In this document: positions 1 through 64,000 of the stretch, in pieces
Layout: every line of letters starts with the position of its first letter
Position numbering within the stretch: position 1 is the stretch's first letter
Assembly: GCA_951406725.2 (NCBI GenBank)
Contig: OX597817.1
Location: forward strand, 43,710,001 to 43,774,000
Length of the DNA: 64,000 bases
Reading direction: 5' to 3'
Origin: Octopus vulgaris
Lineage: Eukaryota
Notes under the pieces: generated by a model
Told to the model about the DNA's origin: nothing
What the model saw: the letters and a program-made list of their open reading frames with translations, nothing else
The model's database searches: none
Translations under genes and position numbers: made by a program

Positions 1-355
1 CTGCAGTTCCAGAAGCTTGGTCTAACAGAAAATTTCCAAATGATATAACTTCTAGCAATATCCTTTAACAAAGACCAAAGGCATTTTCCAACTGTCGTTA
101 CGTAGGTTGTCTTTTCTGTGTAGGCATTAGACACCTCAAAGCTCCTGGTTTGCAAATGCAATTTATTGCTATGGAATTTACACGATAGCAGTCCAGTCGA
201 TGTTGTTGAATATATTCAACCTTGTGGTCCGCTTTAACCATTGAAAATCACCTCACATATTGCCTTTCGGACATAACATTATTCATTAAATATTGTTTTA
301 CTGATCCTACCATGCGCGTACTTTATGCTTGTGAAAAGATGATTCACACAGAGCC

Positions 356-398
<43 letters not shown>

Positions 399-496
399 CA
401 TATAGGGGAGAATTCACGAAAAAAACAAAAGACGAAGACATGTGGTGTAGAAAACAAACAGATGTATTAATATAACGCTCAGGAATTGAAAAAAGT

Positions 497-532
497 CTTT
501 TACGTTTCGAGCCTACGCTCTTCTACAGAAAG
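497..532 (-). ncRNA. minimal hammerhead-like motif, A6U variant (twin at 33423-33458), inside a ~190-bp repeat
   Basis: cttt-CTGT(A/G)GA-a-gagc(gtag)gctc-GAAA-cg-T(A/T)-aaag. The flanking repeat 400-590 matches 33325-33500. Confidence 0.55.
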
Positions 533-886
533 TAACAGAGAGAAAGTAACACAAGGAGAGAGAGAAAAAAATGTGTGTAATGGCTACATGCAAAATTTTA
601 GTTAGCTAAAATATGTTGGTGATATATTTCAACTGCTAAAGGGCAAATTCAGTTTTTACTGCAGAGAAAAATTCTCTTTTGCTATAAAGGTGTAAAAACA
701 CTATATCTGCACAGAGTCACCGCCTATCGGATTCCCAGATCAATGTTTCTAGCTTGTTAGCCGTTATCAATGGGAAATGTCTAAGAGAGGAAACGACTAT
801 AATACAGTCAACAACATTGACTGATTTGCGCCAATAGACCACTGTGGTCGTGGAAATTTCTGTAATATTAGCTCCAAGCAGTGTTT

Positions 887-1185
887 CGTTTCCTGCTCGA
901 ACCATGCCTGGTTCATTAGGGCCGGTTTCCCGGTCTCCTTGGTGTATAGGTTCCCCACCTGGACGGGATGCCGGTCCGTCGCAGGTGAGCTGCAAGATGC
1001 AGGAGGAAAGAGTGAGAGAAAGTTGTGGCGAAATAGTCAGCAGAGGTTCGCCATTACCTTCTGCCGGAGCCGCGTGGAGCTTAGGTGTTTCGCTCATAAA
1101 CACACACATCGCCTGTTCTGAGATTCGAACCCACGATCCATCGACCGCGAGTCCGCTACTCTAACCACTAGGCCATGTCCCTCCA
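887..1185 (-). mobile_element. tRNA(Arg-like)-derived SINE (octopus OR-type)
   Basis: A box TGGCCTAGTGG and B box GTTCGAATC. 14-bp TSD TCCAAGCAGTGTTT at 873-886 and 1186-1199. Same family as 6758-7065. Confidence 0.85.
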
Positions 1186-3551
1186 TCCAAGCAGTGTTTA
1201 GGCATGAGCAAACTCTAGGTTAGTTAAAATATTGTTTGTGATATATTTCAACTGCTAAAAGACAAATTCACTGCAGTTACCGTAGCGAAAACGTTTCTCT
1301 TATGGTAAAACGGTGTAAATTTCCACGACTGCGGTGGTCTGCTGGTGCAAATCAGTCAACGTTGCTGACTATATTCTAGCCAAGGCCATTGCTTTGATAA
1401 GGTCTGTCTAGCATGAAATTGTAACATTATCACTAACTAATGTGTTATGATTAGCATTAACGGAACTGGTCGATTATGTGAATATTTTGTCTCATATATA
1501 TATCTTTAAAGATGTATAATAATAATAATAATTATATATATATATAATTATTATTATACATCTTTAAAGAGCTGGGCTACTTTCTCATTGATAAATTTGT
1601 TTCCATAATTAATTCCATCTTGACACGTTTAAGTATGAATGTCTATGATGTCAGAATATTTGGCACACTGCCGGATTTATGTTTTCTCGTGTAGTGTCTT
1701 ACTATTTAAAATTCAATTCCAGCATTGAAGTTGGGTTTGCCTTTCGTTCTTGTACCCTTAGCGGAGAGACAACCGGTTATATTCTCAGATTGGACTGGTT
1801 GACTTCAAGTATGATACCCACATCTCGGATACCGATGACTCGAGACCTCTTATGATTCGCACTTATTTACGATCAGTATCTTCAAATTCCCGCGGCCGTC
1901 AGGTTAAATTACTGCCACCTTGCACAGTACGGTATTAAGAAACCTGCATCATGTATACAAATGTTACAGGTACCCGTATTTCATTTAATTATTCAACTAA
2001 ATTTAATATTTGTTTAATTTAGAGTGTGTTGACCTAGGTGACAACCGCTGGTTCGGATATAATCAGTGATCCGGAAAGACTTTAGAACCAAAAGTTTCGG
2101 ATAGTCGATTGTGTACCTGTATAAACCCTGCTCATTAAGTAACTTAGAATAAAAAATGTTTGTAGTAGGTTGATATTAATTATTGCTTTTGATTATGTAA
2201 TATATTTTAACTTTGCTATTAATAGTTTTGAAAAAGGTGTGATTTGTTACAATCTTTTCTTTATTCTTTATCTTTTACTTGTCTCAGTCTTTGACCGAGG
2301 CTATAGTAGAAGGCACATCCCCAAGGTGCTACGCAGTGGGACTGAACCCGGAACCATGTGGTTGAAAAGCAAGCTACTTACCACACAGCCACTCCTGCGC
2401 CTATTAGTAACATTTCTAAATAAACGACCTCTTATGTCGAAACTAATATATTTAGTCTTGCTAGAAATTACCTAAGTATATTTCAGAAGCTTGCTTCGTT
2501 CAGCATATGCATATATCCCAAGTGATTTGAGTCTCCGTTTCATTTAAAATATCCCCATAACAGTGAACGTACCCCAACTCTGAAGCACTCGGCACCTGTT
2601 ACCTGGTCGGTGACAATGGAAAGCAATGTTGGCTCTGATCGACCACCCCACCCCAAAATGGATCGCCTTTAGAAATACATATACTTCATGGCTTTGTCCT
2701 CTACATCAGACTTCATGGATTTATTTATGGTTGGTGATTATCTATTTAGAATTATAGATAACTGCTCGATAGCATGTTGTGCCGCAAGTCAGAAAGTCGC
2801 CAGTCTATATTTCATATGCAGCAATCTCAGTCGATGCCCTGTTTTCATGGAATATTTCAGATACATTTAACAGAGTCTGATGAAACTAGCTATAAGTCTC
2901 ACAAATACGTACAACACAGCGTTATAAATAGCGGGAGTATTGTATATCTAACGAGTATTTTCGTAAATGCGAAGTTCTGAGTTCAAGTCATCGTTTGTGC
3001 CTGGTTCGTGATAGAAGAACTCGTACTTTGACCATCGTGGTCACACTGTGTTCACATTGTATCGATGTGGTCAAAACCTTTGCTGTCTAAATAATTCTTC
3101 AAAATCTGTTATACTCTTGCAGCTCTCCTTCCATGATTTCCTACCATTCACTCGGTCATACATCATTTCTCCATTGTTTCCGTATTGTTTTGTGATTGAC
3201 AGTTGCCAGGAAGAAGATGGCATCTAACTAGACATAAGATATAACAACTTCCTACTAAGGTACCAAGGAACACACTTACATAGGAAAAGAATTAGACTGT
3301 GTGATATACATGTCTTTCTCAAAGGCAGACAAAGCCAGATTTTTTATGGGTTACGTAGTTTTAAAATTTTCTTATGTTCTGCTTTCGTGAACTCTCGAAG
3401 GCATCGCCCAACCAAGTTTTTATGACACAATATCACATTTCAAAGAAAGAGTATGGATTAAACCTATATATTTGAACAGCATTCAGCCCGAGTTGATACG
3501 AATGCTGGCTTCACAACAGCTGATAATCTTCCTCTGAATCAAAAGTAAAGT

Positions 3552-4507
3552 AAAGACAACATGTGTAGAGAAAACATGAGCAAGGGATGGTGTTCCGAAG
3601 CTCGACGCTCTGGGAAAGAAGAACTGGACGTAGTAGTTAGTGTAAGGCTAGGAACTGGACACAGCAAGTGTGATGAGAAGAGGAAAGACAAATGGACGGA
3701 AATCTCGAATGGAGATGGTATGAACTCAGTCTGCGCCTGGAAGATACCATTTTAGTAGCAGTAGAAAAGAAAGAAAGAAGCGACAACATAAATGTGGGCT
3801 AGAGCCCAGAGAATGACGGTAAGTGACTTTATGCCTATCAGTCTAAAGGAACTCGTAGGGTCGAGCAGATATGGATATACTCTCGGTTCTTTTACACTTA
3901 ATTCAGCGGAATATCCTGGATGTGACAGGACAGCTGGTGGGATGGATGGAGGGAGGGATGAAGCGCCGCACCTGCGCTCGACTAGTATTCATTACAGTTG
4001 AGCAAACAATGTTGAAGCTCCCTGCCTAAAGATTCAACGCACTGCCCGGGTCAGGAGTTCAAACTACGACCTTATGACTACGAAACAAACACTTCTAACC
4101 ACAAAGCTAAGAGCCTTTACTAATACACAATTAATCTTATAAAAAAGGTAAGTTAATAAAAAAAGAAGAGGAAGTAAAAATGAGGATCACACATATCCCA
4201 TTCTCTAGTATTACTATTGTTGTTCTCGGCACTTAATTTTTGCTAATTACCGTTAATTAGGTTGTTGATGAAAGGAATACAGAAAATATAAACAGCTGGT
4301 GGTAGACTTTGTGTGAGTACTTCTGACTAATTGTAGAACAGTATAGCTTTGATCATCGATAAGTATGAACAACCTTGTCAGTGATTAGCGCTTGTGTAAA
4401 TGTTGATCGATTCAGAAGTTTTGGTTGGTCCATCTTCTTGCCACGTTTATTTTATATCCGTCTTGTTCCGTTTGGTTGCTAGTCATTACATCCTGATTAA
4501 CTTATTA

Positions 4508-4554
<47 letters not shown>

Positions 4555-5436
4555 ATTTCCTTATCTTAACGAAATCCTGTCGAATGGAAGATAAGTTAAT
4601 GCTGTAGAGTAAATGTAAAAATAAACGAGTGTCGAGAGAGAAGCATTAATTTTCCTGCCATTTTATTTCCATTTCAAAGCTTATTCAAACATTATATTGT
4701 TGTTGTTGCTTAGCCTTATATTTGCATTGGTTGAGCAAGCATAAAATCGTTCCAGCCATGATCATCCCATCTTTTTATTTATCAATAGCTTACAATATCT
4801 ACTGCGAGTTTCCGTTTTTAAGACAGCAGGATTAGATTGAGTGAGATTTGACTTCAGGGAAACTTAAGTTAAGGGAGATTTGAGTTGAGGGATAACTGAG
4901 TGGAGGTAGATTTGAGTGGAGGTAGATTTGAGTGGAGGGAGATTTGAGTGGAAGGAGATTTGAGTGAAGGGAGATTTGAGTGGAAGGAGATTTGAGTGGA
5001 AGGAGATTTGAGTGAAGGGAGATTTGAGTGAAGGGAGATTTGAGTGGAAGGAGATTTGAGTCGAGCGAGATTTTGGGCTGGGGATTTTTCTTTTTTTTCA
5101 TTCGTTCGGTTTAGAAGAAGGGGCCGGTAAGATTGGTGATATTAATGAAAGACAACATGTGTAGAGAAAAACATGAGCAAGGGATGGTGTTCCGAAGCTC
5201 ACCGATCTGGGAAGGAAGAACTGGACGTAATGGTTAGTGTAAGGCTAGGAACTGGACACAACAAGTGTGATGATAAGGGGAAAGACAAATGGATGGAACT
5301 CTCGGATGGAGGTGGTATGAACACAGTTTGCGCCTGGAAGATACCATTTTATTAAGAGTAGAAAAGAAAGAGAGAGGTGACAGCATAAGTGTGGGCTAGA
5401 GCCTAGAGAATGACTGTAAGTGACTTAATGCCTATC
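3552..5436 (+). repeat. dispersed direct repeat of about 290 bp (3552-3840 and 5148-5436)
   Basis: Both start aaagacaacatgtgtagagaaaacatgagcaagggatgg and end gtgactt(t/a)atgcctatc. Confidence 0.9.
4850..5070 (+). repeat. minisatellite of GAGATTTGAGTG-based units
   Basis: About 12 copies of (g/a)ggagatttgagtg(g/a)a. Confidence 0.9.
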
Positions 5437-6757
5437 TATTGACTGAAAGAGATTTCTAGTTCAGATCGAGTGACCGCACAGAGGCTTCCTCAGCTCATAA
5501 AATCCTCAGTAATGTTGATTTCTAGCGTAATCACAAGTATAATCCTTCCCCTCAAATTCCAGGGGAATGACATAGTCGATTAAGATTGTCAAAAATTAGA
5601 CACCCTCGATCCTAACTAATGTCTAGTTTATGAACCCTTGATGAAATCTGAACGTAAGGCGACAAAATGCCGCCAGAAATTTTGTTGGACGCTTTTTATG
5701 ATGATGACTATGAAGATGGTGATGATAATGATGATGTTCATTGATATCATCATCATCGTTGCCATCACCATCATCATCTTCGTCGTTGTCATCCTCCTCC
5801 TCCTCATTGCAATCATCATCATCATCATCGTCGATATCGTGATGAGCGTCGTCGTCGTCGTCCGATTGCAGCAGCTGGCGTGCACAGTCCTTTTCTATGC
5901 GTTGCATCAGCTTTCATATATCAAAGGCAGCCCCGTGGTCGGGTGGTTATACTCGGTCATCGATTGGATTTGGATCCCCGGATCGTAAAGAATTCGAACA
6001 GGTACTACACGACATCTCATGCTAAAGCTCCAACAATTTTCCCAATTCTCCACGCTGGAATGGTATTCTATTTATTGACCCTGAAAAGATGAGAACAAAA
6101 GTGATCTCGGCAGGAATTGAACCCAGAACAAGTGGAAAAAAATACAGTGCTCAGCCACTTGCATGTTAATTTCTCGAGCAGTTTGTTCCGTTGATCGGAT
6201 CAACTGAAACCCTCGTCGTCGTAACCGACGGAGTACCAGTTACATTACCAAATCTGCATCACAAAAATACCAAAAAATACTTGAATCATGATTAGTTGTT
6301 ATGTATCTACAAAGCTCAAGCAATATATTGGTTTCGAATCTCGACACAAGGCCAGCAAATTGGGGGAGGGTGTAAGTCAATTACGTCAACCCCAGTGCTT
6401 AACTAGTACTTATTTTATCGACCCCCAAAAGAATGAAAAGAAAAGCCAATCTCGGCGTAATTTGATCTCAGAACGTAAAGATGGCTGAGATGTTGCTCAG
6501 CATTTTCCCCCGCATGCTAAGGATTCTTATTTCTTTACATCCCACAAGGGGCTAAACGTAGAGAGGACAAACAAGGATAGACAAAGGGATTAAGTCGATT
6601 ACATCGACCCCGAAAGGATGAAAGGCAAAGTCAACCTAGGCGGAATTTGAAATCAGAACGTAACCGTTAAGTATTTCGCCCGGCGTGCTAAGGATTCTGC
6701 CAGCTCGTCGCCTTGACAAGTTATATATTAAGATATTGAATTGATATATTGAGTGTT

Positions 6758-7065
6758 GTGGAGGCACATGGCCTAGTGGTTAGAGCAGCGGACTCGCGGT
6801 CGGGGGATCGCGAGTTTGAATCTCAGACCGGGTGATGTGTGTGATTATGAGCGAAACACCTAAGCTCCACGCAACTCCGGCAGAAGGTAACGGCAAATTT
6901 CTGCTGACTCTTTTGCCAAACTTTCTCTCACTCTTTCCTCCTGCAACTGGCAGCTCACCTGCGACGGACCGGCATCTCGTCCAGGTGGGGAATCTATATG
7001 CCAAGGAAACCGGGAAACCAGCCCTTATGAGCCAGGCATGGCTCGAGAAGGAGCAAACAACAACA
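6758..7065 (+). mobile_element. tRNA(Arg-like)-derived SINE (octopus OR-type)
   Basis: tRNA head, (AAC)n tail, 12-bp TSD ATATTGAGTGTT at 6746-6757 and 7066-7077. Confidence 0.85.
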
Positions 7066-8364
7066 ATATTGAGTGTTATATGAAGAATTTAGACGAGCGC
7101 GAAAGATGAAGTCGTTCTAAAAGAGACCTTAACAATGCATTTTACGACTCTTAACGGCACCACGTGCTTCTTTGCAAGATTAGTAATTCTTTAGTTCTTC
7201 AGATCCACTCATTTTGGCTTCGAACCTATTTTCAAGCATTCGTAAGTTTATACATAAACTCATTCTGCAATATTGCAGGTCAACAAACGAATTTATGGAA
7301 AATAATGTTGATATTTTAAGTAGTTTGCCACAATTCGTACCAGTCATAATAGGTTACATTTACGAGACGACACTTCGTGAAAAACGTCCTCCCTCATTCT
7401 TTAACCTGAATTCACGAAGTGATGCATTATTCATGCTTGCCATTCTCTGCTGTAATCTGATCTTTAACAACAATCAATAAACTTTGAATAGGAAATAGTG
7501 GACAATACCAAATATCTCACTAAAGAGAAATCTAATTGCATATTCCCACGTATTACCAGGAGTGGTAGAGTTTCTTAGACAAACTGGAATTGAAACATTA
7601 AATTGCTTCAAGTGTCATCTCTGAGAAGTAATCAGACAAACATTTTGGATTCCAGGAAAATTAAGGTCTCAGAAAAGGCGATTAGATCGTAGGTGTAGGA
7701 GCTGCGATCAGGGATTGTATTTGATGCGTTAAAAAGAACTCCATTCAAATGATATTAGATTTTCTGCTTCCCATTGATCATGCCGGAAATCAAAGCAAAC
7801 GAAATTGGTATTTACCTCACGACAAATCCATTAGTGCATCGTCCTAAAAGCTTTCTTGCTCCTTGTTTCTCATTAATGAACTTCACAGAATGATGATCAA
7901 ATCGAAATATAAAACGCAGTCATTATAATAGCCTATATTATTTCTATTATTCACTTATAGATGAAGCCACTTCGCGTCACTATTCACCCGACTAATAGAC
8001 AATGGATATTTGAACGAACAAAGTAACGTTTGTACAGGTAATGTTTATGTTTCAATCTTACATATCCATTGCTCTGTTTGCGGTCATTCGTGTCGATAGT
8101 TCACTGGAATTAATATATTAATTTGCATAAAGCAAAATTATAGTTTAATGAAATGAATCATTACAAACACACGATCGTATTTATGTGTGTGTGCACACAT
8201 AGCTCTGTCAGTGATTGCATGACTTTTCAAACACAGAAATATGTGAATATGTATATTTACAGGTGTATGTATGTATGTATGTATGCATATACACACACAC
8301 ACACAGACACACACACATGTACGTATGTGTGTGTGTGTGTGAGTATTCTCATTCATATTTTTTC

Positions 8365-8529
8365 TTTTATTTGTTTCAGCCATTTGACTGCGGCCTTGCT
8401 GGAGCACCGCCTTTAGTCGAACAAATCGACCCCAATACTTATTCTTAGTAAGCCTAGTACTTATTCTATCGGTCTCTTTTGCCGAACATCGGTTGTCAAG
8501 CGATGGTGGGGGTACAAACAGACAGACAG

Positions 8530-8578
<49 letters not shown>

Positions 8579-8742
8579 CGACAGGCTTCTTTCAGTTTCC
8601 GTCTACCAAATCCACTCACAAGGCTTTGGTCGGCCCGAGGCTATAGTTGAAGACACTTGCCCAAGGTGCCACGTAGTGGGATTGAACCCGGAACCATGTG
8701 GTTGGTAAGCAAGCTACTTACCACACAGCCACTCCTGCGCCT
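8365..8742 (-). mobile_element. second tRNA-derived SINE family with internal microsatellite (other copies near 2265-2403, 20100-20255, 20480-20620, 23370-23570, 54380-54778)
   Basis: aggcgcaggagtggctgtgtggtaag...ggttc(a/g)atccc...ccttgggcaagtgtcttc, repeated across the window. Confidence 0.85.
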
Positions 8743-9672
8743 ACTATATAAACCTCAACACATATTTAGATTCTTGTTTGAAGTCAGTTGTCGAAGTCTA
8801 ATCGATTCCATCAGCCTCAGTATATTACTGGTATCTTTATTCAAATACCACTATGACGCTGGAAAGTAGCAATAACAATAAACGCTCAATGTATTCTATT
8901 TAGAAAATTCGTTTGAGTGAAAGACATATTTTACTTCGTAAGATTTGAACTCGAAACCATGCTGTATCATGTCGGGCTTCTTACTATCTGCACGCATTTT
9001 ACCTATACAACTATTGTGGGAAAATGATTTCTTTTGGCAAAACACACGACCGTTTTAACAGTGACATAGTTATTGTGCGTGCCGCCGGCATATCACTTGA
9101 GTTTGTTGCCTCCTGGCCTTCAACCTTATACAGGATTAAACAGTAGACCTAAAAGTGCCGCCCGAGATGGACCTAAAAGCGTCGTCCGAGATGGACCGCT
9201 ACGCTATTCGCGTTTCAAGTCAAGAGACGAGAGAGAAGAGACGAAATTATCTCAGTATCATTGGCATCCGTTTCATCAATCTATCTTGAAACTCAGTGAG
9301 ATTTTGAACCCATTGTTCAAATACCCTTCCTATTTCTAGGTCATTTTAAATACAAATCTTTGACTCTGCAACACTCTATATAAATTTCCTACTGGGAATG
9401 ACCAAGTTAAAAAATCTGCTGGATCTCAATCATAAGGGAATCTTACATTGCTTATAAACTCTATATTTGGAAGGACTCATATTAAACTCTGTTGGACTTT
9501 TGGATTTTACTCAAAGGATATTGGAATAATACACATATATACCATTATGTCTATAAAGCGGATTTACAACTTCAATACCCATACATATCTTACATCTATT
9601 TTCTTTCCTCCACCTCACTCTCTATTTTGTATCACATCTAAACTAACTATGACATAACTTTCCTCTCACTCC

Positions 9673-9724
9673 GTCTCCGATGAAGGGATATTATTAATTA
9701 ATATCCTAGAAACAGCTGTAAGAC
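9673..9724 (+). ncRNA. minimal hammerhead motif, U4C core variant
   Basis: gtct-CCGATGA-ag-ggatatt(attaatt)aatatcc-ta-GAAA-cagctg-TA-agac. Confidence 0.65.
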
Positions 9725-10760
9725 CTATCTATATATGCTCTAATATAAATACAACCTTGGTTTTTTTATCTTATTACGCAAAAAATTCTTATATAGTGTG
9801 TATATATATATATATATTATTAAAGAACAGCAAAAAATATCACAAAAACTGTTACTCAGAGTTTCACGTTCCTGTTCATTGGATAGTTTGGTATAGAATG
9901 GACCAAAAATAAGGTTATAAGTAAACATATACAATCAGTTTAATGGATACACATTTGAAAATGGGTTTGTTTTCTTCGTCCTTTCAACTAACGGTTTTCA
10001 CAATGACCGGTTGCATGCAAGGAACAAATTTCGGTATAAAATCGTCGTATTATAGCTGTGTTCGTTGGTCTGTTTTCTTTCTGTAAAGATAAAGCCGGGG
10101 GACGGGTGGGTGTTATGTTAGCGTGCCGTTTGTAATGTGTGTGGGGTCTGTGTATATGTGGAAATGAAATTTGTATGAAGGATGGGGTGGGAGACAATTT
10201 ATTTTGTGGGGTGTCTGCCTTGTAGGGGTGTGTGGGTGTGATGTATATAAATTTGTGTGTGTGTGCGTGCGTGCACGCGCGCGTGTATGTGTGTGCACGT
10301 CTATATATAAAAGTGTAAGAAACGAACGGATGGGTTGTAAATTTTGCAACAATTGTTTCGCTGAAAATCTTTATTTCATGGAAGCACAATACAGCATTAT
10401 GGATTACGCCACACGTTATGTAATTCTCATGCTCATCAGACATAATTTAAAACAGTGTTTCTGATCAACTTGTTGGGCAATTATTTTATTACCAAGCAAG
10501 TAGAACAATAGTCAAAGTCACCGATAAGGAATAAAGTGGGCGTGTTAAGAAACTGTCAATCAAGAATATTGCTGGGAAACAATTGGAATTGCAAATTGCC
10601 CGACAACAGTGACTGGTCTTCATTGTTACTTTAAAACTGATAATGAATTATTTCACTGTCTGCTCTGCTTGATTCTGTCTAATCAACCGACAGCGTACCA
10701 TAGGTTGATATGTCTTGATTCTGTATAACTGAGAATACATAGATATGTGTGTGTGTGTGC

Positions 10761-10815
<55 letters not shown>

Positions 10816-12119
10816 GGAAAGCGCATTGTGAAATATGATTATAAGATAACGAATAATTCTTTCTAATTTTGAAATAAGGACAGCAATTTTGAAGGGATGA
10901 GGCAAGTCGATCACATCAAACATAGTACTTGAAGGGTAATTTATTTTTATACTCGCCGAAAGGATGGAAGGCAAAGTTGACCTCTGCGCTATTTGAACCC
11001 AAAACGTAAAGATCCGGAACAAATATTACAAAGCATTTTATCAAACTTGCTAACGATCTTACCAGCTCGCCGCCTCCAGATATAAAATAACCCTTTACAA
11101 TAGATATTATTAATATCTATGATACCACGCATATTTTTTAACCTAATTTTTGACAAAAAAGGGCTCCTTATACACATATACAGTATGTTATCGGTATTTT
11201 AAAATACCTTATACAGTATTTTATCGACTCCGAAAAGATGAAAGGCAAAGTTGATCTTGGCGAAATTTGAACTCCGAACCTAAAGGCGGACGAAATGCCG
11301 CTAAGCAATTTGCTTCGCGTGCATTTTGCCAGCTTGCGGCATTTTTTGTTTCATTAAGGTTGATGTAATCGATTATGCCTATTCTTAAGAATGACCTAAA
11401 AGCAAAAAGTGTTGGAAACTTCAAAATCCTTTACCTGTTTCTAAACAGACTGAGAACCACATTAAATAAACAAATAACTAAATAAAATAAGGAACCATAA
11501 ATTTTTTAATGAAAACATATCAAAATTGGAATTTTAAAGATACTTATATATATTCTAGATTTTGAATAAAGCTTTGGTTTAATAAAAGTTACATACATCG
11601 ATGGTAGAATCGTTAGCTTGTCGGGCAAAATGCCTTGCGGTCTATTTCTACGGATCTTTATGTTGTGAGTTCAAAACCTATCGAGACCAATATTTGCCTT
11701 TCGGCCTTGTGAAATCGATAAAAAAAATGTAGCACCAGTCAAACATTCGTGGCAATATTAGAAATCAATATTACTGACTTTCAATGGAAAATATATTGAG
11801 AATTTCTGAAACACCCCGGAACTTCAGATCACATCATTAACAAGGATAAGAGGAGGAGTTATAGACGATAACAAAAGCGAAAAGAAGAAAAAAAGAAAAG
11901 AAAAGGTAAAAGAAAATAAAAAAAGACAAAGTAAATAAGAGAATCACATAAAAATACAGCTAAAGAAAGATAAGGAAACAGAAAGTAAATGTAAAATAAG
12001 GAAAAAAAATAAATAAAAAGAAGTATACGAAGAAATCTAACGAAAGAAATGGCCTGGCTGAGGCAATAAAGTTTGGCTGGAATAAGTTTTCTGGTCGGTG
12101 ATAATGGTAAAGGAGAATA

Positions 12120-12240
12120 TGTGTGTGTGTGTTGTGTTGCGTATACATGTATATGTACGTACGTGCGCGCACGCACACACTATATACACATGTATGTGTA
12201 TATATTTATGTGTGTATATATGTATATATGCATGTATATA

Positions 12241-12289
<49 letters not shown>

Positions 12290-12549
12290 TATATGTATGT
12301 ATATATATATATGCATGCATATATTTATGTGTGTGTATGTATATGTATATATGTATATATGCATGTATATATATATGTGTGTGTATATATGTGTATATAT
12401 ATATATATATGCATGTATATATATATGTGTGTATATATGATTATATATTTATATATATGTGAATATATGTATATATATGTGTGTATATATGTATGTGTGT
12501 ATATATATATATGTGTATATATATATATATGTGTGTATATATATATGTG

Positions 12550-12589
<40 letters not shown>

Positions 12590-12660
12590 CGTGTATATAA
12601 ATATGTGTGTGTGTGTGTATATATATATATATGCATAGACAGGTGTATATATATATATAT
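12120..12660. repeat. compound (TA)/(TG) microsatellite; similar tracts at 359-400, 18360-18440, 20620-20722, 24495-24630, 27527-27645, 32946-33010, 43132-43198, 44150-44220
   Basis: Direct inspection. Confidence 0.98.
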
Positions 12661-13071
12661 GGCGAGCAAAAGCGAAAGAGAGAGAGCATCATTGTACTTA
12701 CATGCAACGAATCATTAACGAGAAGATAAAAAGGACCGTCTCGACTATAAATAGAATGGCCTTAACAGTTACCCCCCACTCTCTCTCTGTCTCGTTGTCT
12801 GACCATTCCATTCTAGCGCACCACCCCCTACTGTATGTCTTTACGTCTGTCTGTGCGTAGTATTGATCAGTAATAAAAAAAAAGAAAAAGACACCATGGC
12901 CAGCAGTAGTAACAACAACGACAACAACAACGGCATCTACTGCTATGGCGTTTCGTTAACGACGCAATAATACTGGCAATGATACTGATGTACACCAATG
13001 ACAGTGTATAGTCACATATACCTGCACACACAAACATATAGATAAATAACACATACACACACGCGCATGTG

Positions 13072-13340
13072 TGTGGAGGCGCAATGGCCCAGTGGTTAGG
13101 GCAGCAGACTCGCGGTCGTAGGATCGTGGTTTCGATTCCCAGACCGGGGCGTTGTGAGTGTTTATTGAGCGGAAACACATAAAGCTCCACGAGGCTCCGG
13201 CAGAGGCTGATGGCGAACCCTGCTGTACTCTTTCGCCACAACTTTCTCTCACTCTTTCTTCTGTTGGCTAAAACAATGCGAAGCGCATTGTGACCAGCGA
13301 TGTGTAGCAACATATGGTAGCCTGGTCGATCACGGTGATA
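13072..13340 (+). mobile_element. tRNA-derived SINE with the same head as the OR-type but a different 3' part
   Basis: gtggaggcgcaatggcccagtggttaggg... shares head and body with 6758 and diverges after ctctttc. Confidence 0.75.
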
Positions 13341-13467
13341 TATTTATATATATAGTAGTAACAGAAAAGAGGAATTTCGATTATCCCCACGTGATGAGTT
13401 GTAATCGACATAAGAAATTAAAAAAGGAAAATACGCACACTTACATAGTTTTAATATAATTTTTAAT

Positions 13468-13502
13468 ATATCGACCGGTTTCGCTATCGCTATTCATGAT
13501 AT
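13468..13502 (-). ncRNA. minimal hammerhead motif, A3-U8 core variant
   Basis: atatc-ATGAATA-gc(gata)gc-GAAA-ccgg-TC-gatat. Confidence 0.6.
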
Positions 13503-15522
13503 TATGTTTTACTTATTTGAATACGTATTTTTCTTAAAAAGAAATTTTGTTCATGTTGTGTGTGATGAAATTATATATATGTTAATGCACATACATAAAC
13601 ACATACGCGCATACACACAAACATACATCGTAGAAGCACACATGCACAAACCCAAACATAAATACACAAATGCTTAGATCTATGAGCAGACATGTGCACC
13701 CAGACATTCATATATGCATACACCTACATGCCCACGCAAATACGTTTCATTCGTTCATTCATATGGATGAAGACCACAACATCATTCACAGATGTCTCCT
13801 AATGTGGCTGATGCATCTTATACTTTTATCAATGCGGCTTTGAAACTTCCTTAATTCTTTCTCCTGCTCATTTCGTTTACTCCCGGCCACTCCAGACGCT
13901 TTGGTATGGTACCTTTCCTTAGCAGACTGAACCAGGTAGGTACCCCAGCAGCAGCAACTTTCTTCCATGATTTTTGGTTCTTGGTTAATGAATATTTTTT
14001 AGAAAGTCGTTGAAAATATCCTTGTAGCGTTTGCACAACCCTGTAAGCAATGAAGTTTTATTTCTTTTTAAGTTTTAAGGAAATGTTTATTTACCGTTAG
14101 GTTTACAATACTTTGTTTCGACGAGCAGGTTATGATAAATCCAAAAGCATGCGAAGTAAAGTTTGTGTTTGTGTCCTCTTCATTGTTTAGTAGTAATTAC
14201 AGAGAGAGATAGAATGATGTTGTAAGAGAATAGAATTAGAGCTAGTGAGAGTTGTAGGGTGCTGTCTCACAGTTGCTGATAGTAAACTTCATTTCTCTCT
14301 CTGACCAAAATTCTAGCAGGTCAGCCAGACTTCGTTGTCACCGAGGTGACTAACTGGTTGAGTCGTCACCGACTGATTTTTGCTTGGGATGTTCTTGCTT
14401 TTATAACTATCCAGAAGGATAGAGATATCATTGAGAACAATAGATTTAGTTGGTGGTCTTGTTGTCTCTATTCTAGCTTTTGGTGAAGTAGAAGAGGTTA
14501 GAAAGGGTCAAGTGGTGAAGACATTATTTCGGCCTAGCTAAAGGCATCTGGAAAATGTAAAACTGCCGCCAGAGAAAAACCATTGTTCCACCGTGGGAAA
14601 AGTTCTGTTGCAGTGTTAATTTAAATTTGGCTATGGTGGATCAAATCCACTTCATGCATGCAAGATCCACTACAACCCACTACCAGAACACACCCTCCCT
14701 ACCAATCGTTGTAAAAAAGATATGTTTGGTGTCATTTGCTATCCATTCTGGCAATGTGACCAGGTCGTTACAGTTAGCTCTACATAGTTTAGTGTGAACG
14801 CTAGGTAACACAGCGCGATTGAGGATACTAGTGTCCACAACATTGGTTCCCAATCTTTTCTCTACCAAGGACCCCTTTTAATATGCTTATTATTATTATG
14901 TGTGTGTGTGCGCGCGCGTGTGTGTGTGTGTGTATGTATGTAAATAAAATTTTGAATTTAGCTCACGGACCCCCAGTACTAACTTTGCCACAATCGACTG
15001 TCGATTATGAGTTACCTTTGACATACGTATGTAGACTCTTGTTGACTCTTGTGGACTCTTCTGTCGGATAAGGGCTCCGTAATTTCTTACAGAAAACCTG
15101 CACATATGATTTGTTTATATTGATCAAATGTTTGTGCGGTACATTAGCTCACTCTCACCTTCAAATCTGCGTTGCCTGCACAGGTGCACGATCTTCCGCA
15201 TCGAAGAGATGTCGAGGTTGTCTCTAAGTAATGTGAAATGAAGTGTTTTACACAAGAAGACAACGCATCGCCCGGTCTGGGAATCGAAAACACGATTTCG
15301 AGATCGTAAGTGTAACACTTTCATCACTAGGCCACACACCTTCACTGCATACATGCATAAAGAGGTGCGCGCGCGCACACACACATTTGCACTCTTGAGT
15401 ATATCTGTACTGTTACGTTATGTTTGTATATCATTACTAAAGTTTGACAGATAAAGAGATAGATAGATAAAGAGAGAGAGAGAGAGGGAAAGGGGGAAAG
15501 AGAGAAGAGAGAGATGGAGAGA

Positions 15523-15581
<59 letters not shown>

Positions 15582-16000
15582 GGATAGCGTGAAGACTGGA
15601 TGTAAGCCATTGATTACGAATTCAAAGCAAGGCTGCGAAGTCCCTTATTAAGAGTTAAAATATTTGTTCTTGTTTAATCCCTAAGGTAGTCCTATGATCA
15701 AAGACACTCGCGCTGTGATCTTCCCGTCTTCTTTTAAGATGGTCGAAGGTGATCTGATGGAAATTTGACTACTATTTCTAACAGTTCATAGGTCTCCTCT
15801 TTGGATAGACAATTAAATGTAACTGAATGGCATATCTAATTAGTGTAATTAGATAGCTGTACCGTATATTTAATTACATAAACGAGATTCTCGGTACACG
15901 AAGTCGGGACACAAAGAGCCATGAGTACTGCGAGGTATTTTGTTCCATGCACAGAAGTGTCCATCAATCCACTGTCTTTTAACAATATTTCTTACTTACA

Positions 16001-17017
16001 AGGCGGCGAGCTGGCAGAACCGTTAGCACGGCGGCCGAAATGCTTAGCGGTATTTCGTCAGCCGCTACGTTCTGAGTTCAAATTCCGCCGAGGTCGACTT
16101 TGCCTTTCATCCTTTCGGGGTCGATTAAATAAGTACCAGTTACGCACTGGGGTCGATATAATCGACTTAATCCGTTTGTCAGTCCTTGTTTCTCCTCTCT
16201 GTGTTTAGCCCCTTGTGGGTAGTAGAGAAATAGGTATTTCGCCTGCCTTAACGTTCTGAGTTCAAATTCTGTCGAGGTCGACTTTGCCTTTCCTCCTTTC
16301 GGGGTCGATAAATTAAGTTCCCAGTACCGTACTGGGGTCGATCTAATCGACTGGCCCTCCCTCCTCAAAAATTTTAGGCCTTGTGCGTAGAGTAGAAAAG
16401 ATTATTTCTTCCAAACTACTTCTGAGTTCAAATTCCGCCGAGATCGACTTTGCCTTTCATCCTTTCGGGAGTCGATAAATCAAATACCAGTTGCGTACTG
16501 GGGTCGATGTAATCGACTTACCACACCCCCAAAATTTCGGACCTTGTGCCTATAGTAGAAAGGATTATTTCTTTCTTATGACATAGTGGATTGTGAGGGT
16601 GCAAGCATAATCGGAATGTACACCATCTGAAGAGAGTATTTGTAGAAGATTTTCATTAACAATATCCATTTTCCTAAGGCAGCGAACTGGCAGAAACGTT
16701 AGCACGCCGGGTGAAATGTGTATCCGTATTTCGTCTGCCGTTACGTTCTGAGTTCAAATTCCGCCGAGGTCGACTTTGCCTTTCATCCTTTCGGGGTCGA
16801 TTAAATAAGTACCAGTTACGCACTGGGGTCCATATAATCGACTTAATCCGTTTGTCTGTCCTTGTTTGTCCTCTCTGTGTTTAGCCCCTTGTGGGTTGTA
16901 AAGAAATAGGTATAAGTACCAGTTACGCACTGGGGTCGATGTAATCGACTTAATCCGTTTGTCTGTCCTTGTTTGTTCCCTCTATGTTTTACCCCTTGTG
17001 GGCAATAAAGAAATAAG
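16001..17017 (+). mobile_element. cluster of Nin-domain-type SINEs (tandem, partly duplicated copies)
   Basis: aggcggcgagctggcagaa...gagttcaaattcc...gcctttcatcctttcggggtcgat(t/a)aaataagtaccag. The core occurs 4 times here. Confidence 0.85.
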
Positions 17018-18359
17018 AACTATGATTCCATGATCGGAAGAGAAAGGTTGGTGCTCATGTGTTTAGTTTACCCCAACATGAAGATTTCCAAGTAGTTTTA
17101 GCAATGATGATGGTAGTCACTCGTAGGGCTAGAAAGACGGCTCTGCAATTTCTTGCTGAACAACCAACATAAATGATTGGGCTGTACATTAGCTCACTCC
17201 TTCCATCAAATAGACGTTGCCTGAACAAGTGCACGATGTACTACACGTAAGGTGGAATGATAACAGAGCATCGTGAGATGAAATATTTTGCCTAAGAACG
17301 CAATACACCATCCGGTTCAGGAATTGAAACCGCGATCTCTCGATCGGGAGTGCAACATCCTAACCACTAGGCCATACGCCATCACTCATTTTATCAATAA
17401 TGCACCCACGTATTACACACGAAAACGCTTATTTAACACTTTTAAATTCAAATATGTAATATTACATACCCTTATTAAATTAATAAAAATATGAGCTCCC
17501 ATATTAGAAATAAACATTCCAACTGTAAATATATAAGGATTTAAATTAATTACATGTTCACATAATCAAAATTTTGATAATTGATATTTTCAACAATTAA
17601 ATTATCAACACAAAATAATTGTGAAGAACATAACCTATAACAAAATATTGTTAGCTCTTCTCAGCCTAAGAATAAAGTTTCTAATTAAATGAAGAAATAT
17701 TGCCTGTAGTTTGGGTTTATGGAAAAATAGGAATGTATGAGAATGCGTCCCCATATGGAGAAGGTATGAAGAATAACTAAGGAATGTACATTATGTACCA
17801 AAATATTAGTCTCCTTTGATTAGATATGGAGGTCGTGTATTTTAAAGCGCAGGGTAACATTTTAAGTCGATTCGGCCAGAATTTTCAGCCGATCCAACGA
17901 TCGCGTTGAGACTTCTCCACCTTCAGAAGACATGGGGTATGTTATAGTCGGCCCTTTCTCTCTGTGGAATAGTGTGGGGTTTGGCTGTCCTGGGCTGTAG
18001 TTAAGCTGGCCATCCTCTACCTTGTACGTACTATACCTTCAACTACAGTGAACACTCATAAATAAAGTGGCCGGCTTCAGAGACGACTTTCAGTACATAG
18101 CTACATGTTGGTGTTAAACCGATCGATATATTAAGTGCTACCGCCTGCAAAACAACGGCGATACTTTTCTACGGGTTTCCGACTACTCTCAAGGCTTTCA
18201 ATCCGAAGGTCAATGTCCAATCTGCAGCGTACTGGGACCGAAACAGGAATGAAGTAATTGCGAAGTGAATTGCTTAACAATATGTCTCTATCAACATCCG
18301 AAGTGTCACTTGGGTATCTCTTGAGCTTCTTTCTTGCATGTGTATTAATGAATGTGTGC

Positions 18360-18438
<79 letters not shown>

Positions 18439-18494
18439 TATAAGGGAAAAAAGTCAAGATAGAAAATGCTAAAATAATTTTATAAAAAACATTT

Positions 18495-18530
18495 CAGTAC
18501 CGGTTTCAGTTGTTGAGACTTTTTCAACTG
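18495..18530 (-). ncRNA. minimal hammerhead motif, U3-A8 core variant
   Basis: cag-TTGAAAA-agt(ctcaaca)act-GAAA-ccgg-TA-ctg. Confidence 0.6.
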
Positions 18531-18706
18531 TAAGTATGGAAAACAATTAAATTTTGGAAAAATTAAAAGAAAAGTTTTTTTAAAAGAATATTTGTATAGT
18601 ATTCAAATACAAGTGGAAATTTCCTTGTTTCTGCCTGTCTCTGCCTCTCTTGTGGGTTTGAGGTCGTTGTGAATTCTTGGTAGGGAAGAAGAGGGAGGAG
18701 AAGGGG

Positions 18707-18744
<38 letters not shown>

Positions 18745-19457
18745 TGTATGCTGTGGTTGTATCGCTGAATACGAGTGTGTATGTGAATGTATGTTTGTTG
18801 CGTTTGCCTGTTGCATGTTTATGCGTATAGATGAAAGTATGTGTGTGTCTGTGTGGACGTTCCTGCTCGACTGCGTGTTTTTATGTTCGACAGTTTATTC
18901 TTGTGTGCATATGCATGTGTGTGTCTGAGAGTGAGTATTTGTTATGTGCATACGAGCGTATGTGTTTGTGTGTGGGAGTGTGTTTATGTATATGCATGTC
19001 AACGCAGTCTCATATCTAGCCCTCCGTTTCTAGGCAGCTGTCGTTGTTGTCAAGTCATTATAGCCAAGCTGACTGCACCACCACACAAACACACACACAT
19101 GCATACACACTTACAAACACGCACACACACACACTCATACATTCATATCATGTCTCAGCTTCTCTCTCCAGTTGCTTGTTCCTACATCTTCAGTCTGCCT
19201 TGCTACACCAACTACATCTTGTTGACAATTATATCCTAGTTCAAGAACGAACAGAATGATTACACACACCAGAACTTGTATATCAATCAACTCTGAACAG
19301 TGAATTGACGGCCAGAAGTCACCCCTCTAAACTTATCTCTCCTTATCATATTTACATTGATATTCTTTACGAGCATCATTAGACCAGGTGAGACGTTACT
19401 CATACTTGAAATTTTTGTTTGTTTCATTCGGGATTTGCTGTACAGAGCGTGATAGGC

Positions 19458-20012
<555 letters not shown>

Positions 20013-20251
20013 GCCATCTGTCTGTCTATCTATAAGCATACATATATATGCATGTGTATACGGATATGCTTACATATGAAACCGCTTACCATTTACATTA
20101 TATGTGGTAAGAAGTTTGCTTCCCAACAGCACGGTTCCGGGTTCAGTCCCACTGCGTGACACCTTGGCCAAGTATCTTCCACTATAGCCCGGGGCCGACG
20201 AAAGCCTTGCGTGTGGATCTAGTTGACAGAAACTGAAAGAGGCCTGTCGTT

Positions 20252-20291
<40 letters not shown>

Positions 20292-20618
20292 TGGTGAAGG
20301 CGCGTACCTTCGTGGTTATGGTATTCGGCTCACTGTCGTAAGGTTGTGAGTTCGATTCCTAGAGGCACGTTGTGTCCTTGAGCAAGACACTTTATTCCAC
20401 ATTGCTTCAGTCCAGCCAACTGGCGAAAATGAGTAGTACCCGTAACTTAAAGTGTCAGCCGTGTCACATTCCTTCAGTCCCTCCGACCAAATCCACTTCT
20501 AATGCTTTAGTCGGCCTGAGACTATAGTAGAAGACACTTGTCCAAGGTGTCACGCAGTGGGACTGAACCCGGACCCATGTGGTTATGAAGTAAGCTTCTT
20601 ACCACACAGCCATGCCTG

Positions 20619-20728
<110 letters not shown>

Positions 20729-21791
20729 TATAATTATGAGTATAATTATAATTAGGGTTCAGCAAAAAAATTTGCTTCACCACATACCGAAATTAGAGAT
20801 AGCAGCCAAAGAAATTAGCTATTTCTCTACCATAAGACAATCATATTGTCTAATATGAGCGTATTTTTGTGTTTGTTCCTAACAACCGGTGTCGTTACTT
20901 AGTGGTTCGGAAAATAGAAACTGATAGAATAAGTACCAGGCTTTGAAAAAGTGTACTGGAGTCGATTTGCTCGCCTAGACCCTTTAGGGCGGTATCCCAG
21001 CGTGACCGCATTCTAATTTCTGAAACAAATGAGTTAAAAATATAGATTCGTGCAAATACACGTAAAAGAAGCGAACTCATGACCGTGTAAGACCACTTCT
21101 TAAACTCAGGAAGTCTATACAAAAATTCTGACAGTCTAAGACGTTCCCGTGCGTTAATTTGGCGCCAGTAAAATGTTGCACAGACAGATCAGAGGTTGAA
21201 ACGTCTAGGAACCAACTACACTTTGGGTTTCTTAAACGAGCTTACCTTCTCCTAGAAGGAAGTTCTCAAGAAAACTTGGGGGTCATTCACTTCCAGTGGT
21301 TCACATGCTAGTTAATACAGAACTGGGACCCTAACAAGTGTCACTACTCCGGGTCAGAGTAGATTTTGGGGGAAATAATGGCTAAGAGATGGTTCCACAC
21401 CAGGCGCGGGCCCAGGAATTTTTCGAAGTGAGGGCACAAGGTTAGAAGGGAATACAATTCCAGGAGAAAAGGGCGTAATAACATTATTTAGAAGGGCGCA
21501 CTTCTCTTCTTGTGGGGAGCACGTGCCTCTCATCGCCCCCACTGGGTCCACCACTGAACACTCCTCAAAACTCTGGACTTTCAGTACAAGAGACTCACTA
21601 CCGGATGTAGTTTAAATTCAAATCAAGGATATACATACATACATACATACATCAGCACACCAACTCAACCACACATTTACATACATTGGGAAGTCTCTTA
21701 ACTCAAAAAGTCTTGTCGTTTTGTTAGCGACCGGCTTGAACTCTTCAGAGAACTTAAATTAAACTCAAAGGAAACCATACATATTTACGTA

Positions 21792-22662
21792 CTGGTCTTA
21801 TCAATAAGTATCCGGACTGTTGCTATAGTAACGAAACTAAAGCACGCAGAGTGAAGCCGCTTGGCACAAATTGACCTTGAACTCTGTTGAGCATGTGCAC
21901 TAGGTTTCAACGTCCTAGCTCACTTCCGCTGTTTACAGCAGAGCTTGGAAGGAACGCATGTAGTGTGTAATAGTCGCATTGACGAAGATAAAGTTGAGGA
22001 GAGAATCTGTATCAAATTTTGCCGAAAGCTTGGTGATACCTGCTCAGAGGCCTACGCAAAGTTTTCAAAAAGTTTTCATCATTCTTGACACCATCAAGGA
22101 AAAAATTGTGCAATTGAAACCCGAGTATCTTTTTGGTCAGCTGAAAGCAGTTTTGGCACAAACTTGGCAGACACGTGTCTCACACTGAAATCTTCAGTGA
22201 TAATGGACTAAACTGAACTGTAACTAATCTGCACATCCTCTGATAACTCACGGATGGTGATTCGACGATTTCCCCTCACAGCTGCACACACACCTGCAAT
22301 GTTTTTCTGAGTTCTGATGGTTGTGGGTCTCCCGGAACGTTCGTCAAAATCGACATTTTTTCAGCCATCTTGGAAACGTCAGAACTACTCGTACACTTGT
22401 GTTTAGCTCATACACTCCTCTCCATACGCTTTCTGCAACTTTATGTAAGCCTCTGAGCAGGTATCGCCATGAGAACTTTCTGTGTCATGCTATACATCTT
22501 CCTTCCAAGCACTGCTGTAAACAGAAGAAGTGAGCTCGAAAGCTAAAATTTAGTGCGCATGCACAGCCAAGTTCAAGGTCAATCTTTGCTAAGCGGCTTA
22601 ACTCTGCATGCTTTAATTTCGTTACTATGGCAGCAGTCTGGATACTTATTGATCAGACCTCG
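21792..22662. mobile_element. mariner-derived non-autonomous element with long TIRs
   Basis: TIRs ggtc(t/g)atcaataagtatcc(g/a)gactg... flanked by TA. Transposase N-terminal HTH on both strands: + ERICIKFCRKLGDTCSEAY; - GDTCSEAY..RSGRP..RRITIREL..FVPKLL, with stops. Confidence 0.88.
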
Positions 22663-24274
22663 TAATACATACATACATTTATACGTACCTACATACATTC
22701 ATTTATAATAATACATACATACATACATACATACATACATACATAAACCTAGAAATACTCGGTTTCACGGAAAAAGAGCAAAAGAAATTGAAGCGGATTC
22801 TCCTAATCCAAGCTATTAAGTGGCACAGTGAAGATTTGTAAGACATTCTATGTGAGATTCTTATGCGAATAGATGCACACACTTCGGTGTATGCATCGAT
22901 AGTTCAACCAACACACTAATCAACCACAAATTTACAAATACCGGGTACTCGATATAAAAACAATATATATATGCTTACACCCAATCACCCACTTACACAC
23001 ACACACAAACTCCACTGCAGTGATATCTGCTTAGCACATAGCTATTTATCCTGACCATGTCATCGCTCAACAGAGGCTCCTACTGCACATTCTACAAATT
23101 TAGTGATAGTAATAAATGCTATAGGCTGCAGTGCGTCACTTAGAATATATACACTCTTTGCATTTCACTCGCTGATTAAGCTGATGTCCATAGCAGAAGT
23201 GGTCAAGATGGTCAGGGAGTAACTGTTAGCGTTTCTTTTTTGTATTTGTGTTGCAAAAATTCTTGACGTGAAAACATGTTGAAACTGATTTTAGGACAGT
23301 CACACTGCCAATGAAAACACGTTCACTGGTTATGTTTCACTTCATTTTTATTACCAATAACCTTTTAAGTGAATTTGGTGGACGGAAATTGTGTGGAAGC
23401 CCGTCACCTGTATATATATATATATATATGTATGTATATATGTGTGTGTGTTCGTGTTTATGTTTGTCACCCCAGCTTGCCACCGCTTGACAATCTGTTG
23501 CTTTGTTAATGCCTTCACAACTTAACGGTTCAGCAGAAGATGTCAGTAGAATAAGTACCAGACTCAGAAAAAACAAAAACAAATATAAATACACTAAAAA
23601 CTAATTTTCTTGAATACACTGAAATTGGGGTGCGTCTATTATGTAATCAAATATCGATTCTCCGGAATCGATAAGTAATCGTATTATATTGGTGTCAACT
23701 TTATCTCTCCGCATCAAAAACTGATTGCATGCTTAAAGAATAAATCAATATCTAATGATATATATACATACGTATATGTACATACATCTATATGTATGTA
23801 TATATGCACATGAGGGCATAGGACGTCATGAAACGTGTACGAGTACATGGAATATGAACTATGTTTTCGAACAACGAAAGGCACAAATGGAAAACAAGAC
23901 TAATAACATAAAGAACGACCCTTCATCAGTTGTTGGCTGTTTTTCTGCTCTCATATTTCGAGCATTTAACAACAATATACGCTTTCGATAAAAAAATTGT
24001 TCCCGCAAAGCAAATTAAATATGGAATTTTGCGGAGGGTCGAAATTGGTAACACAAACAGAACAGTGGAAACAAACAGGAATGGCTACTAAGCCTAAACG
24101 AAGTTGTGGTGGCGAACGCGTAAATCAAGCTTGGATAAGAGACAGACAAGAACACGTCTTCCTTGTTCCAGCTACAACGGAGAAAAAGAAACACAAGTTA
24201 GGAGAAGAAATAATGATGGCCATGGGAGCCACGTGAGCAAGGAAGGAGGAGTGAGGGAGAGAGAGCGACATATT

Positions 24275-24310
<36 letters not shown>

Positions 24311-24360
24311 GTATGCATGTATGTATGTATCTTCTTCCTTTTCTATTAGACTTTCCTCTG

Positions 24361-24394
24361 CTTCTGAAGAAGAGCGCTGCTCGAAACGTTAAAC
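24361..24394 (+). ncRNA. minimal type-I hammerhead ribozyme motif (Penelope-like pLTR remnant)
   Basis: CTGAAGA-a-GAGC gct GCTC-GAAA-CG-TT. Stem I is weak (gctt/aaac). Confidence 0.65.
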
Positions 24395-24490
24395 TATCTT
24401 TCTTTTCCTGAGCGTCTACTACTACTTTACATGTATCACGTCCTCACGCTGTTATTTTTGTGTTTATTCTTCGTTTTTTTAATAAAAAAT

Positions 24491-24552
<62 letters not shown>

Positions 24553-24592
24553 GTATATATATATATATATATATATGATGATGATGATGATG

Positions 24593-24633
<41 letters not shown>

Positions 24634-26296
24634 TCTGTGGGAATGCGAGTTTGCGTTCGCACATCTCTTTACTTGAACTCATATTTTCTTTCTGTCTTGT
24701 TTGGGGTATTGACTCTCTTTACCATCCTCGCTATAATTTTTAGCTTTACCCTTCCTTGTTTTCGTTGTACCCCAGATGTTTTATCTTCTCACACCCAGGG
24801 CATTAGAGAGAAATTTGTCAAGGTAAGTCGAAACAAAACAATTTTTGAGGCCCAGGAGAAAGGCCCACTCAAAACTCAAGCGATCGGTGAATTTTTTTTA
24901 ACCTTTTACGGTAAGTTTGGGTATTTAATCGCAAGTCTCATCCCCGGATCAAGGTACCGGCTGAACGACCGTCTTATCTTCCTTTCTCTCGGACAGAGGG
25001 TAAATGCCTGAAATCCAGATTATATGCTTCTCACAACGATTGAACTTTGCCAACATGTCTCGACAGCAAATTAACAGAGTCGTTAGAACGCCGGACGAAA
25101 TTCTTTGCAATATTTCTTCCAGCTCCTTGTGTTGTGAGTTCAAATCTCAATGTGGTTTACTTAGATGGTAGACTTAATCCGTTGCCTAGCTTAACATCAT
25201 CACTTGGTCTTTGGGTACCTTCAGCAGTGTCCACTCTGTTGTAAGCAATCGGATCAAGTCACATGTTTGAGCGTACCTTCTTCCTTCCCACATACCTGTC
25301 TTAGATATTCTAAAAAGAGACATGTGTACTGCTAATCCTCTGAACGAGGTGACTGAGGCGTCGAGTCTAATTCGTTGTAAAGACAATACCGTCACTTTAA
25401 TTCTCACATCTGTGGCCAGTCTCACTGCATTTTTGCTGTTTTCCGTGGCGAAGTATTCTACTTGAAAAATGATTTCTTCATTGAAAATAGCAGCAATGTT
25501 GTGGCTGCAGGAAACGCTACTTCTGTGGAATGGTGTCATATACAATGAGACAGTTGTTTCTGATCTGTAACAGAAAACTGCGACGATTACGGTCAAAGCT
25601 TATATTTTACTGGTTTCACTCTTTTATTGGTTTCGCTCATTGGACTGCGGTCGTGATGGGACACCGCCTTCAAGATTTTAGTCAGTAATATTGCAGCCCT
25701 CTACTACCTCGTCGTTAGTTACTTCAATCAGTACTTGCTTTATCGATCTCTCTTTGTCGAACATCTAGTTTTACGAGACATAAAAGGGCAAAGAGAAACA
25801 ATATCAGTTTTTAAACTGAATTTAGTACGTAGACAAAGTTACACACAAATACACCGTCACACACACACACACACACACAGATCTTGAACCATGGTATTTT
25901 GAGCTTATGCAGCACCAGTGCCATATCTTTCACGCGGTGCTGATTCTATTCTATTCTGCTATGTTGGGTATTAAAGTAGCAAGCTGGCAGAGATTTTAAC
26001 ATGCCGAGGATCCTTACTTTCTGAGTTCAAAAGCCACCGAGATCCACGTTACTCTCCATCATTGCAACGTCAATAAAATAAGTCCCACGCAATTGACTTC
26101 CCCCTCCCCCGCAAACTTGCTGGCCTTGAGCAGAATTAGAAAGAATTATATTTTATTGTTGTTATATAGCATATTTTGTTTTACACAACATCCTTTTTTA
26201 TTATGAATGTAGTATATTATACCATATTGAATAACCAGGCGGCGCTTATTAAGTGCAGCATACATACATACATACATACATACATACATACATACA

Positions 26297-26327
<31 letters not shown>

Positions 26328-26674
26328 GTATATATGTACACACACATACAAATAGGTTCAAGGCAAACAACGGCAAAACAATGTCAATATATCTTTTTAT
26401 TTTTTATGCGAATGTTTTGATTCTTAATCATTTTGTCTCTCATGTTCGTCAGTTTATAGATTTACCTGTATTTGTCTGTAGTTGTCTTCATGCCTCAAAT
26501 ATTGTTATTGATTGTATATTATTGGAGTGCTGGCTTGGACTTGTGGCTTCAATGTACAACTGATTCAGACCCGTAATTATTCAGTTTGTTTTATTGGTAA
26601 TATCTCGTTTTCATAGTTGGCCATTGCAATGACAGGGGACACTTCTACTCTGTGTCCAAGCTTGATAGAATATC

Positions 26675-26908
26675 TATTTCTTTACCACCCACAAGGGGCT
26701 AAACACAGAGGGGGACAAACAAGGACAGACAAAGGGATTAACTCGATTACATCGACCCCAGTGCGTAACTGGTACTTAATTTATCGAACCCAAAAGGATG
26801 AAAGGCAAAGTCGACCTCGGCGGAATTTGAACTCAGAACGCAGCGGCGGACGAAATACGGCTACGCATTTCGCCCGGCGTGCTAACGTTTCTGCCAGCTC
26901 GCCGCCTT
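26675..26908 (-). mobile_element. Nin-domain-type SINE (further copies near 6340-6715, 10870-11075, 31477-31675, 34000-34200, 36580-36910, 48590-48770, 49065-49265, 50607-50842, 52172-52401, 52755-52925, 54165-54370, 57343-57565)
   Basis: Same consensus. Long TSDs, e.g. GCTTGATA(G/A)AATAT here, ATATATTACTTATT around 57343, ACCACCACTATTACC around 50607. Confidence 0.85.
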
Positions 26909-27524
26909 AGGCTTGATAAAATATCTTTGTTTCCCTGTCTGTGACGAATATATAACCGAAATGGCGAAATACTGCTGACAATGACCGTGCATCACATGAA
27001 GTACCAACTCAATGATTCATCAACGAATAAGTGTGCAAACGAAAGACAGTCGGAAATATATTTCTACTATTGTCATGTTTTACCTTCATCGAGAGTTCAA
27101 CATCTTAAAAAACGATTACTGGGTCTCACCATAAATTTAATACGGTGTAATATAAAGCCTACGGCTAGGGTGTTGCTCTCACGATCGCAAGATCATTATT
27201 TCAAACCCCAGACTGAGTGGTAAGTTGTGTCCATGAGCAACACACTTCATTTCAGTTGCTCAGCTGTTAATGAGTAATCCTGCGATGGACTGGCGTTAGT
27301 TGAGATCACGGTTACTTATTCGCCATGGAATATTCACCAGGTCACCTGCCTTGTGAGTCCTAGGATTCGAGACAATAATATCCAGGGGTTAATGACGATG
27401 ACGATAATAATGATGATGAGGATGATATAATGTCTACTACACTGCTTTAAAAAGTATTTCCTAATCCTTACCGACTTCTTTTTGAATATGCAAGATATCC
27501 ATTTTAGCATTTAGCATTCTCTTT

Positions 27525-27576
<52 letters not shown>

Positions 27577-27579
27577 ATA

Positions 27580-27615
<36 letters not shown>

Positions 27616-28640
27616 TGTATGTATGTATGTATGTATGTATGTATATGTAAAAATTAACAAATCCTAACAATTTTCTTAGACTAAAACACTGACTTCTTTG
27701 TAATTTGTCTGTTTCAAAAAATATATAATTTAATTTCATAGAGCGTTCCAACTTGATTGATGATCCTCATTTTGTGATCAGTTTAAATCAATTATTAACC
27801 TTGCAAGAAATCGGTACTAAAATATTCGTTTCGATACGAAATATCATAGCCAGATAATATCTATTCGAAATTCTATATGAGTTTTTCAAATAAATCTGTG
27901 TACTCTCTGCAGCTGAGTTTCTAGTTGTTTATCATTTGCAGTACGTAATTTGAGATACATATGTATCCGAATTCAGTTTTCTGTAACGTTCTGTAATAGA
28001 TGCTAAAGCCCGGAAGAAAAGCAGTAGAGAAAGGGAGTATTCTTGAAATATTTTTATTCTGATTAAGATTGGATTTGTTCGTATAATCCCCTCTGTTGCT
28101 TTTATCTGCAGAATTTATTCATGATGTGTTTGATGGATCAGCTTATTATTGGTGATTTTTTCAGAATCCATGTGTGAGGGACGCTATCAAAAACTTTCTA
28201 AAATCCAGTCTCGATTCGACATTTTTTTATCTTTACAGCTATATGAGCCTTTGCAACATCCCTGCCTTTTATCGTGTAGTCTTTTTATTCTCCGTAATAT
28301 TATTGCAGTTAAGGATTTTGTAATCTGTACGCAGCAAGATTATGGGTCTCTTTTAGTCTTGAAGTTAGTTTTTCTCTCAGCTTGCCGTTCAAGTCTTGTT
28401 TTTGGCTCTTTTAAAAAGTCATTAAATATTTTCGTAAGCACTTTAAATATTTTACCACTGAAAATGTCCTGTTTCCCAGACTTGGTCGCTAGTGTTTAGT
28501 TTAGTCACGATAGTAGAATCCAAGGGAAGTGGTGATGCTGTGAGTCAAGCAACTATTCCGTTCTGAGTTGGTAAATAGTAACAATAGTAGTTTGAACAAT
28601 GAAATATATTTGATGCAGTGGTGGTGGTGGAGGAGAGAAG

Positions 28641-28673
28641 TCTAACGTTTCGGTCAGAACCCTTCGTCGGAGA
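28641..28673 (-). ncRNA. minimal hammerhead motif, U4C variant
   Basis: tct-CCGACGA-ag-ggt(tctg)acc-GAAA-cg-TT-aga. Confidence 0.55.
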
Positions 28674-28984
28674 GAGAAGAAATGTTAATCGTATTGAAGG
28701 ATGTAATAGGATTAATGAATGAGTTATTGAATGAGAGAGGGAGAAGGAGAGGTAGGGAGAGATAGAGAGGGGGAGAGAGAAGAAGAGGTAGGGAGAGATA
28801 GAGAAGGAGAGGTAGGGAGAGATAGAGAGGGAGAGAGAGAAGTAAGGAAGGAGGAAGAGGTGACAAGTGATACACTGAGAGGAGGAAAAAATAAAAGGAA
28901 CGCCAACAGATTTGAAAAACATTGAAGTAGAGAGAGAGGTAGTGGTAGAATGAGAGAGAAAGAGAAGTAGAATGAGAGAGTGAG

Positions 28985-29022
<38 letters not shown>

Positions 29023-29890
29023 GTGTGCAGTGAAAGTGGTACTTAGCAACGGATGTGTAGCAACAGATTATGTGGGAGGCATGTATTTAGAGAATAGAGT
29101 TAATCAACGTTTTGTATTGAAGGATGGGGTGGTTTAGTCGTTGTTCATTCACTCTAATGAACAATATGATAAATTACTTGAAAGAAGACGTTGGAAAATG
29201 CGGATGCGAAAGATTGTGAAGAAAACAACCAGAAATTGATGGCACTTTCGATATTAAAAAGACCAAAGAATGAATGAGAAATCATAGGTTTAATACTAAC
29301 GTGGTTGAATTTTCTTACAAAAAAAAAAAAAAAACTGAAAGAAAAATGATTATAAAATCATTAATAAAATTAGCCAAGGAATCTGGACATAGTTTCAGTT
29401 GTTTTACTGAAACTAGCTCGATAACCAACTCAAGGGAAAATATGTCATAGAAAACAGTCTCTTCATTGCTGTGGCCCAGCATGGCCGTAGTCCAGTGATT
29501 GAAACAAGTAAAAGAAAAAAAATGTATATATCAATTTTCGTGTTAGAGAGTATCAGGCCGAGGTGTCACAGTAGGGCGTGTGAGTGGTATCTCATAATTT
29601 CCGTCACCATCGCAAGTCTTAAAGAGGAGCAGAAATCTGGTTGCAGTACTCATGAGTAGTATTTATTATCTACTTTACTTACAACTCTTGAGCGACGGAT
29701 GACAGACCGGAAAGACGTTTAATATTTTGGAAAGACAAACGGACAGTAGAGAGACCGCCTGGGTACATATGGGTCTGTAAGCAGATGCTCAATAATTCTT
29801 GTAACGAATATCCCTTCCAGAAGTTAAGGAAATGAGGAGGAATGAGTGATCCAATGCTGTAACTATAGAACCAAATATTGGAATGCTGAT

Positions 29891-30291
29891 AAGGTGGCGA
29901 GGTGGCAGAAACATTAGCACGCCGGGTGACCGAAATGCTTAGCGGTATTTCGTCTGTCTTTACGTTCTGAGTTCAAATTCCGCCGAGGTCGACTTTGCCT
30001 TTCATCCTTTCGGGGTCAATGAATTAAGTACCAGTTACGTACTGGGGTCGATATAATCGACTTAATCCGTTTGTCTGTCCTTGTTTGTCCTCTCTGTGTT
30101 TAGCCCCTTGTGGGTAGTAAAGAAATAGGTATTTCGTCTGTCTTTTCGTTCTGAGTTCAAATTCCGCCGAGGTCGACTTTACTTTTCATCCTTTCGGAGT
30201 CGATAAATTAAGTACCAGTTGCGCACTGAGGTCGATCTAATCGACTGGCCCCTCCCCTAACATTTCGAGTCTTGTGTCTAGAGTAGAAAAG
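29891..30291 (+). mobile_element. Nin-domain-type SINE dimer
   Basis: Two cores. 17-bp TSD AATAT(T/C)GGAATGCTGAT on both sides. Confidence 0.85.
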
Positions 30292-31813
30292 AATATCGGA
30301 ATGCTGATGGAGACAAGACTGAAGAACAACAAAACAATTACCAAACAGACACATACATATACGAGTCCTGTGGAAAGGCATTTTGGAGCGAGTCTAGAAA
30401 TATATTATTGCCTGGAACTAATGATTTCATAAGTTCTGAAATATGTTACGTAATTTTCCTAACGGCCATAATTAAACCACTAGCTGATGTGCTCTAATTA
30501 CTGACTTATATATAAACATTGAGAGAACATGCATGGATTTTGATCAACCCAAAGCTGAATGAGACTATGATAATTCGGACTTACGGTCTATAAGTTATTT
30601 CTGAGAGATTTAAACCACAAAGTATTTTAGAACGAGGAGAGAAATGGATAGAAAATATATCATTTCGTATGCTCTAAGAAATGTTATATAATGCCTTTTT
30701 TTTTTCCCTTTTTCTAAGAGTACCGTATCTAAATAGAGTTAGAGTGTTGGACTTGTTCTTGTCTGCTCGGGTAAAATAAGTAATAGCCGTGTTGGTATAA
30801 CCCTCTTTTCCTTTAGCTGTCACAATCTAGGGTGTCTATGTGTGTTTGCGATACAATAGTATTTAAAACAATGAGCGAAAACATGATACATGCTAACAAG
30901 TCGTACTCGTTTGTGAGTGACTGCTGTGTTCGTTTTAGTTTTAACTAAATAATCCATGAATATTCTAAATAACAAACTGAAGAAAGAGCAGTCGAAAAAC
31001 ATGCAAGATATAATACAATTTTAAAACTAACCAATAGAGGAAAAGTATGGAAATACATTTCTGTTGACATGATTTAAACTCGTCTCAATAATTTCTGCAA
31101 TGACGTCCATCAGAAGTCTTGCAAAAGTTGTGCATTTGTCGTATTTCTCACAGAAATTGGATTAGTAATCGTTTTAATATAATTATAACGTACAATATCG
31201 AAGCAATTTATTTGTTTTTCTGCTTGAAAATGTATTTAACTAAAACGACTTTAACACTGATGTTGTTACTATTTGATTTTTCAGGTTCTGCTGTTGCTAC
31301 TAAGCAGAAGATTTTGCGACATACAAACTATTTTTTTTTTTTTTTTTGTATATCAATTTTTGAAACTTGAACAAAAAGCTGCTTTAAATTTCTCTGAAAA
31401 TAATGTTTTTCAGAAAGAAAAGAAGAAATCAGAAGCTAGGAGAATAAGAAACAATTATTAAAGTATATGCACAATATTGGTTTCAAATTTTGGCACAAGG
31501 CCAGCAATATCGGGGGAAGGGATACGTCGATTACATCGACCCCTAGTATTCAACGGGTACTTATTTTATCGACCTCGGAAAGATGAAAGGCAAAGTCAGC
31601 CTCAGCAGAATTTGAAAACGGACAAAGTGTCACCAAGCATTTTGCCCGGGAGCAATTCTGCCAGTTCGCCGCTTTAAGAATATACATAATATTACTAACA
31701 ATTTTTATGCAAACAGTAAGGCTGACGTGCTCTTTTTTAAGATTCGAATTTAATTGGTAGAAATATTAATATTTCTAAATCTCTCTAAAGGAGACTACGG
31801 CAGCGGTACTGGA

Positions 31814-31909
31814 TATTAATAGTTATCGCCAAGCTAACATGGCAGTCCAACGGCAACATTCGTCCTATTTTCCTGGACTGCTATGTTAGCTTGGCGATAA
31901 CTATTAATA
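31814..31909. repeat. 36-bp inverted repeat (MITE-like hairpin)
   Basis: tattaatagttatcgccaagctaacat(g/a)gcagtcca and its reverse complement, 24-nt spacer. Confidence 0.9.
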
Positions 31910-32436
31910 ATTTAATTGATATTTCAAAGAAATTTCGAATTCTACCAGTATAAATAATAAATGGCTTTAACTAAAATACAACTGCAGTCTAACTATAACC
32001 AGAAATGACAATTACTTTTCACTTCTTTCTTATTGATTTCTTTCATCTGAAAATTTCGAAGAATCTCAGACCTCAGCTGCCTTGTTTTCCATCTAACAAT
32101 TATTCATTTGTTTGCTTAACACGGTGTTGATATAATGTCGAAAAGGTATTTTTATGGCAGTCAGTTAAAAAGGCTACATTCTGAAACATTTTGATATCAT
32201 AACAGCTTATTCAAAGTACTTCTGTTTAGGACTATTCAACATCGTAAGCAATTCTGCTTTAATATAATACAATACATTCTAATATATTATATAATATAAT
32301 ACAAGAGCAAAGTAAGATTATATGGCGAGTAGAACATTGCAGCTACCACTACCGACGTAACTGATTGTATTTTTGCGACCTGGGGCAAATCTGTTTTATA
32401 TTGTTTGATAGTTGTCTCTCATGGCAATATACACCA

Positions 32437-32655
32437 ATGATTGATCGATCATATTGGGGTAAAAAAATCGAAGAGACTGGTGTACGCCAGCATGGAACAT
32501 CAAGCCGTATTTTAGGTATTGGCATTTTCATCACCGGATTACTGTTTCTGGCTGTTGCTCTCATCATGGGATTTGAGTTCCCCAAACTCATCTACACTGG
32601 AATTACTGGTCGGCAGTGTTATTTCTCTGACCAAAGTATAAACTATGAACAATGG
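32437..32655 (+). CDS. CD36/SCARB (LIMP-2/croquemort-like) family gene, coding exon 1: cytoplasmic N-tail plus TM1
   Basis: Translates MIDRSYWG...ILGIGIFITGLLFLAVALIMG...SINYEQW, with a hydrophobic helix followed by the CD36-type 'S..YE.W' motif. Donor TGG|GTAAG at 32656, phase 0. The start codon is less certain because there is a possible acceptor at 32411. Confidence 0.8.
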
Positions 32656-32939
32656 GTAAGTCAACATTTTTACTTCTTTCAAACACTGGCGTTGCATCTT
32701 ACTCTTTTATTTATTATTTTACTAATTTAGATCATTGGACTACGGCCATGCTACAGCAATACATTTATGTGTTTTTAGTCGATCGTGTTAAACTTAGCAG
32801 TTATATCAGCTTGATACTTGTTTTTTACCGATTAATATTTATTAAATCACTAAGTTGTTGAAACAATGTCGGTTTACACTAGTAAACATACACATACATA
32901 CGTACAACACCGACACATACACATACATACGTACAACAA

Positions 32940-33011
<72 letters not shown>

Positions 33012-34211
33012 TATGGGGACAACTGATGAAGGGAATGTTCTTTATGTTGCATGTCTCGTTTCTCTGTTTTTTTCGTTGTTCGAAAAAATGTTTGTCTTCT
33101 ATGTTTTTGTTTATGTTTTCGTTTCTCATTCTGTCTAAGTTTTTTTTTTTGATGTCCTGTACCCATATATGCATGTATATATATACATATATATGTAGGT
33201 AAGTACATATATGTATGTATATATATATATGCATATATTTATATATTATTTATATTTTGTATATATATATACATACACACATACACAGTTTACAGCATAT
33301 ATACACACGCGCATACACACACATATAGGGAGAATTCACACACAAAAAAAAACAAAAGACGAAGACAGGTGGTGTAGACAACAAACAGTTGCATTAGTAT
33401 AACACTCGGGAAGTGAAAAATTCTTTAACGTTTCGAGCCTACGCTCTTCCACAGAAAGAAACAAGGAGAGAAAATAAAGAATGTGTAATGGCTAGCGATC
33501 TATCATGATATATGTGTATATATATGTGTGTGTGTGATATATAGCATATACGTACACACAAACACACTTATTACATATAGAGGGAACAGTATTAGTTTTA
33601 CAAATGTTTTGATATGAGTTTATACTGATAACTGAAGTACTTATCGTTGCATAACCGAAATAAAGTACACAATTACTGCCCACAAAGTAAGGTATGTAAC
33701 TTGCGCAGATATTTATAATTTATAAATATGTACACACATTACAAACAGAATCAGCACGTGACTGATAACGTGTATCTCTCATGGCCAAAATATGTGTAAC
33801 AATTACATGGAGTGCTAACGGTCAAAACATGTAAGTTAAATCTGCATAAATAAAAGTCGTCCACTATAAGACAGAGTGCAGTTACCAACAACACTTCAAA
33901 TCCTAGTGATGAGGTTGAGATAGTCTAGAAACATCGATAACAATGACTTGGATTTGTAATGTTTGTTGACATTTGTACTGTCTTATAGTATGCAGAACTG
34001 CAGAATCGTTAACACACAAGGCAAAATACATAACAGCATATCATCCGTCTTTACGTTCTGAGTTCAAATTCTACCAAGGTCAACTTTGTCTTTCATCATT
34101 TCGGGGTTGATAAAATAAGTACCAGTTGCGTACTGGGATCAATGTAATCGACTTCATCCTCTCTCCCGAACTTGCTGGCCTTGTGCCAAAATTTGAAATA
34201 ATTTTTTCCAT

Positions 34212-34800
34212 ACACAGTGAGAGTTGAGTGAGAGCAGTGCATGCCGTCAAAGTGACACTGGGGTAAAATATACGAAGCCCAGTATACCCATCATGACTAC
34301 CCGTCTGATAAGGGCACACTAGGCACATGCATCACAGCTATATGTGTGCGACATGGTGATCTCATATCAAGATAAACAGCGCATGACCTTGCAGGTGGGG
34401 CCCGGTTAGAATTTTCTTCTGGTCGAGTAACCCATCCCGCTCAAAAGGTCCCTGAATAAGGGTTGTTTAAGGAAGTTGAACGAACCGCCCATGTTTCCAA
34501 AGGCGAATTATCCAAACCTCCAAGAATTCCTTTCAACACACGGCTATGATGCTCCCCCACTATTTCTGCTCGTGATCAGTGATGCACATACCGTCAGCCA
34601 CTAAGCGACATGCTCAACCGGTTATGGTCAAACAACTGACAAGCAAATCTGTGGTATTAAGCAGAATATTTGCTGTAGCCCATCTTATATACCAAGATAA
34701 AACAATGTACATGATAACACTTCCAATTAGTTAAGATCAGAAGCCATGAGAACCACTGTATAGTATTGCATCAGGGCATTTATTATTATTATTATTATTA
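34212..34800 (+). mobile_element. unclassified interspersed repeat or retroposon with (ATT)n tail
   Basis: GC-richer block ending ...gcatcagggcattt(att)n. Family not determinable from the window. Confidence 0.4.
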
Positions 34801-34804
34801 TTTT

Positions 34805-35933
34805 GGTTGTCATTGTTGATAAGAATATTTTACCGATTACCCTTGATCTCCGTGTGCATTGGCGTATCGCAGAGTATAAGTCACTTTGTTATTCTCTGAA
34901 ACATCTAATGTATGTTTCTATCACCTCTTTTCTGTTGGTATTCTATGATACTAACGCAACGTTCTGCATATGATACCCCCATCTCTGTCAGAGCTGTAGA
35001 TGTATCCTTTTTTTTTGGTGTAAAAGGGACATCCAGAGATGATGCGACTTCTTTCCAACTTCCACATATTCTGCTTCGTTGCATGCTTATATCCTCGTGT
35101 ATATGGTTTCTGGGGATAAGGATTTTATACTCTGCTGGAATCAGAAATACTTCAGTTTCAGCTTTGAGTCAACCAGTGTGACAATGTTGATTTTTTGCTT
35201 ATTTCTACCATATTTAGCTTTTTCAAATACTGGCTGTGAAGGAGCATTCATGTTATTTCCTCACCATAGCACCCTGTAGCTTTATTATTTGCTCATTCTA
35301 ATTTTATTTCAATTTCCGTTGTTTCTTCTCTCTCTTCACAAATCTTTGTCATTTCAGCTTCTGTTTCGTATTTGTTACCTTCATAAATAGACAAGAGTTT
35401 TTTTTTGTAGTTATTTGTATCAATTTTCCATTATTCCTTACCAGATATTTTTATTACCCTACAGTGGATATTTTACGATAATTAACTAGTTGCATAAAGC
35501 CCTTACCTTCTTGTATTCAAGGTAAATATAAACATGCTTATGACAGATTTTCGGTCGTGAATTCTGAATGCAGCTATTAATTTTCTTGCCTTTTTTTCTG
35601 TCTAGTCTTTCTAGTTCCTTTAGTATTCAGTTAACAATAACTATAAATTATTACTGTGACAGCTAGAATATTGATGCCTATCACTTCACTTTATTTATTC
35701 TGCATTTAGCTCTGTTTTCAGTATTGATCTAATACGTTTGTTATGTTACTTTCTCCTTTTTCTCTCATTTGTATGCTTCGTATTCAGTCTAGTTCGTTGA
35801 TTATTAATTGTGTTTTGATCTAATTCTCTTATCTTCATTTCTTTATCTAGTATAATATAACTGTTCTTAATTAATTTTCTTTTCTTTTGGAAAAAAAACA
35901 AAACATTGCATTGTTGTTGTTGTTGGTCTTCTT

Positions 35934-35964
<31 letters not shown>

Positions 35965-37170
35965 TTATTATTATTAAGGTGGCGAGAAGGCAAAATCGTT
36001 TGGGTATCGGACAGAATCTATAGCAATATTTCTTCCAACACACTACATTCTGAGTTCAAACTCCGCTGAGATCGACCGCTAGTCTTTTATATCGAACCCA
36101 ATGCTCGACTGGTACTTATTTTATCGACCCCGATAAGATGAAAGGCATTTCATCTTATCGGGGTCGATAAAATAAGTACCAGTCGAGCATTAGGGTCGAT
36201 ATAAAAGACTAGCTCTTCCCCCTAAATTTCAGGCCTTCTCCCTATAGTGGAAAGGGTTATTGTTTTGTTTTTTCCCCACCGGAATTGTTGCTGTGCCCGG
36301 TTTAATTGTATTCCATATCGAGGCACTGCCTGTGATCTCGGATGAAGAATATTTTGTGCCTTCTGTATAAAAGACTTTCTTGATAATTCATGTTTTACGT
36401 AGTAGATATATTTTTTACATTGCACCTTACTCTTATGTTTTTCCAGATTTGTTTACATTTTTTCCTCGCTGTTTCTTAGGCTTCCGTAATAATTGGCAGT
36501 ATCACGACCTTGTTAACTTTAAGGTTCCAGCATTTGAAGGTTTCATACTTGCAATCAGTATAATACATTTCTTTTCCGAGGGCGGCGAGCTGCCAGAATC
36601 GTTAGCATACGCCGGCGAAATGCTTTGCGGTATTTCGTCTGCCGATACGTTCTTTGCCTTTCATCCTTTCGGGGTCGATAAATTAAGTACCAGTTACGCA
36701 CTGGGATCGATGTAATCGACTTAATCCGTTTGTTTGTCCCTTGTGAGTAGTGAAGAAATAGACATATCGTCTGCCGTTATGTTCTGAGTTCAAATTCCGC
36801 CGAGGTCGACTTTGCCTTTCATCCTTTCTGGGTCGATTAAATAAGTACCAGTTACGCACCGGGATCGATGTAATCGACTTAATCCCTTTGTTTATCCCCT
36901 CTATGTTTAGAAATAAATACTTTACTTTTCCGAATAGGCACGCCACATCGATTTTAGTATTTACTTCTTGTAGATGACTGTTGTATTCAATTTGTTGCGT
37001 TCTGCTCTTTCAATTTGTACAAGAAAGCCACGCAGCAACCTCACGTTGTCGTTTCTGAGTACTGGCATTTTTTCTGTGCTAGCAAAACCAAATTTCCTGC
37101 AAAAATTGCTGTGTATCATTGCAACACTCTTATGGTTATACTTCTTGTATTCATTCTGAGAAAGTTTAAT
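34805..37170 (-). mobile_element. highly degraded R4/Dong-like (RLE) non-LTR retrotransposon fragments, interrupted by SINEs and the Gypsy element
   Basis: Frameshifted remnants LEKLDRKK.., ETEVFLI..RN..I, RICG.., DTPMHTEIKGNR. Similar remnants at 27800-28490 (-, FDSVPHTWI) and 22745-22850 (+, LEILGF...GTVKICKTF). Confidence 0.55.
36078..36213. repeat. 66-bp-arm palindrome inside a SINE copy
   Basis: Arms 36078-36143 and 36148-36213 with 2 mismatches; 4-nt loop GGCA. Confidence 0.95.
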
Positions 37171-37177
37171 GACACTC

Positions 37178-37376
37178 TGTTATGTGTAGTTTGAGTTCTA
37201 ATGGGATAGACAACCAATATGAAAGCCATTGTTATTGTTTTACGTGTTTATTTACTATTCATGTTACACGGACTTCAACATACTTTACACACAGTTTGTA
37301 CTGTTCACTAACAAAATAGTGCCAAAAGTGGGGAAGTATTCTACACACGTGTACACATAGATATGAATGTGTAACA
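37178..37376 (-). repeat. 3' LTR (199 bp)
   Basis: TG...CA ends. Immediately preceded on the minus strand by the polypurine tract GTAGAAGAAGGGA (37377-37389). Confidence 0.95.
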
Positions 37377-37554
37377 TCCCTTCTTCTACAAAAAAAAATA
37401 AAGGGGTCTTTTGGCAGTGAAGACAAATATAAGTAGTCTCCCTTACTCTAATGGATTGTCAGCGCCAGGTGGCAATCCTGCAGCAGAAACGGTGAGATTC
37501 TTCTGCCTCTGCTTTGTAATCTAGCTGAATTAGTTACTTACCTTTTCATTTTCT

Positions 37555-38787
37555 TTAACGGTATCGAACCGGTGGCAGAATGTTCTTTCTCCATCTGGTG
37601 GATATTGTGCTTCGCACCGGTGTCTGAGGTGTGTTGTTGGGCTGCTGATAGGTGGTTGGTGCCCGTTGGGGTGATGATTCTGTGGGTGTTGTCACCGATG
37701 CTGTGGGTGTTGTCACTGATGCTGTAGGTGTTGTACACGTTGTCCTCGACAGCTTTGGTGTTGGGCGGATGTGGGCCCTGTTGCGTCTCAGCTGCCTACC
37801 AGATTCCGTTTCTATTATATATGATCTTGGAGTTTCAGCTCTACTGACAACCTGTGCTGGGATCCATGTTTTAGTTGTGGGATCTTGAGTATGCACATGT
37901 TGTCCTCCAAGTATCTCAGGTAAGTATTGTGCATGTTTGTTGTAATATTTCTGTGATTGTTCTTGAGTGGCTGCTAGCTTTGCCCTTGTCTCTTCCTGGT
38001 CAATAGGAGGTTGGATCTTAGTTGGCAGGGTAGTTTTGTACTTCCTGCCATTCAGTAATTCTGCTGGGGATTTCATGTCAGCTCTCAGTGGTGTCGCTCG
38101 TAGGGACAGAAGTGCCAGGTGTGGGTCTTCTTTAGTCTCTCGGCATTTGACTAGTGTTCTCTTCACTGTCTGCACCTGTCTTTCTATAAACCCATGACCT
38201 TTGGGGTAGTGTGGAGATGAGGTTGTAGTATTGAACCCATACTCATCGGCTAGCTTTTTGAATTCTTGCGATGTGAACTGGGTTCCATTGTCACATATGA
38301 TCTGCTCTGGTATTCCTTGCTCTGCTAGAAGTCCTCGAGCCACTGTAGTGATTGTTTTGGCCGTCAGGTCTTTCACTTTTCTCACAAATGGAAATTTGGA
38401 GTAGTAGCAGGCCATTATCAAATACCATTCTTGGCCCTCTGTGAACAGATCTACTCCGATAGTTTGCCATGGCCTTCTTGGGATGTCACTAGATATCATT
38501 TCCTCCTTTTGTTGTGAGTTTCTGTACTTATGACAGATGTGGCATGTAGAAACTGTCTTTTCTATGTCTTTGTACATGCCTACCCAATATACTGCTGACT
38601 TGGCTCGGAGCTTGCATTTCTCCATTCCTAGATGCCCTTGGTGGATCTTGTCAAGGATCTCTTTTTGCATTGACTTGGGTATAATTATTCGGGATCCAGC
38701 CATCAGGATTCCATTCTCCACTGATATATCATCATGGATGGCCCAATATTCACGAATTAGGGGCTGCACCTGATGTCTCTTTTCTGG
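37555..38787 (-). pseudogene. Gypsy integrase, in frame with the upstream polyprotein after the stop
   Basis: HHCC zinc finger (HQGH...CHIC) and DDE core (VDLF, CDNG, IER). The C-terminus has a TTPTASV 21-bp repeat. Confidence 0.93.
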
Positions 38788-41580
38788 TCACCCCTGAATC
38801 ACCATCTGAGTAAGGAGCTGAAGTTCTTCATCTTTGCTGGTCTCCTCTTTGATTTCCGCTAGCTTTGTGGTTGTCACATCTACAATGTGGTGGACCTTTA
38901 TGCTTAGTCCTTCCATCTCCTGTTTATCATGTGAGGATAGTCTGGAAAGAGCATCCGCCAATATCAGGTCTTTTCCTGGCTTGTACCTGATATCATAGTC
39001 GTATGTTTGAAGCCTTAGTAGTAATCTTTGCAGTCTGGCTGGTGCTTTTGTCAGGTTTTTTCTCTGTATTTTTTCTAGCGGGCGATGGTCTGTTTCTATA
39101 TTGAAATGTCTGCTATACAGGTATGTATGGCACTTTTCACATCCATATACTACTGCTAGGAGTTCCCTTTCAATATTTGTGTACCTTGTCTCTGTGGGTG
39201 AGAGAGCTTTCGAGGCATATGCCATGGGTTTACCTTCTTGTATCAGTGCTGCACCAACTCCTCTCATAGAAGCATCGACTTGGAGTGTTACTGGTTTGCG
39301 TCTGTCATAGTATTGCAGAGTTGTCTCCTTACTGATGAGCTTTTTGATTGTTTTGAAATCCTGTGTGTGTGAAGCACACCAATCAAACTCTACGTCATCT
39401 TTGTTTAGTTCTCGGAGATTTTCAGTGTGATCGGCCAGCTTGGGTATGAAGGCTCCCATGTAGTGAATGAGTCCCAGGAAGCTCCTGAGTTCCTTCTTGT
39501 CTTTGGGTTCTTTAATGTCTCTGATGGCTTCCACTTTAGCGGGGTCTGGTTTAACTCCCTCTGCAGAGTATATAATTTCAAAGAATTTGCACTCCTTTGC
39601 TTTTATAACACACTTGTCTGCATTGAGTTTGATGCCTGCTTGTCGGGTTTTCTCCATAGCTTCATGTAAATTGAACTCATGTGTGGTTTCACCCTTGCCA
39701 TGCACTTGGATGTCATCTGCTATTCCAATTGCTCCCTTGCAGCCTTGGTAGGTCTCATCTATTTGGCGCTGGAAAACATCTTGGCTCACCTTCAATCCAA
39801 ATGGGAGTCGGTTGAATCGATATCTGCCAAATGGTGTGTTGAAGGTAGTGAGCATGGATGACTCTTTGTCCATCTTTATATTCCAGTACCCATTACTGGC
39901 ATCCAGTTTGCTGAATAATTTGGATCCAGCCAATGATGGTGTGATTTCTTCAAGGGTTGGAATTGGATGGTGCTCTCTTTTTAATGCTTTGTTCAGGTCC
40001 CTTGGGTCGAGGCATATCCGTAGGGTACCATTGGGTTTTTCCTTGATTACAATTGAATTCACCCAGTCTGTTGGTTGTATCACTTTGGTGATTATTTCTT
40101 TTTTATCCATTCTGTGCAACTCTGTCTTCAGCTTCTCTTTTAGTTCTAGAGGGACGCGGCGAGGTGGGTGAACAATTGGTTTGATATTGGGGTCGACTGT
40201 TATATGATATCGACATTTCACAAAGCACCCGACTGTATCGTCAAAGCATTCAGGGTACATGCTTATCAGTTCCTCTTTGTTTGTGATTTGTGGTCGATCT
40301 TTGATAGGCATATCACTGTCAATCCTGCTTGGAGCTGCTTTCACTTCAGCATTGATTGATACAATATTTAGCTTTTTGCAGGTATTGAGTTCAAGAATTG
40401 CTGGTCCTTCTGTTCTTGTGACATAAAAAGAACACTTGATTGTTTTTCCTTTGTGTGTCCCTGTGATAGTTGTTTTACCCAGTTGTGGAATCCTGGTACC
40501 TCCGTACGCAGTGAGGATTTCTTCTTTGACTTTATCCTCTTGTGTCATGTGTTCTGGGAACATCTTTTTGTAGAGGTTGACAGGCAAGATATCACTCTGG
40601 GCTACAGTGTCAATCTTTAGCCTTAAGTCTATGTTTATTCGTTTCCTGTCAGACTTCTTTTGTATTCTTATAGTCATGTATGCCTCATTTTTTCTCTGGT
40701 CGTCATTTCCCATCTCATGCACATTTATTGTGCCGACTGCCAAGAATTCCTCTTTTGAGGTGTTTTGTTCTTGGGCATGTATATATCTTCTTCTATTTCC
40801 GCTCCTCTTTGAAAATTGGGGCTTGTTTTTCTGGGATTTTGTTAACCTACACATTTTTTCCCAGTGGTTAAGTTTTCCACATGCTTTGCAGTGTGTACCG
40901 AATGCAGGACATTTCTTCCGGTTGTCGAACTCATGCTCAATACCACAGTACTGGCATGTTCTTTGTTTGCGGGTATGTTTCGTCCTGTGCCTAGATACAA
41001 TATCTACACTACTGCCTAGTGAGCTTGTTTGTAAGGTAAGTGAGGCCATTTGTTTGGTAGTGGCTTCGAATGCTCTTGCAGTGTCTACTGATTCTATCGA
41101 CTGGAGAGCGTCCTTACCTATGAGGGATTTCTGAACTTCCTTATGAGCACACCCCCATATTAATTGATCAACAATTCTTTCGTCCTTATCTTTGAATTTG
41201 CATTTTTCGGCAACATTCTTTAGTCTGGACAGGAAATTGTCAATCGTTTCTTGTGGGTCTTGTTTCAGGCTCTGGAATTCGTATCTGCGAATTCTATGGT
41301 TCGATCTGGGCTCTAGGAGCCTTTCAAATTTCTCTGAAAGTGTGTCTGGGTTATTGCAATCCGATTCTGACATATCCCAGCTATTGAATAGGTCTAGACC
41401 TTTATTGCCCGTCCATAAAAGGATATAGCTTACCTTCTCATCGTCAGTTGTGCCTTTCAGGAAACTTTTGAAAGCTAGTTGAGTTTTCTGTTTGAATTTC
41501 TTAAATGCTTCTACGATATCAACGGAATCCCAGTTCATAATCGGATGTAGATTCATCTGTACGGCGACGGGGGTCGCCAT
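38788..41580 (-). pseudogene. Gypsy gag-protease-RT-RNase H polyprotein ending at a premature stop
   Basis: Zinc knuckles CQYC..H..C and CKACGKLNHWEKMC; protease IDT(V)AQ (degenerate DTG); RT LDASNGYW, LPFGL and IADD; RNase H VDAS, ERELLA and TDH. TGA replaces the Trp of the conserved GWP motif. Confidence 0.93.
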
Positions 41581-41694
41581 CTTGGATCGTCGTGTATGTG
41601 TGTGTCCGAAGACGAAGCGATGTTTTGTTTGTTAAATTTCTGGTTCGTTGTGTTTCTGTTTTGTTGTAAAGGCACAGTTTCCGATTAATTATTT

Positions 41695-41707
41695 ACCGCT
41701 GCCACCA
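41695..41707 (-). promoter_or_regulatory. primer-binding site, tRNA-Leu(AAG/TAG) type
   Basis: TGGTGGCAGCGGT directly after the 5' LTR, complementary to the ...ACCGCTGCCA-CCA 3' end of metazoan tRNA-Leu(NAG). Confidence 0.85.
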
Positions 41708-41928
41708 AGTTATGTGTAGTTTGAGTTCTAATGGGATAGACAACCAATATGAAAGCCATTGATATTGTTTTACGTGTTTATTTACTATTCATGTTACACG
41801 GACTTCGACATTCGGCGTAGTGATACACTATATACTTTACACACAGTTTGTACTGTTCACTAACAAAATAGTGCCAAAAGTGGGGATGTATTCTACACAC
41901 GTGTACACATAGATATGAATGTGTAACA
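41708..41928 (-). repeat. 5' LTR (221 bp)
   Basis: Direct repeat of 37178-37376, differing by about 4 substitutions and a 22-bp extra segment. Contains TATATA and AATAAA on the minus strand. Confidence 0.95.
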
Positions 41929-43128
41929 CACTCGTAAACAACTCATCCATACCGGAACTGTGACTAGTAGAAAACACCGAAACAAAGAGCATGAGAGTGA
42001 CGATACAGAGTAGAAAGCTTAGCTGCTACATTTGTCGGAGTAAAACCTACTCAAGAGCCGAATGTATGGGCTCTATGCAAATAAGGTACGAAACGGAAAG
42101 ATAAGATGGAATCTTTATAATGATCAAAATGATCTTATATAGAATGGGACAATACAGGACAAACAAAAGATAAAAATGTTATATGAGTTCGAATGAGTTA
42201 CATGTTAAAAATTTTCTTAAAAAATATTTTATATAACGATTAATTTTTTCCTTTAACTAGAACTTTTTTTTTAAAAAGTAAAACGAAAACAAAGAAAGAA
42301 AACGAACAAAAAGATTAAAAGATCGAACCCGGCAGCCTATAAAGCCCAGCAACGATCTTTTCCTTTCGTCAATGATTAAGCTGGGTTATTAACACCCACC
42401 TTTCTCATCACATCCTTCCATCGTTTATCGTATTCTCTCGGTGGCAGGGTCTTCCTCTCCAACCCCATCTTGCTCTCCAGATGATATCTGAAGTAAGACA
42501 GCAAGCCGGGGCCAGAGATGAAGGACCCTTTCACCAAACCTTAGAACGGAAAGATAAGATCTGAGTTTAAAATAACTATGGGCTACTAATAAAGGTCTCC
42601 GAAATATTTACCTGACGTCAATAACCAAACCACTACAAAACATGGGTTCTTATTTATCCACTCAGAGCAAAGAACTCACGGACGATTCTACTCCAGCCAT
42701 CATTACATTGATCAACTGGAGAGGTTGTGTAAAGACAGCAGAATGAATGCCCTGATCAATGCAATTGGACTTTTGAATTTTATATATATTGTTTTAATTT
42801 ATGTACTTTATTTAATTATTTGTATGTTGCCTCTTTAAAGTTTTCAAATTTATATTGTAAAATAGTAAAATGGTCGAAAGTATAAAAGCTTCTTGGAATA
42901 TTGTCAACAACAAACTCAGTATCGCATAAACAACAGTAGGTTTTAAATCATTCTAAATATCTATATTCTAAATGTCTAGTCTAACGGTATTCTGAGATGA
43001 TCAAACTTCTGAGAAAAGAACTTTGGAAATTTGGTGTCCGTTCTACTAAGTCTATTTTACATCATACTTCCGAAGTTTTACTTTTGCAATCTTTGTCTAC
43101 ATTTTATAGCCAGTTTAAACAAATATTC

Positions 43129-43200
<72 letters not shown>

Positions 43201-43318
43201 CACATCTATAACATTATTCTGCATGTGTTTGTCTCTGTGATAAAATATTTAATGCCATTTGTCTTCAAGACTGCTGAAATATTTGTCTGAAACATATCTT
43301 TATTTTTCTCCTTATTAG

Positions 43319-43411
43319 AAAAATGATGACTTCTACACACACTATAACAGGATTTATTATTTCGTGATTGACAATGTCGACGACTATTTGTACAGAAAAC
43401 AGAAGCCCAAG
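43319..43411 (+). CDS. CD36-family gene, exon 2 (absent from the ORF track)
   Basis: Polypyrimidine tract then ttag|, 31 codons KNDDFYTHYNRIYYFVIDNVDDYLYRKQKPK, donor |GTATG. Phases 0/0. Matches the CD36 'YFFNxTNxxE..xxKP' segment. Confidence 0.85.
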
Positions 43412-44180
43412 GTATGTTGCTTCAACCGTTTCTCTAAGTATATATCATTCTCGAGTATTATTTATTATTAACACAATCATGTCGTTGGAAACTGGATGTT
43501 TATGTTAGCTTGCCGTCTATAAAATTCGCCCCCAAGCCTTCCTATAGCTGTAGCTAGATATTGTGAGGTAAAAACAATTCTTTAAACTAAGATATTTGTA
43601 GTAAGGGAGAGGAATAAACTGTTGTTACTTAGTTGGCCAGTCGTTATAGAATACGCAATACAAGTCAGTCTAGAACTGATACAGCTTTAAAAACCTTACT
43701 AATAATTAATGTGTGCGTATTAAGCTAATATCAATTATTCCTATATTCAAAATACATAATACTTGCATCCTTTTGTGATATTTATAGTAGCTTGTGTGTG
43801 TGTGTGTGGCTGTATATGACTGCAGATGTTAGGAGCTGTCTATTGCTTCTAGCGTCGGGGGTCAACAATTGTACACAGAAGAAAATGACGAAATCTGTTG
43901 AGGTTTTTTACGGACGAACTTTATTTCTTGTTGACTGAAATGGATATTATTGTGCTTGACGTAAGTGAAACAGTATTACAGCAAATGTCGAGAGACTTTG
44001 GAAGTTATTGTAAAAGTTAATTGCTCTTTGGATTGTCGATTGTTCATCATGATGTAATTGCCTAAGTGTATTGTGATGGAGGAAAAGGACAACAGAAAAA
44101 TAAGTAAACGGGAGAAAGAAATACAAAAGGCCTTACCTGTTGACCTCGTTATATATATATATATATATATATTGATCACG

Positions 44181-44222
<42 letters not shown>

Positions 44223-44269
44223 TTACATACATAAGTTTGTGTGCATGTGTACATTGGTCTTGACATTAT

Positions 44270-44490
44270 TATTGTAAATGAACCTCATCACCATACAAGT
44301 GATGTTGCTCATTTTGAGTCTTCCACGAAAAACATGCATAGCCATGGGGAAATATTACCTTGCTTGGAAACAGGTGAGATCTGGTAACAGGACGGGCATC
44401 TGGCCATAGAAATTGTCTAAATCAAGAAATTCCATTCAATCCATGCATGCTAAGGAAAGTGAACATTAAATGATGATGATGATGATGTTC
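44270..44490 (+). mobile_element. short element with an RTE-type 3' end (another near 56160-56372)
   Basis: ...gggcatctggccatagaaa...catgc...aaagtgaacattaaa(tga)n, similar to the 3' end of the RTE at 57840-57990. Confidence 0.6.
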
Positions 44491-45867
44491 AAGTTAGAAA
44501 TCAATAATTGTTCCTCCATGTACACTAAATATTTGATACAAAACACCTTTTTCTTTCAATAAGTTTTGCTAGCAAAATAAGACGGGGTCAGTGTCTATCC
44601 CTTTTGTAGGTCTACTTTCACAGTTGAATCTGGTGCTTGAAATTTATGTGGCTGATGCTCAGCCTGAACAATGGATCATGTCTGAATACTTACAACAAAG
44701 TGTTCTCCTCTAAAGACAACAAAAGATCAGCTGATGGCACCAAACAAGGTGGTATGTTAGACCTAACACTGTGATGTTAGGTAAACGGAGTGGAGTTCTG
44801 TTGGTTTTCAAGATGTGTGCTCAGTTGTTCAATCTGTTGAACTACTTGCCAGTTGAATTGTCATGTGAGTTGTTGAATGCTCTATAGACCTGAGAAGACT
44901 TACCATATTTAAATAGTGCAATCAGTGTGACACAATTTGAGACACAGTTAGGTCATTAAATTACATATTCTCTCCATTTGACACTTTGCTTCTGTCAACT
45001 CAGTTTCATTCAAAAGTCCAGGAATCGAAACCACAACCATACGATCATGAGCTATGTGGTGTTGGTGGAGGGGATTGCAGATGAGGTAGACGGAAGTGAA
45101 GACTGCAGGGGCATGCGTGGGCAGCGAGCAAAGACGTATTTATTTCTCAACTTGAGCTTATAGTTAAAGATACTAGCCCAAAATTCCACACCTGATGAGA
45201 CTCAATAATTTCAAAACACCAGGTGTCACAGAGTCCCTTGCGCTAATGAGTCAAATATGTTATGAGAATATATTTGTTGTAAAGGAGAAATTGTTCTGTG
45301 ACAAAACATAACAGAAGTTGGCAAATTCACATTTGGATCTTCTGGAATGTATAAAGAATAAATATGCGAGACATCATTTTGATTCTTGCTGGTCACCATG
45401 CATATATCGGTTTATTTTAAACTTTATATTTGATTTTTAGTGTTCTCAGTTGCTAACTGAGAGCTCTGCTTGATACAGCAGGGATATTTGGTCATTTGTG
45501 AATACAGTGGCTTGGGCTTGTTCATAAATCATTTTAATCAACAAAAATGCAACAGTTTAAATGCTAATACAAAACTATGAAGTAATACATTTTTAATGCA
45601 ACAGACACTGGATGGTATAACATTTTTTATTTTTATCACCAACATAAAAAAACAAAAAAAAACCAACAAAACGAAGCAAACAAACAAACAAACAAGCCTA
45701 TATTTGACATTGATTTCAATGGCAAAACAAAATTGAGATAATAACATTGCTTGAAGCAAAAAGTAAGAACAACAGAAGCTTTTCAAAACAGGGGAAGAAA
45801 TTACGTTTATTAAGTTTTGATGAAGCAGCAGCAGTAATAGTGGTGGGTATAGCAGCAACAGTAACAA

Positions 45868-45898
<31 letters not shown>

Positions 45899-46088
45899 TG
45901 TCGTTGTAGTAGTAATCATGACTAATGTTGTTTTAATTATTCTGGCAAATTTGGGAAAAAGACTCTACATATTTCATTCTTATGATCTTATGATCTCATC
46001 AGAAGGAACTGAGACTTTAATAGTCATCCAAATTTATATGTATTTTTATTTTATAATATCCATAAAATGTGATAGTTTGGTATTTCAG

Positions 46089-46247
46089 ATACGTGAAGTC
46101 GGACCCTATGTCTATAAAGAATCTAGAAAACATACACAAATAGATTTATTAGGATCAAAGCTATCTTATGAAATATTACGACAGCAGACTTTTGATGAGC
46201 ATCAAACGAGGTTAGAATGTGGTATAAATTGCCATGAAAATGATAAG
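46089..46247 (+). CDS. CD36-family gene, exon 3
   Basis: tttcag| IREVGPYVYKESRK...CHENDK |GTATG. Contains the hallmark E(V/I)GPYxYxE motif. Phases 0/0. Confidence 0.92.
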
Positions 46248-47166
46248 GTATGTTCTCTCTTTCTCCTTCCTTTTTTAAATTGGCCATTATGATGTTCAGT
46301 TTACGGTGAAAATACTTGCTAATTTGATATTGGTAAAGTATAAAAATTGTATAATTGATACCAACATTATTGATTTGCTTTAATCTTACAAGATGAACAA
46401 GTTAATAATATAATTTTGTTTTTGTTTCAAAAGTGGAAAAACATAACATTAATGTTCAAACATTCAAGTGGTGCCATAGTAAAATAAACAGTTTACTGGT
46501 TAATAGAAACCATAACAAGGCCTTTATGTAGGCTTACTTCATGTTAGCCAATGTCTTTTGAAAGGGTATAATTACAACAAAATTCTCATTTACCCTTACA
46601 CTAAAACACAGGTTGTTTTTTCTCTACCCAATCAAAACATATCTAGTAATTATACTGCTACTAATAGACCTAGGGTTAGATTTCTTGATTTCAAGTTTGT
46701 AGCTCTTTTCAACCCTTGACAGCGGCTTTTTTTTCCCTATTGCTCTTGGGCAAAAAATCACACAAACTCATTTTATTTGCCTTTTGAATCAACCAGAAAG
46801 TTACTTAGACCTAGTTTAGCTCTGAGTGAGGAAACCATTCCAGCAATAACTGCCTCATCTTTATTAAGATGTCATATCTAAAGTTAAATTATTCAATGTA
46901 GAGCTAAATATACAATGTTCTGGGTACTAAGGTGAGGTATGAGGGAGATATGGTTGCTATTTCTAGTACCTTGATTGGTTATGCAGAGATTCTGTCATTA
47001 CTGCATGTCAAGGGAAATGTCTGAGGCAAATACTTTTATTTGCAGCTAAGTCTTTTAAGAACACCAGAGCTGAGTGTCTGCTGCATTAGCCTGACCAATA
47101 TTAATATGTCATTTGTATTGCTTTAGAATTAATCCAATATATTTCTTCTTATTTCATACTTGGAAG

Positions 47167-48058
47167 CTGAACATTTTGAACTTGGAATACTTATACAATG
47201 TTTCTTTGTGGGGAGGAGAAAATAATTTTATACTTTCAAACATCCCTGATCTCTTACAACATCAACTTCATTTAGCTTTCATATTATATAATGGCACAGA
47301 CTTTTATGGGGACTTAGCGAAATTCCCATCAGACGATTGGTTGCAGAGTAACCCGAATGCTTCCCTTAATTGGTCTATCACTAATTGGATAACTCAACAG
47401 ACGATAATACCCAAGCTGTTATTAACAAACTTGTCTTTCAACACAGATGAGATACAAGCTCTGTACAATGTGATTATAGATCCTCAAAAATTTGGTACAA
47501 CCTGCTTAAATGGTCTCAAGAGTTCCACCCAATGCATTAAAGCTGAACAGAAGATGACTGAAAATGAATGTGTTGATAAAGACAATAATCAGCATTGTAA
47601 AAATGCACAAAAAACAGAAAAGCAGAATTCTACATCTGAATTTGGCTTAATTCAACATTTAGAAAATTGGAAATCAACCAATGACACGATCCATCATGAA
47701 CATATCCAACAGTTATTATGCTCGACTGTTGCAAACTTCTCTATCAATTCCACCATTGACTGTTTTGTCTTTGACAAACACAACAAGACTTTGAATATTT
47801 TCATGGATTTGCTCTTTGATTATGTTTTCTCTCACTTGGCCTTGCTCAGTCATAATTCTTTGCCACCAGAATCCAGGAATCTAATTTTCACAACTACTCA
47901 ACAGGATATAGCAAAAGGTTATTTTACAGGAGAATACAAGCACAAAGGTATCTTGACTAACAATTTTGATGTGAAAGACACATTCCAGGAAAACCCCAGG
48001 TGGATATTTTATACCTGCCTTCATGAAAACCATATTAAAAACAACTTTCTTCTGACTG
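47167..48058 (+). CDS. CD36-family gene, exon 4 (892 bp, enlarged apex region)
   Basis: Stop-free frame (ORF 47113-48093). Pyrimidine tract then ggaag| LNILNLEY..., later LIFTTTQQDIAKGY (resembles LFxxxTVxELLxGY). Donor G|GTAAG, phase 1. Confidence 0.85.
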
Positions 48059-48269
48059 GTAAGTATAACATTTATAGAGTATTTCGTTTTTGAAAAAATA
48101 AAAATAAGAAATAAGTGGAAATTTTACCGGTGATTGTGTTAAATTATACCTGGACATAAGACATTTTCTAAAATAAGTTCCACAGTAGGATGTTCACTGA
48201 AAAATTTACAACATTAATCAAGATTTTGATTTTTCAATTAGCCAATAAATACTGCTTAAATAATTGCAG

Positions 48270-48518
48270 AATATGACAACCATACCTGCATCCCAGCAAT
48301 TTACTTCCCACGAGTCACAGCATCATCAAAGCTAAAAGTGAATGGTTACGTATATTTTACACCACAGGCTCCACTTACGACTGTATGCCGAACCCCAGTA
48401 TTTTACTCAGATAAATATTCAATGTTTATGCCTGAGTTCTGGCGAACATTAACGTTTTCTAAGCAGAATGAGCTAGAAATGAACTGTGTCAGAGTGGGCA
48501 GATATTTACCTGTTAATG
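48270..48518 (+). CDS. CD36-family gene, exon 5
   Basis: ttgcag| (E)YDNHTCIPAIYFP...KVNG...FMPEFWRTLTF...VGRYLPVN G|GTAAG. Phases 1/1. FMPEFWRTL resembles FxxDxCRS. Confidence 0.85.
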
Positions 48519-48774
48519 GTAAGTATAAATTCATTATGGACAAAATATTGATAAATTAGAAATTCTCTGAAAATCAATAAAATATTCTTTCTACTTTTGG
48601 TGCAAGGCCAGCAGTTCTGAGGGGTGGAAGCTAATTGATTACATTGACCCAGGTACTTGATTGGGATTTTATTTTATCAATGCCAAAAGGTGAAAGGCAA
48701 AAACAGCCTTGGTGGTATTTGAATTCAGAATGTAAAGAGATGAAAGATATGTTACAAAGCATTTTGTCAGGTGC

Positions 48775-48853
<79 letters not shown>

Positions 48854-48854
48854 T

Positions 48855-49056
48855 GGGAAAAATAATCCAGAATCCTTGTCCAGTACTGGATTGATCCCAA
48901 GATCTAATCAGTTCTTGCCAGTCACGAGGCCAAACATCCCTGAAAGTTTCATCTGAATCCATCCAGCAGTTCTTGAGATATCTTGTCCATGGACAAACAA
49001 ACAAACAAACAAACATGGCTGAAAACAATACTTCTGCCTTTGCTAAGGTAGAGGTG
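48855..49056 (+). mobile_element. Helentron/HINE (DINE-like) non-autonomous element 3' part
   Basis: ...atccatccagcagttcttgagatatc, internal (ACAA)n, 3' stem-loop acttctgcctt-tgct-aaggtagaggt. Confidence 0.55.
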
Positions 49057-51064
49057 ATAATAATCCTTTCCACAAAGGCACAAGGCCTGAAATTTGTGGG
49101 GAGGGGACTAGTCAATTCCATTTACTCCAGTGTTTCACTGGTACTTAATTTATCAACCCTGTAAGGATGAAAGGCAAATTTGACTTTGGTGGAATTTGAA
49201 CTCAGAACATAGCAATGGGTGAAATACAGCTAAACATTTCGTTCAGCGTGCTAACAATTCTGCCAGTATTGTAGAGATACAATATCAAAGACATAAGCAA
49301 AAATGGAAATAAGTTTATTTGCTGAATTATTCTGCTCTTTAAATCCTCTCATTATTGAATGTTTTCCTTCCTCTTTTTAAAGAACAAACATAACCATACC
49401 AAATGAACAAAACACCAAAAATTGTATATTGGGATTACACAGTAAAGGAGGGAAAGCAAAGGGAGATAAGCAATCTTTTTAATTGTTTCGTATGTTTATA
49501 TTTGTATTGAAGAACAGAAAGAAAATATTCGATTATGAAAAAAGTATTCAGTAAATAAACTATTTAATTTTCTGCTTATGTCTTTGATATCGTATTCCTG
49601 CAATACATGTTTACTGTTTTTGTGAGTAAATATGCTCACTGCATCACCAATTGCCTATATTTTATTGATGTTGCACAATGGAACATGTAAATGTTATAAT
49701 ATTTTTCTCAAACAGATTTAATTTTAAAAATGTAAAACATGTTTTAAAGATCGTTTTTCTTTTTATTTTCCCTTAAAATAGTTATTCTGGCACAGCATAA
49801 TAAAAAAGTAAATACGCTATATGTTCCTTAAATAAACTTTCTTCTAAAAATAATTCATCTCAAAATTTGGTGTTCTGTGTATTTGGTCTTTTGGTCCTTT
49901 GGTACTCCGTTCATCGGGGGATTTCAAATGTGGCTTGCTCATTGCTTAGCCTTATTGAAATTGATTGCATATAAGTAACTACCGACTCTGAAAATTGTTG
50001 ACTGGCCTAGTACCTAAATTAGAAACCATTAAATAGATTTAATATACATCCTTATATTTGTATTATTTCCCCCTTCATATTATTAATGGATGGATATTAA
50101 ATTCACTTCAATTGAATTCCTGACTATAGCATCATTTAATTCCATTGCCAACCTTTCCTTAGTTGTGGTTGGGCTTCAAGAGTGTGAGAATAAAAAGAGT
50201 TTCTTTTTTCCTCCATGAAACTATGAATGCAAATATAGCAAATGAGAGCTGTCAAACATTTTGATAAATATATGCATATTCAATTTTACTTGGACACATG
50301 ATTCTAATTTTGGAAAGGGAATGAAATAGTAGATCCAGGAATAGTACTCAGTCTTATGACGTTGAGTGCGGAAAGCTGGAAGCAAATTTGATTCCAGAGG
50401 AATTCAAACATATGAGTTAGAAACTTAGCTGTGTAAAGCTAAATGACTTAAGGAATTACAACTCTGCACTCTTTATATGAATTTAGATATTGATTTACAA
50501 CATTGGTATAATGGACACAAATTATGGTGTGGAAGGCAAGTCAATTAAATCAACACCAGTATTTCACTGGTACTCAATTTATCAACCACACCACCACCAC
50601 CACTATTACCTATTTCTTTACTACCCACAAGGGGCTAAACACAGAGAGGACAAACAAGGACAGACAAACGGATTAAGTTGATTACATCAACCCCAGTGTG
50701 TAACTGGTACTTATTTAATCGACCCCGAAAGGATAAAAGGCAAAGTTGACCTCGGCGGAATTTGAACTCAGAATGTAACGGCAGACGAAATATGGCTACG
50801 CATTTCGCCTGGCATGCTAACGATTCTGCCAGCTCGCCGCCCTAAACCACCACTATTACCACTATCAGCAAAATATTTGAAGGTAAACTCCATACCATTA
50901 TGATTTGAATTTAGAGGAAAAGGGATGTAACCAATTACAAAAATGCATATTTTTGGCCTGCCTTCTACTGTTTCTGTCTTTTACTCTTAAAAATTAATAT
51001 ATTAAATGACTTCAGGCTTTTTCCAGCAAATACACATCTGTAATAATATTTTTTCAATTCTTAG

Positions 51065-51222
51065 ATGAATTCAAAGTCGATGGATTCTTCATTGAAGAGG
51101 ATGGTATTCAGAATGTTACTCAACAATATGGTTATATGAGTTTCTTAAGTCATCCCTACTCAACAGCCAGCAACATTACACAAGTAGAAAGAAAAACAAA
51201 AAGCAACAAATCCCATTGTTAT
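51065..51222 (+). CDS. CD36-family gene, exon 6
   Basis: ttcttag| (D)EFKVDGFFIEEDGIQNVTQQYGYMSFLSHPYS...KSHCY |GTAATT. Phases 1/0. Resembles GxxDvSxxxxGxPxxxSxPHF. Confidence 0.85.
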
Positions 51223-52977
51223 GTAATTATTTTCTTTATACAAACATTAATTTCACTCTCTTTCTTCTTCTCCACTTATTCTATAAAATGCTATTTTACA
51301 CTTTATACTCTAATTTCCTTATTTCCTTATGAACTCAGTTTTTCAAATACTTGCTTCTGCCTTCTTCAATTCTTTCCTTCCATATTTTATTCTAGCTTCA
51401 ATATATTGAGACAGTTGATGATAAATACATGCATACATATATACATTCAAATCTGCACATATACATACACACATACATACATACATACATACATACAAAA
51501 ATACCCTTTTGGTGTTGTTGAAATTCCAATGAAGGAGCCTTGGATCTAGGTCAGAAAATGGATCTTTTTCTGTTGACAAGAAATCTTGAAATAAAACTGA
51601 ATAATGTACACACACACACACACACAAACATGCATACATTCGGTATGTGCAACGGAAGCAATATTTGTTTAAAATAGTAATGTGTGTATCATACTTAATG
51701 CAGAGTTATCATGGAAAGCCAAATTTACTGCATTATTCATCCTGAGCGGATATCTCTTAAAGATATACAATGCTAAATAGCACAAAAATATGCCAGTAGC
51801 AGACAAAAATTACCCAGCAGCAGGAGTGAGAATGTAGATGCACATTTCTGCCTTGCTTGGTTTTGTCAGTAGCAGATACTCAGGAAACTGTATACCAAAA
51901 CAAAATCTGTCGTCACTGATAGATTAAAGCACCTGTCTGGATGAAGAAAAATTCAGTTATGTGCAAATGAAGTATTATCAGTTTAAAACAGCAATCTGTG
52001 TGTCATACTTGATGGGTGTTAGCAGCAGATGTGCCTCCTCACCAGCAGAACTTGATTGTTCAACAAGAAGCAAAAGTGCATTACTCCAATCTGTTTGGAT
52101 GTCTTCTGAGTTAAGAAGGAACTGACAGGTAGTTGTACATCACTGAAGTGGTATAGATGATGTCAACTATTTCTTATTTCTTTATTGCCCACAAGGGGCT
52201 AAACACAGAGGGGACAAACAAGGACAGACAAAATGATTAAGTCAATTACATCGACCCCCCAGTACATAACTGGTACTTAATTTATAGACCCTGAAAGGAT
52301 GAAAGGCAAAGTTGACCACGGCAGGATTTGAACTCAGAACGTAGTGGCAGATGAAATACCACAAAGCATTTCGCCCAGCATGCTAACGTTTCTGCCAGCT
52401 CTGTCAACTATTTCTGTCCAACAGTTTCTTTCCAATCGATTTCTGAGTAAAACTGTTTACTATGCTTAATGTAAATTTAGTGTCCACCTGGAGGTCTGGT
52501 CTGTAGGAAACCCCAAATACCTTAACTGGATCATCAGTTCAGTGACAAAAAGCTGTTGTCCTGCATGCACATGCTTCTCTAGGTGCCAAGGTGAAAGTCC
52601 AATAATTTGTCACAGTTTATGCATGTTCCTGTGACCTCCTAGTGCTCATTCAGAATGATGCAGACCACCTTAGTTTCTGAATGAATGCTTCCAGCATCTT
52701 CTTACCGATGTCTGTGTAAATAGACATATCCTACCTCTGTCCCTATTCTAGCAGAATGAGTAAGTTGATTACATTAACCCAAGTATTCAACTGGTACTTA
52801 TTTTATTGACCCTGAAGGGATGAAAAGCAAAGTCAACTTTTGCAGAGTTTGACTGTAAAGATGGATGAAATGCCACTAAGCATTTTGCCCAGCATGCTAA
52901 CAGTTCTGTTATTTTGCTGCCTTCAGTAATAATAATAACAACAATAATAATAATAATAATAATAATAGTAATAAAAA

Positions 52978-53101
52978 TATAGATGTTTTTGATCTAGTTT
53001 GGATTCTTTTCCATCAAATTTGAATTCTTTGCAATCAAATTTGAATTCTTTGCAATCAAATTTGATAGCAAAGAATCCAAACTAGATCGAAAACATCTAT
53101 A
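52978..53101. repeat. about 46-bp inverted repeat with an internal 21-bp tandem repeat (MITE-like)
   Basis: tatagatgtttt...atcaaatttga and tcaaatttgat...aaaacatctata. Inserted in (AAT)n. Confidence 0.85.
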
Positions 53102-53386
53102 ATAATAATCATGATGAGGATTTCTTACGCTGGATTGAGGCTACACGTTTTGAGAGGTTAATATTGATCAAACTGATAAATATGTAACTGGCACTTATTT
53201 TATAAAAATCCACTGACATTTTTAATTCAATGTAAAGGGACTGTCTGCCATCTACTGTCCTGAATCTACAGGTAATCACAGGCACACTCACATTTATGCA
53301 CATAGCACTAAGCTACTGTCAAGAAAAAAGCATCCAAATGAAGTCCCATCTGTAAATTGCATATACACTTGTACTTCTTCTTTCAG

Positions 53387-53581
53387 ATATATATTGAACC
53401 AGTAACAGGACAGATTTGGCATCGAGTAATCAGTTTCCAGTTTAACATCAAGATTTCCAGAAAACTGTTTGATTCTAAATGGAAGCAGCCTCTCAATTTG
53501 GCTTCTTTTGAACATCTCTTACCAGTTTACTGGGTGAAAACAGTTACAACAATGACACAAATTCAGCCATACAAAGATTTT
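53387..53581 (+). CDS. CD36-family gene, exon 7
   Basis: tttcag| IYIEPVTG...FQFN...LLPVYW...KDF |GTAAG. Carries the hallmark IEPxTG, QxN and PxxW motifs. Phases 0/0. Confidence 0.92.
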
Positions 53582-56500
53582 GTAAGTTTTTTTTTTTTTT
53601 TGATTTTTAGATATAACTAGTTGTTGTTGTTTAGTCGTGAGTCAATTCTGATTGAGCAAACCTACAATCAGAAATTTCAGTCATGGCCATCCTGTTACTT
53701 GTCTTTAGGCTGTGTATTTCTTTCTCTTTTTAAGATAATAATGTGATATGAGAGAGAGCTAGTTGACAACTTAAGACTGAGCATCTATATATATGTTCTT
53801 CTTGATGAATAAATAACTCTTTTAAATTCTGGGAAGGACAAAAAAATCATGTAAATTTACTCTCTTTCTTTTGTGTGAGTGTGTGTGTGCATATATATAA
53901 ATTAATGCAAGCAGCTACACGCAATGTAAAACCATAAAGGAAAAATTTAATCATCACTAATTGTGACTGAATATGCTGAATAGCATCTATATTACTAGAA
54001 ATTATGGTTCAAACCCTCAAAGCTGCATAAGTGCACATTTATATACACTGACAGGGGAGATAACCACCCATGAGCAAAGTGGAGAAAACTACTGGATTAG
54101 ACTAGTTTTGTATGTTAATTACAGACTCATTAGCAATGTCTATCCCCATTGCTCAGATGGTTCAGCTAAAATAAGTACCAGTTAAACACTGGGGTTGATG
54201 TAATCGACTCAGCTTCTCTCTCCCCAAACTGCAGGCCTTGTGCCATGATTTGAAATTAACATGTAAAAACAAATATTTAAGACTTATTATTAATTTGCCT
54301 TTCATCCTTTTGGGATTGATAAAATAAGTACCAGTTGAGCATTAGGGTTGATGTAACCAACTCAGCCTTTTCCTCTACTCTTTAACTTGTTTCAGTCATT
54401 TGACTGTGGCCATGCTGGAGCACCACCTTTAGTCGAGCAAATCGACCCCAGGACTTATTCTTTGTAAGCCTAGTACTTATTCTATTGGTCTCTTTTGCTG
54501 AACCGCTAAGTTATGGGGACATAAATACACCAGCATCGGTTGTCAAACCAATGTTGGGGGGACAAACACAGACACACCAACATGTACACACACATACATA
54601 TATACGTATATATGACTGGTCTCTTTTCAGTTTCCGTCTACCAAATCTTCTCACAAGGCTTTGGTTGGCCTGAGGCTATAGAAGAAGACACTTGCCCATG
54701 GTGCCACACAGTGGGACTGAACCCAGAACCATGTGGTTGTTAAGCAAGCTACTTACCACACAGCCACTCCTGCGCCTATCAACAGAAAACATTATTATTG
54801 TTGTTGTTTAATCTGAAATCAACTTTGATCGAGTAACCATACAATACCATCTGGTCTTTTAAGGGTGTCTAGGACTAATCTAATGTGTCCTCTTTTTTAA
54901 ATACAATAGGATGTTATTTGAGAGATTTTGCTGTTATTTTTAGCAGGATGAGCAACCTCAAAGAAGATTAATTTGGAGAATAATAGTACAGGAATTAAAG
55001 TAGCAAATATTGTTTTGTTGCATGTGTAGACATTACAAATTTTAACTGTGTTATGTCTCAGTGTTGGATATTCAGCTGTGACTGTACACTATGGTCACTA
55101 TCAGTTGCCACTTGCTATCTGTGAGAAGTTGTAAAGTAGTCTGAAAAGGGGTCCATGAAGTGTTAAAACTGGTAGCTCTGATCTGTTAAGTAATTTGCTG
55201 AAAATAATGTTATAACTCCAAATTATTATTCAACTAACTTAAAAACCACACTCCATGACGACTTTTAAGATAGTTCCTGCAGAGGGCTAATTGAGCTTGC
55301 AGCCCCAAACTAAAGAGATCTAATTAGGTGGACTATAATACGTCTATAATGACTATATGCCCAGTAGTGTTTGGTCAGAGGTTAAGGAGAGATGATGATA
55401 CTGTATTGCAATCACTCTATTGTTCCAGTCCCAAGTTGAATTCCAACTGTTGGCTAATTTGTCCCAAAGTTCTTAGCTCAACATAAAATTAATGAAGTGA
55501 ATGTCATTTATCTCTCTCTTGATCTCTGACACCACCTGACAAATGCCAACCAAGATGGTGTGAATCAGCCAAGTTTTACCTGCTAGAAATAGCAACCCAA
55601 ATGCTTTTCAAACAACTCCCAATGTTGGATGTTCAAGAACCAAATGAAGGGCAGATTTTCAATCCTGAGTTAATCCTGATTCCAAAAAGATATATTATGT
55701 CTATGTAAAGCAAATGTAGACTGACATACAGAGGTTCCAGTTGGACAGTCATTTTTGTTATTATCATTATAGAGTGTAAGGCAAAATAAATTTCAATTTT
55801 GTAAATGATATTTAATACCTATAACATATATAGAAAAGATATAACTGTTAGATATGATTTACATAACAACATACTCCTTCCAAACTGGCAATATATCAAC
55901 AAGATAATGTTCTGGGTTGCCAAGAATATAAAACAAAGATTGATTTTACCTGGGTAATCTCCAGATTTGAACTGTATTTAACATTTATAGCAGGTTATTT
56001 AATATCAAATTCAAGAACTTCAAGAAAGTGGAGAAACTTTATTTATACATGTTCAACAAGACTGTATGCATTTGTTTTATCTCTTCTACAGAAAGACATC
56101 TGATCCTCTTCATATTCTAACCTCTCAGCACCACCTCCCTCACTACTACATCCCATCTTGTGAGTTGCTTGGTGATCTCACTAGTGCCAGTACCAAATAA
56201 AAAAAAACAGCCAGCACACGCTATAAAGTGTTTGGCATTGGGAAGGGTATCTAGTTGTAGTAATCAGAGAAGAAGATATTGGAGTTTGGTGCCATCCTCT
56301 GGTTTGCCATTTCCTCTCAAACTGTTCAATCCATACCAACATGAAAAATGGACATTAAATGGTGATGATAATGTTTATTTGTGGGTAATAATTATCGCTT
56401 GAAGCATTTCCCACAGTTAACTCTTCAGCATTCAGATTACTCTGTCGAATGTAATGCTTATCTATTCATATTGTTTTGAATTAACCATGCATTACCTCAT

Positions 56501-56802
56501 AGCTTCAAAATTTTGATATGATTTTTATTCTTGGAATGACATATTAGGGTAGGTGTGAAAAGCCAGATCTGGCTAGTGTGAATATAAAACAGATCAAATG
56601 TTTTGACTGGATATGGCTGGTTTAAATGCTAAAGGGTCAATGCCAGAAAGAGAAGATACCTTAGATTTTATCATATTCAATGTCGACCAGACAAAATACA
56701 GACTACAGAAATAAGTGAAATGAAAACCTTTATGTTGTAAAAGAAAAGATAACTTTTGGCTTTGTTAAGGTAAATATTTTCAGCTCTTTATTCTTGTTGC
56801 AG

Positions 56803-56946
56803 GTAACAAATATGAGGAGATGGGCATGTGGAGGTTTGATCAGCTTTACTCTCCTAGCTTTGTCCATCATGATGTGTGGTAGCTTTATCATCTTTAAGCC
56901 TTATGTCTTCAACAGAGTGCATCCTTTACCAGAAACAACTACTTGA
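56803..56946 (+). CDS. CD36-family gene, terminal exon 8: TM2 plus short cytoplasmic tail (absent from the ORF track)
   Basis: ttgttgcag| VTNMRRWACGGLISFTLLALSIMMCGSFIIFKPYVFNRVHPLPETTT*. This supplies the expected second TM helix in phase 0. The eight exons sum to 2109 nt, or 702 aa. Confidence 0.8.
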   Translation, partial: VTNMRRWACGGLISFTLLALSIMMCGSFIIFKPYVFNRVHPLPETTT

Positions 56947-57737
56947 AAACATTGATGACCAGAAATCCCCTTTTTGGCATTGAGTCATGTAACATACATC
57001 TGCCTGTTAAAACTGCATTATGTTTGTGACATTTAAGACAAATGATCGGATGTCAGATAATCCAGTTAACTTTATTATTTAAATCTTAAAAGACTTTACC
57101 CAAAATCTCAGGTATTTTGTAGTTATGTCTCTTTTAAAAATATATATTTACATACATGTATGTCCACATGCTGTTGAGTATGTATCTCAAGTTGACTGTA
57201 AATTGCCACATGTAATTGTTAAATATGTCTTTTAGATAAGAATCATTATATGCAAATGAGAACATTCTGACATCCATTATGATTATAGGAAAATGCTGTC
57301 TCTTTTATATCATTACTTCAGTAATTATATATTACTTATTCTAAGGCGGCGAGCTGGCAGAATCGTTAGCACGCTGGGCGAAATGCTTAGCAGTATTTCG
57401 TCTGAGTTCAAATTCTGCCGAGGTCGACTTTGCCTTTCATCCTTTCAGGGTCAATTAAATAAGTACCAGTTACGCACTGGGGTTGATATAATCAACTTAA
57501 TCTGTTTGTCTGTCCTTGTTTGTCCTCTCTGTGTTTAGCCCCTTGTGGGTAGTAAAGAAATAGGTATATATTACTTATTTTCAATGTTTAGGTAATAATT
57601 ACATCATGATGAATCATGTAGAAAAACGAAAATAAAGAAATTTAAAGCATTTGGTCTCTCACTCATTTATTTCCAGTTCACCACTCTCTTGAATATATTC
57701 TGTCAAAAGAGAAAAATAATGTTAATTTCTTTTTACC

Positions 57738-57743
57738 AATAAA
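57738..57743 (+). promoter_or_regulatory. candidate polyadenylation signal of the CD36-family gene
   Basis: AATAAA about 790 nt after the stop codon, followed by a TGTGT-rich stretch. Other AATAAA hexamers occur nearby. Confidence 0.25.
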
Positions 57744-58015
57744 TGTGTCTATGGAATTATAGAATACTGCCCTGACATCTCTGGTGATGCTGTTGCTGTG
57801 CAGTACATCAAGCAAAAGGTCACTTCACTGCTTTGTATACATCATCATCATCATCATCATTTAACGTCCACTTTCCATGCTAGCATGGGTTGGACGGTTC
57901 AACTGGGGTCTGGGGAGCCCGAAAGCTGCACCAGTCCAGTCAGATCTGGCAGTGTTTCTACAGCTGGATGCCCTTCCTAACGCCAACCACTCCGAGAGTG
58001 TAGTGGGTGATTTTA

Positions 58016-60062
58016 TGTGCCACCGACACAGGTGCCAGACGAGGCTGGCAAACGGCCACGCTCGGATGGTGTTTTTTATGTGCCACCGACACAGGTGCCA
58101 GACGAGGCTGGCAGACGGCCACGCTCGGATGGTGTTTTTATGTGCCACCGACACAGGTGCCAGATGAGGCTGGCAAACGGCCACGATCGGAAGGTGATTG
58201 TTACGTGCCCACAGCACGGAGGCAAGTCGATGCGGTACTGGCTACGGCCACGTTCGGATGGTTTTCTTGTGTGCCACGTGCCACCGGCACTGGTACCACA
58301 AAGATACAAATTCCATTGATGTTCATCTATTTTGATTTGTTTTGATTTTCACTTGCCTCAACAGGTCTTCACAAGTGTCACAAGAAGGAAGGTATGCACA
58401 GGTGGACTGACTACGTCCCAGGTAGGGGCCATGGGTTATGGCCTGACTAGTCTTGCCGGGTCTTCGGATGGTGTTTTTATGTGCCACCGACACAGGTGCT
58501 AGATGAGGCTGGCGAACGGCCACAATCGGATGGTGTTTGTCATGTGCCCACCGCACTGACTACAGCACTGATGGATTTCTTGTGTGCCACAGGCACTGGT
58601 ACCACAAGATACAAATTCCATTGATGTTCATCTATTTTGATCTATTTTGATTTGATTTGATTTGATTTTCACTTGCCTCAACAGGTCTTCACAAGTGTCA
58701 CAAGAAGGAAGGTATGCACAGGTGGACTGACTAGTCTTGCCGGGTCTTCGGAAGGTGTTTTTATGTGCCACCGACACAGGTGCCAGATGAGGCTGGCAAA
58801 CGGCCATGATCGGATGGTGTTTGTTACGTGCCCACAGCACGGAGGCCGGTCGATGCGGAACTGGCTACGGCCACGTTCGGATGGTTCTCTTGTGTGCCAC
58901 CGGCACTGGTACCACAAAGATACAGATTCCATTGATGTTCATCTATTTTGATTTGTTTTGATTTTGATTTGATTTGATTTTCACTTGCCTCAACCGGTCT
59001 TCACAAGTGTCACAAGAAGGAAGGAATGCACAGGTGGACTGACTACGTCCCAGGTAGGGGCCATGGGTTATGGCCTGACTAGTCTTGCCGGGTCTTCGGA
59101 TGGTGTTTTTATGTGCCACCGACACAGGTGCTAGATGAGGCTGGCGAACGGCCACGATCGGATGGTGTTTGTCATGTGCCCACAGCACGGAGGCCAGTCG
59201 ATGCGGTACTGGCTACGGCCACTTTCGGATGGTTTTCTCTTGTGTGCTACCGGCACTGGTACCACAAAGATACAAATTCCATTGATGTTCATCTATTTTG
59301 ATTTGTTTTGATTTGATTTTGATTTTGATTTTCACTTGCCTCAACAGCCTTCACAAGTATCACAAGGAGGAAGGTATGCACAGGTGGACTGACTACGTCC
59401 CAGGTAGGGGCCATGGTTTATGGCCTGACTAGTCTTGCCGGGTCTTCGGATGGTGTTTTTATGTGCCACCGACACAGGTGCTAGATGAGGCTGGCGAACG
59501 GCCACGACCAGATGGTGTTTGTCATGTGCCCACAGCACGGATGGCCAGTCGATGCGGTACTGACTACGGCCACTTTCGGATGGTTTTCTCTTGTGTGCTA
59601 CCGGCACTGGTACCACAAAGATACAAATTCCATTGATGTTCATCTATTTGATTTGTTTTGATTTTCACTTGCTTCAACAGGTCTTCACAAGTGTCACAAG
59701 AAGGAAGGTATGTACAGGTGGACTGACTACGTCCCAGGTAGGGCCCATGGGTTATGACCTGACTAGTCTTGCCAGGTCTTTTTATGTGTTTTTTTGGTGT
59801 TTTTATGTGCCACCATGTTCCCACAGCACGGAGGCGAGTCGATGCGGTACTGGCTACGGCCACGTTCGGATGGTTTTCTTGTGTGCCACAGGCACTGGTA
59901 CCACAAAGATACAAATTCCATTGATGTTCATCTATTTTGATTGATTTTCACTTGCCTCAGCAGGTCTTCACAAGTGTCACAAGAAGGAAGGTATGCACAG
60001 GTGGATCGACTACGTCCCAGGTAGGGGCCACGGGATATGGCCTGACTAGTCCTGCCGGGTCC
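58016..60062 (-). repeat. tandem array of about 280-350-bp units (ORF stop plus 3'UTR) with about 62-bp subrepeats
   Basis: ctagtc(t/c)tgcc at about 58447, 58731, 59079, 59429, 59763 and 60046; ttccattgatgttcatctat occurs 6 times; three gtgccaccgacacaggtgccaga units at 58016-58200. Confidence 0.93.
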
Positions 60063-60921
60063 TCTCATGCACAGCACACTTCCATAGGACTCGGTCTTCA
60101 GTCATTTCCTTGGTGAGACCTAAAGTTCGAAGGTCGTGCTTCACCACCTCGTCCCAGGTTTTCCTGGGTCTACCCCTTCCACAGGTTCCCTCAACTGCTA
60201 GGGTGTAGCACTTTTGCACACAACTATCTTCAGCCATTCTCGTCACATGACCATACCAGCGCAGCCGTCTCTCTTGCACACCACAACTGACACTTCTTAA
60301 GTTCAACTTTTCTCTCAAAGTACTTACACTCTGACGATTATGAACACTGACATTACACATCCATCGGAGCATACTGGCTTCATTTCTTGCAAGCTTACGC
60401 ATATCCTCAGCTGTCACGGCCCATGTTTCACTACCATGTAGCATGGCTGTACGTACACACGCATCATATAGTCTGCCTTTTACTCTTAGCGAGAGGCCTT
60501 TTGTCACCAGCAGGGGTAAGAGCTCTCTAAACTTTGCCCAGGCTATTCTTACTCTAGCAGTTACATTTTCAGCACACCCACCCCCGCTACTGACTTGGTC
60601 TCCTAGGTAGCGGAAGCTATCAACTACTTCTAGTTTGTCTCCCTGGAACGTGGTAGAAGTTGGTCTCTGCACATTTCCAGTGTTTATTTCTCTTGAGCAT
60701 CTGCCACAGACAAAAACTATTTTCTTAGTTAGCCTTCCTTTGACATTGCTGCACCTCTTATGTGTCCATTGCTTACACTTGGTGCACCTTATAGAGTTTC
60801 TACCTACACCTTTTTTACAGATCGAGCAGGGCCATCTACCTGAAGTCGTTTGTGGTTGGTCCACCTTCCTACTTATTAGGACTTTGGTTTTGGCTAGGTT
60901 GATTCTAAGGCCCTTCGATTC
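60046..60921 (-). pseudogene. RTE ORF C-terminal fragment (RT thumb with PHD-like zinc finger)
   Basis: ORF 60046-61053; only about 60046-60921 is LINE-like. Contains CSIC...CTKC...H..C...CGRC. Confidence 0.88.
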
Positions 60922-61129
60922 GTATATAATTGGTATGAACACATACCTATTTCTGGCCCACAGACATGTTATCTCTTTATTATCTCTTCTGTCACTACTA
61001 GTGATCTCTGTTGCTTGGAACTGGCTGGTCTCATGTAACATCATCAGGTACACCTGTCCACTTGTCTCCTTGTATGTGCCCCCAAATCAATTGTCTCCTA
61101 TAAAGTCACACCATCATGGCATGTGTTGA

Positions 61130-61183
61130 CAGAGCTCTTTTCAATTCACTCTTAATTCTGGCATGGCCCATGGGTCAGTTTTG

Positions 61184-61219
<36 letters not shown>

Positions 61220-61480
61220 TCAATACATCAATAATCTAGCTGCCACCCACCTAACAAAGCCCTCTCTTTATGTAGACGGTGCAACTATTCATCCTTTTTT
61301 AACCTTCCCCAATCATACATAATTTTTATGCAACCTAGATATCACATGCTAAGCCTGTATTAATCACATGAATGGAGACCTTGAGGGAATCCTCCAATGG
61401 AAGCATGTCAATCTTATCTCTTTTACTGATAAAACTCAAGTTCTATTCAAATCAAAAACACCACTACACCCCCTACCTAA
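61130..61480 (+). mobile_element. degraded CR1/L2/Jockey-group LINE RT fragment
   Basis: GMAHGSVL (resembles GVPQGSVL), YINNL and LYVDG (resembles YADD), interrupted by (CT)n. Confidence 0.5.
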
Positions 61481-64000
61481 ACATTAATGGCTCTCAATCA
61501 CATTGCTTATAATTGCCCCAAAGATATAAAATGGAATCTGTGTTTCTATGGCCCAATAATTAAAGCACTAATGGGACCTATGGAAATTCCACAGAACAGT
61601 AAAAAATTAAGAGAAGCTATTTAAGAAAGACAGGATAATTTGCATCTTTATTTTTATTTCTATTATGATTATTTCAATTTCAGTCACAATAGTATATTAT
61701 ATAATTTTAAAATTTCCATCTGCTAAGCACTTATATTTCTCTCTTTCTCTCTACCTCAACAAAGTTTTTAACTGTGTAATTCCCCTCTTCATGTTGTTGA
61801 TATTTCTCTTTCTCTTCACCCCTCACTTCCACTAACCACTTGAATGACAACATAATGCATCAGCTGACTATTTGCATTCTTACACACTTTCACATTCCCT
61901 CTTCCTCTCTCTCACTCCACTCCTCCGCCTCTCTAACAAAGTGTAAAGTGTGAACGAACAGTTAGAAGAATAATATTATAGATTTAGTTTAATAAAAAAT
62001 ACTTTACACTACCAATACACCACCACCCCCATCATCACTATAGTTTTCAGTTACAAAGCTCATTTCATTTCAATTCAGTTGTTTGTTTATATCTACTTTT
62101 TCTTGCTGTTGGTGTATCTCTACTCTGACAATACAAATGCTATCTGCCACTCCCTCCCACAATATAACTGCCTCCCCTGTCCATCTCTCTTTAAGCTCAC
62201 CACCAGAACATCACCCTCTGCTAAATATTGTATTGTAAACATATCTCTTACTCTTTATCTTCCCCTCACCACCCTACAGTATGTGTTAATGCTTCTTGTT
62301 TCACCCTTCAGCTTACCATGTGACACATCTCTCTCTACATCTTTCTTCTCTACTTGCACTTCTCCCCTCGCTCACTTTTACTCCACCCCTCTACCTAAAG
62401 TATAATGAGCAAACAAACAAGCAGATTATTGGTGTGTGAATCCTTTGTATATTAATTAAAGGAGTTTTTTTTGGACATGGTTGAATATTTGTTTGGATGT
62501 AGTAGTACCACCATTCCATAAATGTGAACAATACTCCAATGTAGGTCTTACTAGAGCCTCATTGTTGCTGCAAATTGAATTCAGTTGAAGATGTTGCATA
62601 TTAGGCTATTCAGTAAGTTTTTATATTTATGTTGATGAATTAATAGTGCAGAATATACAGAAATAAAGTAGTAGTTTTTGCTTGTTATCTTGTAACTATG
62701 CTCTGGAAAAATCTCTGAAAACCAATATTTATTTCACATGCTGAAAGTTGTTATAAATTAACATAAAAATAATACGAAAGTAATTTTTGTTTTTCTTAGG
62801 AAAACAAACCATTTTATTTCTTAATTACACATATATAGTCTGTACAGTCATACAAAATCAGTATTAAGTTGGACACTGCAATTAGCGAGCTCTACACAAG
62901 ACAAATTAGTATTATCATTTCTGTTTACTGTTTAATTATTTTTTTTTATAGTTGGTAATAATAAACCAAAGTCATTTGTCATTACATTTCAAAAGAATGT
63001 TCTTTTTGTTTTGATTTTCTCCTTTTTTATTTTTTTTTACTTTGCTTTATTTTCTGACTCGGCACATATATTTAGGAAGCAGCCAGCATTTTGAAAATTT
63101 TTAATGTCCCATACCTCATGACAAACTCTCCAACAGTTATGTCTGAGCACAAGACATTTGCTGCTTTGGACAAATGGAAATATTTAGAAAGAAGGAGAGA
63201 AGGAGCAGGAGTAAGGAGCAAGATAAATATAGAAACAGAGCAACAATAGAGAGAAGGAGGGTAATATCCAGTAAAACTTGGAATTGAATTAAATGAAAAT
63301 GTAAAGGAAAACATCATAAAGAGGTTCATATTGGAAAGGTATTGAGAAGGGGAGGTTTTTAGTAGGGTTATTAAGCAGTTGGGTTAAAGAAAGGGCTTTT
63401 CTTTCTAGAATTTACCATCTCTCTATAAGAGTGCCCAAAATGTAGGAGATAAGTCATTGATTGAAGCTTAAAAATAAAAATAAAATATCCTAGTTGAAAT
63501 TCCTGTGTTCTTAGATTTTAGTCAAAACACCAAGGAAGTTAATTAGAAATATACTATTTGAAATGGTATAAACAGTAGACAGTGATTAATAAATTTTTTT
63601 TCCATTATCAATAATTTTAAAATTAATTTTAGTTATAATGCTTTTTATTTATTTATTTTTTTGACAGGATAGATGGAAATAGATACACAGCACCCTTTTT
63701 TTGGGGCAGTTGGTGATAGAAACACATCTACTTCAATGAGGTGGGTAGAAACTGAAGTATATATTCCTCAGGGGAGTAGATGAGAATAGAGACACACCTT
63801 CCTCAATGGAGTTGGTGGTTAAAGAAACACATCAACTTCAATAAGGCCGGTAGAAACAGAAGCATACATTCCTCAATGGGGTAGATGATTATAGAGACAT
63901 TCCCTCAGTGAGGCAATTTGGGATTGAAGTACACTTTTCTAAGTACAGAAGTAAAAAAATGTACTTCATTGAAAAAAAAAAAGTCTTCCTTAGAGTACTC

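What the first reader, a model, noticed from the sequence alone, without database searches (positions are those of the whole stretch)
47200..47880. CD36/LIMP-2-family receptor with a ~200-aa extra domain at the ligand-binding apex
Seen: eight phase-compatible exons give about 702 aa. Between LNILN and LIFTTTQQDIAKGY lie about 235 residues, containing 6 Cys and 10 N-x-S/T sequons, all within one 892-bp exon. Known: animal CD36/SR-BI/LIMP-2/SNMP proteins are about 470-550 aa, and this interval is only about 30-35 aa (helices a4-a5, the glucocerebrosidase/PfEMP1/oxLDL-binding apex). The longer Dictyostelium Lmp proteins (about 750-780 aa) are the architectural precedent I recall. Inference: a divergent scavenger-receptor subfamily with an uncharacterised disulfide-bonded cap domain, either ancient and lost in model animals or a lineage-specific gain.
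Basis: partly seen in the sequence, partly recalled or inferred. Interest (0 to 1): 0.75.

Follow-up and report, generated by a model that had tools for sequence, protein, structure and literature searches.

The report
Octopus CD36-type receptor with ancient cap
This spliced octopus gene encodes a CD36-type membrane protein whose small ligand-binding tip is replaced by a ~230-residue cap, predicted to be helical, that is shared with snails, bivalves, annelid worms, corals and jellyfish; it very likely belongs to a long-tipped group already noted in 2023, and it likely handles lipids at the cell surface, possibly on cilia.

Summary
Observation confirmed. Eight exons give 702 aa. Exon 4 (47167-48058) lies unbroken inside spliced contigs, so the 233-aa apex (6 Cys, 10 sequons) is real; short relatives have 31-36 aa there. 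The core folds like LIMP-2/CD36 (Z 32); the apex alone models as helical with no PDB match.

It is not octopus-specific and not a new phenomenon. Orthologues with the same apex occur in gastropods, bivalves, annelids and cnidarians, and probably an ostracod. Boohar et al. 2023 (PMC10715195) already describe apex expansions at helices a4/a5 and a cnidarian-lophotrochozoan clade with ectodomains over 500 aa.

What is added here: cnidarian and bilaterian apexes are homologous (HHalign 98.8%), and a core-only tree recovers the clade (99/96). Both argue against the long-branch artefact those authors could not exclude. A cytoplasmic [RK][VI]xP motif sits in 13 of 13 bilaterian-type tails and 0 of 42 other SR-B tails. 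It resembles ciliary sorting signals, but such motifs predict little alone.

The scan earlier found apex-expanded CD36 homologues in archaea; a link was inconclusive. New member of a known kind.

The parts
32437..32655 (+). Exon 1: start codon, short cytoplasmic N-tail, TM1 (about aa 24-46, 32506-32574), clade-conserved C61
43319..43411 (+). Exon 2: first long beta-strand of the CD36 barrel
   Evidence: loose ends join it to exon 3
46089..46247 (+). Exon 3: EVGPYVYKE family motif, barrel strands, clade-conserved C148/C152
   Evidence: PF01130 E 7.9e-5 on this exon alone; joint to 47167
47167..48058 (+). Exon 4 (892 bp): LNILN anchor, apex cap, hinge, C441
   Evidence: continuous in single contigs of X10 and X8; weak AAG acceptor confirmed by reads
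47182..47880 (+). Apex cap, aa 163-395 (233 aa), predicted all-helical; conserved G205, W231, F248, E252, L256, Y257, G267, C292, C342, C356
   Evidence: no PDB match
47719..47763 (+). C342...C356, the most conserved Cys pair of the cap (disulfide inferred)
   Evidence: C in 21 of 22 rows at each position
47881..47922 (+). LIFTTTQQDIAKGY strand-helix hinge closing the apex (likely motif M6 of Boohar et al.)
   Evidence: strand 397-401 and helix 402-407 in the model; G408 invariant in 22 rows
48270..48518 (+). Exon 5: C494 and FMPEFWRTL strand region; skipped in the O. bimaculoides X2 model
51065..51222 (+). Exon 6
53387..53581 (+). Exon 7: IEPVTG motif and C-terminal barrel strands
56803..56946 (+). 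Exon 8 coding part: C664, TM2 (aa 664-686, 56827-56895), cytoplasmic tail, stop; 3' UTR runs to at least 57207
56914..56925 (+). RVHP: conserved [RK][VI]xP motif in the cytoplasmic tail (candidate sorting signal)
   Evidence: 13 of 13 bilaterian-type tails, 0 of 3 cnidarian-branch tails, 0 of 42 other SR-B tails; window residues

Best explanation
This is a spliced, single-copy octopod gene for a class B scavenger receptor (two membrane helices, CD36-type ectodomain) from an old cnidarian-bilaterian clade in which the short a4-a5 tip is replaced by a ~230-aa cap predicted to be helical, and it likely works as a cell-surface lipid capture and hand-over receptor whose cap would set ligand or partner specificity. 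Shown: gene structure, splicing, family, clade, apex homology from cnidarians to molluscs, purifying selection with faster change in the cap. Predicted: the LIMP-2-like barrel and the helical cap. Inferred from the family: the cap docks a lipoprotein, lipid carrier or microbial surface, and lipid then passes through the barrel tunnel to the membrane or a partner receptor. Inferred from the tail: no LIMP-2-type dileucine signal (pattern recalled) but a conserved [RK][VI]xP motif, so plasma membrane rather than lysosome, with cilia or another apical compartment as the leading guess (about 0.3).
For: PF01130 86.4 bits against a cut-off of 26.5 on the 97%-identical orthologue, in two stretches. 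Model aligns to LIMP-2 4F7B at Z 32.1, rmsd 3.0, 354 of 390 residues, and to CD36 5LGD at Z 31.4; Foldseek E 1.8e-15. Named orthologues: Argonauta, Haliotis, Pecten, Biomphalaria, Aplysia, Mytilus, Pomacea, Elysia, Plakobranchus, Ridgeia, Paralvinella, Stylophora, Actinostola, Nematostella, Sanderia, Darwinula. An apex profile from 4 cnidarians alone finds the bilaterian apexes (E down to 5e-15; octopus 1e-3 at Z=1000) and no short or non-animal long protein under E 1; HHalign 98.8%, E 9e-17. Core-only tree, apex removed: 16 long animal rows on one branch at 99/96, with a cnidarian branch (4 named cnidarians and 1 unnamed row, 99/92) and a bilaterian branch (100/99). pN/pS 0.315 in the apex against run X8 (p 0.017 against neutrality), and 13 of 18 differences to O. 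bimaculoides fall in the apex (p 8e-4), as expected of a constrained but fast-changing recognition surface. Only this locus matched in the genome (stricter search, a floor). Boohar et al. report a conserved barrel and tunnel across SR-Bs and apex expansions at a4/a5. Mouse CD36 sits in olfactory cilia (PMC4584952 abstract).
Against: No ligand, location or expression data. The tunnel was not examined in my model. The core is very divergent (16-18% identity to LIMP-2/CD36 in the structural alignment) and lacks the canonical Cys set, so transport could be lost. VxPx occurs in 58% of mouse proteins, has no predictive value alone, and its role in polycystin-1 was not reproduced (PMC5409180 passages). 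The 3 cnidarian-branch tails lack the motif. No RFX X-box near the first coding exon; the one perfect X-box in the window lies in a transposon end. Apex model is moderate (mean pLDDT 74.5; 44 of 233 residues under 50).
Confidence: 0.6

Rival explanations
1. Pattern-recognition or phagocytic receptor: the enlarged, glycosylated, faster-evolving cap binds microbes or dying cells on haemocytes or epithelia, and lipid transport is secondary.
For: SR-Bs act as pattern-recognition receptors (PMC10715195 introduction passages; PMC5119243 abstract passages on cnidarian symbiosis). The apex changes faster than the core: 63% against 81% identity to Argonauta.
Against: One copy found per genome in the octopus search, with no expansion of the kind immune receptors often show (general knowledge); pN/pS is well under 1.
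Confidence: 0.2
2. LIMP-2-like lysosomal protein: the cap is a docking site for a lysosomal hydrolase, and the ten sequons shield it from proteases.
For: Best sequence and structure matches in the PDB are LIMP-2; 14 sequons in the protein.
Against: Only LIMP-2 and CD36 represent the family among the PDB hits, so the ranking says little. The tails show no acidic dileucine or YxxL-type signal (patterns recalled), and sequon positions are not conserved.
Confidence: 0.15
3. Artefact: the insert is a retained intron, a transposon remnant, or an unstructured linker under no selection.
For: The exon 4 acceptor is a weak AAG site; residues 272-314 are modelled with low confidence.
Against: Spliced contigs carry the whole exon; homologous apexes from jellyfish to octopus; purifying selection.
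Confidence: 0.01

Closest known systems
Long-ectodomain cnidarian-lophotrochozoan SR-B clade of Boohar et al. [quoted passage not shown]
   Same: Ectodomain over 500 aa, helical expansion at a4/a5 before the M6 hinge, canonical Cys pairs absent, cnidarian plus lophotrochozoan membership. The ectodomain here is about 616 aa, equal to their metazoan maximum (boundaries set by eye, knowing that number).
   Different: Their main text never names Octopus and the supplement could not be read. They treat expansions as independent and could not reject long-branch attraction. In the passages and sections I read they mention neither a clade-specific Cys set (C61, C148, C152, C441, C494, C664), nor the tail motif, nor an arthropod member. 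Octopus has Ile where 18 of 22 rows have Phe (I228), so it may not be one of their eight sequences.
Vertebrate LIMP-2/SCARB2, CD36, SR-BI and insect SNMP/Croquemort (Pfam PF01130; PDB 4F7B, 4Q4B, 5LGD)
   Same: Two terminal TM helices, short tails, asymmetric beta-barrel (Z 31-32), GPY and EP.TG motifs.
   Different: Apex interval 233 aa against 31-36 aa; canonical disulfide cysteines replaced by another set; separate branch in the core tree, although one clade with the short proteins is not rejected (AU p 0.216).
Long SR-Bs of protists (Dictyostelium LmpA-C, oomycete and ciliate SR-Bs) and the archaeal CD36 homologues in this scan's earlier notes
   Same: Same barrel with a large helical apex; the Atlas's nearest clusters are a 716-aa mostly oomycete one and an 896-aa archaeal one.
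   Different: The oomycete-branch insert lies mostly after the M6-like motif and does not match (HHalign 0.4-1.2%). Four unnamed long proteins outside the animal clade give score 21 against a shuffled 15 +/- 2.8, max 22.7: inconclusive. Lmp and archaeal sequences were not in hand.

Membership tests
SR-B / CD36 family | Two terminal transmembrane helices with short cytoplasmic tails | tested here: met
   Hydropathy peaks at about aa 21-54 and 662-691; long helices 21-60 and 650-686 in the model
SR-B / CD36 family | PF01130 above the curated cut-off | tested here: met
   86.4 bits against 26.5, two stretches, on orthologue P0002; exon 3 of the window alone 21.8 bits, E 7.9e-5
SR-B / CD36 family | Asymmetric beta-barrel ectodomain | tested here: met
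   Predicted model against 4F7B: Z 32.1, rmsd 3.0, 354 aligned
SR-B / CD36 family | Intramolecular lipid tunnel and pocket | not testable with these tools
   Model coordinates are not returned; Boohar et al. report the tunnel across the family
Canonical short SR-Bs (CD36, SR-BI, LIMP-2, SNMP types) | Compact three-helix apex, ectodomain under 500 aa | tested here: not met
   233 aa against 31-36 aa
Canonical short SR-Bs (CD36, SR-BI, LIMP-2, SNMP types) | Canonical disulfide cysteines in the C-terminal half | tested here: not met
   FMPEFWRTL where short rows have D.CR, and no Cys in aa 528-588; the genome's canonical gene keeps its Cys cluster
Long cnidarian-lophotrochozoan SR-B clade (Boohar 2023) | Ectodomain over 500 aa with expansion at a4/a5 before motif M6 | tested here: met
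   About 616 aa; insert ends at the strand-helix hinge 396-409
Long cnidarian-lophotrochozoan SR-B clade (Boohar 2023) | Groups with long cnidarian SR-Bs in a tree | tested here: met
   99/96 with Nematostella, Actinostola, Stylophora and Sanderia, apex columns excluded.
Long cnidarian-lophotrochozoan SR-B clade (Boohar 2023) | Lacks canonical Cys pairs | tested here: met
Long cnidarian-lophotrochozoan SR-B clade (Boohar 2023) | Invariant F788, W812, L1188 (their alignment numbering) | tested here: inconclusive
   Supplement unreadable. Order fits columns 228 (F in 18 of 22; Ile in octopus), W231 (20 of 22), L256 (17 of 22)
Dictyostelium Lmp-type / protist and archaeal long SR-Bs | Homologous apex domain | tested here: inconclusive
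   No match to oomycete-branch rows; borderline score to four unnamed long proteins; no Lmp or archaeal sequence fetched (one search found none)
LIMP-2 orthologues | Acidic dileucine lysosomal signal in the C-tail (pattern recalled) | tested here: not met
   17-residue tail holds no such pattern
(K/R/Q)VxPx ciliary cargo (polycystin-1, polycystin-2, rhodopsin) | Cytoplasmic (K/R/Q)VxPx motif | tested here: met
   RVHP at 693-696; conserved in 13 of 13 bilaterian-type tails; motif defined in PMC3172256
(K/R/Q)VxPx ciliary cargo (polycystin-1, polycystin-2, rhodopsin) | Motif-dependent localisation to cilia | not testable with these tools
   Needs imaging; the motif alone is not predictive (PMC5409180)

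The most novel reading that the evidence does not exclude
Animals have a second, overlooked SR-B lineage, older than the cnidarian-bilaterian split, with its own apex fold and disulfide set; in bilaterians it gained an RVxP ciliary signal and serves as the lipid-sensing co-receptor of sensory cilia in molluscs and annelids, a counterpart of insect SNMP1 built on a different cap.
Probability: 0.2. Interest if true: 0.7.

Novelty: new member of a known kind. Interest (0 to 1): 0.36.

Why it matters
It turns a doubtful eight-sequence branch in a 2023 survey into a well-supported old orthologue group with one shared cap domain, found single-copy in octopus and present in model or farmed molluscs (Aplysia, Biomphalaria, abalone, scallop, mussel) and in Nematostella. 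The cap has no solved relative, so it is a tractable structure target and a natural test of how the CD36 tip sets ligand choice. The conserved tail motif gives a cheap, direct test of ciliary location. The architecture itself is already in print, which limits surprise.

Tried and rejected
Internal intron in exon 4: only two weak donor-like sites and no acceptor-like site; contigs run through. Alternative exon 4 acceptor at 47127: out of phase, and the spliced contigs use 47167.

Known domain in the insert: Pfam gives only Rot1 at E 0.044, below cut-off; Atlas structure rows TM 0.30 or less, feature hits under 0.8; Foldseek best E 1.6; VIA best Z 4.9 among 48,161 chains. This absence does not prove a new fold.

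Word-index homologue searches found only the three octopod proteins; the wider family came from phmmer (114 hits).

RFX X-box as support for cilia: one perfect site at 21819, chance level (17 of 100 shuffles reach the count), lying in the end repeat of a mariner-like element. Rejected.

Claim that the clade lies outside all other animal SR-Bs: the tree suggests it (97/94) but the AU test does not reject one clade with the short rows (p 0.216), and the short rows are unnamed.

Link to protist or Asgard apexes: inconclusive; a scan of prokaryote genomes with three non-animal-type proteins found no relative.

Ostracod apex: not found by the cnidarian-only or mollusc-only profiles, HHalign 0.35-6%; its membership rests on the core tree (long branch), Cys set and tail motif.

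Literature: 8 searches. None of six orthologue LOC ids appears in any full text. The ciliome preprint 10.1101/153437 has no CD36, SCARB, scavenger or LIMP in its main text; its supplements are closed. No run was on record as RNA, so tissue and level of expression are unknown. No complex prediction was run.

Full report
Observation. The window is G000:C4:43710001-43774000 of a 2.8-Gb genome. Named homologues place it among octopods. Eight exons from 32437 to 56946 join in phase with GT..AG introns into 702 aa with two terminal hydrophobic helices. Between LNILN (158-162) and LIFTTTQQDIAKGY (396-409) lie 233 aa, window 47182-47880, with 6 Cys and 10 sequons, inside the 892-bp exon 4. Contigs of public runs (labelled 'RNA?' by guess) show the joints 46247>47167 in 3 of 4 runs and 48058>48270 in 2 of 4. 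Single contigs in two further runs span exon 3 and all of exon 4, and others join exons 5-8. The O. bimaculoides model LOC106880172 X1 has the same length and 684 of 702 identical residues.

Family and fold. The orthologue scores 86.4 bits on PF01130 in two stretches. An AlphaFold2 model from a 22-row alignment (mean pLDDT 77.1) aligns with LIMP-2 at Z 32.1 over 354 of 390 residues and with CD36 at Z 31.4 (Foldseek E 1.8e-15). Short relatives have 31-36 aa in the same interval in the 9 of 24 rows that a strict pattern matched, and the genome's separate canonical CD36 gene on C5 has about 27-30. The net gain is about 200 aa. Folded alone, the apex is all-helical (pLDDT 74.5, with 44 of 233 residues under 50) and has no convincing match in Pfam, the Atlas or the PDB.

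Range and age. phmmer gave 114 hits. I looked up 30 of them: long orthologues occur in gastropods, bivalves, annelids, anthozoans, a scyphozoan and an ostracod, with intervals of 175-258 aa in full rows. A profile built without octopods finds the octopus apex at E 4e-15 among 132 proteins. One built from four cnidarians alone finds the bilaterian apexes and none of the short or non-animal long proteins under E 1. Bilaterian and cnidarian apex profiles align at 98.8%, E 9e-17.

Tree. A tree of 52 rows on 316 core columns, with the apex and hinge left out (4 of 56 rows dropped as fragments), puts all 16 long animal rows on one branch at 99/96. A cnidarian branch (4 named cnidarians and 1 unnamed row) and a bilaterian branch separate inside it. 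So the cap dates at least to the cnidarian-bilaterian ancestor. Whether the clade is older than animals is open: the tree sets it apart from the short rows at 97/94, but one clade with them is not rejected (AU p 0.216), the short rows are unnamed, and the tree is unrooted.

Constraint. G205, W231, E252, C292, C342 and C356 are kept in 20-21 of 22 rows. C316 is kept in 18 rows but is Phe in octopus, and C270 and C280 are not shared beyond octopods. Sequon positions are not conserved. Outside the cap the clade has its own Cys set (C61, C148, C152, C441, C494, C664) and lacks the canonical one. Against run X8 the apex shows 8 silent and 10 replacement differences, pN/pS 0.315. It changes faster than the core: 13 of 18 differences to O. 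bimaculoides, and 63% against 81% identity to Argonauta. RNA editing could account for an A>G difference or two.

Tail motif. All 13 bilaterian-type rows with an intact C-tail (12 distinct clusters; 3 rows unnamed and assigned by similarity) carry [RK][VI]xP shortly after TM2. None of 3 cnidarian-branch tails and none of 42 other SR-B tails does (43 given, 1 without a detected TM). The rows are related, so these are not independent draws, but most of them are only about 25% identical to the octopus protein. The window protein has RVHP. This fits the (K/R/Q)VxPx ciliary signal of polycystin-1, polycystin-2 and rhodopsin (PMC3172256, passages). Against it: VxPx is in 58% of mouse proteins, and the polycystin-1 result was not reproduced (PMC5409180, passages). 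An X-box search gave nothing usable. The conservation says that the motif is functional; it does not say what it does.

Mechanism. Most likely (0.6) a plasma-membrane SR-B: the cap captures a lipid-bearing ligand or partner, and the barrel passes lipid on, as established for CD36, SR-BI and SNMP1 (family knowledge). Ciliary or apical location is a guess at about 0.3, with mouse CD36 in olfactory cilia as precedent (PMC4584952, abstract). Rivals: immune or phagocytic receptor (0.2), lysosomal LIMP-2-like carrier (0.15), artefact (0.01).

Prior knowledge. Boohar et al. [quoted passage not shown] This gene meets every criterion of that clade that I could test; the invariant residues could not be mapped. 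Octopus is not named in their main text, and their supplement may settle whether it was included. Neubauer et al. 2016 (PMC5119243, passages) do not mention an insertion. None of six orthologue LOC ids appears in the searched library. This scan's earlier notes describe archaeal CD36 homologues with large helical apexes; none matched this protein by sequence, and my test for a shared apex with non-animal proteins was inconclusive.

Verdict. Real and well supported, but a new member of a described kind. The additions are the proof of apex homology across Cnidaria and Bilateria, the clade-specific cysteines, a probable arthropod member and the conserved tail motif. Interest 0.36.

Noticed in passing
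window 37170-41928, minus strand (intron 1): Ty3/gypsy-type LTR retrotransposon, about 4.76 kb, with near-identical LTRs (95-99%; one lacks 22 bases), so a young insertion. Gag-pol frame of 947 aa with RT and RNase H (Pfam), broken by an in-frame stop at about 38788 from a 410-aa frame that looks like integrase by eye.
   Followed up: partly
window about 21790-22665: Mariner-like remnant of about 870 bp with terminal inverted repeats and a broken transposase start; its repeats contain perfect and near-perfect RFX X-box matches (21819, 22621), so this element family could scatter X-boxes through the genome.
   Followed up: partly
window 48270-48518 (exon 5): O. bimaculoides isoform X2 (P0001, 619 aa) skips this 249-bp exon in frame, which would remove barrel strands. 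One contig of run X8 begins at 48367, beside an out-of-phase AG at 48368, perhaps a minor acceptor.
   Followed up: no
G000:C5:19992729-20011126 (L001-L003): The genome's canonical short SR-B gene with the usual Cys cluster; the only locus that the PF01130 search found, so octopus may have just two SR-B genes (search is a floor).
   Followed up: partly
proteins P0024, P0028, P0046, P0068, P0075, P0085, P0094, P0104, P0107: Oomycete-branch long SR-Bs carry a Cys-rich insert after the M6-like motif, not before it, yet share a Cys near position 152 with the long animal clade and branch beside it in the core tree.
   Followed up: partly
window about 57900-60060: GC-rich tandem array of long units (several hundred bases) about 1 kb downstream of the stop codon, next to a LINE-like stretch on the minus strand; seen by eye only.
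   Followed up: no
window 32455-32466 (aa 7-10): A Trp-x-x-Lys-like motif in the N-terminal cytoplasmic tail recurs in most mollusc orthologues, a second candidate sorting or binding signal.
   Followed up: no
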